Assembly: GCA_010015585.1 (NCBI GenBank) | Contig: ML975155.1 | Strand: one strand, 5' to 3' | DNA: 64,000 nt | Origin: Eremomyces bilateralis CBS 781.70 | Taxonomy: Eukaryota | Position numbers and translations under genes: made by a program | Notes under the pieces: model-generated | The model's database searches: none | Seen by the model: only the letters and a program-made list of their open reading frames with translations | What the model was told of the DNA's origin: nothing | Shown here: one piece after another, positions 1 through 64,000 of the stretch | How positions within the stretch are numbered: position 1 is the first letter of the stretch | How the letters are laid out: each line of letters begins with the position of its first letter

Positions 1-939
1 TCGCAAGCTCTGAGAGTTCCCCCTTTGGCGCGCTGGGCGGCAACACATCCAAGTCCCCCAGCCCCTTCGGTAGCATGATCCCACCGTCCTCCAACACCGC
101 TACGACCACCAGTTTCGCAACGAGCCAAGGGGACAAGTCGCCGTTCGGCGCGCTCGGTGGAGCGGGGTCCTCCAAGCTTGGAGGTTTTGGGAACAGCGGG
201 TTCAGCAGTGGATTCGCGTCGTTGTCCAAAGGTCCGGGGTTAAGTAGTTTTGCTGGGAGCAGCAGCACGGGAGGAATTGTCGGGTTGAGCGCCAAGCCTG
301 CGAAGCCGTTCGGTACGGCTGTGGACGAGGATGAAGACGATGAGGATGAAGGCAGCGGGGAGGACGAGAAGGAGGAAGCCGCTCCCCCAAAGGATACGGA
401 TGAAGGGAAGAAAGATAAGCGGTTCTTTGAGCGCACGGGTGAGTCCTGATGTGGCATTCAATGGACGTCTTCCGCTAATGCAGTAGCAGTGGAAACTGGG
501 GAGGAGACTGAGACTACAGAATTCACGAGCAGGGCCAAGTTGTTCGCTTTCCACAAAGACGCAAATGGCGGAGGGGCTTGGAAAGAACGGGGAACGGGAA
601 ACCTCAAGCTCAATACTGCCGAGGGGGATGGCAAATCCGAGGGCAGAAAGGCACGCCTGCTTCTAAGGGTCGACGGAACCCATAACTTGGTGCTTAATAC
701 CCCGATCATCAAGGAGCTCAAGTTCCACGGCGTCAACAGCGACAAACCGAAGGACGGACGGGTCATTTTCTCAACCTTTGTGAAAGGCGAAAAGGGCGTT
801 GAACCCGTGCTGATGCAATTACGGGTACGGAGACTTCGTCGCTTCCTTCTCGGCACCCATTGCTAACATATCGCAGCTCAAGCCGCAAAATGCGGAGGAT
901 CTGTGGGAGCTGGTTCAGGACCTGAAGGCTCAGATGTAA
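1..939 (+). CDS. RanBP1/Ran-binding-domain protein (Nup2/Yrb2-like), 5'-truncated by the window edge
   Basis: FG-like SPFG repeats and an acidic linker, then RanBD motifs ETGEE...RAKLF...WKERGTG.LKLN...RLLLR.DGTH.LVLN. Introns at 439-489 and 825-876; TAA at 937-939. Confidence 0.85.
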
Positions 940-1371
940 GGGTGTACTCCCGGTATTCCGAATGCGAGGCACGAAACGTTAGTCAATCGAAGGAGCCGGG
1001 AGGGGCTTGGGACGTCACTTGATTATCAAATTCTCATACCGTGCGAAACGAGGATACGGCATGCCATGGGTGGATTCGTTGGGCTATTAGACGCGTTTGA
1101 GGCAAGCGCCAGGGAACGAGACCATCGTAGACTAGAGCACATGGAGGCACACTGCTGAAATTCACACATTGGATGAGGATATCGAATGAATTCATCTATG
1201 CCACTATCCCCCGAATGGTCATCTCCATCCGACCCGATGATGTAAAGGCTAATTTGACACACGGGACGCCGATTCTTTTTCCTATCCTCAGAGAGAATCT
1301 CAAAGAGAGAACCTCAGAGAGAAAGGGGCCATATTTGGACCATGCAGTGTAAAGCGTAAAAAACCCACCGC

Positions 1372-2050
1372 TCAAACGATCGAAAGCTTCGTAGCCGCGA
1401 TGTCGAGGGCGTCGACATCAGGCGTCAACCGGGCGTAGGCCTTCTTGGTGCCGTCCGGACTATTCGTCGTTAGTATACCACCCATTGAGAAATCGCCGTA
1501 GCATACACCTACCGGATGAGGGTGTTGATCTTCAAGCAATCAATGTTATACAGCTTCTTCAGCGCATCCTTGATTTGCCTCTTGTTCGCCTTGATATCCA
1601 CGATGAACACCAGGGTATTGTTCTCCTCGATCTTCTTCATCGCGCTCTCGGTGTTGAGCGGGTGCACGATGACCTTGCCCTGGTCGAGGCGCGGCTCATG
1701 GTGGACGCTCTTGCGCTGGTATTTGGGCGCGCGCGCGAGCACGAGGGTCTTGGGGCGGTGGAAAGTGGTGCTGGTGCGGACCTTGCGGACTTTGTGCGAG
1801 TTGACCTATATTGTGGAAAATACAAGCCGTCAGCGATGCTGTGCTGACACGCCTCTCTAAGAGTCCGATGGGGTTCATGGCGGGTGGGAGCTTACACCGC
1901 GCAGAGTTGCCTTCGCGGCCGCGTTGGCCTTGGTGGAGGACTTGGAAGCTATTGGGTCGGTTAGCGGTGACATTCGATAGAAGGGGGAAAATGCTCGTAG
2001 TCGAGCGGATTGACGGTCGTACCCTTCTTCTTGTCACCGGACGGCGCCAT
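1372..2050 (-). CDS. RPL25: 60S ribosomal protein uL23 (L25/L23a)
   Basis: Four exons splice in frame (2050-2023, 1948-1896, 1805-1513, 1459-1372), giving MAPSGDKKK...TFHRPKTL...[20 protein letters not shown]...[17 protein letters not shown]. Confidence 0.97.
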
Positions 2051-2352
2051 TTTGTGTGATTGAGGATGACGAGGTGGATGAAAAGTCGTGATACTGGCGA
2101 TGGAGAAGTTGTTGAAAGTGAAGTTGTGTGTGGTTCGCTTCAGTGTGTGGACGCTAAATCTAATCGGGGATAGCGCTAATTCTGGAGCGCTGTCTCTCAT
2201 TGGCTAGGATGGTTTCTCAATTCAACGACTGCCATGTTTTTCATGGAGCCTCTCTGGAATCGGGATCCAAGTCAGCTCAAATCCAGAATCTTATTTCAAG
2301 AGAACTCTAAAATATAATATGAGGACCATAGTCTCCCTAAAGGCATGCAGCA

Positions 2353-3291
2353 ATGGGAGCGAATCGTAAGCCCTCGAAACAGGGTTCGTTGCGGGCAAAG
2401 TCCCTCTCGGCCTCACGACCACGACCACCACGGGCAGCCCTATCTCAGAATCTCTCCTCCAAGGCTACAAGGACGGTGATCCGAAAACATCATGTCCTAC
2501 AGAAGCAGCTTTCCGCAGCTCGTGCGTCATCCGACCAAGAAACCATACAGCGAATCGAAACCGAAATCCGGGAGACTGGTGGCTTGACGGCCTACCAGAA
2601 CGCGAGCCTCGTGGGGCAAAGCAACCCTCGTGGAGGCGATAGCTCCAAACTGTTACTCGAGTGGCTAGAAGCCGACCTGTCACGAATCGGCAAATCTGGA
2701 AAACGGTTGCGGCTCCTTGAAGTTGGCGCGATCCATCCGCGAAATGCCATCACTGTCCAGTCGGCCATTGAAGCCACCAGGATTGACTTACGGAGCTCTC
2801 ACCCAGACATTGAGCAACAGGACTTCATGGACAGGCCAGTGCCCCGAAGCGAGGACCAGAAGTTCGATATCCTCAGTTTAAGCCTGGTCCTTAACTATAG
2901 TGGGACGCCCGCATCGCGAGGGTTGATGTTGGCCCGATGTGCGCAGTTTCTACGCGAAGATTCTAGCCAATTGAGCGGACAAAGTCTCAAGAATACCACG
3001 GTCTTAATCCCGGCCCTCTTCCTCGTCCTTCCGCTACCCTGTGTGACTAATAGCCGATATCTTACGCTCGATCACCTCCAGGATATCATGAAGGCTCTGG
3101 GCTTTGCGATGACGAAGTGCAAGCAAACGCAGAAGCTGTCATACACACTATGGCAATATCACCATCATGGAACACGAATAGAGAGCAATACCGATGAGGG
3201 AGGCCGTCTAGGCGTCAGATCTCGACGATTTTCGAAGCAGGAATTGAATCCAGGTGTCGGACGAAACAACTTCTGCGTCGTCTTGGAGTGA
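2353..3291 (+). CDS. BMT2: 25S rRNA adenine-N1 methyltransferase Bmt2
   Basis: Single 312-aa ORF with GGL.AYQ.AS..GQ...RGGDSSK.L..WL, LLEVGA, IEQQDFM and SLSLVLNY motifs, ending RNNFCVVL. Confidence 0.9.
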   Translation: MGANRKPSKQGSLRAKSLSASRPRPPRAALSQNLSSKATRTVIRKHHVLQKQLSAARASSDQETIQRIETEIRETGGLTAYQNASLVGQSNPRGGDSSKLLLEWLEADLSRIGKSGKRLRLLEVGAIHPRNAITVQSAIEATRIDLRSSHPDIEQQDFMDRPVPRSEDQKFDILSLSLVLNYSGTPASRGLMLARCAQFLREDSSQLSGQSLKNTTVLIPALFLVLPLPCVTNSRYLTLDHLQDIMKALGFAMTKCKQTQKLSYTLWQYHHHGTRIESNTDEGGRLGVRSRRFSKQELNPGVGRNNFCVVLE

Positions 3292-3486
3292 CACAGTCAT
3301 TCCAGGCAAGGTGTCAAGATCTAAACATTATATGGCCAAGGTATTATATACTAAAGCTACAATCTTGCCAACCCAGGGAGTCCGCAACGCTTCCGGCAAT
3401 GCTCTATTAAATGTCAATGATGCGCAAACATTCCAGCAGGTGGGTATCAGATTCCAGAAAGGGAGCAACACTCTTGCGTATCGATA

Positions 3487-5808
3487 TCAATATCCGACGA
3501 CATCTCTGGGCAGAATCGCTGCTATCGTGCTGGCAATAGCGAGCAACGTGCTTATGCTCATGCAGACCCAACCATAAAGACGCTCGCCTGGACCCATGTC
3601 CTTATAAAAGAGCTTCAAATGGAAAGCAAGGGGCAGGATGATGCAACCCGAAAAACAGCAGACCGAACCAAGCAGCGCCATTATGCGGTCGAATGCGGGA
3701 AAAACAATGGCGAGGAAGACGAAGATGACAATCAAGGCGATTGTCAACAAAATGCGAAAGAATTGCCGCGTGGCGAGAGGCAGCCGGGTGGTTGCGTGAG
3801 GGTTCTGAGGCCCTGGATCTTGCGAGATATGGAGACCTATGATGACTTCGAGGGTCGAGAGTACTGGACGAGCGCTTCCAGGTTGTCAGCTACGTCCGTT
3901 CGGATGCTTTGTGAGACAGGATAGTCCAACTTACTTGAGGGGGGCCTTGGTCAAGGGGATGATGGCGACACAAATGACGATGAAGATAGAGATCCATTGC
4001 GGGTATCCAGGGGTCATCAGGATATTAGAGGTGATCTCCTCTCGAACACCATCGCCGAACATCAGGAGGCCGACCACTGCCATCAGCAAATCGAGCAGAT
4101 ACTATCAACGACATCAGCTAGGCGACATTTCCGAAGTGCGTTCATCCCTTACCGTGAACACATAAGTGATGTTCACTGCTCTGTGGTACTTGTGTGGGTG
4201 TCTCATGTCTCTATAAATATTCGGGAAGACGCTGTGCCCTCCCCATGGGCTCATCAGCAACCCAAACCCAAGCAATAGCGTTCCCCAATGCTCGGGCCAT
4301 GCGTAGGTCGTGGCAGGGGAGAGTAAACTTCCCGGTTGTTCTTCTTTGATGAAGCCATCTGCAAGGACCGAGATGGTAATCCCAAAGCAGCAAATAATTC
4401 CGAGCACTGACGTGAAGGAGAGAAGTCGGAGTGGTAGGAATACCAGTGGGATGAGGATTATGCCACAGATGATCTTCCAAGTCACGAGGGAGAGTCCTGG
4501 GATGAGAGCGTCTAAAGAATCCGCAAACAGGATGACGAGAGCAACGCATGCGGCAATCAGCTCCACGGAGAAGAGCACAGAAACCGCAATACGCGCGCGA
4601 GAGCCAAAAGAAACATAAGCGAGGTCTGCGAAGGTGACCAGACTCGAATCCACATCCAAGCATTTCGCGAGAAGCTTGGCCGTGTGCTGCGTTACAAGAA
4701 CGGCAGCGAGGAAAAAGCTCATTCCGAGTACCCATCCGCAATACTTCAACGCCAATGGCAGGGACAATAGACCGACGCCGATCAGAACATTGACGGAATT
4801 GAAAATAGTCTGCGGCAACGTGCTCTGCCCCACTACCGCGGTGTATTTGACACCATCTTCCTCGACTTCCCGGATGATCAGCGACGCTCCCTCGTCGTCC
4901 CCAGGGATGAAGTCTTTATCCAACGTAACTCCTTCCCCAAGTGCAACCCGCTCCCCTTCTCGCTGGCGCTCTTCCCATAACCGCGCCGCATGTCTCATGG
5001 TACTGTTCCTCCTCGAACCCACGCTGCCGTACATGGTTCCATAGCTGCCGCCAAACTGCGAGCCAATTGACGGCTCGATGCTCAGCGGCCCGGAGTCAGA
5101 CCGGAACGACGCACGTCGGTGTTGCAATAGCCGGGCAGTTACCCCTTGATCCAAATCATGGTCCGGCGTCCCGCTTTCGTCGGTGCTCGTGGCGATGGCG
5201 GTGTCTCGAAACGGGTCCGAGGTATTCCGCGGGTCCATATCCGGCCTCATGAATCCTCCTCGCGAATTCGGCGAGCCTATCGCTGATTGGTCCCCATCGT
5301 ATCCGCTCGGGCTATCCAGACCAGCCTGCGAGTCATCCTCGTAGAACCCTTCGGGGAATTCGCCGGCCGTAGTCCCATCGGGATGCGTGTCGGATTGAAA
5401 GCGGAAGGATGGTCTTGCCGGAGTGATTTGATGGAAGGCGGCCGCACGGGTCCATGATCTGGCGAAGTTATCGATGCTGTTTACGCCGCCTGCGGAACGC
5501 AGGTTGGAGATTCGGAGAGACATGGACGACCTAAGATTTGTTAGAGAGGGTGGGACTTGTGTAATGTGTACCACGGGGTCGGAATGGAGTCGCCATGGAA
5601 TATAAAGATCGGATTGTACACCGGCATACCTTCGCCTTCGTAACTCCGAATCTCCATAGTGATCCGGCGGAAATAGTTGATGTCCTCCCTCCTCGTCTCT
5701 TGCATCCACTGCCCATTGAACATGACTGCCGGTTGATCCCACCGATCCTGAACGCGAGCCATGCTCATATTGCCCCCATGTCGTCGGCTGCTTTCCCGGA
5801 CTCGGCAT
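3487..5808 (-). CDS. AVT1: Vacuolar amino acid transporter (AAAP family, Avt1-like), multi-exon
   Basis: GQSTLPQTIFNSVNVLIGVGLLSLP and GGHSVFPNIYRDMRHP motifs, many hydrophobic segments, last exon FPAFDRIMALLGS... Confidence 0.9.
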
Positions 5809-7648
5809 CGCCAGGTCAAAAGAAGATAACGCGGAAAGACAATTGGATGTGGGGAGGTGTGCGGGGCAGGCTCAGTCTCGAAGTGGGACGACCGCACGAG
5901 ACTGCGGACACGGCAATGGAATCACAAAACGCGACGAGGCCTAATCATGCATAATATTAATACTTCATCACAAGAAGGGAGCGATAGGGAAGGTTTATGG
6001 AAGATGTCGAGTCTCATGAACAATAAATGATTGTGGACCTATTTGGCTCGAGCGGGAAGGCTAGAAGCGGCCCACGAAAAACGATGGAGGCGACAACAGG
6101 GTTCAATTGTTGAGGGATAAGCTAGATCCATCCCATATCAATTATCAAGTGTCCGGTGATTGACAGCAGAAAATCGCTTTGTTCGCACGATCCCAATTCC
6201 CAACCAGTCCGCGCCATCGTCATGGAAACTGGCCATGTATAAACGCAGTCGGCTCCACTTGGTGGATATTTGAGAGACTTGAAGTTGTCGGCCATCACGA
6301 GCATCCGACCAGTGACGACATGGAAGTGGGAAAAGTGTGCTGATGGCAAAGCTATCCACAGCCATGGTCCAGTTTAGGTTCAGTGTGATAGCGATTCTTG
6401 AGTTCGGATTGGCTAATATTGTTGAGCCTCTCGGGATCCTGCATCCATCATGGCAGAATGAGTATACGGAGTAAGTAATATCATGACTAACTAACTTAGT
6501 CGTATTACAAACATAATGCCAGTTATTCATCGCTTGAAATACCGCATTCCAAAGAACATAGTTCCTCGAAAGTCGAAGTCATATATCCAGGCCAAAGTTA
6601 AGATAACAATACAGAATATTAGTATTGTTGGACAGAGTAGATAGAGCATAGAGGTAGCGGACTCAAATTTCCTTCCTATTCAACACAGCAGCAATATCAG
6701 AGTCCGCTTCACGAGATCCGGTGCCAAATAAATCCCTCTGCTAATTGCTCGGTCTGTAAGGATGAGTTTAATGTCACCGACTCCCTTCTAGGCATCCATA
6801 ATTCCCGCGATTCGGTTCATCACCCCCTGCCCAGCAGAAGATCGGATGGACTTGATGCCTTTGGCATACCGCCTAGCGATATTCTTGGTCCTTAAATCGA
6901 CCCAGGGACTGATTCCAACTCAGTGGCCGACAATATTTCGCAACGCGATTAGGACATGACATCTGGTTTCGCACGATCAACATTGTGAGAGTTGTTGCAT
7001 GCGTCTACTCGGCAGTGGGCTCGGATATCCAGCAGCTGGGCAAATACTGGGGTAGGGAGGGGATTTCGACCAACTAATATTGGGCGGCTGCAACCATTAG
7101 CGAGAAATATAAACCTTATGGTGAATTGTAGAACAGTGCTGTATTCGCTACTAAAGGATTGAATCCATATTGTGTATAGGTTGAGCTTGGATCGACTCGT
7201 GAAGTTTGATAACTTTACTGAGTGATCGGGCGGGGTTGAGTGTCTCCTGAGTCCTGAGTCCTGAACCATCCAGCTCAGCTATAATATTACAGAATAAATA
7301 ACACTCTGTGTCATTGGCCGTGATTGATTGAGCCAGAGTTGCTTACTCAGTAACGAATTTATCTATTAAAGTTTAGTTCCATAGCGGGGATGAGCCTGAC
7401 TGTGTCTCAAACCCGAATTAAATTTTGACCCAAACGTCGCCGCTTTCGCCAATCCTCAACTTTACCACATTCATTCTCACCACGTCATCTCCCCTTCGAA
7501 AAGTTCGCAGATATCCTTTCTGCAGAACACTTCTCTCATTTGCGCTCCCCTTGTCAATCGTATATTGACAAGCCTTTGCGCCACGGAGCCCGAAAAACCC
7601 TACGTCATTCTCATCCTCCATCCCGCTCCTCCAGCCCCCTAAGCCAAC

Positions 7649-9075
7649 ATGAGCGCCCCACAGGCCAACGAGGCGGAGAAGAATATCGAGATATGGAAGG
7701 TCAAGAAGCTCATCAAGAGGCTTGAGTCTGCTCGTGGTAACGGCACCTCCATGATCTCGCTCATTATCCGTAAGTTCTTGCATCCCTTGGCAGAGCGTGG
7801 GGATGCTGGTCGCTAACGGAGTTCTTATAGCTCCCAAGGATCAAGTCTCACGAGCGTCGAAGATGTTGGCTGAAGAATTTGTACGTGCAACTCCTGCCTG
7901 GTGCCCTGGAATATCGGATCGACTGACAGCTCGGTCAGGGTACCGCCTCCAACATCAAATCTCGTGTCAACCGTCTCTCGGTTCTCTCCGCCATCACAAG
8001 TACCCAGCAGCGCCTGAAGCTGTATTCCAAAGTCCCTCCGAATGGACTAGTCGTCTACTGTGGTGAAATCATCACCTCCGAAGGAAAAGAGCGCAAGATC
8101 AACATCGACTTCGAACCTTTCAAGCCGATCAATACGTCTTTGTACCTATGCGACAACAAGTTTCATACCGAGGCTCTTTCCGAGCTTCTTGAATCTGACC
8201 AGAAGTTCGGATTCATTATCATGGACGGTAACGGAGCTTTGTTCGGAACTCTCAGCGGCAATACGCGCGACATCGTCCACAAGTTCTCCGTCGATCTTCC
8301 GAAGAAGCATGGTCGTGGTGGTCAGTCCGCCCTGCGTTTCGCGCGTCTTCGAGAGGAGAAACGTCACAATTACGTCCGAAAAGTGGCAGAATTGGCCGTC
8401 CAAAACTTTATCACCAACGATAAGGTCAACGTCGCCGGCCTGATCCTGGCCGGTTCGGCCGACTTCAAAAACGACTTGAACCAATCGGACCTGTTCGATG
8501 GGCGTCTGCAAGCGAAAGTCATCAAGATCGTGGATGTTTCATATGGTGGCGAGAACGGTTTCAATCAAGCCATCGAGCTGTCCTCGGAGACTCTCTCCAA
8601 CGTCAAGTTCATTCAAGAGAAGAAGCTCATCAACAAGTACTTCGATGAGATTTCCCAAGACTCTGGGAAGGTTTGCTACGGTATCGATGATACCCTCAAG
8701 GCCCTCGAACTAGGCGCCGCTGACATCTTGATCGTCTTCGAAAACTTGGAAGTGACTCGTTGGACGCTCAAGAGCAGCCAGGGAAGCGAGATCATCCTCC
8801 ACACCACCAAGCAACAAGAGAAAGGCGACCGTTCCCAATTTATGGACAAGGACACCGGGCAAGAGATGGAAATCATCGAGCAAGGATCGTTCCTTGAATG
8901 GCTTGCGGAACACTACCGCGACTTCGGCGCCAACCTCGAGTTCGTCTCCGACCGAAGCTCCGAGGGCAACCAGTTCGTCAAAGGCTTCGGTGGCATCGGC
9001 GCCATCTTGCGCTACAACGTCAATTTCGAACAGCTAGCCGATTTCAGTGACGAAGATGAATTTTATGACGACTGA
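7649..9075 (+). CDS. SUP45: Eukaryotic peptide chain release factor 1 (eRF1)
   Basis: Exons 7649-7769, 7831-7880 and 7939-9075. Contains [15 protein letters not shown] and GRGGQS (GGQ) motifs plus the C-terminal [11 protein letters not shown]. Stop is TGA at 9073-9075. Confidence 0.98.
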
Positions 9076-9318
9076 CGGTTGGGCGACCTCGCCTACGAAA
9101 GCGAGGATGCTTTATTCGAGCCAGTGACGCCGGGCCATGCCGCGCCCGAGGTGGATCTGAGGGCATCTCGCGAATTGAACAAGCAGCTCGAGAACGCGGG
9201 TGGAGCTGGCGGGGTGCAGAAGCAGCTCAAGAATGCGGGTGGAGTGGGAGGAGTGCAGAAGCAGGTCGAGAAGGAGGGGAGGGGGCATTTGACGCCGGCA
9301 GCGAGGGCACGGTTGTGA
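9076..9318 (+). CDS. Putative stop-codon readthrough extension of eRF1 (80 aa, ends in PTS1-like ARL)
   Basis: In frame with eRF1 directly after TGA-CGG and open for 80 codons. Contains a 13-aa internal repeat and ends ...AARARL-TGA. Confidence 0.6.
   Translation, partial: RLGDLAYESEDALFEPVTPGHAAPEVDLRASRELNKQLENAGGAGGVQKQLKNAGGVGGVQKQVEKEGRGHLTPAARARL
9181..9275 (+). repeat. 39-bp tandem repeat (about 2.4 copies) within the eRF1 extension
   Basis: Units start at 9181, 9220 and 9259 and read KQLENAGGAGGVQ / KQLKNAGGVGGVQ / KQVEK. Confidence 0.9.
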
Positions 9319-9355
9319 AGTGATTCGCATATATGCTACGGGGATCGTTTGAATG

Positions 9356-9406
9356 GTCAGTAGGAGTTTCTTCTAGCTAATCTACCCACGCGGCTAACAA
9401 TCGTAG
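9356..9406 (+). promoter_or_regulatory. Predicted 3'UTR intron of the eRF1 mRNA
   Basis: Donor GTCAGT (9356), branch GCTAAC (9393-9398), acceptor TAG (9404-9406). At 51 nt it matches the size of other introns in this window. Confidence 0.7.
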
Positions 9407-10488
9407 GACGTTAAACGAGCGCCGAAAATATTGCGCAACATCAAATTTGCAGCCTGCAGCTCTATCGGTGCCCTCCGATAATCTGTCACATCATGTTTTT
9501 GGAGGGAGCAGCTTCGCCAGCATGATGCCGGATTGACAAGCCGCGGCATGCGTTGACGTCCCACGGGATTTCGCCATTTACCGCAGCTTCATGGCGGAGG
9601 TCCTCGGATCCGTGCTACCATGATCCGACAGGAGGGTTCCAAACTTGGCTGGAGTATCGATGCCGCGCAAGTCGAGGCAAGGGCACCTAAGGATTTCAAA
9701 GACGGAATCTCCAACTCACTCTTTTGGGTCTCCTTTGTACCAGTCATCCTTTCCATGGCTTATATCAAATTGCAAACCAGTTCATGTCTGCCGAACTTTC
9801 TCTATGTGAAACTCTAGCCGGTCATTTCATCTAGGTGTGGAAGTCAATTAACCAAGCCCTTTTATCGGACATGCCATTTTCAGCCCTTAGGTCTGTATAA
9901 CCTGGCATGGCTCTTTTCCTGACACCTCTTAGCGTCCCAAGGCAAAACGAGGTTTGGTATGGCTCCAATGACTGCTGCAACAACAGCGGTGTCTCTACGA
10001 TGAGATTTAGACATTATTCGAACACTTCCAAACACTTCCAACGGTTCGATCTGCTATATTACTCCTTATTTTTAATTCCTCTCACGGAGTGGCTCCCGCT
10101 ATCCCTGTTCCAGGTCGATGTCTATCTTAGCCGAACGTCGGCCAGCAAAGGTTTCACAACGTTAAACTCGACCACAACATGTCCGTTTCCTTCCCATTTA
10201 ATGTATCCGTACACTGCGCAGTAATCTATGCGGATTTTCTGCTAGTGTATGATATGAAAGAAGTTGGATTTCTGTTTTCACATTCACTGTAATGGATGCA
10301 GCGGCTCCAGCTGGTGTCTCGGGTTTGGACGTTCTTTCTTGTTTCTTGGGATGCCACTGCAACTGGCGACGAAGTCCAACACTACTCTACAACTTCTTAG
10401 ACTCCAGCTCCTAAACGACGTAATTGCTGCACGATATTGTCTACGTCCAGTTTAATTCATTTCATAGTTATCTAAGTCCTCAAGCAAA

Positions 10489-12061
10489 ATGGTGCTCAAG
10501 CCGAATAGTTGTGTCTTATATCAGAACGGAGTCATCATAACTTGCAACAAGAGGCGAGAAATATTCCTCGATGGGACTATTCTTGTGGAGGACGATCGAA
10601 TCGTCGCCATTGGAAAGTGGGATTTAGTTAAAACCCCTTCAAGTATGCAAAATGATTGCGAAATGATTGCGAAGTTAAGCTCTCCTGCTTTATACGTCAA
10701 TTCATTGACTCAAACACAGTACCATTCATGGTGGTGGATCTTCAAGAAATGGTCGTCGTTCCAGGTCTAATCAATACGCATGCTCATGTGGCGCACTCCA
10801 CCCTACGTGGGCTATTTAACCATTCCGACACTCGACCCCGGCAATTGCCAGGACTTCTTGCCACTGGAGTCCAGTTTCGAGGGAGATGATGGCTACATTG
10901 CCGCCTCGCTCACGATAGCCAAGATGATGAAGAGCGGAACAACCTGTTTCTTGGAGCCCATGCTGATGTACCGGACGAGGTCTTGACAATGTCATCCGAG
11001 CCGTCGGGGAGTCGAGCATCAGGACATGTCTGGTGAGTAAAACCTAGTTGATAGCCTAGGAGTGGATCTGATTCAATTAGGGAAGACTGGTCAGGGTTCC
11101 AGTGAGGAACGCGGAGATGAGCCTCGCAGATCCAGGAGAACAGGATGCCCGTAGAGTTACAATCCGGACTGTTGTGTACGACCACGGACGACATAACAAG
11201 TCATTCAATGGATGCGTCCACATATGGATTAGTGCCAGTACCCCGTCAGAGCCCTCCCAAGTCCATTTACCGTATGCAAGTATAGGTTGGAGGTGCCAAG
11301 AGAATGGCATCGGGATGACAATGCATTGCACTGAAACTCCAAGTGACCTTCAAATATTCAAGGAACACTATAAGAAATCGCCCATGCAATTCTGCGAGTC
11401 GGAATACATCGCCGGACCGAGGACAGTTCTCGCGCACATGGCTCATCTTGACCTCGACGTGGATCTAGATATTCTCCGCGATACGGAGACAAGCGTCTCG
11501 CATAGTCTGGCCAGCGACCTCAAGTTCAGCAACGGCACTGCTCCAGTTGTTGAGATGTTGAACAAAGGAGTCAACGTTGCTCTTGGCACGGGCGCTCCCT
11601 ATAACGACACATATGACATGTTCCGAGGGATGCAAGTCACAGCCATGCTCCATGCTGGGCAGATTCGATCATGGGGGGTCCTTATGATGGTTACGGTCTT
11701 TGGCGCACGGGCTCTCAGACTCGAGAACGATATCGGGAGCCGCGAAGTTGGCAAGAAAGCGGACTTCGTCGCCATCTCCAACAAAGGGCTACATTGCGCT
11801 CCATTCGATGCTACACTGTGCTTCGAAGGGGGTCTTGATCCAGTCACAGTGGTCGTTCATAGCTGCACAGGGAGAGACATCCAGCGAGTGGTTGTGGACG
11901 GAAAGACTCTCGTCCAGAACGGCAAACTGGTTTATATGGATGAGGGGCGAATTTGCGAAGCCGCAAGGCAAGCGGGTCGGGGGGTGAAGAATAGGTCAGG
12001 GGTTCTCTCCTCTAAGCACAACTGCTGCTTTGCTTTAGAGCCCATCCCCTCGCGTTGCTGA
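10489..12061 (+). pseudogene. Amidohydrolase (MTA/SAH deaminase, TrzA/AtzA-like) pseudogene
   Basis: PGLINTHAH, KSGTTCFLE, MHCTE and GSREVGKKADFV motifs are split across frames, with shifts near 10815-10845 and 10975. The metal-binding GTDG motif reads GTG. Confidence 0.8.
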
Positions 12062-12801
12062 GCGGCCAATGGCTCCTCTCCACAACCACATGCTTAAAGC
12101 ACTCCGCCCATAATACCGCCTCGCAGCTCATACTTCAGGATATTGACATGATCCATCTAGATTTTGTCCAAGCTTCAAACAGCCGCTCTTAAAGAACGTA
12201 CCTTTCCGCGAGAGTATGGATGATCCGGGCAAATACATGTGATTCTTACTGCCGCTGGATGAGCCAACCAAGGGCTCCGTAAGGGCATCTGGGGTGTTCG
12301 TTCTTCGCGACAGCCTATCATTAGGTTAGGAAACAATAGATATAACAACCTTTCTTCCCCGGAGAAAATTAATGCGGCATTGATATTAGGAGAAGCGTCG
12401 TTTTTGGCTTTTGATCTGGTGAGGCGCTGCCTGCGACACCAAACGAAGCCTCTACCATCACTCTCCAGGACATCATCATCGTGGGGATACAATCCAGGCC
12501 TTGATTAAGTAGGTGGGACGAGTCTCGTCAAGAAGCTACCATGTCCGCCATCGATCGAAAGATGATGATGATCAAACCTTCTATCCCTTGATCGATCCAT
12601 CACCTCGTACCTACACCCTCGTCCGCAGACAGTTAAATTCGACAATACCTAGTCTCTACAAACCATGCCCGAACCATATGCCCGACCTACTAGTAAATTG
12701 CGAACAACTAACTCGTTGTCTTATCTACTCTTACTTTTCAGGTGTGAGTGGAAAGGCTCAAACTCCTCTTTCTCCTTCGACCCCCGCGTTCTTCTTCTTC
12801 A

Positions 12802-13860
12802 TTAAGATCCTTTTCTGCTTCCATCCACTATCTCCTTTTGGACTCTACCGCCTACTCTTCGTTTGAAGAGGAAAGAGACTTGCCCCTGATCGCTCGTGAG
12901 CTCCCCGATATTACTCGACTGGTCCTCCATGTCCATAGTAACCAGTTTCCGTCGTCCAGCAAAACCAGTAAATGCGAGCGGAGTTAGGATCGCCCCAGTA
13001 AATAGTGCGAACAGATACTCAATAGACACCTCCTCGAGCGGCCGCTACGTCACGTTACGGTATAAGCTTAGAAACCGCCTCGACGGGCCCAGATCCAGTA
13101 CGCGGACTACCCAGGTTTTCGCCTTCGGGACCACGACCCAGCGTTTCGCGTCGAAGGTAGAGTGTAGATCGGAGCGCAGCAGTAGAGCATCGCGAGGATC
13201 GTCAGCCGAAGCAACCGACGGAAGAGGCAAGAAGCGTATTTCAACATTTCGTTCGATCCGAACTAACATTTCTCGGCTCGCGGGACGAGATGCGCGGCTT
13301 CAGGGCCTTCGTAGTGGGGGGTATTTCGACAGGATCCATCGCGCATCAGTGGTGTATCTGAGAGGCCAGTCCAACCGATCTCGTGGTTCGATCGAGGAAT
13401 TCGAAGTGCTTCGGACGTCCGACCGGGCGGAAGGTTGCGGTGCAGGAACTCGAAATGGTCGAAGGATGCGACGATAGGATACTTCTCGAGGTCTATATAA
13501 ACCCGGCCATCAGCAGCTAATAAATACATTTGCTGGCTCTTACTACGCACCTCGACCCTTATCATCCATCACTCGAAAGTAATAATCACACTCCATCAAG
13601 AGGCTATATTTCTCCACCTCCACCCGTCGCTCATCTCGCGTCCCGGACAGGAAACCTCCCCATGCGCAGTTCGCAACAACGGCACAAGCGGTCCACACAA
13701 GGCCGTGGTGAATCCCTCCGTCAGGACCATCGTGCACGCATAAAACAAGCAAGATATTACCTCCGTCAGGTTATCCGAGGTGACGAAAGGTGACGTTTTG
13801 AACTTTGCTGCGATTGGGAACACTGCTGTCGCTGTCACAATGGGATGGTGATAGGTAGGT
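12802..13860 (-). pseudogene. Fungal HNH endonuclease (HNH_2-like) protein pseudogene
   Basis: Fragments FRHLG*PD..NILLVL..DGGIHHG..ACAVVAN, EAAHLVPR, DDPRDALLLRSDLHSTFD and LYRNVT*RPL..EYLFA lie in several frames with stops. Boundaries are approximate. Confidence 0.7.
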
Positions 13861-14147
13861 TGCTTGGAGTTGAGCAGTAGAACTGCTGGTAGATACCTGA
13901 GCCTGCATATAATTGGCAACGGACAATCAAGTTGACGGTATCGCTGGAGAAAGAGGCCGGTAGATGTAATATTAAGTCAGGCAGAGTAAGTTTGGGTGCA
14001 TCCGGGATCATGTTGTTTTTGTTTACTGGAGGGGATGCATTCATTGTTATCAAAGTGAGCAGACAAATGAACAGAATCTTCTGGCTGTTTCTTGCTTATT
14101 CAGTACATACCTTACTGCTCACTGTACTTCTTCACAGAATCCCTTCA

Positions 14148-14215
14148 TTGCTAGCTAGACATTTCCGTACCAAAGACATCGGCCCGGCCAAGTACTTGCT
14201 TGGCCTCAAGGTCTA
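14148..14215 (+). mobile_element. Ty1/copia reverse transcriptase remnant
   Basis: LLARHFRTKDIGPAKYLLGLKV resembles the copia RT motif F.MKDLG.AKY.LG.EI. Very short, and no LTRs are visible. Confidence 0.5.
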
Positions 14216-14404
14216 TGTCTACCCAAGGGATCGTGTAGACATGGTCGAGAAGACGTAGATGGAATTTGAGAGTGTGTACTTTTAAGCACTTGGCAGTTGA
14301 CAGTTACCAGTAACCAGACACCAGTATATTTCTTCAGTACTTAGATGTTTCCTCACGGTTCGGCCCGCTGCGCCTGGTAGTTGGTAGGCTCGTCCATCCT
14401 GCGA

Positions 14405-14451
14405 CTGAAGTCACTGATCACTGAACTGACTGATCACTGAAGTCACTGAAC
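14405..14451. repeat. Short ACTGA-based tandem repeat cluster
   Basis: actgaagtcactgatcactgaactgactgatcactgaagtcactgaac. Confidence 0.7.
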
Positions 14452-14459
14452 GCCACCTA

Positions 14460-15031
14460 CCCAGCGACCGAAAGGTGGAAAAAACCCGACGAGGAAACGA
14501 GGCTGTTTCCTCTGGGAAGTTCCGCTTTTAGATGGGTTCGTTCACTGATGGCGCCACGGAAGCCAAGTGTAGCCACTTTGATCGAATGAAAGGGGATCAC
14601 CTTCGAACATGCACCACGCACCATTTCATCACCGACCTTATAAGTTATGATACTATGTCTATGGATAATAGAGCACACTGCGTCATTGACATTATTGTTG
14701 ACTGCTTTATCGACATCGGTTGGGCCTTCGATCTTCTATGATACTTCGTCCTTCTGTGTCATGGGGTCTGGAATTTCGCTGTCGCCGAGCCCTATCGGGG
14801 TCGGGCGCCCGCTTCTTTGACTATGGGTTGACCTGATACTACTGTAGGTGTGTTGGGTCCAAGCCACAGAGCAACTCTCTCCTTTTCGATAGCATATGCG
14901 GCGATGTTAGTATTGACTTTTCCGAACATCACATACCCCCGATCTTCTATAAAATACCCTGTCCATGCCTCGTGTGTCTGCCATACGGTCTCGAATGTCG
15001 TGTTGATCGATAATACCAGCTCGTTCGCCAA
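14460..15031 (-). pseudogene. Decayed fragment of an unidentified protein gene
   Basis: Protein-like stretch (GYVMFGKVNTNIAAYAIEKERVALWLGPNTP) broken by stops and frame changes. Family not recognised. Confidence 0.3.
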
Positions 15032-15299
15032 CTAAATAAATCTATAAGGAAAATATCCTGGATTTTCTCGGGTTTCTAGAGGGGATTTTGGTTATTTTCC
15101 CTAGGCGCTTCGCTTTCGTGCCAAACTCACCCCTGGCTTGGGTGTCTAGTCTATAAATAGTCGACTAACCAATCCTTTGCCAGTGGTATCCATCGCACTT
15201 CCTCGCTCCAGCGACTTCGTGTTGGGAGTTGCCCGGTCTGCACTCCACGTCCTTGTATAACCGTTTCAGACGGGAAAGATGAACGATAACAGGAACTCA

Positions 15300-16355
15300 T
15301 TAAGCATCGGCTAACTCGAGCTCATCCATATCATCCGAAACACCGTCCGGAGAAACACAGCATATTCCGCAGAAAGTTCCGTTTCCGCCCTCCTTCTCAC
15401 CTGCCGCAATAATAGATGCCACCAGCGCGGCCGCGGTTGGACGCTTCTTTCGCTGTGGTATGAGCATGTCCTGAGTTTACTCTACCACTGCGTTATCGTA
15501 TCGATTTCTAGTCTCTTTAAGCTCTGCAACAAGCTCATTAAAGCCATCAGGATTGGTACGGACGTAAGCATTCTCCGATCCATGACTCTTAAGAAAATCA
15601 TGTACATACTCAACTGCTCTGCCCTTAAGTACCGCGACCATCTCAAGGAAGACAACACCTAAGCTCCAGATATCAGACGATGTATTTCGAGATTCACGGT
15701 CAGCCACTTCTGGCGCACAGTACCGCGCCGTGCTCCAATTGACTGTGCCGAACGTAGTACTGCCTGCTGCATCCGTAAAGTCGCGCGATATCCCGAAGTC
15801 CGTAAACAAGACTTTTCCGCCATAAACCAAGATATTCGCTGGCTTGATGTCCTTGTGCCGAATCTTTTGCTCATGTAGAAACTCAAGGGCCGTCGGGAGA
15901 CAACCGAAGAAGGTACGCAGTTCGCCATATCTAGCTGTATCGGCGCAAGAAAGATAGGTAATTAGGTTCATTTCGGCAACTGGATATATAATCAAACCTA
16001 GGTATTTGGAATCGGTGTAACTCCCCACAAACTTTACCACGTGTCGGTGGTAAAGGCGTTTTAGGATTTCGATCTCCGCGATGAACTGCTTCATATGTTC
16101 CGTTTGCTCTTCTCTGAAGAAGGTGGCGCGAAGTACCCGTTTACGTGCGTAATTTCGGGGGGTGTTCAAGCTGCGAACGAAGTCAACCTGCGAGAAGCTT
16201 CCTGAGCCGAGAATACGTATCGCTTTGAATGGAAGACGCTCGCCCGGTTGAAAGTACTGACGTTGACCTTTTCCACCTCTTTCAGGATCTATCGATGGGG
16301 TGATAACCAGGGTTTGAGCGGTTGCAAACTCCGTCCGCTGGCTAGGAAGGAGGCA
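15300..16355 (-). pseudogene. Ser/Thr protein kinase, 5'-truncated with a premature stop
   Basis: LGSGSFSQV, YARKR, HKDIKPANILV, DFG, APE and DIWSLG motifs. TAA at 15477-15479 interrupts ...VVE*TQDML...RPTA...FCGICC, which continues to TAA at 15300. No native start. Confidence 0.8.
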
Positions 16356-16356
16356 A

Positions 16357-16826
16357 TTGACAGAGAATCCTGGATTCGAACCTTTAAAAGACATATACCG
16401 CCATCCGAACGCGCAATCTAGTCAAGCGGATGGCAACTATCGCAAGTCGTACGACATCTACAGTCTAGGCGTCGTGATGACCGAAATTGCACTCTGGAAG
16501 CGCATCGAGGACATCATAGGACTGGAGAATCCCCAAAGTCTAAGCCGTCCGCGCTTCGAGGAATACAGCTCCGGCCCCTAGAGAAATCGTTGGCCTAGAA
16601 TGCAGGTCTGCTGTCGGTCACAGCGGACACTGAACCCTGTCTACAGCAAGTAGCCTCTGCATGTGGCGATTCGTTCTGCGATGTTATCGAGTGCTGCCTC
16701 AAAATGGATACTATAGAAAAGCCTGAGTATTTAGGGGAACAGGAAGCATCGATTGCTTTGAGGCTGCAAAGAGTCACTGAATTGAATGTTGTGAAGAAGT
16801 TGAAGCGTCTTGCTGGGGTAGTGTGA
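16357..16826 (+). pseudogene. C-terminal fragment of a fungal kinase-like protein (type often fused to HeLo-like domains)
   Basis: DIYRHP..Q...YDIYSLGVVMTEIALW, then a frameshift to ACGDSFCDVIECCL...VVKKL*. The N-terminus is missing. Confidence 0.7.
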
Positions 16827-17212
16827 AGGCTGAGGACTGAGGAATATGCGGGGACAGTGTCGCTCTCCTATAATATACTTTACATCGCATATTTTAACTC
16901 ACTGTTGTTTATAAGTTATGTTTTTGGTTGGTTAAAGGAAATTTGCTATTAATTCCGATATTGTGCTTTTCTGGATCGACGTCTTCCTGCTTTGGCCACT
17001 TGGGGCGGGGGGGTGCGGCATATATGTTCAGTACTTACTTTAAAAGTAGTCGGGATCTCAGCTCTATGGGCAAAGGCTTACTATTAATTCTTGCAATAAT
17101 TATATGACGTATTTCCGGAGTAGCGCGAAGGATATGAGTGGATATGTTAATATATCAGTTGTTTCAAGTCGGCATTTGGCAATACTTAATAAATGATACG
17201 CCAACTGCCAGT

Positions 17213-18055
17213 TCAGTAGACTCCAGGGAACAGTTTGTATGTCACTTTCGCCTTATACTGTCTCCACTGCTCTCCATATCGGAACGACATGTACTCATCC
17301 ATCGTCGCAACTCCCCTTGTCCCTAAATCACTCCCATGGACTGCCGCCGTTGCCAGAGCTCCAATCCAACCGGTTGCCGCGAGGACATAAGCCGATCTCC
17401 AGAGGACGTATCCCCCATAATTTATATGCCTAGCATACTTCCAGAACCCAACCGTGCAGACCTTGCCCTGATTCTCCGGCTTGTCCTTGAACACCTTCCT
17501 CTGATGGTCGGAGCCGGTCTCGAATAAGGTGCCGAGAAGAAATCCGGCGAAACCGATGACGATCGATGCGGGGAGGTCGATTCGGGGAATGCGCCAGGTA
17601 GAATTGATACTCGAGGTCGCAGCCGAAGTGATTAGAATGGAGCCGATAACGTTCATCAAGGAAGTGTACACGGTCATAGCTAGAGCAGACTTCACTGCGA
17701 ACTTCTCATTCGAGAGGAACCCGATCCAGTAATAATGCCGCATCGCGCCGCCTACGGTCATCAGGAGCATGATCAGTTGCGGGAGCGGCAAACCCAAGGA
17801 ATCGATTGCGGTGAAGCCGGTCCGGAAAGCAGGTTGCGCGGAAATCGGCGTCAGGCCCAGTTTCATGAGTAGTGATGCCCCCAGTCCTCTGCCGAGGAGG
17901 GCATACTGAAGAGGGATGTCGAGGGTGCGTAAGCCGATGAAGGTGAGGGTGCCTGCTGGTGAAGGTCCTCTGACGCCACGGCTAATCAGGTCGACATATT
18001 TTGGATTCTTTGATTTATACGGCTCACTAGAGCCTCGAGGTTTAGAATCGGCCAT
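17213..18055 (-). CDS. DUF1295 / steroid 5-alpha-reductase-like membrane protein
   Basis: Intact 280-aa ORF with E..SD.QR..FK..PENQGK.CT.G.W.YARHINYGGY and MDEYM..RYG.QW..YK..V.YKL.PG.Y motifs. Confidence 0.85.
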   Translation of the reverse strand: MADSKPRGSSEPYKSKNPKYVDLISRGVRGPSPAGTLTFIGLRTLDIPLQYALLGRGLGASLLMKLGLTPISAQPAFRTGFTAIDSLGLPLPQLIMLLMTVGGAMRHYYWIGFLSNEKFAVKSALAMTVYTSLMNVIGSILITSAATSSINSTWRIPRIDLPASIVIGFAGFLLGTLFETGSDHQRKVFKDKPENQGKVCTVGFWKYARHINYGGYVLWRSAYVLAATGWIGALATAAVHGSDLGTRGVATMDEYMSFRYGEQWRQYKAKVTYKLFPGVY

Positions 18056-18523
18056 GGTTGGTCCCGTGGCCTGAATCGATTGGTATAGGGTGAAGAGGGA
18101 GCGAACATGCGTCGAATATTATCGCAAGGTCCTCAATGGAAATTCCTGGGAGCTGGGTATTATTCCATTGCAGTCGTTGAATTTACTTATAAACACGGGC
18201 AGTTCTCAATTATTATCATTTAGAATGAAGCTCCGCTAGCCCCGTTAGACTACTCGGGGGATATGCCAGCATCATTCCGAGAATAGACAAAGTTTCGGCC
18301 GTAAAATTAGCGCTTATCTTCAAAGTTCAAAGCATTTCTTTCCATGACTAGGGAAAATCGGCATTTGGCAATGTTTAAGAGCCGACAGACCAATCAACGG
18401 AATATGGATTACGACCGCACGGGAGGCTAGAACCCGGGAGGAATCGAAGAACAGACTTGTTGGCTGTTGCGTGAAATGATGAAGCATAATGAAGGATGAT
18501 GATCTTTCATTCGGTACTATCGG

Positions 18524-18639
18524 TTTCTATGACTTACTTACCCTCGTCAACGTCAATGCGTGTACGCAGAATTTGACAATTAGCTAGTGAAAGGCGCATA
18601 CACGCGCTGATAAGGGGGTAGGCAAGGGAGTCATAGAAA
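18524..18639. repeat. Imperfect foldback / MITE-like inverted repeat
   Basis: Perfect 11-bp terminal arms TTTCTATGACT / AGTCATAGAAA. Inner arms (tacttaccc / gggtaggca; gcgtgtacgc / gcatacacgc) differ mostly by transitions. Confidence 0.65.
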
Positions 18640-19094
18640 ACGGGGGGACCTAAGGCTTTCTAGCAACTCAGTGCAGTCAGTGGTCATAATACTTAAGGTT
18701 TGGGCTTTGGAGGTTTAAGCTTGGCAATTTTGACCCACTTGCCGTACATAGATACTCCTAATTCCGCCCCTTCTATCGCCCTTGTCCTCTTCTACCCGCT
18801 TTGTTCCATCCCATCCGTGCCACCCCGTCGCCGGAGGCAACTGGCCCTCTTATTACAGTCTACACTCTCCTGAGGTTCAGTGGAGTCTGCATAATGAAGA
18901 AGACAATTGGGATTTTGAACCCGTAATCAATGCACGAGGTCGGCGTTGCTAGTCTAATTCTGGGATGGTTTCCAGGAACCGTCAGCATTGCTTGAAGACA
19001 CGGCGCTTGTCTAGGATTCACGTCGCTTTCTAGGTATATATATAGAACCGGACCGGACGATAGATGCAGGAAATAACTTGTCTGTTGTTGTGTG

Positions 19095-21471
19095 CAGTGC
19101 GGCCAACGGTAAGCCCACAGTAAAACGGTAATTTTACCGTTACTGCGGTAATTCACAGTAAAAGCTTGGCATTCCGCACAACTTAGAATACAACTCGAAG
19201 ATAGACATTTAAACATGAATAATGGCCTCAGAATTCGAGCAATCTATTCTAGATCAGAGTATTGACACTCTTGAGACGGAATCTCTAGGTTCTACTCTCC
19301 CAATCCGCCGAAAGAAATCCTCTCCAATTCATGAGCATACTCGTACAAAAGAGCCTCATGAGCCTGAGCGTGATCAAAATGGCAATATTATCTACTATTG
19401 TAGATATTGCCCAAGCAAATCATCTTCAACAAGTGGTCTTCGGTCCCACTTAAAGAGCAAACATGACATTGATTCTGCTTCATCCGTACAAGCTCGTACA
19501 AAGAATACGCAGGATTCAATTTCCACGCTATACTCGAGGCTCATGTCAGAGAATGCGGCTGAGAACCTAAATCAGGAGGTCCTCAAGCGAACAATCAACG
19601 AAAAGATGATCAATCAAACACTTTTAGACCTTATTATCGTACGAAAGCTTCCGTTCAGGATTGGAGAATGGCCTGAATTTCGGACCTTCTGCGCGGCATT
19701 GAATCCAGAGTCAATACCTTTCATTCCAAGTTCTCACACTACTATTTCAAAGAAGATCCAAGATTCTCTCCCCGAAGCAAAGGATATCGTACGAAAAGCT
19801 CTCCAATCTGCCAAAACAAGCATCCATCTTGCTGTAGATATCTGGACCTCTCCGAACAGATATCTTTTACTTGCAGTCTGCGGAACATTTGTTGATATAA
19901 ACGACCAGTTTTGGAATATCCTTCTTGCTCTTCGTCCGACCTATGGCCATAGTGGAGAAACTCAATGGAATACACTTCAACCTATTCTTGAAGAATACGG
20001 TATCCTAGAGAAAATTGGCACTGTTATCGGCGACAATTCTGGGACGAATGATACGCTATGTCGGTCGATCTCTCAATTCCTCGCGGAAGAGAAACGAATT
20101 GATTGGCATCCTACACAGCAAAGAATTCGCTGCCAAGGACATATCCTTAATCTTGTTGTTCAGGCTTTTTTCTTTCAAAGCGATGAGGAAGCTGTTCTGG
20201 AATCGTACGATCAACAAGATTCTGAGGATACAGAGCTGAGTGAAAGAGGTGAAAAGGATAGAGGCAACTTTATCCGCAATAAACTTGGTGTTTTGGGCAA
20301 GCTTCATAATATTGTTTCGCACATTCGTTCGTCCGCAATTCGAACACAGGAGTTTAAGAAGGCTGCTCAGAGGTTGATTCCAATGGACAATCGTACGAAA
20401 TGGAATAGCTGGTATACTATGTTGAAGGTTTCTCTAGAAGAGAAGATCAAGATTAGTGTTCAGCAATACATTGAAAAGCATCTTAAAGAGGGAACAATTG
20501 ATAAAAAGGATGTTCTTTCTATGGATGACTGGATTCAGCTTCGTATGATCGCCAGTTTTCTTGAACCCTTTGAGAATGCTACCCTTGAGATGCAAGGAAA
20601 GGAGCCAACGCTTGGTCGGATGCTGGAAAGTATGGATCTTTTACATGATCATTTTGATGAATATCTCGTAAGTCGTACGTCCTTTCGTTTAATCTATACT
20701 AAAGCTTTTATAGATAAATAAGAACTTTAAGCTCCACCATATCCGAGTTCAGCGTTCATATGCCAAGTTCTTGACTTACGTGGAGAAACTTCGCCTATCT
20801 CCGTATTACGCGGCAGCAAGAATTCTTCATCCAGAACGGCGTACGACCTGGCAAAAGGATGAAACAGGAGAGTGGCTCTCAACAGAGGACGAACAAATGA
20901 ATTGGAAGGTTAAACAGCTCTGGGAGAGGTTTCGGAAAAACCTACCACCTTCCTCCCTCCCATCGCACGAACAGACATCGAACGAGAATATATCTTCAGC
21001 CGAGCCAGTTGAGGAGCTCTCGAGTCTTCAAAAGCTTCGCCAAAAGCGCCGTGAAAGAGGTCGCCCACAAAGCCAGGATGAGTACGATTCCTATTGTGCT
21101 GAATCACCCTCGTATAACATTCAGCCACTTACACCACTTCAATGGTGGGCCCAGGAAGTGCAGCAACTACGATTTCCACAACTTTCACGGTTTGCCTTTG
21201 AGATCCTGTCAATTCCTGCGATGAGTGACAAGCCAGAGAGAGTGTTTTCAGGCGGCCGTCGTACGATTAGTTGGGATCGTGCTAGCATCAGTATGGAAGC
21301 AGTAGAGGCGGTCGAATGCTTGAAGGATTGGAAGGTTCAAGGCATCTTATTTAAGGAGTTTTAATATTAAAGAAGAGTATGTTGTACAGTGCCATTCTAA
21401 TCCGTAGAAGCATGAACGATGCCAAGTTTACCGTCAAGCTCGGACGGTAAAATTTACCGTTGGCCGCACTG
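19095..21471 (+). mobile_element. Full-length hAT-superfamily DNA transposon (2377 bp)
   Basis: Perfect 18-bp TIRs CAGTGCGGCCAACGGTAA / TTACCGTTGGCCGCACTG. Perfect 8-bp TSD GTTGTGTG at 19087-19094 and 21472-21479. Subterminal ACGGTAA/TTACCGT repeats. Confidence 0.97.
19222..21364 (+). CDS. hAT transposase (about 698 aa after splicing)
   Basis: BED zinc finger (CRYC...HLKSKH), DIWTS, GDNSGTND, RCQGH and the C-terminal dimerisation domain (WW...FPQLSRFAFEILSIPAMS..PERVFS). A phase-0 intron at 20668-20713 joins the two ORFs in frame. Confidence 0.93.
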
Positions 21472-21654
21472 GTTGTGTGCTATTCGTAACAGCACGAGGT
21501 CAATCGCTAATTGAATCGGTTTAATCCACAAGCCTGCTGTGTGTAGGTGCGGTCTACCCCCCAGGTTAAATTAACCAACACGTAAATGCTACAACGAGCT
21601 GACCCACTGTCCTGAAACTTCAGCGTATGAACCTCATCACTCATCGCTCAGGTC

Positions 21655-21872
21655 CACATCCATCATGCTAGATTTGCTGAAGAACCGTCGCGCTTCGGCC
21701 ACGCGGTTGATGGTGAGATAGTAGACGCCGATGGCCAGTCAAGAGGCGGTGCTCTTCCGGATGGTTGTCGGCGAAGTCATGACATGCTGCGAAGTTGTAG
21801 CGGTCTTTGGAGAGGACCGCTTCGGTTAGGATCAATGCGTTGCGGAAACGGCATTAGGTGAAGAGGAGATCG
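21655..21872 (-). pseudogene. Fragment of APC/C subunit CDC16/Cut9
   Basis: Reads DLLFT*CRFRNALILTEAVLSKDRYNFA..HDFADNHPEE / LAIGVYYLTINRVAEARRFFSKSSMMD, matching the Cdc16 TPR region with a stop, an internal deletion and a frameshift. Confidence 0.7.
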
Positions 21873-23779
21873 GGAGTCTGGACAACGGTCTGTCCAATAT
21901 GGATATATATATACTATTACACACGCACCATAGGCTCCCGGTCCCTCTACTTCCGCTCTGTCACATTTGCTTCCAACCGGATCGTCACCAAGGCCATATC
22001 AGTTGGACTGTCGCACTGTTTCAACACCCATTGCGTACCAAGGCAACTCCATCAACATCGTTCGGATCACCATCCTTCTTCACCAAAGGACTTGGACTTT
22101 TCTATCGTCACGCTCCTCGGCCAAGCACACCTTTGACTCAGGATGTTTTTTCCTTTGCGGTTACACCTGTACGCTTCTGCAGCACCATCGTCATTCATGT
22201 CTAATTTTAAGACATGTATTTTGTTTCTGAATTGTTTGATATCCATCTAGATACTATTAACATTTCACTTTTGTATCTTATCTAGCCTTCACTTTCTTTA
22301 ATAATGGCAATGTTCTCTAAAGCATAGTGAAAATGGCCGTCGAGGCGTAGGAGATTGTGTGCAGGCCTTGTTTCTCTCTGCAAGCTGTGGTTGAGCGTAC
22401 GGTACGGTAGTTAATAATAATGTCAAATCAGTCATGGTCTATTCGCCTGGCGGCTGCCACGTCCATCGATCTGTACGAAACATGGAAAGGGTAATTGGCA
22501 ACATTTCGAGGCAGAAACCGCCAGGACCGTCAAATTACAACGATAAAGATAGTTTTCGGTTATCCTACCTTAGAAGTTAGAAAACATAGGTAATTTGGGA
22601 GTATTTCATAGGTTATTTAACCAGGAGACTTAGCAAGAGACCTAAAGGGACCTAGTTCATAGACATGTCTCATCTCTCATCTATTAAATATCCAAACGCT
22701 GTGGCCAGTCTAGAAAATCCATAATCAAGTGTTGCTAGTTTGACTAGACCCACCGTTTGGTGAATCTCCCCAGATCCTGCGGTATCTGGCTTGACCCGAC
22801 TAGCACAGACCCAGGGATTCGCTTCAATTAGTCTGGTGGTCAAGGCATGGTATGGGGTCTTGCTGGCCGCGTTTTCGTTGGTATTACCTTGCGCCGGTCG
22901 TGTCGTTCTGAAGGGCAGCTCTACCGGTGATATATGACTTGCCGTCTTCCCTGCTGAAGACTACGGGTTTTGACGAAAGGAAGCCTTGAGTCTAGTGTTG
23001 ACCGCAAGGGGTCGTATTCCCGGGTTGCCCAGCACGACCCCTCAGTCGACGTTGGTGCCCTTGGTGTTGAACAGAACATCGCGTAATGGATCCAAAGATT
23101 AATTCCTACAGCACTAGCGATGCGCGCGGGCGCCAGAAGCGCTGGTTGTTTCGTCCGAGCAGCGCTGTAGCCCTGTAGTCAGGTGACGTAAACAAATTAG
23201 AGGTCCATGTGTCAACTCGAGCACAACGGTCCATTTCCGGGTCAACGCGGCCTTTGGTTCCGTGGAATTATGGTCAAATGTGTAACCTCATTTCACTACG
23301 ACTTGATTTCGGACGAAATGATGCAAGTGCAAGCATCTGGTGGTCGCTCCTACCTTCTGGCACTTGCTGGATTGCAATCGCTGGTCGAAATCCTGTGCGG
23401 GAGGTCCATTTCATTTTGCTAGTAGGAAATATCGAGTCCAAAATAGGAGTTATATTTTTAAAAGGTTGTTTTGCAGGCATCCGGACAGTTGGCGACGTTG
23501 TAAGGCGACACATATATGAGCCTACCAGGACTCTAGAGCTGTTTGCAAAGGATGGGCTTACTCCGTATTCAGTTCAGGGAGGAAATGCTGAGAGCATGTG
23601 TGGTACTGCTTGGTCGGGAATACAATGTTCGACAATAGTAGGGGAAGTAAGTATTCAAGGTAGCCATTGAAAGTGGAAAACATTTGGGTATATGTATGTA
23701 CATGTATCGTAGCCAACTCACGCCGAACCAAATCCGAATGCAACATCTAGAAAAATAAAATCACAAACTCAATCGCAAC

Positions 23780-25683
23780 TCAATCGCACTGCTGCTCCAT
23801 GTGCGTCGGTAAATTGTAACCCGCGTAATCCAAATGCACAAACGCCCTATCCACTGTCGGCACGCTTTCCAACACATACTGCAAGCTCTCCCCTACATCA
23901 TGACTATCTCTCAGACTCGTATGCTCATCCAACACGATATCCACCTCGACGATCAACTTGTCGCCGGAGTGATACGCGCTCAGCCCCTGGATCTGCTTGA
24001 CGCTCTTCGCGAACCGCATCGTGAGATACAGGAGCACGTTGCGCTCGTCGGCGGTGGCGGCGGACCCGGCGAGGCGGCGGATGTGCCCGAGGGCGGAGTG
24101 GCTCCAGTTGATGATTACGTAGAGGGAGAGAAGGACGCCGCCGAGAGGGTCGAGCCACCAGATTTTGGCGAAGAAGCCGACTGGCGGGTAGGTTAGGGAG
24201 ACGTGAGATTTTGGGAAGGGAAGGGGGAACTTACTCAGGGGGAAGACGATGCTAAAGGTGTTGAAGACGACGTCCGTGAGGGCGTCTTGAGCTAGAGCTC
24301 GAACGGCGGTGTTCGCTAGAGGATATCAGTCAATATGCTAGAAAGCGGTGTGTGGGAAAGCGTTGGTACTTACGGATGACACGACACCATATGAAGGCGA
24401 GGCCTTTGATGACAACCGTCGAAGCCATGATGAGCACAGCAGGGAGTGACAGCTGAACGATCGTGTGGTCACTCGAGGTCAACCGCGCCATCCCCTCCAA
24501 TGCGACCTGGAAGAACGACACAATCATAATGACCGAGAACACCAACACCCCAATCGCCTCCAGCCTCCGCCGACCGACCGGATAGGCATATGGATCCTTC
24601 CGCTGGATCAACCAGGTCGTCAACGCGATGATCGCAGTGCAGAGGAAGTCGAGGATCGCGTCGACCAAGCTCGCCAACACCGATAGCGACGAAGTCAGCA
24701 CCGTTACCACGATCTTCAGCACCAGCAAGACAAAGTTTGCGACGATGTTGAGCCAGAGCGCCCATTTGACGATTGGGGCGTTGCTATCCGCTTCTTCTCC
24801 GGGCTCGTAGGCGGGGACTTTGTAGGTCTCGAAAGGTGCGTCGGAGTCATTGCTGCTCGAGAGGAGCGGTGTCGTCTCCTCAGGAAGTTTGTAGATATTT
24901 TTCGGCGTGCGTTTCACCCGGATTGTTGCGCCGTTGGAGTTTTCTGCATCGGCCGCGCCGTTCGGTGGGTGGAGAAAAGAGTCGTCCCGGCTGAGAGGAG
25001 GGGAGCTGGAACCGGCGGAGCCGGAGTCTTCGTTGATGGTAGAGGGGATGGTGAGGGACTGTTGGTATTCTTGGATGAGGTTGTGTGGGAGGGAGGAGTC
25101 GAGGAGGCGGTCGATGAAGATATATTGCTGGATGAGTTGATTGTTTTGTTCGTAGTATTTCCGTCTGGATGGCACATTTTTTTAGTAAAATGTCCGATGC
25201 CTCTGATCATGATGCCTTACATTGGTCTTTTCATCCCTTTCAATTGCTCTTCTGTTTTGTAATATTGTTCCCTTAAGGTAACCCAAGTCAGTCCCGACGC
25301 TGCTCTTCAAGCGAACCACTAGCAGACCAAACTCACCACCGATATCTCGGATTGCTGTTCCCAATCAACCTCTGGCTCCTCATCTGCGGCGTCATCAAAC
25401 TCGCCGGCATCTGCGCTAGCAAACTATTCCTCCGACTCTCCGACTCCCATCCGCCATGCTCATGCCCCAACGTCGACCTGGGTCGCCCATCTTCCGCATC
25501 CTCCAGCGCCCCCGCGAGCTGATACACCGACGTCCGGCGCAGCAGCGCGAGGTTCGAGGAGCTTCGGTTCTGGATCAGGCCCGGAAGCGACTGCCCGCGC
25601 GTAGATAGGGGGTTCACGTCTTCGGAGAGGGGGAGGTAGCCGCGCAAGGAGGGGTGGCGGGGGGAGTTGTCGTGGTCTGACAT
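23780..25683 (-). CDS. Cation diffusion facilitator (CDF, Mn-CDF/MTP-like) transporter, multi-exon
   Basis: SLSVLASLVDAILDF, YPVGRRRLE, LAQDALTDV and C-terminal AYHSGD.L.VEVDIV...HDVGESLQ..LE....VDRAFVHLDY motifs. Confidence 0.92.
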
Positions 25684-26789
25684 GATGGGGACGGGTTTCG
25701 ACGGCGAGGGATCGGGGGGCTGAGGAGCGGGATGCGACGCGTTCGGAGGCGATGGATCTTGGGATATTATGATTCCTGTTTTCAATGCTCGGGGTAAAGA
25801 GGAAGGTAAGGGAGGTTGTCGCAGCAGGTGGCTGCGCGACGCGGGATTGGGATTGCTCCCAGAACTTAAAAACGAGACGCAATCAGGCGGGTGGCGGAAC
25901 TATCAAGCAAACATGCTATGATGTCTTTTCTCCCGATTTGAAGAATGATTGACTATGCCGCATGCTTCCATGCGCCTTGCCAGGGACCCTTGGAATGATC
26001 GACGTGGGCGTTCTCGGAAGGTTTCCGAAGGAGCACGAGTGCATGACAGAGCGGAAGCTACATTTGTGTTATTGTGTATCGCGGGGATGAGGAGATTCGG
26101 TACGCTAAATGGATTACTGGGAGCTAAGCAGAACGGAACCAAATAACTTAGACAATCAACTAGTAACAGTTGAGGAACATGAATGGGAAGGACCGCGGAA
26201 CCTCAATATGAACCTTGAGGACTGATATTAGATATGCCCAAACACCTGTCTTCGTATATCAAACCATGGGACATTCATCGTCCGTTATTATTATCTGCTC
26301 TTTTTTTATTGTTGGGGAACGCAGATATAAATTACACGATGCTTACCAGTAATGGACACCGCAAAGACGCCCGCCGGGACAGCGACGACAACAATATGGT
26401 CACCGATTCTTAGACCATTCGCCAGATGCTGTGGAGTCGATGGAATGATAGAACGATGCAGTGATTTCATAACTAGGGAATAAAAATGCAAATGATCGTC
26501 GACGACTTGCCCTGGGGTGTGCGAGAGAACCCCTTGAATATGTAATGACGCTTGATTCATCTTACACTGGTATGGAATTACAGCCGAAAGCGTAAAACCA
26601 TCCCTATCAACCATCCCTCCATCGCCGAAATCGACTTCATGAATCCATCCAGTCATGAAAGCGCCGACCCCGATTAGCACCGACCGCTCAAATAAACGTA
26701 TGGTCACTCGCTAATGGAACTTCTAACCATACTCCATCTCCGCAAGTCCCAAGAAAAATAACCAAACACCACAACGTAGCGACCAAACC

Positions 26790-29743
26790 TCACGTCCCCC
26801 GGAAGAGGAACTGCAGATCCTCCGGCGTCAGCTTCTCCATCGCGACCTTGTCGTTGTTGATCGTCCCGCTGATCATGCGCGCCTTCTTCTCCTGCAACAT
26901 CACCATGCGCGACTCCACCGAGTCCTCAATGCACAGCCGCGTGATGACGCACGGCCGGCGCTGGCCGATGCGGTGGCAGCGGTCGGCGCTCTGCCATTCG
27001 GCGGCGGGGTTCCACCAGCTGCGGGGGTTAGTGAGAGGACGGATACGGGAGATGGAGGGACTTACGGGTCGACGATGAAGACGCGGGAGGCTTCGGTGAG
27101 GTTGAGGGCGACGCCGCCGGCTTTGAGTGAGACGAGGAAGACCTCGACGTCGGGATTTTTCATGAAGTAGTCGATGGAGCGTTGGCGTTGGACGGGGCTC
27201 ATGCTGCCGTCGAGAATGACGGTGTTGAAGCCCGCCCGGCGGAGGCGCCACTCGACGAGCTGCAGCATGGAGGTGAACTGGGAGAAGACGATGGACTTGA
27301 GGGTCTGCTTCTTGCTGCGCAGCTTGTACAGCTCATAGATGAGCATCTCGATCTTGGTGGAGGAGGTCCAGTCGTCCATCTTAATGCGGTTGATGATGGA
27401 GTTCTTCTTGACGAGCTCCTCATCCTGCACTATCTCCGGCTGCTCCCAGTCGATGCTGAGCCCGATATGGCAGCGGGGACATTCCACCACCGTTTCCCCG
27501 GCGCCTTCGCTAGACTGGACATAGGTTTTGAGGCAGGTGCGGCAAAACTCGTGCTTACACGCCGATCGGACGGGGTCTTCGGCGGGTTCGTCGCAGATGT
27601 TGCACACGAGGACGTTTTGGCCGATCTCAGCATGTTTCTTGAGGAGGAGATCGGGATGGTTGGCGACCTGCCTCATCTGCATGATGAGACCGAAGATGTT
27701 GGCGTAGTTGTTGAGCATGACACCCCGCGACACATATCGATCGAATGTACGAGTGCTGTTCGTCATGATGCTCTTGGAGAAGTCACGCTCGATCTCGCCG
27801 AAGAACTCATTGTGGATGAGGACCTCTTTGGGAGGCAATTCCTGATATTGATCGTTAGCGGTTGATTGCCGGGTCGAAAATAGCGGAAGAATTACCATCG
27901 AAGCCGTGTAATCCTTCTTCATGCGCCTAAGCATCACTCGAGCCGTGATCATATGCAACTTCCCCAACGCCTCCTCCCTGTCCGTCGCGCTGTCACCGGT
28001 GATCGGGTTCAGCAACTCCTGATTGAAGACGGACACGTGCTCTGCTCCACTGTGCCCGCAGCTCGCACACATGTGATCCTCGGTCAACTGCCAATGCAGC
28101 TGCGCGCAGCTGCACTTCTCGCAGAAATAGTCGGCGAACGGACGGACCTCGAGGAAGCGAAGCAGAGAGAAGAATTCTCCGATCCGGTTCTGCACCGGCG
28201 TTCCCGACAGGCACCACTTGTAGGTTCCTTGGAGAGCGAAGCATGACTTGGCGACGCCGGTGGTCCGTTGCTTGATGCTGTGGGCCTCGTCGAGAATGAT
28301 GCGATGGAATTTGATGCAGTGCATGGGTGAATCTTCTTTAATAATCTCGTCCCCACGGGTCCATCCCTTGGTCTCCTTACGGTATAGAGACTCGAGACTA
28401 TTGTAGGAGATCATGATCACATCGAACTTCTTGATTTGACTCTTCGTGAGGTTCTTGGATTTGGCGTTGGAGCCATGATACACAAGAACGTTCAGTTGGC
28501 CGTTCGTATATTCACGGATCTCGTTAGCCCACTGCATCAACGCAACAGGCGGGACAACAACCAAGGTAGGATCTTGGGCAGGGTGGTCGGACATGATGAG
28601 AGAAACCGCTTGGATAGTTTTCCCCATGCCCATCTCATCACCAAGAAGTCCGCCCTTGTAATGGGTCTTCTCTTGTTTGACCATCCAGTCAAGACCTTCC
28701 AATTGGAATGGTTTCAGGGTGCGAGTAATGGAAGCCGGCTGCTGGGCTTTAACGGGCGTGATAATCGGGACGTTCTCAAGTTCCTTCCACATGGTCTTAA
28801 TCTCCGGATGAGATCCTTCAAGTTTCATTCGCCGCCTCTGCTTCCGGTCGAATGCTCGTTGCTCCATGCGATTCATTCTCGCCTCTCTAACTTGCTCACG
28901 ATATCTTCGCCAACCCCGTTGCGTGTTTAGGTTTAGTAGCGCATCAGCATCTATTGGGATATTAGGGTCTAATGCATCATCATCGTCAGAATCGACAAAA
29001 GAGGAGTCATTAAACTCAAAAACGGACGAAAGATCAGATGAAAGTGCAGCGTCGTCTTCAACGGCACCTGGGGCCGATTGCTGGTTCTTTGTGTTCCTAG
29101 TACCTTCACGAGCCTTCGTCGCCGGCTTTGGGATGGAAGAAAGGAACTTCCTTCGCTTGCCTTGTACGGCGAGAGGCTCAAAGTCCGACTCTTCGCTTTC
29201 AGATTCGGATGTGTGTGCATCCTCCACAAGACGACTGGCAAGACCCTGCTCATAGCGGCTTGGTCCAGCCTCGTTTCCAACTTGATTGTACTCATCTTCT
29301 TGCAATTGTTGTGCCAATTCCGCATCAGCTGACACGTCCGCTTGCGCCCCCTCACCAGAGATGGAGCTGTGGGAAGTTCTCTTCCGTTTGTTACTTTGGA
29401 TCGTGGTCGTCATGCCCGTCTTTGCGCTACCGCTGGAGGATTCGGCAGGTGTAGTAATCAGGCTCGTATCCGGGGTATCGAAATCGACCGATGTATCCCT
29501 CGTTCCACTTCCAGACGCAGTGCTTGCGGAGTCTTGGACGGATGCCACGGCAGGTGACTTCTTTGTGGACCGGTTGGGGCGGTGGACCGGGATAGCGACT
29601 TCTTGGAGCACGCGGCGTGAATAAGGGTTGGGAGGTTCGGGTTGAACCGCACCGGGAGTCGGAATCCCTGAGGGATTGAGGGGGTTCATCGACATAGATT
29701 GTGTGCTTCGGGGGAACCGAGCACGAGATGATGAGGGGGCCAT
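26790..29743 (-). CDS. RAD16: Nucleotide excision repair SNF2 ATPase with RING finger, Rad16
   Basis: [27 protein letters not shown], a C3HC4 [24 protein letters not shown] and [19 protein letters not shown]. Confidence 0.95.
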
Positions 29744-30091
29744 ATGGTCGCTAATGCATTGGATTTCATGTTAGCGACGAAAGCAATGGATGAAGAGGAC
29801 GTAAAATACACTGGTTGGAGATAAACTCACTGGGATTGACACTCATCAAAGGGCGAATCAGTGGTAGTGAGTCACTAAGGGTATTCACCACTGCGGGTTG
29901 CATGAACGAAAGGACGAAACCACGACAAATCTGCTAAATCCACGTCTCGCAAATGAGTTCAGCTCAGGATAAACAAGGAGGGGGAACGAGAGTGTGAAAG
30001 AAGGACTCGAAGGGGATGTATCGATGAAGAAGAGGAAGAAGAGGACTCTGCTTGCGAAGGGAGGTCTGCGGTGCAACACGAAATAGGGACC

Positions 30092-30175
30092 GATTGGCGA
30101 TGGCTGCCTTACGCTGCGACGAATGATTGGCCGCACGTCGCGGGGCAAAAGTTCGGCGCGACGCGTGATCACGTG
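30092..30175 (-). promoter_or_regulatory. Putative RAD16 promoter elements: CCAAT boxes, MCB (ACGCGT) and E-box (CACGTG)
   Basis: ATTGG at about 30093 and 30126, ACGCGT at 30161-30166, CACGTG at 30170-30175. They cluster upstream of a pyrimidine-rich region before RAD16. Confidence 0.4.
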
Positions 30176-30631
30176 ACCGGAGCAATCCACTTTACCTTTG
30201 GTTTCTCCTGATGTGTCAGCGGAGTGAACATTTGGAGACTTAGAGATGCCATGATTGTTCAAGCCCCATGCAGATCTTGGTGCCGTGTTGCTTGAGAATT
30301 GCATGATGGGATATCATCATATCAATTGATAGTCCACAGGAGAGCTTGAGTAAGATCTTTGAAAGCAGGCGATTCGTGCAATGAGAATTAAGTCACTAGG
30401 CAATACGGTACTTCGGAATTGGGGATTATATTCAAGGTCACATCATAGACTTGTCTATCCCTGAACTTGAACATGTCTTGACTGGTTGATAATGAATCTT
30501 AATGGGTCTATCTCGACATCCAATCCTCTAGATAATCCAATGATCTACACTTCCTCCGAGATATGACAATCGCTGACCCAAACTCCCACCCACATGCAAT
30601 CACAGGTTTTGTACAGAGTATCTTACACACA

Positions 30632-31793
30632 CTAGGTGTACCGCTTCAGGGTACCTTCATAAGGCATCCCGATCGCTGAGAGGAGATTCCGGGCTTGCTT
30701 GTCCGTAGTCGCTGATGTGTGAATCGTAATATGACAACCCGGGATCATCTTGGCCGGATACCTATACACCGTTAGACTCAGCGCTCAGTACATCGGAAGC
30801 GTTCACTCACATGTCGTAATTCACTTCGATTTCCGGATAGAAGGCCACCGCCTCGGGTTTGAGCCCGAAGCTCACATTCCCACTGTGATCTCCACTGACC
30901 ACCGAGATACCTTTCCAATCCTTAATCTTGGGCAGCACCATATGCACCGTCTTACTGATGAAGTCATACATATCCTCACCAGTAATGTCCGCCGTGACCG
31001 CGACATATTTCCCCGCCCTCAATCCCCACTGCGACACCGACCGCTTCGACTGATGCGACTCCACCCGCACACCCGTGATCGCCTGGATCGCCATCCCTGC
31101 CACATGCAGAAACGCACTATCGTCCGCCGCCGCCGGCACGAATGAATGCACTGTCACCCGCTCGACCTTTGGGATCGTACGGAACGTCGTCGGCCGCTTC
31201 ACGAGCTTCAACCGGCGGCCACCGCGCGGCATCCGCGGCGAACGGTTCGCGAAGTATGGCGAGTCGCCCTCCCATCGACGGAGGCGCTGGGTGTGGTCCG
31301 GGGACGCCTGGCCGGGGGGGAAGTGGACGTATTCCATGGCGAGGATGTCATGGGCAATGGTGCTGTGGTAGGTTTGTTCAAGGCGGGGGTAGGTGAAGGG
31401 ACCGGGGATGAATTCGCGGGAGGCGGGGTCGGATTTAGGGGGGGGTTGATGGGGGTGGAGGGGCCCGCGGTAGTGTTTAGGGGAGCGGTATTGATAGCTG
31501 GTGAGGTGTTAGTCGTCGAATGTCGAATATCGTAGATTTCAACCCGCTGCTTACCCCGAGCGTGGAAGCTGTCCTTTTCGCGCCGCGCTGCGCGCGATGG
31601 GATTGTACCCCTTGATCACATCAGCTGAGGCGGGCGGTGTGTTGAACGATGAATTTGATTCCAGATCCTTGAAGTGGGATCTTGTCGTCGCCCATCTTCG
31701 CTGTCCGTTGGTGTTCGGAGCGAGTGATGTCGGACGAACGGCGGGTTTCGAGAAGACGGACAGCCATTGGCGGCCGCTTTCACGGAGAGCCAT
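30632..31793 (-). CDS. MRPL7: Mitochondrial ribosomal protein uL5m (54S L7)
   Basis: Arg/Ser-rich presequence, LRRWEGDSPY..NR, QAITG, VLPKIKDWKG...SGD.SGNVSFGL, FYPEIEVNYD and IPGCHITIHTSATTD. Confidence 0.92.
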
Positions 31794-32752
31794 GGAGGAG
31801 GAAGATGAGGAGGAGGTGGGATGGTGGTGGGATCGGGTGTTGCGGATCTTGAACGGTGTGATGGAAACTTTTCAGCATCAACACACGATGTCTCGAGATC
31901 TCCAAGAACAGGGACGGACTTTGAAGCTTCGGTGAAAATACAGCCGCTGTTGTAAATTACAGCGCTATGACACTGGGCCGGCTAATGATTGGAGGTGAAG
32001 TGCAATTTACTGGATATGACAAGTTAGTGGTATTGAATATCGCAATACAGGGCAGCCTGGACTATAGTAAAATGGGGGTAAAATCGGGATATAACCGGGG
32101 CCTTAATGGGCATGGCCGCTGTGTTCCTGGCTCGAAATCCCAGCTGTTCACTGCTGTTGACATTGGCAATGGGCGGTTAGCGTGGGGGCCGGACCTGAGT
32201 CGAAGCCGCCCAAGTCAAAGGGCTCAAGGCAGAGTCAAACCAATTTAGCACCCTGGTCTCAGTTCATACAGATCTACTAATTACAGCGTTCCATCGCTGC
32301 CTGGTGGCAAGAACACAAACGTCTGAAGTCGGAACAGGAACAGCTCGATGCCTATCACAGGTGACAGGAGGAGTAGTTTCACGAGCATTTATGTTACCGC
32401 TTCATAAATCCATTCACGTTAACACCACTCTTATTCTTGCAGCGCGGACTTCACTTCACTCAATTCTCTTAGTCCCATGCTCCATTGATCCCTCCATTTG
32501 ACCCCTCCAGATCTAATCTCCCCACCAAAACGTTTCGATTCACCAGACCTCCGCTGTCACCTCAATTTGGTTCGAACACGTAACGAGCATCCTCCTCAAA
32601 TGACTGCTACCTGATGTGACAGGCAACCATATTTGGTTCGCTCGGTCAAAACATCCACGCAATCTCCCTTCCCTCAATTGCTCCGATCGACTTCACACTC
32701 TTCCCCGCAAGACATGGTTTCCTGAGGGTCGGACTCCGTGCTCGTTTGGATT

Positions 32753-35446
32753 ATGAGCGCTGTCAGTAGGTTTCTCAGTCGGCGGGACAAGAAGTCAAAG
32801 CGGACGAGCAACGATGGCAGGGTACGTCGATTCTACTTCCTGCGAGCCGATGATATGGTGTGTTTGGGGCATTGGTGCGTGGTTGCTAACTGCCTGTAGC
32901 AGCAAGGCTCTCCGAAGGAGATTTACGATGTGTTTACCCTCCCCGGCGAAGAGAAGAAGAAAAAGCACCATGAGAAACATGAGAAACACGAGAAGCATGA
33001 GAAACACGAGAAGCATGAGAAACATGAACAAGAGAAGGTGTGTCCTCTTGCGGATATGCGACATTATTCATATCTGACATGTATGGGAATAGGTCAAAAC
33101 CATACTTCAACGTCTGACCACCGATGGGATCGTGGCTATCCGAGAGCCCCAAGCAGAATACGCTCTCCGTGCAGAGTCGGTCAAAGGGGACGTGGACAAG
33201 GCTGTCGAGCTCCTCATGATCTTGGAAGACTCCGTCAATGGGGGATTCCGCAGCTTCAACTGGAACCGGAACCTGGTTGGCGCCGTGAACCGCGACAACG
33301 TCACCTGCTACCTGGATTCCCTTCTGTTCTCCATGTTCTGTCAACTTGACAGTTTCGAACCGATGATCAGCGACCACTCCCAAGCCCCAGAACGACGCCG
33401 GCTCGCCGCTCTGATTCGATTATGGGTGAACATGTTAAGGGGGGGATACCTAATCTCCAAGGACATTGTACGCCGCTCGATGCTTGGCCTGGGATGACGG
33501 AGCTAACCATTGAGCAGACCGAACATATACAAAATGCCCTTGCCGCCTGCGGTTGGACGGACGCGTCAAAAACCATGCAACAGGACGTCTCCGAAGCGTT
33601 TGCATTCATCACGGAGCAGATGGGACTGCCGCTCCTCACCCTGAAAGTGGACCTCTACCACACCGGCAAGGAAGACGCGAAGGATGACCACAAGGTCGTG
33701 AACGAACGGATTCTGGAGGTCGCTGTGCCCGATCCACCCCACGATGGGAGCACGCTGACCCTCGAGGGGTGTCTTGAATCCTATTTCAACAGCCGGGTCG
33801 AAGTGCGCAGGCATCTCCACCGCCGAAACACCCTCCAGTCCGTCCGATCGTTCGACGACGAGAAGGGGAGGTCTTCGTACGTCGAGACCCGGGAGGTGGC
33901 CCAGTCGGAGACACCTACACCGATAGCAGCACCGCATGGGGGCATGCACCTCCCTTCTCCTGGATCCCCTCACACCCTCCCGCAACACGATAGCATCTTT
34001 GGATTTCGACGTGAACCGACTATACCAATAGACAAGAAGGAGCGAGCACGAGACGATTGGACAGTCTCCTACGCTCACCCAGTCGTCCAGAGGTTCAAGC
34101 GAGAAGTGCTAATGCAAGCGTGGCAATTCTTTAAACTGATCCCTTGGTCTACTGCGGATACTGTTCCACAGACGGATGAGCAAGTCGCCGCTCACTTTGC
34201 GTCGAATCGTCCGGTTCTCGGGATCTGTCTCAAACGATACTCCGTGGCGGCCAACGGTGAGCGGACGCGGAAAACCACCCGTATAGATATTCCTTTAAAA
34301 CTAGCGATACCCCATTTTATTTCGGAAGCGGATTATGAGCGCGAAGAACCGTACTTCAAAGACTTCCGGCTGATGCTCGAAGCGGTGATCTGCCATCGCG
34401 GCAAATCCGTGGATTCAGGCCATTACATATGTTTAGTGCGACCCACCGTCGCGGGACGAAAACTCTCGTCCACCGAACCTGGCGTCGAGTCGAAATGGAT
34501 GCTTTTCGATGACCTCGAGGTGAATCAGCGGGTTCGATGGGTGGACATCCACCAAGCCTTGGAAAACGAACTTCCCTACCTCCTATTCTACCGTATCCTT
34601 CCTGTGGAAGACACCGATTACGATAGCCCTCCATCGTACGCCGAGGCCAACGGCCATCTTCCCATCCCCAAAATCCCACAGATCATCCACTCTCAACTCA
34701 CCACCCCGATGACCATGACCGACCCCAGCGTCGACACCTTCGCGACCAGCCTCGCCGAATCCACCACTGACCCCGACCCCAACCCCGCCACAACCGACTC
34801 TCTCCAATCTTCCGGCCGCCCCTCTACCTCCAGCAATCACCCGCACAGCCTCACCTTCGACGAACCCCCCCACCTCGATGGCACCCTCCTCGCCGCCCTC
34901 GACGCGCGCGGCCGCACTGCACCCACCACCCCCGCCGACGAAACCCGGTCCACCTTCCTCGGCATGCCGCGCCTCGGCCGGAAAATCCGCAGCGCCGCAA
35001 CCGACACTGATACCCCGCCACCCCGCCGCGCCAACCCCAGCACGCAGAGCGAGGAACATCGGCTGAGCCTGTCACTCTCGCGGTTGCAGAAGATGAGCGC
35101 CGAGCGGCTGTCACTGATCGGGCAGTGGTCGACGAGCGAGAGCGAGGCGCCGGATGCGGGTGCTTCGGTTGCGCGGTCGTCGGACGACGGGGGGGGGATG
35201 AATGATGGGGGAAAAGGGAAGGCGGTGGAGCGGACGCCGCGGGGGTCGTCGGCCGAGGGGAGCGTGGAGCCGCGGGAGAGGGAGAAGGAGAAGGAGAAGG
35301 AGACGGGGTTGCGGCGGTTGAAGTCGACGCGGAATAGGAAGAGTAAGTTGCGGTTAAGGAGCATGACGCGAAAGGCGCCGACGGATCCGGATGATGCGGG
35401 GGAGGGGTCCTCGAAGTCGTCGGAGCGGGAGTGCAGCATTATGTGA
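32753..35446 (+). CDS. Ubiquitin C-terminal hydrolase (USP/peptidase C19), multi-exon
   Basis: Cys box GAVNRDNVTCYLDSLLFSMF, QQDVSEAF, His box CHRGKSVDSGHY and W.LFDD. The protein ends in a CaaX-like CSIM. Confidence 0.9.
32968..33028 (+). repeat. Coding 9-bp repeat, (HEK) about 7 times
   Basis: catgagaaa / cacgagaag units lie in the USP second exon. Confidence 0.9.
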
Positions 35447-35855
35447 TGGCGGGTTTCTCTAGCATGGCGTGGCGTTTGGGTAGGTCGCAAACAGGGGAGG
35501 GTGGCATGACGACGTGCAGAGGCGCCAGGATACCACGCACGCGGCATGTACATTCATGATCATTACGGCATTGACGAGGGTTTGGCTATGCAGCATTCGA
35601 GGAGACGCAAGCGGTCTCGCTAGCGGGATTGGGGCGTTTATTGATTTTTGAAAATTTTTCGTGACGTACATCCATCCATACAATCTTGCCGTTCGTCCTA
35701 TCGTGTTCCAAATCATCCAGTACCATCATGTCCGCGCTCCAAGACACTCTTATCAATATTAGTACAGTCCCAACCAGCGGCCCATGGCCACCTTACAATT
35801 TTCCCTCCCGTCCCTTCCTAAACCCTCATAAAACCCGACCTAACCTTCATTAAAC

Positions 35856-37319
35856 CTACCCCGATTTCCGCCCCCTCACAAACCTCACCGTCGACGCCCA
35901 CCCCACCCTCTCCCCATCTTCCCCTCCCCTCCCCACCTGTGCCATCACCTCCTCCTTCGCGGCCCCCACTAGCTCCATCACATGCTTCACCTCCCACCCG
36001 GTCCGCGTCAACAACCTTAGCCCCTCAGCCTCCAGCCCCTCGAGCACGCACACCATCCACATTTTCCCGAGAGACCGCTCGCGCTCGGTCGCGGGCCACA
36101 TGCCGATGGGGAGGGAGCGCGTGACGGTAGTGACGTCGACGAAGCCGGCGGCGAGTAGGGCGGCAGGGGCGAGGTGGGTGGTGGTAAGGGGGCGGGAGAG
36201 CTCGGCCGCAGATTTGTGGATGTGGTGGAGGAGTAGGGAGAGCATGGGAGGTGGGGAGGGGGGGTTGGTGATGGGGTTGGTCGTGGAGGAGGCGGCGGAG
36301 GCGGCGGGNNNNNNNNNNNNNNNNNNNNNNNNNNNNNNNNNGGGGGGGGAGGGGGCGGGGGGAAGGAGGGAGGAGATGTCGATGACTTCGAGGTGGCCGG
36401 AGGGGCGGAGAAGGTCGTGGAGGTGGCGGTAGAGTTGGGGGTAGGAGGAGGGGTGGAAGGCGCCTTTCATGTTGCGGAGGTGGATGAGGTCGTATTTTTC
36501 AGGGACGTCCCATTCTCCGTCGTCGTCGTCATCGTCATCGTCATCGTCCTCATCGTCTTCTTCTCCTTCTTCGTCCCCTTCTCCTCCTTCTTCTTCTTCT
36601 CCTTCTTCTTCTTCCTCTTCCTTTTCCTCTCCAGGCTCGCTGCAACCGCAATCGTCCTCGACCTTCACGTTGCGGTTAGCGACCGCTTTGCCTTCGTCAC
36701 TGCTCCCGCTCGCCGGGATGATACCCGTGTCAAACTCAAACTCATTCCCCGAACCCAGCCCCTCGTCCTCAGCCTCCTGCAGCGGCTCGACGTCGTCCAC
36801 GAACCACGTCAGATTCTCTGGTAAGTCTCCACCTCGGCCGTCGGGCGGATCGTCCAGCAGGTACCACGGGCTGAGGTCCACAGCGTACACCCGTGCGTCG
36901 GGATGCAGCTCCGCGATGGCGATGGCCCAGTCGCCGGGACCGGCGCCGAGGTCGAGGACGCGAGGAGGGCGGAGCGGACGGGGAGTGTAGGTGGCGGAGC
37001 GGCGGGAGTATGGAGGGAAGGGCACGGTGGTGAGGGCGCCATTGAGGAGGAGGGTGAATACTTGGTGAGCCAAGCTGAGGCGGGTAGCTTCTGAAAGATC
37101 GCAGGGCATATAATAGCTGTGGTTGGGGTAGTTCCGGGAGTTTTCGAGGATGGGAGGAAGGAGAATTCTATCCAAGGTAAGAGTCGATTTCTGGTGGGAG
37201 AAATATATCTTCCTAGAGAAACGGATGGGAATTGCACGCTGGGCTCTTGTCACTTACATTTCCGTTGCGGAGCCCGCACTCGAGGCGGGCTGCGAGAATT
37301 GTCCTTGCTCTTCACCCAT
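35856..37319 (-). CDS. SAM-dependent methyltransferase (fungal LaeA-like/TAM family)
   Basis: ATG at 37319 and one intron. Motifs PCD..E..RL.L.H, RVLDLGAGPGDWA, AVDLSP, YDLIHLR, L.P.G.LE and PIG.WP. Includes an acidic tract and spans the N gap. Confidence 0.85.
36309..36341. other. Assembly gap (33 N)
   Basis: Run of N flanked by G-rich low-complexity sequence. Confidence 1.
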
Positions 37320-39043
37320 GGTAGCGAGTCACTGTTTTTGGGAGTTGTTGAACATTTGCAACGTCAGGCGAGAATTCCCCTCGCATCGTGGTCCAATTGA
37401 TGCACCGCTCGACAAATTCAAATCGATTCCGTTCTCCACGTCGACGTGTCCATCGCATGCAAGGCAGTCTCGAAGCGGTGATGGTCGGACGGCCCGCATC
37501 AAACCGCGTGCGGAAACGGGAGAGGGCTCTTAGAATCCGACGCGGCACTGGACGAAAACGAAGCAATTGTCTCGGACGGGCATGATAACGATAGCAGGGA
37601 ATATAAGTCAGGCACGTCGATACTGAACGAGTGATACCAAGGACGAGGGGTATGAGGGAGTGACAGTATAAGGGTGATGTTAGGTTGCCAGCAGACCAGG
37701 CAAAGGAACGGGGGAGCGAGTCAGACACTGAGACAAGATCGATCTAAAAAGGCGATCCGGAGGGTCTCTGGACTGCTGGAGGCCGTTCTTATACTAGGAT
37801 TTTAGTCCATGTACATGGAGCTAGGTGTCCGAACTTAGACGAGCATCAAAGACCGGGCCAGCCCCCAGCGACAAGGAGCAACCGAGCATTCGAATTTCGA
37901 GGGACTGCAGGCAAAGAACCGTGGACAAGAGGCATCAAGAAACTGGGGACCTAGGTGTCGAAGCGGGCCAATATTCCGACGATTTGTAAATCTTGCATTA
38001 ATCAGCTCGGCGGGTCTTCCACATGGTCATATCTGGAAATGACAACGGCGGAGGAAACTCGAGAAACCTGGAGAAATGGTACATAAGGCGGATGCATATC
38101 AGAGCTGACCCAGCCCCCAGGGTCTTTGGCGAGTGCTGCCGTCTCCCCGCCTCATCCAGACCGTCAAGGTAGCTACGAACACGGAGATAATAATCAGCCC
38201 TGTAACCTGAAGCAGGCGGTTAGGCAATAGTCGAAACTAGATAAGAGTAAATAAATTCACCGGACTTGCGAGCGTCCTACACCGTCAACCGAGCAACCCT
38301 AAACCGAACCGATAATATAAATTCGGTATGATAACTCTGAAACCACACCCAATCCCGCCGACCGAACCATTGGGTATCCTCTCTCTCTTGGGAGTTGGGA
38401 ATGGGGAATAGGGACGACACGGCATGCTCTGGGAACCGACGGGGCGACGATACTGCAGGCGGGCATCCGATGGCGACTTTTCTCAACCTCCCCGCCGGCT
38501 CACACCTCGCACGGAATTCAACGGCCTGGTGCGACCTTCGACGGGGCCTTTCAGGGTCGACCCGGGACTTTGGGACGGGTTCGTCGGTGTTGTTTGGAGC
38601 CGTTGGCCGAATCATTTGGTCGGTATGGTAATTGGTATTCTCGTACGGAGTATTTGTTGGTGGTTTGAATGGGTGGCCGGAAGCTGGTCAGTCTTCTTAA
38701 AGTGTTTGGCTTAATGGCCGATGCACTCCAGCCTCTAGGCCCAAGTGCCTAATTGATAATTCCCATCTCTCCTCCCCGAGAGCTGCGGCCTGCGGGTGGT
38801 CTAGGTACTCAGCTTGGCCGACGGGAATAGGGGAGGGTTAGGATTGTGAATTGCAAAGATTTGTCACTTGTCACTTGTCAGGTTCTGCTCTCTGATTGAA
38901 CAGCTTACTGGTTATAGGATTGAGTGAATTGACCCAGCCGGACGGGGCCGTCCCGCCCGTGACCCTGTCCCGAGAAACATCAGATTCATTTCATCCCAGC
39001 ATCAACAAGTGACATTCCGATGCCGACGGCCGATACCGGTGGT

Positions 39044-39075
39044 ATTTGATATTTGATATTTGATATTTGATTTGA
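39044..39075. repeat. (TATTTGA)n short tandem repeat
   Basis: tatttgatatttgatatttgatatttgatttga. Confidence 0.9.
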
Positions 39076-39363
39076 CATTGGTGCGAAGAAAGGACAGCGA
39101 TTCCAATAACCGAGCTGGAGCCAGTCCTCGCCGACCCGATCATCGCAACGTCGCACCGAACTTTTTGAGTGGGCGGTTAAAATACCGGTAAACGTACACA
39201 GAGATTTGATTTTTACTTTTCGGGGGCGGTGGTGTTCCACGCAATCGAGCAACAGAGGACAGATATGGTTTCTCAGTTTTGGTAGGGCAGGAAAGAGATC
39301 AACTTTCCTGCCCCCGGAGGTACGGTATCATCCACACCATCGGCACCAACACGAGCTACACCT

Positions 39364-41592
39364 CTACTCTAGCTCCTGCTTCTCAAACGCCGGTAACCGC
39401 CCTGCCACCTCCTCCCATGCCTCCACTCCCTCACTCATCCTCTGCACGGCTTGACAAATTTCCTCCTCTCCCGCCCTCACCTGCTTCATCGAGTCGCGCT
39501 CCCGCAGCGTCAACGACCCATCCTTAACGGACTGGAAGTCGACGGTGATGCCGAACGGGGTGCCGAGCTCGTCGTTGCGGGCGTAGCGCTTGCCGATGGT
39601 GGCGGAGGAGTCGTCGACGCGGTTGGAGACGCCGAGGACGCGGAGGCGGTGGCTGATACGGCGGACGAGCGGGGCGAAGTCGGGGTGGGTGGATAGGGGG
39701 ACGAGGAGGACTTTAGTGGGGGCGATGGTGGGGGGGAAGGAGAGGACCTAGGGAGGGTTAGTGGGATTGGGAAGATAGAGGGGGGGAACTTACGCAGCGG
39801 GCGTCGGAGCCAGGGCGGGTCCAGTAGCTGTGTTCGATTAGGCTGTAGAGGATGCGGCCGATGCCGAAGGATGGTTCGATGACGTTGGGGGTATACTCGC
39901 GAGTATTCTCCACCCTCGTCCGCTTCTCGATGGCGATAAGATCTTTCTCAAGCTCGACCGTCCCGTTACCCACTCCGTTCACATCCACCGACACCTTCCC
40001 TTCCGACTTCAGGTCTAGCGACAGTTTCTCCAGCACATCCTGCGTGAGCCCCTCGATGGCCGCCTCGACCGTCTTCGCGTCCTTCTTGAACTTCGGCCCA
40101 AACTTCTTCTTCTCGATGTCCACCTGCCACTCCTCGATGCGCAGCGGCTCCTTGCGCGTCTCCCGCACGCACAGCGGCTGCCCGGTCGCCTTGGCGTGCA
40201 CGGTCAGGTCGTAGGCGCTACGGTCGGCGCAGCCCACGCACTCGATCCAGCCGTAGCTGGTGAGCAGCTCGGCGTCCCAGCAGTCGGCGGCGTAGTGCGC
40301 CATCTCGTTCTGCATGTGCTGGCGGAAGCGGACCTTCTTCGCGTCGACGCCGAGTTTCTGGAGGAAGAGATGGATCCGCGCGAGGAAGTACCCGAGGGTT
40401 TCGTTGTCGACGATCTTCTGCTCGACGGCCTTCCCAATCGATACACGCTCGACGTCTGTCTTCCCCGCCAACTGCACCTCGCGGTTCAGCAGCTCCAGCT
40501 CGATGTTGCGGACCTCGTCGAAGCGGGGGTGCTTCTTCCCGCCCTCGGGGTCGACGAAGTGCTCGATCTCCGCCATCAGGAACTCGCGGACGCGCAGGAG
40601 GCCGGAGCGCGGGGAGATCTCGTTGCGGAAGGATTTGCCGATGGAGGCGGAGGCGAAGGGCATGGCTTGGTTGTTGAACTCGAGGAGCTTAGAGAAGGTG
40701 AGGAATTGGCCCTGGGCGGTCTCCGGGCGGAGGTAGCCCGGGAGGGCGGCGCTGGGGCCGATGTTCGTGGAGAACATGAGGTTGAAGGGCTCGGGTGGGG
40801 GGAGGACATCGCCGGTGCGAGGGCTGCGGATGTCGTATTTGGTGATGAGTTGGCCGAGCTGCTCGCCGTTGTAGTTGTCGATCTGAGACGAATTAGCACC
40901 ATGACCAAAAGACCGCTTGGGACACCAACCTTCGCCAGAACTTCCTCAATCTCCGTCACCACGGCATCGTCTAGCTTGACAGCCTTGGTGTCCTTGACCT
41001 TCTTCTTTCGCTTTTGCTCTCCTTCCTCCGCCGTCGGCTTGACTCCTCGAGCCTCCTTGTCCCCCTTCAGTCGGTCCTCCAGCACCTCTTCCACCAAGTG
41101 ATCCGCACGGTAGAACTCCCCGCTCTTCGGATCCTTGATCATCCAGTCCGCGAACTTATCGACATGCCCACTAGTTTTCAACACATAATGCGGGGTCAAG
41201 ATGGCGCAGTCCACCTCCAGCATATTCTCCTCGAGCACGAAATGTTTCCGCCACAGATCCACGATGTTTGCCTGCAGCCCACATCCCGCGGGGCCGTAGT
41301 CGAACAAACCCTTGGGATTTCCGGGATAGATTTCGAACGAGGGGGTGTAGAAGAGGCGTCGTCGCATCAGGGACTCGAGGGAGACCCGGTCGAAGGCCTC
41401 CCCGTTCTTCGTGGTCATTCCGGCAGACATCGCGGCGTCCTCGATGCGGGAGCGCTTCTTTGGTTTGGAGTGGTGGAGGGCGCTGGTGGATGTGAAGGGA
41501 CGAAAATTGGACCGGCCGGAGAGGCAAATATATTGGTGGTTTAGTGGACGGATGAGTCGAGAGTGGAGGCGGAGAGGAAGAGAGCTGCGCAT
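39364..41592 (-). CDS. GRS1: Glycyl-tRNA synthetase (cytosolic and mitochondrial), multi-exon
   Basis: GLFDYGP.GC.LQ.N, SGHVDKF.D, YLRPETAQG, FRNEISPR.GLLRVREF.MAEIEHF, ECVGCADRS, VIEPSFGIGRI and IGKRYARNDELG. In-frame ATGs at 41592 and 41430. Confidence 0.97.
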
Positions 41593-41970
41593 GTACAGCT
41601 GTGTCGAAGCGACAGCTCCAGTCAATCGGGTAAGTTGAACGTGGCGTTAAGCAATGGAATGTTATTCAGGAGGGATCTTCGTGAGTATAATCTTTCCTGA
41701 AACCAGCAATGTATTCAATTCGAAATAATACTAAGAATTGCCAGTGACACATCCCCCCAAATTGAGACTATCTCTCTGACTCCCTCCCAGTGGTTGGTTG
41801 GTCGGTGCTCTCTATTTGCCCTGAACAATTTTGAATTTTCCCCCACCAATCACATCTAGTCGCATTTCATCCTCTAGGAAATTTCTCCATGCCACCCTTT
41901 CTAATGCAAGCAATTGTCCCCAAAACTCAAATCTAGCTAAATTGTGGGAAGAAGCATAGAGGCCGCCAAA

Positions 41971-43272
41971 ATGGCTTTCAGTAAATCCAGCTCAGACCGG
42001 TCCACCGTTCCCTATCGCCCAGCGAACAAGGAACGTCGCCGGAACATCCACCTCCGCCAGCTACGGGAGAAGGAAGCGGAGAAGCGAAAGGAACGGTTTC
42101 GCCGCAAGAAAGAGGAGGATAAGAACCCGGCACTGCGGGAGGCGCGGAGAGCCAAAAATGTTCCCATCACGATCGATAAGAAGCGGGTGTGGGACGATGT
42201 CGGTTCGGATGAGGAGAATATCTTGGGGTTGAGCGTGGATGTGGAGAGGCTGAAGCGACGGAAGGTGGAGGAGGAGGAGGAGGCTCAGAACCTGGAAGGA
42301 TTGGAGGATAAGGACGGAAACGAATGGGAAGATGAGGAGGCTGCGGAGGAGGACGATGATCGAGACAGTATGCTCGACGAGGATTCGGAAGCAGAGGATC
42401 TCGAGGATTTAGAAGACGACGCAATACCCTCCAAGGCAAAAGCGAAGAAGGCAACAGAACCCACCGAAGAATCAGAGCGGACAAGACATACCAGTCCCTC
42501 CGGATCGACCACCAGCACCAAATTCGACCTCGTCCCCGAAGCGCTCTCCACCAAATTCCCAACCCTCTTTACTGCCCCCACCGAACCCAAAGTCCTCATC
42601 ACCACCTCCATCAATAGCACTCTCCACGACGAAGCCCGCCTCCTCACCACGCTCTTCCCCAACAGCACCTACATCCGCCGCACGGAGCACCGCTACGGCC
42701 ACAAATACTCCGTCCGAGAAATCGCCAAGTTCGCAGCCAACCGCGACTACACCACCGTCATGGTGATGATGGAGGATCAGAAAGTCCCGTGCGGCCTCAC
42801 GGTCGTGCACCTCCCCGAGGGCCCGACGTTCCACTTCAGCATCAGCAACTGGATGGAGGGCAAGAAGCTCCCCGGGCACGGCAACCCGACCAACCACCAC
42901 CCGGAGCTGATACTCAACAACTTCCGCACCCCGCTGGGCATGCTGACAGCGCAGCTGTTCCGCACGCTGTTCCCGGTGTCACCCGAGCTGCAGGGGCGGC
43001 AGGTGGTGACGCTGCACAATCAGCGGGACTACATCTTCGTGCGGCGGCATCGGTACGTGTTTCGGGACAAGCGGAAGACGGAGAAGAGCGTGATCGGGAC
43101 GGATGGGAAGCCGGTGCAGGGAGTGGAGGAGATACGGGCGGGGTTGCAGGAGTTGGGGCCGCGATTGACGTTGAAGTTGAGGAGGGTGGATAAGGGGATC
43201 CAGAGGGCGAGTGGGCAGGAGTGGGAGTGGAAGGCGCATTCGGAGAGGGTGAGGACGAGGTTTGGGATGTAG
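41971..43272 (+). CDS. RPF1: Brix-domain ribosome biogenesis factor Rpf1
   Basis: NVP.TID.KR, PKVLITTS, HLPEGPT.HF, HHPELILNNF.TPLG, QVVTLHNQRDYIF.RRHRY and LQELGPR.TLKL. Confidence 0.93.
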   Translation: MAFSKSSSDRSTVPYRPANKERRRNIHLRQLREKEAEKRKERFRRKKEEDKNPALREARRAKNVPITIDKKRVWDDVGSDEENILGLSVDVERLKRRKVEEEEEAQNLEGLEDKDGNEWEDEEAAEEDDDRDSMLDEDSEAEDLEDLEDDAIPSKAKAKKATEPTEESERTRHTSPSGSTTSTKFDLVPEALSTKFPTLFTAPTEPKVLITTSINSTLHDEARLLTTLFPNSTYIRRTEHRYGHKYSVREIAKFAANRDYTTVMVMMEDQKVPCGLTVVHLPEGPTFHFSISNWMEGKKLPGHGNPTNHHPELILNNFRTPLGMLTAQLFRTLFPVSPELQGRQVVTLHNQRDYIFVRRHRYVFRDKRKTEKSVIGTDGKPVQGVEEIRAGLQELGPRLTLKLRRVDKGIQRASGQEWEWKAHSERVRTRFGM

Positions 43273-44484
43273 TTGTTTGTTTGGACATCATCATTGTTAT
43301 CAGGACACGGAGGGACTTGGGTTGAATCTAATGGATAGTCCGAAGAGCTTGATTGTCTTGATACCTGCCTCTGATGGTGACCGCCCCTGACAGGCATGCT
43401 GGGTACCGTACCGCACTGTCGTCCATATTCCATGCCCATAGGTGCTCAACCATGTTATGATGATGTTTAGTAGGATGCCACGACTTATCAAGAACAAACG
43501 ATAGGCTATAAAGGCGCGGTACACCCCAAGCAGCCCGACCATTCACCCACCTCCCCCTCGGCGAATTATTACCGTACTATATCACTCCAACCCTTCAATT
43601 TCCCAGTATTCGGGCGCCATGGCTGTGAATGGAGGGAGCCCGTCTCCCTGATAATAATGATCAGTTCCATCGGTTGGAAACCCAGTGTTCGACTCCGGTC
43701 GATGTCGACAGACTTAAATCATGCTTCGGCCGCCTCTGATAATGATGGTCTGGCGCGTAAAAACCTCTATTACACTACCGGGAGGTTCTCGTAGGGTTTC
43801 CGTGTATGCAGGGACTGAGCTTTTTTGCTTTTTTTTTGGATAAAAGGTTCCATATAGACGGAAATAATAGAAGGGAAGGCGTTGTTATGGAGTGAGTGGA
43901 CAGACGTTGATGGTCTGTTTACTCACTCCGTTGATATCGAGTTCACGATAGAGGCAGGGAACGCTAGTAAAGCCACTGGTCGACGCCCATGACAGAACTG
44001 AGAGAGTCTAAATTTCAAACCACCACTGACAATTCGAATTAGCGGTTTAATTCCTTGAAATCCCTGAAATCCCTGCATCTCCACGCCCATTTGCCAGAAA
44101 TTCGCCAGTAATTCCACCTAGTTGATCGGAATCGACTAGGACCGCCGGGGATGACGCTGGCGGGTGGCCTGCCGGTTGCCCCTCTCCTCCCTTTGTTTGG
44201 ACCCATCAACTCTCGACACATCACTATTACGCCGATGTGATGCACTGCGAGGTACAACTCTCCAAGTACTGGATACACCCTTTTGCATTGCATATTATTC
44301 ATAAGTTCATACGATACATTATCTTGATATCTCCTCTAAGTATACAGTACAGCTGGTTCGACTTTCTCCCTATCGACAAGCCATACCCGACCCGTTCTCG
44401 AGGACATCCGGGGCATAACATTGCAGTCGATTGGTAATTCGTACTTCAGTCGCATGCAGGCAACTCTCCATTGCCGGTGCAGAT

Positions 44485-46690
44485 ATGGCTCTGCTTGAAA
44501 CCCAGTGGATCAATGTGCAGCAGAAGACCTTCACGAAATGGTACGGAGCCGTTCGTTGCCGGAGAAGATAGCACGCCGGGTTGTTGACGTTTCCATAGGT
44601 TAAATAGTAAGGTGCATGCTCGACAAGTCGAGGTACAAGACCTGGTCAAAGACCTTAGCGATGGAGTACGTATACCCTCTGCGATGCCCTGAAACCTCTC
44701 GACCGGAGCAACGATTGACTTCGATTTATAACAGGTCATCCTCGTCCACCTCCTCGAAATCCTCGGCAACGAATCCCTAGGTCGCTACGCCGCGAAACCG
44801 AAGCTCCGCGTCCAGAAGTTCGAAAACGTCAACAAGGCCCTCGACTACATCCGCAACCGCAGCATCCAGCTGACCAACATCGGCGCCGAAGATGTCGTCG
44901 ATGGGAACCGCAAGATCATCCTGGGGTTGATCTGGATGCTCATCCTGCGGTTTACCATCAGCGATATCAACGAGGCGGGACTGAGCGCGAAAGAGGGGTT
45001 GCTGCTCTGGTGTCAGCGGAAGACGGCATGTTATGATGAGGTGGACGTGCGCGATTTCTCGTCAAGTTGGAACGATGGGCTAGCATTGTGAGTATCTACA
45101 TGTTGCGACGCAATATCGCTGGAAGTTCGTCGACTAACGAGGGACGAAAAGCTGTGCCCTCCTCGACATCCACCGCCCCGACCTCATCGACTACGACAAA
45201 CTCGACAAATCCGACCACCGCGGCAACATGCAGCTCGCCTTCAAGCTCGCCTCCGAAGAAATCGGCATCCCGGATCTCCTCGACGTCGAGGACATCTGCG
45301 ACGTCCCCAAACCCGACGAACGCTCGCTGATGACCTACATCGCATACTGGTTCCACGCCTTCTCACAGATGGAGCACGTCGAGAACTGCGGGCGCCGCGT
45401 CGAGAAGTTCGTGTCGAACACGCAGGGCGCGTGGGAGATGCAGAACTCGTTCGAGCAGCGGATGCGGGCGCTGCTGGAGCAGATTCGACGGCAGATGCAG
45501 GTGTGGGCGGAGGGGCGGTTCGAGGGGACGTATGCGGATGCGAAGCGGCAGTTGGGGCATTTTAATCAGTATAAGCGGGAGCAAAAGCGGAAATGGGTGG
45601 CGGAGAAGTCGGATTTGAACGGGTTGTTGGGGAACATCAAGACGAAGTTGGCGACGTATCGGCTGCAGCCGTATGATCCTCCGCAAGAGTTGAGTTTGGA
45701 TGCGTTGGATGCGGCGTGGGTACGGCTTGCGAGGGCCGAGCAGGAGCGCAGTCAAATCATCAACGAAACGATCCGAAAGTAAGTATTGCATCCTCTGAAG
45801 AGCAGGCGTGGCTAATCCGAAATAGAATCAAAGACTCCCTCCGCAAATCATTCGCCCACAATGCCAACGAGCTGGCCCTCACCCTTTCCACCATCTCCAT
45901 GTCGATATCGGCCTTGGACGGCGACGTCGACGACCAACTCCGCCACGCCAAAGCCATGAGCGAGAACATGGCCCCCCTCGACAGCTTCCTCACCTCCCTC
46001 GCGAACCTCGACCGACAGTGCGTCGAAGCCAACATCGAAGAAAACGACGACACCATCTACACGTACGATGATCTCGAGTACGAGCTCGAGCTCGTCAAAT
46101 CCAGCGTCTCCAAAAAGATCGCCTTCCTCGAGAACCAGCTCGTCGCGCGCAATATGACCAACCTGACCCCGATCCAGCTCGAGGAGTTCGAGTCGGTGTT
46201 CCGGCACTTCGACCGGGACCTCAACAACACGTTGACGGAGCTGGAGTTCAGCGCGGCGTTGGCAAGCTTGGGGATCGCGTACGACACGGATGAGATGCAC
46301 GCGAAGTTCCTGCAGACGAGCGGGGGGAAGAGCAAGGTGACGTTTGAGCAGTTCATTCGGTTCATGGTGGACGTCACGGAGGATCAGCATACGGCGGAGC
46401 AGGTGTTTGAGAGTTTTAAGGTGCTGGCGGACGGCAAGGTAAGTTCCCTTCTATTACGAAGCGAGATTTTGGGGGTGGTGTTGACTTGATCGTAGCCATA
46501 TGTCACGGAACTCGACCTGCGGCTCGCGCTCATCGCGGACGACGTCATCGACGAGCTGGTCAAGGCGATGCCGGCGCATCGGGGGCCGGACCTCGAGGAG
46601 GATCGCAGCCGGGAGAAGTTCGATTACATTACGTTCATGCAAGGGATGATGGGGCCGGACGGCAATGGGGCGCGAAGCAATGGACACTGA
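44485..46690 (+). CDS. AIN1: Alpha-actinin (two CH domains, spectrin repeats, EF hands)
   Basis: W..VQQKTFTKWLN, DLSDG, IGAEDVVDGN.KIILGLIW.LIL, KPDERS.MTY, EF-hand FRHFDRD and KPYVTELDL. Confidence 0.95.
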
Positions 46691-48039
46691 GGGGCGACGT
46701 CTTTAGGTTTCTCAAGTCGCGAGGGAGAACAACTCCTTCTGAGCGGCGCAGGAGAGTATGAGATTATCGGTAGGTTGGCTACGGCGAAGGAGATTAGTGA
46801 TACCACACGCCAGTACGAGCCGGCACATCGACGGACTGGATCTTTCGATTCATACTTAGGAACAGAGGCATCATCACCGGTCGGGTTTCTCCCGTCCATC
46901 GGCCTGCTGTATGATACCAACTGAACTCACCTCGGCAACGGGATGTACTTGAATCTTTCAAATCGAAACATAGTTTCCCAATCCCCACTGGCATTCCTGG
47001 GTCTAATCCTCGCCGCTTCTGTCGTTCGCCAGGTGGTTTCATCGTCGCGTTCCAAAGAACTGATTGGTTCGTGAGCGGGAAACCCTATCGCACACGAAAC
47101 GGGGATGGTTGCATGGCCATGGCGGAATGGATGACCTGAGACATTTTGAATTGGGGTTTTCGGTTTTGGCACATTGTATGCATTGACGGTGAGATTTCTA
47201 TTAGGGCCGAGGATCGTCGGGAGGGTTGGCGGACGGGTGGTGGCACGCAGGGAGTCCGATCCGATCGTTTCGGAGTCCCAGAAATTCGGAATCGAGCGAG
47301 CGTCATTGGGAGATGGGAGGGAGGAGTGCGGTACAGATCTCGGGAGGGGTGGAGGCTAGGAGTGAAAGATGGACCCTTTAAACCCCTTTGGAGTTTGGGA
47401 TGGTTGGTACGGCATACCATGGTCGATGATGTTGACGACGATGGGGGGTGTTGAAGGTCTTGGAGATTGGAGAGTCGTGATGAAGAGTCCTATATTCTAT
47501 ACAAGCACATCATTGGAGTGATCTTCCATCACAACCAACCAAACACCTGGAGTCTTCGAGGAACGATGCAGCTTCACCTCCCCTATCTATCATCCATATC
47601 CGCAAGTTATGGCGGGGAAACGAGTGGTTGGTGCTTAGTTGGGGGGAACAATTCTCTTCCTCCCCGCAGCGACTCAAATTTCACCCAGGACTCCAAAAGT
47701 CAGCGAATGCCAACCATCCCCCATTCCGCCCCTTGTCCGTCCTGACTCCTGAGCAGTCAGCACAGCGTCCTTGTCAAGCCTGGTCGGGCGGCTCTTCGAT
47801 TCCTGCAGCGTACAGTTGTGTTTGGGTTTCTTAGCGGTTGCGAGAGTTCGCTTGTTAGCGGTACGACTCCCTTACCGATTATAGTTCACCTCACCACTTC
47901 ACTCCCACTGCACTACTACCGCTCCCTACTCCTCCCTACTACTCCCTACTCCTTACATTCTACACTTCACTATTCACTACGCCTCCCACATATCGAGTCC
48001 CCAGCTCCCACTACCCAATATTCCCCTCGTAAAATCCCC

Positions 48040-48084
48040 ATGCCGCACATCCCCACCACCCAACCCCCTAGGCCCGCGCCGTGA
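48040..48084 (+). promoter_or_regulatory. Single uORF (MPHIPTTQPPRPAP) in the long CLA4 leader
   Basis: By-eye scan finds only this ATG between about 47800 and the CLA4 start at 48671. Confidence 0.45.
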
Positions 48085-48670
48085 CCGCCTTTCCCGTCCC
48101 CAAGCGCGCTTGTCGCCTCCAGCGGCTCGACACCATCCGATCCATCGTTCGGTGCGCCCGCCCGCCCTCGTTTCGAGATTCACCAGCACCCGTCCCGTCA
48201 TTTGGAAAATTCAGTCGACATCGCTCCACGCTACTGTCAAGAGTACCGGACGGAAACAATATTGCTCGAGTGTGGTCATCGTTGCTGGTCATTGACACGC
48301 TGGGCTTTGCATCCGTCATATCATCCGACTTTCCAGGTGAATACCCCCAGGGTACGGAGGTCGAAACGCTAGAATCTCCGAATCGTTTCGTTCTGCATCC
48401 TGCGCATTGAGCGTCCCGCCGATACTGGACAGTCAAGACTTCCCCAGATAGGTCACTTGCTTGGGTCACTCGATCCCGTCACCTATCGTTCGCGTTATCG
48501 ATTCCTCTCGACCGCACGAGGCATCGTCTGTGCCGCGGTCCACCATCGAGGCGCTGAGACACGAACATCTGCGGTGTCACAGTTGCGCCTCTGGATTCCA
48601 GCGGCAATTCGTGTAGAAGAAGCGTCACTTTCGTTTGATTCAGCATTGACAGTCATAACGAACCGCCACC

Positions 48671-51508
<2,838 letters not shown>

Positions 51509-52854
51509 AAGCGATTTGCGAGCGAGCGACATTCGGGGGTGAGCGATGGATGATGGGTTGGGGGCTGGGTTTGAGGATTTCTTGATGTGACCATGAAACG
51601 AACGGGAGGGAGCGCGTGCCGGGGGGTGGTTTAGTGTCGTCAACGAGATGCGAGAAGCAAATGACGATGGGGTGCCTGACGGTTATACCGTTCTTCCTCT
51701 GCCACCACCTATCTCCAGGTACCTGGCCTTGGGTGAAGAGGACACGCAAACTTGCTGTCTCCTGCGGCAATACGCGTCGGTAACATAGAGTGATTGAAGA
51801 CAATTCGTGGCGACATCACGCACGGGAGGGAAGCGAACATGACAGGGATTGGATATATCAACGGAAGAGGACGTGCATTGGATATCACCGCTGCGGAGGA
51901 TGGGAATGGGTCTGACTCAGCTGGCTCGGGTCGGCTGGTGGTGCCGAAGGACGGGAACTATATGTGAATACGACGGATGGCTAATTAATAGTGCAATTGA
52001 AAACGGATTAAGTTAAGAAGACTGGCTGTTCCTTTGCTTTCTGTGTGAATGAGGGACAATTATCTCCGGTACCTAACTGCAGCCAGCGGACTCTTCCCGG
52101 CCGTCTTGGTGCTATAGGACAACTCCCTTTTGCAACTTGAATGTTAAGTTTCTGCTCTATATTTCTACGTGTACATTACAAGTAAGATTCTAACAAATCG
52201 CGACAGCGGTATAATGAATTCATATATGGAAAGCACGACACAGATATCACCATTTGTTCTCGTACATAGTATGAGGAGGGACCTATGGACAGGGGCCGGT
52301 TCAAATTAAAAGCATCCTATTGGCTAAAATATTGCAGGGATTCGCGTCACGACCCGAGCCTTGAGGGAAGGCGCAGCGGAGACCCCAGCCACCATCCGAC
52401 CCGGAACTTTGACAGCGAACACAATTCCTGTTCTTTCTTGCTCTTCACTGCCAGCCCTCAATGGTTGGAGGTACAGAATACAATTGACAGTTGGCTCGGA
52501 GCAGATGTAACTCCCAGCCACCCGGACATTACATTACAACTGGGCTGTGATAGCAAGAAAATGCATGCTAGTCAACCACAGCCGAATGTTCAACTCTCGT
52601 AGCCTGATGACTCGGTCTCCTTTGCCATGCACAAGAGCGTTGAACTTCTTCGATTCTTCAGAGCCATATTGGTAGTAGTTCCTTGCTTCGCCAATGATTC
52701 CCTTTGCTTTACGTTCACTCTTCCTCTATGACTGTCGCTTCATCATGATCGTCTAATGAGTCTTTTCCTTCTCTACCGTCTATATTTCTTATTGAGAGCC
52801 AACCCAACCGAGCTGTATCATTTTATCCTGTTCATCCCCGGTCCTACATGTATC

Positions 52855-54594
52855 ATGCCTCCCGCCTTGACCGCCCCCGAACTCCATCAAATCGGCCCCA
52901 ACCGCACCGACTCCCGCAACGCATCTCGTACCTGCCATGGAATCACTCAGAAAGGCCGGCCCTGCCGCCGTGCCCTCGCCGCGCCCAAATCACCCCTTGC
53001 GGTAACGGTCAGCGGGAGCGACGAGGGTTCGGTCGACCTACAAGTGGACGCCGAGGCGTTGTATTGTGTGCATCATAAAACCCAGGCGGTCAGAGATAAG
53101 CATGTCGTGACGGTACGCCGCGTCGGATCGAAGGGGAGCTTGGAAGAACTGTTCTCAGGACTGGGGATTGCGGAGTCGGAGATCGGGACGGCATCGGGAA
53201 GGGTGGCGGCGAGTCCTTCGTCTCGGGGGAGAAACGAGCATGTCGCGGGACAGAGCTCGACTGCAAATTCCAACCAAAGGAAACCACGACGAGCACGGCG
53301 TCGGGAAGAGGGCGGCGACCCGGAGTGGGTACCAGAGAGTGGTGAAGAGCTGCATCTAAAACCACAAGGGATGTCATCGAGCTATGCGAAGGCGCAGCCG
53401 CCGCGGACGAGAGCAAGGGCGCCGCGACGACAGCCGCGAAAGAAGGCTTCTTTTCTTTCCTCGTTGATGTCATGCATGACCCTGGACGAACCCCTTGATG
53501 ATTCACCAAGGGCGCAGAGGAGACCCAGAAGGAAGAACAGCCGGGAGAGTCCACTGGCAGCGATTTCAGAAGAGCAGGAACCGGCTGTTAGAGCTTCTCG
53601 AACGCACGTTGAAAGGTTGCATGATGAGGGCCCTTTGCAACAGGGCACGACAGGGGAACTATATCCCCGACTGCCAGAGAGATTATCGACTGATACCTTG
53701 GTGGCGTCCATGAGGCTCAGCGCCGCTGAGAATGAAAGCAGGCGAGCTTCAACTCCACGGCATGGACAGCAGCCGAAAGCGGAGAGCCCATCTAAGCTTC
53801 GAACTCCCAGCACGGGCAACGGTCCAACGACGCCAAAACGACGACCGGTACAGGGCATTACAGCAAGAAAAGACAGCGCCGTGGATGCATCGGATCGAAG
53901 CGACAGCCCTATGCAAGCAAATAGTCGATCTCCCCAACGGACGACAGCAGAACTCATGCAGACCATTTCCCATCTCCCTCCAGCGCTCGCTGCCTCCCTC
54001 CTCGCCAAGCTCGCCACGTTCAAACCCACCGGCACTGACGGCTACATCTACATCTACTGGCTCACCGACGCTCACGACCTGCCCCTCCCACAACCGTACC
54101 ACCAAAACGCCATGTCCCAGAACCACCCCAGCACGCTCATCCCGTCCCTCCAGCGCGTCGACAAGCCCACCATCTTCCTCAAAATTGGCCTCGCCACCAA
54201 TGTCTACCGCCGCATGAAGCAATGGGATGATTGCGGCTACCCGAAATACAACTGGTTCTACCCCCGCGCGTCGTCAGGCTCCACGCCCGTCACCACCCCC
54301 GACGGCCATCATCGGCGACACGGCTCGACAGCGGCCGCCGCATCGCACGGACACGATCTGAACGAACTGCTCGAAAGCGAGCCGGATCGCAACCGCGTCA
54401 TCCGCAGCGTCGACTGGGTGGAGAAGATGATACATTTGGAACTGCAGGAGCAGCGGGTGAAGTGGGAATGCACGAGGCATGAGCGGTGGCATACCGAGTG
54501 GTTTGAGGTGGAGCGGTCGCGGAGGGGGATCACACGGGTGTTCGAGGTGGTCAAGAAGTGGGCGGAACAGAGTGAGAAGATGATGGATGGGTGA
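52855..54594 (+). CDS. T5orf172/MUG113 (DUF1766, GIY-YIG-like) domain protein
   Basis: N-terminal CHGIT.KGRPCRR...YC.HH and C-terminal GYIYIY...KIG...NV.RR..QW..C...VE..IHLEL...H.EWFEV. An upstream in-frame ATG at 52756 is possible. Confidence 0.8.
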   Translation: MPPALTAPELHQIGPNRTDSRNASRTCHGITQKGRPCRRALAAPKSPLAVTVSGSDEGSVDLQVDAEALYCVHHKTQAVRDKHVVTVRRVGSKGSLEELFSGLGIAESEIGTASGRVAASPSSRGRNEHVAGQSSTANSNQRKPRRARRREEGGDPEWVPESGEELHLKPQGMSSSYAKAQPPRTRARAPRRQPRKKASFLSSLMSCMTLDEPLDDSPRAQRRPRRKNSRESPLAAISEEQEPAVRASRTHVERLHDEGPLQQGTTGELYPRLPERLSTDTLVASMRLSAAENESRRASTPRHGQQPKAESPSKLRTPSTGNGPTTPKRRPVQGITARKDSAVDASDRSDSPMQANSRSPQRTTAELMQTISHLPPALAASLLAKLATFKPTGTDGYIYIYWLTDAHDLPLPQPYHQNAMSQNHPSTLIPSLQRVDKPTIFLKIGLATNVYRRMKQWDDCGYPKYNWFYPRASSGSTPVTTPDGHHRRHGSTAAAASHGHDLNELLESEPDRNRVIRSVDWVEKMIHLELQEQRVKWECTRHERWHTEWFEVERSRRGITRVFEVVKKWAEQSEKMMDG

Positions 54595-55120
54595 GGAATG
54601 TGATATGATCCGATGATGATGATCTGCTTAGAACAGTGGTGGAACAGGTTTCAGGGGCTGGTTTAGGAAATGTCGAAGCTTAGTAAGACATACCTCGACC
54701 CTATCCCCGTGCGGGTACAGTTCCCTTCTTTCCTAATTGAGAAGAGCAGTCAGAGGGTGAAAGGAGGAAATCTATTAACACAAGTACGTCAGGGTTGGTA
54801 GAGAAACAAGTCTCAGGGGTACAGTCACGTGGTCCAGCAATTCTGATACCAGGGTGTTCCTTAGCGAAACATCTGAGTCACATGATAATTTCTTATACAA
54901 GGGAGTTCCCGAGTTGAATTTCAGAGCTCCGCAAACTGGCCTCTTTGTGACTTTGTCGACATTTATTCAACTGAACTACTCAATCCCTACAGCATCCAAA
55001 CTACTCCTCAAATAAATGCCACCACGCAGCAGTGCTGAAAACTGTATGCCTTTGCTCTAACACAAACGTCGAACACCCTCAACGCCACACCCTCATCGCC
55101 CATCGAACCATTCCCTAACC

Positions 55121-55741
55121 ATGGACTCATCCGACACCTTCACTCTCCTCCCCCTCCACCTCGACCCCGCCACCAAAGCCATCTCATACCAAGGCACCCC
55201 CACCACCGCCCTCACCACCGAACTCACCGCCCTCAACGACCTCCACCGCTCCCTCCTCACCCTCGACACCCCCAACGGCATCCCCCCACCCCCGGTCCCC
55301 GTCAACCCCAAACGCACCGCCCAAATCAACAAGCTCCGCGAATCCGGCAACGACGCCCTCCGCAAAGGCAAGCCGGCCGATGCGCTCGGACTGTATACGC
55401 TCGCGCTGAAGATGGCAGCGCAGCGGCCGCCGTGGGAGCCGGCGGGGCTGGTACGCGAGGAGCTGGCGCAGCTGTATGGGAACCGGGCACAGGCATATAT
55501 GGCGGGCCAGGGGTGGGCAGAGGGGGCGGTAGATGCGAAGTGCAGTGTGGAGTTGAAGAAGGTAGGGAACGCGAAAGCGTGGTGGAGGCGGGGGAGGTGT
55601 TTGGTGGAGATGGGGAGGTTGGAGGAAGCGAGGGAATGGGTGGGAGAGGGGTTGGAGTTTGAGGCGGGGGAGCAGGATTTGGTGGGGTTGCTGAAGGAGG
55701 TGGAGGTGTTGATTGAGAAGCGGAAGACGTGGAGTGGGTGA
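55121..55741 (+). CDS. SEC72: Sec62/63 complex TPR subunit Sec72
   Basis: PPPP.PVNPKR.AQI.KLRESGN, RPPWEP.GLVREEL, NRAQA.M and DAKCSVELK..GN.KAWWR.G.CL. Confidence 0.92.
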   Translation: MDSSDTFTLLPLHLDPATKAISYQGTPTTALTTELTALNDLHRSLLTLDTPNGIPPPPVPVNPKRTAQINKLRESGNDALRKGKPADALGLYTLALKMAAQRPPWEPAGLVREELAQLYGNRAQAYMAGQGWAEGAVDAKCSVELKKVGNAKAWWRRGRCLVEMGRLEEAREWVGEGLEFEAGEQDLVGLLKEVEVLIEKRKTWSG

Positions 55742-56818
55742 TAGGGGGTTAGTTGGCATGGTTTGGCGTTGGAGGTGTCTTGATGGGACATCAATATTTG
55801 GAACTTCAACTGTGGTGTTTACGGTTGTTATTGTCGATGCGGTCTGTACTGGCAGCATGATAGAGACATGCAATACTTTCAATTGGCATGTTCTTCAAGA
55901 TTGGCGACATCTAGGCATGACAGCCAATGTTGCGGTTGGAAGAAAGGGGAAGAAAGGGGATCGATGACCAGGTCCCCGGAATACATTTATTCCAAATCCA
56001 GCCAAGTCATCATACACGAAAATATACAACCCCTTATTTGGATTTGCGCGGTATCGCACCACTGACATAATCACAATAATGGAGCCGTTGGCAGGCCGTA
56101 AGCCATAATGCTTACGGCCGGATATTGGAAGCGCTGTCTGGGTGGATACTGGATTCTGCCTCCTTTGTAGACCAGCCTTTTCAAGTCCTTTTTGTCCAAA
56201 TACCACAGTACCGGTCCCTCCACTGAGTCGAGTCTGCTTTGAAAGTTCTCATGATATTTAGTGACCGGCGTCCAATTGTCTTGACAACATTCTCTCCTGG
56301 CTGTGGCGCATGCAGTGGGAAATCTATTCTTAGTCATATTAGCATAACGTTTGATGGATACCAGTAACGACCCTTGCTTCATTGCGGGACCGGGTGTTCC
56401 ATAGTCTCCTCCGCCCCCAACCAGCTTCGCCAAACGCCAGTGATCAGCAGGAGAGACAACCGAATGCTCCGTGGCGCTGTCGTCTCCATCATGGCGCAGA
56501 CCCAAACAGTGAAAAGCCGCCTTGAATTCCTGCACACTTGGGCAGAACCGCCTCTGATCCAGCTGAGCCTCGTGTCTGACCGACGGTGAACTCCTCACAT
56601 CTTGGTCATGAATCTTTCTTTTTTAGTGCCGCTTGACTCTTGATTGCTTCGTTTCGCTGTTCGCTGTTCGCTGTTTGCGTTATATACCCTCATTTGGTCC
56701 GTGTACGACCCGCGAAGATTGCGTTGTGTTGGTGTTACCGCTTCACGAATCTCGATCGATATTCCCTTCCCATTGACATCTACAGACGCATCGAGCACGA
56801 TATATACCAGGTGACAGG

Positions 56819-57934
56819 ATGAAGTTACAGCAGTCGAAGATTCAGAAGGGGAAGGTTGCGGTGCACATAGCGCAGGGGATCTTCATCTTCGTCGCGGCGA
56901 TTTTGACTATTGCCGTCCTTACCAAGGCCGACACTGATGGACGGACTGCATATTACTTCGCGATGGTAAGAGGGATCCTCTTTAACGATTCCCGGGGCCA
57001 CAGTCTAACAGATTGCAGTGTTTCGTGACCATTCCTGCTTTAATCTACCTTGCGATGACGCCGATGTGGACACGAGCTATAAAATTCGCGAACCCATATG
57101 CTTTCGTGGTTCTAGATGCTTTGTTAATGGTACCACGCCTGATGTGGAGCGAGTATCGCCCGAGAACCGTTAGCTGACACCGTATTAGGTCCTCTGGTTT
57201 GCAGCCGCGATTGCCGTGGGAACATGGAACACCGCAGGCATCAAGAAAGGCGTAGATGATAATAAGGAGAAGGACGATAAGGACAAGAAGGACTCGAAGA
57301 TGGGCTGTGCCGCCTTCGCGTTTGGGGAACCTGTCGCCTGTAACGTAAGCAAGGCTGCTGTTGGCTTCGGTGTCGTGATATTGTAAGTTGCCTTCTATCG
57401 GACGGGTCCGTTGAGCGAAGCTAATGTTTGGCCCTCAGCCTTATGTTCATCCTCACCACCGCCATTTCCGTCCAGATCATAATCAAGTACCGCCAAACTG
57501 GCGACCTCCAAACCGCTATGGGAACCCAACCCGGCAACCCAGCCTCCCAATCCATCGAAGCGCAGACCACCGACGCCTGGTCCTCCGATACTCACGATCT
57601 ACGCGGCGACACTCCCGGGTACCACCGCGACGGCTCATTCTCCGACGACGGAACGCGGACGGAGCGCGGCGGAGGCCAGGAGGAGGACGAATATCAGCTG
57701 TTGCATGCCACGGAGACGGACGACGGCCCGCATCCGGGGCAGTATCGGAATTGGGGGAATCCGCAGGACAAGACGGGAGCGTCTGCGCAGCCTGCGCCGC
57801 CGTATGATGATACGGAGTATAGCAACCCGAGCGCGCTGAGTCCTGGGGGTTATGAAGGGACGTATGGAGGGGGAGGGAGCTATGATGAATATAGGGGACA
57901 GGCGAGGAATTACAATTTCTCGGGTGAAAGATGA
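56819..57934 (+). CDS. MARVEL-like four-TM membrane protein, multi-exon
   Basis: Four hydrophobic segments across exons (ANPYAF..LD.L..LWFAA.IAV..W; C..SKA.VGFGV) and an acidic Tyr/Gly-rich tail. Confidence 0.75.
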
Positions 57935-58171
57935 AGCGGGACGGTCATCTTTGTAGTTTCCATGGCTTAGAGGGAATATATTGGGATATGGTACGGCGTT
58001 TTGGATTTGAATCACATTAGTGGCTTGTGTCTAAGAATATGTCTAATACCCAGTGTGCTCAATACATTGATTGAGTACTCTTTGTAGTCGCATTTAACCT
58101 TGCGTTCAAATCTATAAACATGTTCACGCCTCCTGGGGTATCTCGCATTACAATTGTATTTCTGCACCAGT

Positions 58172-59307
58172 CTAGAAATTCGCCGCGTAGAACTGGGGAA
58201 GGTAGAACTTTGTGTTCTCATACACCAGGAAAGTCACACACGTCGAAGGAAGAACGCGGATGATGTTGGGTGCTAACCTGTGACAAGTCGTTAGTTCAGA
58301 CTCATGGCCCGCTGAGAGAAGTCTTACCCTTTGTAGAACCCCCTCACCCCCTCCTTTCTCCAAATCTGAAAAACAAGATCCGATGCAGACCGATAGTGTT
58401 GCGTCGCCTCATACGTCTGCAGCCTCGAGCGCACCACCTGATACGGATACGTGACGCTCCCCGCTAGCATCTTCGACAAGGCGCTCAGCGTCAAGAAGTC
58501 CCAGTTACTGAGATGCGCGCCAGGCTTCTGTGCACGGCGATGGTTCTTCAGCTGCTCGTACGCGACGAATTGGATGGCACCGTGGGACACGCCGAAGAGA
58601 GAGGGGATCAGGCCGCGGTAGAAGCCGAGGATGCCTTCGTTGCGCATGATCTGGACGGTGCCGTGGAGGACGCCGCGGTAGGCACCAGGGGCGTCGCGGC
58701 CCGAGGAGAGCATGCGGGTTTTGATCACCCAGATAGGGTTGGTGCAGATGGCGGTTAGGACACCTGAGGAAGTCAATACAGTCGCAGAGGCGGATGCGAG
58801 GGGTAAATCAAACCTGATGTACCGGACGCAGCAAAATACTCCGCCGAGGAGAGTTTGCGATCGCCGCCTCTGTATTTTCGGAAGGCATCTTTGAGGTCGC
58901 TGTACCTGTTCAATATGTTAGATGGAATCCTAGCGCTGACGATGTCGAGACGTACCAGAAGAAATATAATCCCCAGCTGGTGGAATTACCGATCATATTC
59001 GGCATCAGGCCGCGATACAGTCCCCGGTAATTCCCTTCATTTTGAACAATACTCCGCAATATCCGCCATGAGCTGCCAAACTCCAGCCGCGTGGCTTGGT
59101 TAACTGGGGTGGAGTCAGTTATTTATTCATTCACCATGATCCCCGTCACCAATACTCACGCTGCAGTCGCGTCTTCAGCACATCAAATGGATGCACCGCC
59201 AAAGTAGCGACGACGCCCGCCGTAAACCCCGCGATGCTCTCGACCAAGGAAGGGGAAATATCGACGTCCGATGCCCGGCCCTCAATCGGAGGCACGACTC
59301 GGGGCAT
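58172..59307 (-). CDS. FLX1: Mitochondrial FAD/folate carrier (SLC25A32-like)
   Basis: Three carrier signatures (HPFDVLKTRLQ, NPIWVIKTRM, YPYQVVRSRLQ) and GFYKGLAPN..RVLPSTCVTFLVYE. The start could extend to 59361. Confidence 0.9.
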
Positions 59308-60067
59308 GGTGCGGGGCGTTATCTGTCCCGGAATTTCATCCTGCTGCAGACCGGATCCCATATAAGGCCGAGAACCGCTGGGGAAATCAACTGTCTCCGT
59401 GGCCTTTGTGTGTCCCGGGTTGGTGGTTGGCTGGCGGGGGGAGGTTAAAGGTGGTGTCACGATGTCTCGGAGGTCTTTCATCTGCACGGGATATCTGGGA
59501 CAAAGATATTGGTCCAGAGGTACTGCTTCGAAAAGCCACCAACACATTATCCACGTGATTTATCCATCTTGTCCATCTGCTCGTTCGTACGGTACATGTA
59601 TAAGTATGCTTTATACTGGGTGTTTATAAGAGAATTCGTTGTAACCGACTTTGTATTTCCCTCAGCTTGAATTCCCACATTTCCGCCACTATCAGACGGC
59701 CAGGCTAGCTCTGGACTCTGGTGTTGAATCATGACTGATGAGTGTCACCACAAGCTACCTGCTAACCTACACTATTGTTAGTGCTCATGCTAGAATATGA
59801 TCAATAATAATCTATAAAAGGGCACTGTCCGAACTTCAATGGCTCAGTCTTCTATTGCGATCCTTGATGCTGGTTGAGAGCCTTGGGGTCACAAGTCATG
59901 AGCAGTGAATTTTATATCAAGAGATGGTAGCTTTTCTGCGGTTCATATATACAATGCTGCTTATTCTGCTATAAAACACATCGATCCAATCCAGAAAATG
60001 ACCGTCTGGATTGCTGAACGCCAACCAACGCCGTTCCCACATGAATGCATTGCTCGGATCCATGCTT

Positions 60068-60380
60068 CTAATGCTCGCTTCTATGACTCCCATGGCCATG
60101 ACCATCCTTCTTAAGGAACAGTTGTTCATAGGCTAGGTAGATGAGGAATGCACCAGTGCCGACGTAGAGGCCTGGAAATGAGCCCTTCAGGCGGTTTGCT
60201 CGGGTAAAGGGACCGGTATAACGCCATGCCTCTCTGCACACATGTGAGCGACCGAGCGCAATTGTTGGATTAGACATTCGCTGTGGCTTACACTCTTCTC
60301 CATGGATCATATGGAGGCCGGCCGGTTGCAGCCTGGAGTTTCCGGATGTCGAAGCCGGAGATGTTTGGTTTTTGGGTCAT
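60068..60380 (-). CDS. Complex I subunit B12 (NDUFB3/NB2M)
   Basis: MTQKPNISGFD...DPWRR.EAWRYTGPFTR.NR.K..FPG, one TM helix and a His-rich tail. One coding intron. Confidence 0.9.
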
Positions 60381-60988
60381 GGTGAAGCGGACGGTCCTGG
60401 CAAGAATCGTGTTAGAACCGGTGCGGTTACATGAAGATGCAACAGGAGATGGACATACGGTTCAATACGGCTAGACTTTAGCTATTTGACCTGCATGCGC
60501 CGACGCAATGCGAGAATTGAAGGGAATCGGAAGCGGGGATCAATCGTGAATGGGAATGAATGGTGTGAAGTTGGACCTCGAAGCTCACATCACCTCAAGA
60601 CAAGTCAATCGCTCACAGCTGCAGAACGAGAAAGGCACCAAGGCACCAAGGCACCAATCTAGACTGGTCTTGGCACTCCCTGTCGCTGGACCTGAGGTGA
60701 AATCCGACATCGTTCTGATACATGCTGTTGTATGTAGTAAACCAACATCCATAAGACGAACGATACTGTCCGGTATCTTTGAATTGTGGTCCCTAAATAC
60801 CTTGGAACGGAACCCTTGGACTTGACACTTTGCGCTATCGCTGCCGCCGAATCCTCATTCACCTCGAGTTCCGACAACAGCAACACAACCATCCGGTTCC
60901 ACGATCCAACTGCCGCAACCAAGAACAGCCAGCAAACTTGTACGCATGAAACCGTTGCTGTTAATCGAACCAGACATAGCCTTTCACG

Positions 60989-62537
60989 ATGCCTCCTAAC
61001 GGTGGGAGGTTTGCTCCCCAGACCCTCTCGAACCCATTCGCCCACATCAACCAGCATCCCCTCCACCAGCAGTCCCATCTCCAACACCCCAATGCAAATC
61101 TGCCCGGGCAAGGCCTTGGGAACCAGTTTCCTACCGGACAATTCGGATCGAATAATCCTGGAGCATTCGGTCCTTCAAATCCGGCCGCATCAATACATGG
61201 CGCGTTCGGTGCTGGTCCCGCTTTAGGGGGAGGGTTGGCCGGCCACGCTGGGCAGAGAGCATTCGCGAACAAAGCGGCACTTCATCCACAACAGCAGGTC
61301 CACGATCCGTCAGTACCAGTGGTTTCGGCATCGAAAGGGCCGAACGGGAGGATACGAGAAGTGTGGAGGAGCAATCTGGCGCAAGAGATGACATTAATAC
61401 GGTCCATCGCAGACAAGTATCCTTATATCAGCATGGTTAGTCTTCAGGTCGAAGAGACTTGCCATGGCCATTCATTGACGCTGGATCTAGAGCACGGAAT
61501 TCCCTGGTATTGTTGCTCGCCCGATGGGGAATTTCGCACACAAAGCCGAGTTCCATTACCAGACACTACGGTGTAATGTCGATCTCTTGAAAATGGTCCA
61601 GCTCGGAATTACCCTATTCAATGCCGACGGCGAAGTCCCTCCCGCCCACCCGGAAGCCACAACATTGCAACCCCCCGCCTATCTCAACAACCTCATGGTC
61701 ACGCCCTGTACGTGGGTGTTCAACTTCCAGTTCTCGCTCGAGGAGGACATGTACGGCGAGAACTCGATCGCGCTTCTGAAAGCCGCAGGGGCCGACTTCG
61801 AAAAACATGCGGACATCGGTATTGACCCGCTAGAATTCGGTTCCCTCCTGATCACATCCGGACTGGTCCTTTCCGACGATGTGCATTGGATATCCTTCCA
61901 CGGTGGCTACGACTTCGCGTACCTGATGAAGTTCATGTGGTGTCAAGCATTACCCAACGACGAGGAAAGTTTCCAGACGCTGGTGCAGAAGTATTTCCCG
62001 CAGTTGGTCGACGTCAAGTTCATCTACATGGACCTCAAAAAGCGGCACCAGGCTAATGTCCCCATGAACCCCGAAGCGGCCAGCATGATGAGCCGACTGA
62101 ACGGCAAAGGTACCCTCCAAGACCTCGCCGACGAGCTCGGCTGCCAACGCTTCGGCTCGCCCCAAACCTGCGGGACGAACGCCTGGATGACCGGCAACAT
62201 CTACTTCGCGCTGCGTAGCAAGATCTACGAAGGGCAGATCCCCGAGGAGTTTTACGGCCAGATGTGGGGCATTACCAGCGTGGGGAACCCGGCGTCTGCG
62301 ACGATGCAGCAGGCCATCCTGGCGCTCCAGAGCGGGGGGGGGATGAACGGCACCAACGTCGGCGGCATGAACTTCCACTCCGGCACGCCGTCGCGCGACG
62401 GGGCGCCGAGTACGCCAACAACGAATCCGGCGGGGTTGGCGACGTCGACGCCCGGGCCGCAGGGCAGCCATCCGGGGATGGGGACGTTCACACCGGGAGC
62501 CGGAGGGATATTTGGGAACTTCCAGTACGGGAAGTAA
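60989..62537 (+). CDS. CAF1: CCR4-NOT deadenylase subunit Caf1/Pop2
   Basis: IREVW..NL..E, YPYISM-STEFPG.VARP (intron 61436-61490), YQTLRCNVDLLK.VQLG, WISFHGGYDFAYL and LQDLADELG. Confidence 0.93.
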
Positions 62538-63512
62538 ATGGGCATGGACGGATCGGGAGCAAAGCCGGGTCATAGATCTTTCGTTTACGGTCGGGATGGA
62601 TATGCTGGTTTCTTGATACCTTATTTGCGGCAGCTTGAGACGGTCTTCAAATGGGTCTTGGAAGCATGTCTCTCGGGATCTTGCTGAGGCGTTTGCTTTG
62701 AACTGCACCTGTAAGATATCATCATGCACTGGCGACCTGGTGGTACTCACGGCGTCTTACGGGACAGGACGTTTTCAATTTGATTGACCCTTCCATCTTC
62801 AAATGATACCCTAAGCGTTCGTTCCGTGTCTGATATACCCCAAAAAAGGGCCGATATTCCCTATTCCAGACAGTATAATATCAGATTTCTGAGGTAAGTA
62901 CACTATATGTGTGCTCTATGGACTGCATCCCGAAAGTCCGAAACACTTGCAAGCCCCACAGCCCAAACCCCTGTCCATTCCGACGCTCCACCCAGCGAAC
63001 TCGCACGACAACACCACCACAAGCTCCCTGATAACACACTCTCCCCTTACCCTTATCGGGACAAAATCTCCCCTTATCAACGCCAATGATGATCAATTGC
63101 ATCGCGTGGAGGCGCCATTTGTCGAGCTTTCCTCGTGTTTTACTTAATCTCACGTTTCTCAACCCCCTCCATTTGGGTCCATGTGGAGGTCTAGCTCGAT
63201 TTAGGTAGGTTGAGCCGGAGAGATGCGATCTGGCGAGGGTAAAATATGGCCATGGACCTCCGTCGCCGATCTGGATGCGTTGGAGTGAGCTTTATATCGG
63301 TCGAGAGTCGAGACCGCTTGGTATTGTGTCCGAGTATCGTGCGAGCGTTGTCGGCTCTCAGCATTCAGATCCGGAACTAGGTAAGGTTGTTGCCCTGGAG
63401 GATCTCAATATCCATATATACGTGTTGTCCCGTGTCTGTTTGGGTTCTTCAATTGTTCTTCTCGCTTTTCCACTTCATAGTCAATCCGTACATAGCCGCT
63501 TTGCACTCCATC

Positions 63513-64000
63513 ATGGTTGTCGACCGCCTCAAGCAGGTGGCTTCCCACGTGTCGGGCCAGACCGGCCCTCCCCACCCTCTGGACCCGCTCTCCGAAGCGG
63601 AAATTGCCCAAGCCGTCGCGATCGTGAGAAAGGAACATTCGGGGCTCTTCTTCAATGCCGTCACATTGTGGGAGCCCCGGAAGGCCCAGATGTTGGCATG
63701 GTTGGCGGATCCGAAAACGGCACCACGGCCGGTTCGCACGGCGGATATCGTGGCCCTGGGGCTGGGAAGTAAGGTGTACGATGGGACTGTGGACTTGGAG
63801 GCGGAGAAGATTGTGAGCTGGAAGTTGACGGAGAATGTTCAGCCGTTGGTAAGTGGGCTCGTCTGGTTGAATCGGATTTGGCTCATGGATGATAGATTAC
63901 GATGGAAGACCTCCAGGTGGTGGAAGCAATCGTGAGGAAAGACCCTCGAGTGATCGAACAATGCGGCATCATCGGTATTCCACCGGAGGATATGCATAAG
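63513..64000 (+). CDS. Copper amine oxidase (peroxisomal type), 3'-truncated by the window edge
   Basis: PHPLDPLS..EI, F.AVTL.EP.K and VQPL-intron-ITMEDLQ.VE.IVRKDP.VIEQC. N-terminal RLKQVASHV. Confidence 0.9.

Follow-up and report, generated by a model that had tools for sequence, protein, structure and literature searches.

The 3′ untranslated region of a fungal eRF1 gene as a probable readthrough/NMD autoregulatory circuit with a possible peroxisomal sorting signal

The window, a stretch of 64,000 nucleotides from Eremomyces bilateralis CBS 781.70 (assembly GCA_010015585.1, contig ML975155.1), carries an eRF1 gene with three coding exons on its plus strand. Exon 1 (7649..7769) starts with the ATG at 7649 in the open-reading-frame reading, exon 2 covers 7831..7880, and exon 3 (7939..9075) includes the TGA stop at 9073-9075. 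The exon borders were placed by RNA contig joints at 7769>7831 and 7880>7939, both across GT..AG introns, and the Pfam families eRF1_1, eRF1_2 and eRF1_3 were matched in the last exon. The RNA came from one run, X1, labelled 'RNA?' and available as contigs, which give no transcript ends, strand or level; contig depth was 2659 over 7939-9079. Behind the stop, the eRF1 frame contains 80 stop-free codons (9076-9315) that end in ...GHLTPAARARL and are closed by a TGA at 9316-9318. The initial annotation had claimed that eRF1 ends in TGA-CGG and that its frame continues without a stop through 80 codons as far as -ARL-TGA, and these coordinates (9073-9318) were confirmed. The readthrough track (9076..9318, plus strand), delimited by the reading of the frame, by RNA depth and by comparison with relatives, lies inside the mRNA, with an RNA depth of about 3021 at 9117-9205. 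Its 240-nt extension is G-rich (101 G, 53 C, 52 A and 34 T), and a Pfam search of the extension found no domain. Tandem Repeats Finder detected an in-frame repeat of 39 nt (13 codons) present in 2.4 copies (9181..9272, plus strand), within which the peptide QLENAGGAGGVQK was found; this repeat explains much of the surplus length of the extension over the 49-57 codons seen in relatives.

Judged from the window alone, the openness of the frame is weak evidence. With 5000 dinucleotide shuffles for each of three definitions of the region, an open run of at least 80 codons arose in 4.8-7.5%, two of the three plus-strand frames are open across the extension, and the minus-strand frames have one stop each. 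The comparison set consisted of 80 related fungal loci and RNA contigs, giving 81 rows and 61 distinct sequences, with a best match of 78% DNA identity to the window in eRF1 and without a same-genus relative. Intron junctions were compared across the 59 loci with predicted introns, using a predictor whose splice weights came from general knowledge and which mis-picks some loci (for example L026, L045 and L058). In the eRF1 frame, the next stop either lay beyond the predicted junction or preceded it by no more than 50 nt in 52/59 of these loci, versus 8/59 and 1/59 in the other two frames. Since the open frame, the stop context and the end point are all conserved in relatives, we take the feature to be real.

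The stop context itself, UGA-CGG (9073..9078, plus strand; next codon CGG at 9076-9078), has a viral precedent, UGA CGG being tabulated as the readthrough context of VEEV and CTFV in the consulted portion of one study (PMC13517186), and a C following UGA is described as favouring near-cognate decoding (PMC12233894). TGA followed by C was found at the eRF1 stop in 81/81 rows (pattern GAYTGAC). CUA right behind this stop (positions +4 to +6) occurred in 0/81 rows, the window having CGG rather than the UGA CUA arrangement. Eleven nucleotides past the stop lies a conserved hairpin, CCTCGC-CTACGAAA-GCGAGG (9087..9106, plus strand), which is a candidate readthrough stimulator. A stem of at least 6 bp starting 9-13 nt past the TGA was present in 58/61 distinct sequences, compared with 9.1% of 3050 shuffles. 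In L068, L069 and L072, other stem sequences occupy the same place, and the loop-closing pair changes from C-G to U-A in five rows. Covariation is thin because the stem arms are nearly invariant, and the fold z-score of the window's hairpin, only -1.56, is not significant alone. The MAFFT alignment of the hairpin was ungapped, so that rows with 8-nt loops were out of register and pair counts from it understate the pairing; a per-sequence stem scan was therefore used instead.

Together with the in-frame track, the invariant TGA-C and the recurrent hairpin uphold the view of the initial annotation that UGA-C(GG) is leaky, and predicted programmed readthrough at this site is strongly backed by the comparison of relatives. 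The motif of the fungal glycolytic enzymes, which it had mentioned as precedent, is UGA-CUA and thus differs from the context at this stop. Selenocysteine recoding was also considered and rejected, as an Rfam scan of 8900-9800 at E values up to 10 found no SECIS element; it returned only two sub-threshold snoRNA-like matches, with none at or near the gathering score. To our knowledge, the Sec machinery is absent from filamentous ascomycetes. Alternative splicing around the stop was likewise set aside: the last codon is interrupted by an intron in many relatives, and the window has none.

Past the next stop, an RNA contig joins 9355 to 9407 across a 51-nt GT..AG intron in the 3′ untranslated region (9356..9406, plus strand; GTCAGT...CTAAC...TAG, with CTAAC at 9394-9398). 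The contigs of run X1 skip both introns of the coding sequence as well as this third intron, no contig retains 9356-9406, and the same interval was the top-scoring intron in a blind predictor. Splicing places the exon junction 280 nt downstream of the eRF1 stop, and the distance from the next stop (9316-9318) to it is 37 nt; the initial annotation had overlooked this spliced intron. The contig with the spliced junction has a mean depth of 307 and continues into the next gene, and we infer that most eRF1 mRNAs extend past 9318. Transcripts of relatives have homologous introns spliced out, as seen for L031 versus L028 and for L023 versus L015. In the 21 loci in which the next stop precedes the junction within 50 nt, the gap measured 3-38 nt, with 18-38 nt in 19 of them and 3 nt in the other two. 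A purine follows the next stop in 41/42 of the tails listed, and the window's TGA is followed by A. The distances in the window agree with the 50-nt rule for NMD (PMC6173133), and EJC-dependent NMD elicited by 3′ untranslated region introns is described for N. crassa in the consulted portion of another article (PMC10578600).

An autoregulatory circuit built on an "intronic RT-NMD 3′UTR" has been described for plant eRF1-1 (Nyiko et al. 2017, PMC5397192). According to the text available to us, it concerns the same gene as here, with a leaky stop carrying a +4 C and a spliced 3′ untranslated region intron that is NMD-inducing for the main stop and non-inducing for the next one. Such a 3′ untranslated region is characterized in that study (PMC5397192) by a main stop that promotes readthrough, an intron more than 50 nt past it, and a next stop at a place that does not trigger NMD. 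At the present locus, these correspond to UGA-CGG with its conserved hairpin, to a junction 280 nt downstream, and to a next stop 37 nt before that junction. Because the spliced intron lies 37 nt past the next stop, the locus counts as an eRF1 readthrough/NMD autoregulatory 3′ untranslated region, and the 80-codon frame quite probably serves as the readthrough track in such a region. The plant logic is a negative feedback in which eRF1 competes with near-cognate tRNA, and we propose the same logic here. The two systems differ in their signals, the plant stop context being UAG-CAAUCA and that of this locus UGA-CGG plus a conserved hairpin. They also differ in the extension, which is reported as unconserved and motif-free in plants, whereas here the last 7-12 residues show conservation inside clades, in some of which they form a PTS1. 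Autoregulation via readthrough and 3′ untranslated region intron NMD has further been reported for erf1 of Neurospora crassa (Kurilla et al. 2020, FEBS Lett 594:3504), which, judging by the title, is the same circuit in a filamentous ascomycete, as here. The readthrough/NMD loop has thus already been reported for plants and, by title, for Neurospora, and the present locus is another instance of it. Kurilla and colleagues are said to propose the erf1 circuit for many fungi.

The dosage of eRF1 governs how accurately all stop codons of the cell are read. When eRF1 is scarce, more ribosomes would read through UGA-CGG, translate to 9318 and strip the EJC that would be set about 20-24 nt upstream of the junction; with the EJC stripped, the mRNA would escape NMD and more eRF1 would be made. 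Conversely, when eRF1 is abundant, termination at 9073 would leave the EJC in place and the mRNA would be degraded. This circuit is the better-supported main role of the readthrough.

Readthrough would also provide eRF1 with a PTS1-like C-terminal tail, Ala-Arg-Leu (GCA CGG TTG; 9307..9315, plus strand), preceded by Arg at -4, and it was correctly pointed out in the initial annotation that ARL fits the PTS1 consensus with an upstream basic residue. The consensus that we applied, [SAC][KRH][LM], is the one given in that annotation. In one article, as far as its consulted text goes, the IAT of P. chrysogenum is said to have ARL as its canonical PTS1 (PMC2692852). A tail of the consensus type ended the extension in 17/61 distinct loci, compared with 26/4128 (0.63%) of the stops in the same 3′ regions, and the other 44/61 distinct loci were without one. 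An alignment of the 3′ regions of relatives had been suggested as a check for both a conserved open frame and a terminal PTS1; the former was borne out (52/59 loci), the latter only in those 17 loci. The PTS1-type tails of the relatives, SRL, SKL, ARL and AHL, are encoded by codons that differ among lineages (TCC/GCA/GCC/GCT/GCG at position -3, AGA/AGG/CGG/CGC/AAG/CAT at -2 and TTG/TTA/CTG at -1). In all of these tails, one of the positions -4 to -6 is basic, and acidic residues are absent from the last seven. On the tree, the trait required at least five state changes, and its restriction to a single clade was rejected (p-AU 0.0009, for a group named after inspection of the tree). Every substitution in the last three codons of the SRL clade keeps the consensus (AGA/AGG/AAG and TTG/TTA). 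In one sister lineage, L041/L042, ARL is no longer followed by a stop, and many related lineages end otherwise (...SPLRSVMTAS, ...LRHMAMV and ...LQNN).

The extension of the SRL clade as a whole lacks codon periodicity, with 34, 40 and 47 extra states at codon positions 1, 2 and 3, respectively; since this pattern is not coding-like, we gave up the view of a conserved protein domain spanning the entire extension. We also considered whether the Leu-stop junction is kept as a 5′ splice site, because TTG TAA G reads GTAAG. As a main cause, this was rejected: L046 has TTA TAA, L003 has CTG TGA, and the nucleotides of positions -3 and -2 vary while the PTS1 residue classes are kept. Together, these results suggest that the predicted PTS1-type ending recurs in related fungi too often for chance, and selection seems to act on the PTS1 both in the window's lineage and in several related ones. 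As for the -ARL tail of the window, the case that it is a working PTS1 stands about evenly balanced.

Our preferred reading, which we hold to be moderately likely, joins the RT-NMD circuit with a PTS1 tail that sorts the readthrough product to peroxisomes. Alternatively, the circuit may be the sole function, with readthrough serving only to clear the EJC and ARL not serving import; the tail could then influence termination at the next stop as a nascent peptide, or act as a degron or an interaction motif of the extended protein. This alternative strikes us as rather doubtful, although it agrees with several observations. The plant study describes, in its available text, the extended eRF1-1 as inactive in termination assays and its extension as unconserved and motif-free (PMC5397192), the middle of the extension evolves freely here as well, and the PTS1 is missing in 44/61 distinct loci. 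Moreover, clades without a PTS1 keep tails of their own (RPSPLRSVMTAS, GRS[SN]LR[HN]M.MV and APSPLRAQLQNN, in each of which codons vary synonymously), and they share a [ST][SP][PS]L[RK] core that takes the form T[TP]LRLSRL in the SRL clade. The conservation of tail peptides in these clades indicates that selection on the tail concerns something other than PTS1 in most lineages, and that a conserved tail does not have to imply targeting to peroxisomes. The restriction to EJC clearance is, however, at odds with the abundance of consensus tails, which are about 40 times commoner than the background (17/61 versus 0.63%), and with their occurrence in lineages whose tails are otherwise dissimilar (the window, L003, L012 and L017). 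It also leaves aside that the same residue classes are written with different codons and that the SRL-clade substitutions all keep the consensus.

The converse view, in which the readthrough serves a peroxisomal eRF1 isoform with a role of its own and the NMD coupling is irrelevant, would draw on the recurrence of the PTS1-like tail among relatives and on the description of peroxisomal isoforms made by readthrough in fungi (PMC4207609). Near-universal in the 59-61 distinct loci, however, are UGA-C, the hairpin and a next stop set beside the 3′ untranslated region intron, and a PTS1 is present in only 17/61, which makes this view very unlikely. Peroxisomes are not known to contain ribosomes, so that a release factor would find no substrate there. 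Finally, it is scarcely credible that the frame is open merely by chance in a G-rich 3′ untranslated region, with neither programmed readthrough nor targeting. The frequency of 80-codon runs in shuffles of the window alone (4.8-7.5%), the second open plus-strand frame and the minus-strand frames with one stop each would all be compatible with chance, but among relatives it is only the eRF1 frame that remains open to the intron (52/59 versus 8/59 and 1/59), TGA-C and the hairpin are conserved, and the next stop precedes the 5′ splice site by 18-38 nt in 19/21 loci and by 3 nt in the other two.

In the joint reading of circuit and sorting signal, the tail would add a second layer, in which the extended eRF1 with -ARL and Arg at -4 would probably be bound by Pex5 and moved, as a by-product of readthrough, into peroxisomes and away from ribosomes and eRF3. 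We put forward more tentatively, on the basis of the compared sequences, that readthrough eRF1 of filamentous ascomycetes may not be inert: its last 7-12 residues would be under protein-level selection, its tail would be a PTS1 (-ARL, -SRL, -SKL or -AHL) in the window's lineage and in at least four others, and Pex5 would carry the extended eRF1 to peroxisomes, perhaps with bound partners. Cryptic peroxisomal targeting via stop-codon readthrough has been described for fungi and animals (Freitag 2012; Stiebler 2014, PMC4207609; LDHB, PMC4359377). As proposed here, a C-terminal PTS1 absent from the main product is acquired through readthrough at a low level. In the consulted portions of these studies, the proteins concerned are metabolic enzymes whose stop context is the short UGA-CUA motif and which perform enzymatic work in the peroxisome, whereas the present case concerns a translation factor with UGA-CGG and a hairpin, for which removal of a by-product is the likely purpose. 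Stiebler 2014 (PMC4207609) contains no mention of eRF1, and among the papers listed on eRF1, PTS1 and readthrough in fungi, none deals, by its title or the first part of its abstract, with an eRF1 PTS1.

The locus thus presents a known circuit, to which a probably new sorting signal would be added. We know of no translation factor for which a peroxisome-directed readthrough isoform has been recognized so far, and eRF1 would be the first such case if its PTS1 works. Organelle import would then be used to dispose of a regulatory recoding product, and release-factor homeostasis would be coupled to peroxisomal import, which would clear or sequester the aberrant isoform. In several lineages, the conserved tail, a predicted textbook PTS1, goes beyond the known circuit, and the conservation of the extension's end as a peptide goes beyond the plant study, which, in its available text, found none.

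Among bacterial release factors, RF2 regulates itself through a +1 frameshift within its coding region. It differs in this respect from the proposed circuit and involves no NMD, intron or targeting signal. The two share the principle that a release factor senses its own concentration via recoding at its own stop (prfB, as summarized in PMC5397192). In comparison with the portions of the papers that we consulted, the near-invariant UGA-C with a hairpin at a fixed distance, resembling viral type II sites, is a further addition. The type II signals of VEEV and CTFV combine UGA CGG with a stem-loop from about +12 (PMC13517186), and the same hexanucleotide and a fixed-distance stem are found here. 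The stem-loops of the viruses are extended and span 78-177 nt, whereas the hairpin core at this locus measures 6-8 bp and begins at +15 (the U of UGA being +1). Farther downstream, a comparison of the loci by eye, without statistics, pointed to a further conserved nucleotide element at 9157..9172 on the plus strand, which reads CTGAGGGCATCTCGCG here and CTGACGGCNCYTCGC in relatives.

The eRF1 gene occupies three exons on the plus strand of the window (7649-7769, 7831-7880, and 7939-9075, the last including the stop codon TGA at 9073-9075), and its last exon matched eRF1_1, eRF1_2, and eRF1_3 in Pfam. The protein ends in ...DEDEFYDD, followed by TGA and then CGG, after which the same frame stays open for 80 codons up to ...GHLTPAARARL and a TGA at 9316-9318; re-reading of the sequence confirmed the coordinates and peptide that the initial annotation had assigned to the eRF1 stop and this extension. 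Taken alone, the open frame in the window is weak evidence for readthrough. The stretch is G-rich, a second plus-strand frame is likewise open across it, and at least 80 open codons were obtained in 4.8–7.5% of its dinucleotide shuffles; no Pfam match was found for the extension. A tandem repeat at 9181-9272 (39 nt or 13 codons, 2.4 copies, 84% match), which encodes KQLENAGGAGGVQ / KQLKNAGGVGGVQ / KQVEKEG, stretches the extension to its 80 codons, compared with 49–57 in the nearest relatives, and leaves the frame unbroken.

Transcript evidence came from the contigs of one public run labelled "RNA?", which give no mRNA end positions. Since both introns of the eRF1 coding sequence are spliced out in these contigs, the run contains RNA. 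The contigs also skip a 51-nt GT..AG intron in the 3′UTR (9356-9406; 5′ site GTCAGT, CTAAC at 9394-9398), and none of the contigs of this run retained it. Its exon junction lies 280 nt past the eRF1 stop and only 37 nt past the next in-frame stop, a geometry that, like the intron itself, was missed in the initial annotation. Spliced forms were also seen in relatives: the related locus L031 is a spliced form of L028 from which a 48-nt intron is gone with identical flanks, and L023 is a spliced form of an L015-like gene lacking a 54-nt intron located within the extension.

We then compared the window with related fungal loci. Scanning metagenomes with the C-terminal part of eRF1 as the query gave matches in 493 stretches, 264 of which encode a relative; the best 80 of these 264 (74–86% identity) and the window made up 81 rows, of which 59–68 were distinct depending on the stretch compared. 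GAY-TGA-C was present at the eRF1 end in 81/81 rows, this pattern being itself the search pattern, with a chance match of about 4% in the 305-nt search span. In rows with an intron in the last codon, it comes immediately after a 3′ splice site of the form YAG and re-creates the ending ...FYDD-stop. The triplets at +4 to +6 after the stop were CGG, CAA, CAG, and a few others. A stem of at least 6 bp beginning 9–13 nt past the stop was found in 58/61 distinct sequences versus 9.1% of 3050 shuffles, usually in the form CCTCGC-N5-8-GCGAGG with a loop-closing pair of C-G (40 rows), U-A (5), or U-G (2); three loci (L068, L069, and L072) carry a stem at the same place with unrelated sequences. The window's copy lies at 9087-9106 and has by itself a z-score of only −1.56. 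UGA CGG with a stem-loop from about +12 is a readthrough signal given for VEEV and CTFV (PMC13517186), and UGA followed by C is described as promoting near-cognate decoding (PMC12233894).

The position of the next stop was examined relative to introns predicted blindly, using general consensus values as weights; the intron that RNA verifies in the window came out on top in this prediction. For the frame of eRF1, a next stop at most 50 nt before the predicted junction, or past it, was found in 52/59 distinct loci; the other two frames gave 8/59 and 1/59. In the 21 loci with the next stop at most 50 nt ahead of the junction, the gap was 3–38 nt (18–38 nt in 19/21), and several of the seven misses look by eye like mis-picked introns with a nearer 5′ site visible (e.g., L058, L064, and L065). 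A purine follows the next stop in 41/42 tails, the exception being L069, whose splicing is uncertain. In combination, the stop context, hairpin, intron, next-stop placement, and next-stop context argue strongly for a conserved programmed readthrough track ending at the 3′UTR intron. That the extension is a chance ORF, as the shuffles of the window's stretch might suggest, is scarcely credible beside this pattern.

We consider that the eRF1 locus is most likely a readthrough/NMD (RT-NMD) feedback loop, a reading in which we have good confidence. Such a circuit has reportedly been proposed for many fungi by Kurilla and colleagues. As defined in the plant eRF1-1 study, an RT-NMD 3′UTR combines an NMD-inducing 3′UTR element, a readthrough stop context, and a next stop that is non-inducing, and readthrough, itself under feedback from the eRF1 level, saves the mRNA from intron-triggered NMD (PMC5397192). 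All three structural features are present in the window. Kurilla et al. (2020) name the same circuit in their title for Neurospora crassa erf1; as such, the circuit is already known from plants and, going by that title, from Neurospora. In N. crassa, EJC-dependent NMD from spliced 3′UTR introns is described in PMC10578600 and PMC6173133.

The initial annotation had proposed that readthrough would give eRF1 a peroxisomal -ARL tail. The check that it suggested, on whether a PTS1 ending persists in relatives, favors the proposal as far as the nearest available relatives are concerned, in which SRL or SKL stands in place of ARL. When unspliced sequences are read up to their first in-frame stop, 17/61 distinct loci with a complete extension (25/81 rows) end in [SAC][KRH][LM], against a background of 26/4128 (0.63%) among all stops of these 3′ regions read in any of the six frames. 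The tails are SRL in many loci, SKL in L040/L043, ARL in the window, L003, and L017/L019, and AHL in L012; after predicted splicing, L033 ends in ...SSKL and L069, whose intron is uncertain, in ...CSRL. The codons vary by lineage at positions −3 (TCC, GCA, GCC, GCT, GCG), −2 (AGA, AGG, CGG, CGC, AAG, CAT), and −1 (TTG, TTA, CTG), and in every PTS1-type tail positions −4 to −6 include a basic residue, while the final seven residues are free of acidic ones. In a phylogeny built from 405 nt of eRF1, whose backbone is weak, the trait changes state at least five times, and a single clade of PTS1 rows, a group chosen after the tree was seen, was rejected (p-AU 0.0009). For the IAT of Penicillium chrysogenum, ARL is described as the canonical PTS1 (PMC2692852).

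Nevertheless, PTS1 is absent in 44/61 distinct loci. In L041/L042, set against L017/L019, CAA replaces the stop after ...ARL (TTG TAA in L017) and the frame continues to the intron, as if the PTS1 ending had been lost in this lineage. In the SRL clade, codon positions 1/2/3 show 34/40/47 extra states over the full length of the extension; therefore, most of the extension drifts like non-coding DNA, and only the first ~20 codons (at the nucleotide level, spanning the hairpin) and the last 7–12 are conserved. Since non-PTS1 clades also conserve tail peptides with synonymous variation (RPSPLRSVMTAS, GRS[SN]LR[HN]M.MV, APSPLRAQLQNN, and SSPLKVGTAV) and share a core, [ST][SP][PS]L[RK], with the T[TP]LRLSRL of the SRL clade, some property of the C-terminal peptide is under selection in most lineages, PTS1 accounting for only some. 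The shared core might act through the nascent peptide when the next stop is reached, or it might serve as a degron. The non-PTS1 tails occur in three groups of loci (L038, L049, L057, L058, L063-L065, L072, and L074-L079; L005, L010, L027, L047, L048, and L051; L015, L021, and L023), with the conserved peptides RPSPLRSVMTAS, GRSSLRHMAMV, and APSPLRAQLQNN.

On balance, we give roughly even chances that the ARL tail would work as a PTS1 taking extended eRF1 out of the cytosol, layered on RT-NMD. That the tail has no role in import, as the many PTS1-less lineages would allow and the recurrent PTS1 endings would not lead one to expect, is a less probable though substantial alternative. A purposeful peroxisomal eRF1 to which NMD is irrelevant would account for the PTS1 endings and leave the intron geometry aside, and is very unlikely. 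Because plant extended eRF1-1 was inactive in termination assays (PMC5397192), clearing a useless or interfering isoform is a reasonable purpose, and we infer that import of extended eRF1 might serve it. No mention of a PTS1 or a peroxisomal eRF1 isoform was found in the literature search, going by titles and the opening of abstracts, and Kurilla 2020 and the supplements of Freitag 2012 could bear on the point; eRF1 is not mentioned in Stiebler 2014.

Several further observations concern the same region. In many relatives (e.g., L005, L008, L012, L017, L022, L033, L047, L058, L074, L077, and L080), the last eRF1 codon is split by an intron (GAC G|gt...ag|AT TGA C), placing the leaky stop 2 nt past the junction; no such intron is present in the window or in the SRL clade. 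A second conserved nucleotide element, CTGACGGCNCYTCGC, which resembles TGACGG...CCTCGC at the stop, lies about 60–90 nt past the stop in, for example, L012, L015, L017, and L022, with a window version, CTGAGGGCATCTCGCG, at 9157-9172; the SRL clade shows no obvious copy. An alternative helix could form between the YCTCGC of this element and the GCGAGG arm of the hairpin. The RNA assembly is fragmented at 9079-9246 into short contigs, among them several low-depth pieces of 60 nt that differ at a single letter. The breaks fall near the hairpin and near the tandem repeat, and they probably arose during assembly, from the repeat and from errors where depth is high. Finally, one 3008-nt RNA contig links the spliced eRF1 3′UTR to the next same-strand gene (window 9246-10600 and beyond), an amidohydrolase family member (Pfam PF01979) at about 10489-12061 on the plus strand; either the transcripts of the two genes overlap, or transcription reads through from one to the other.
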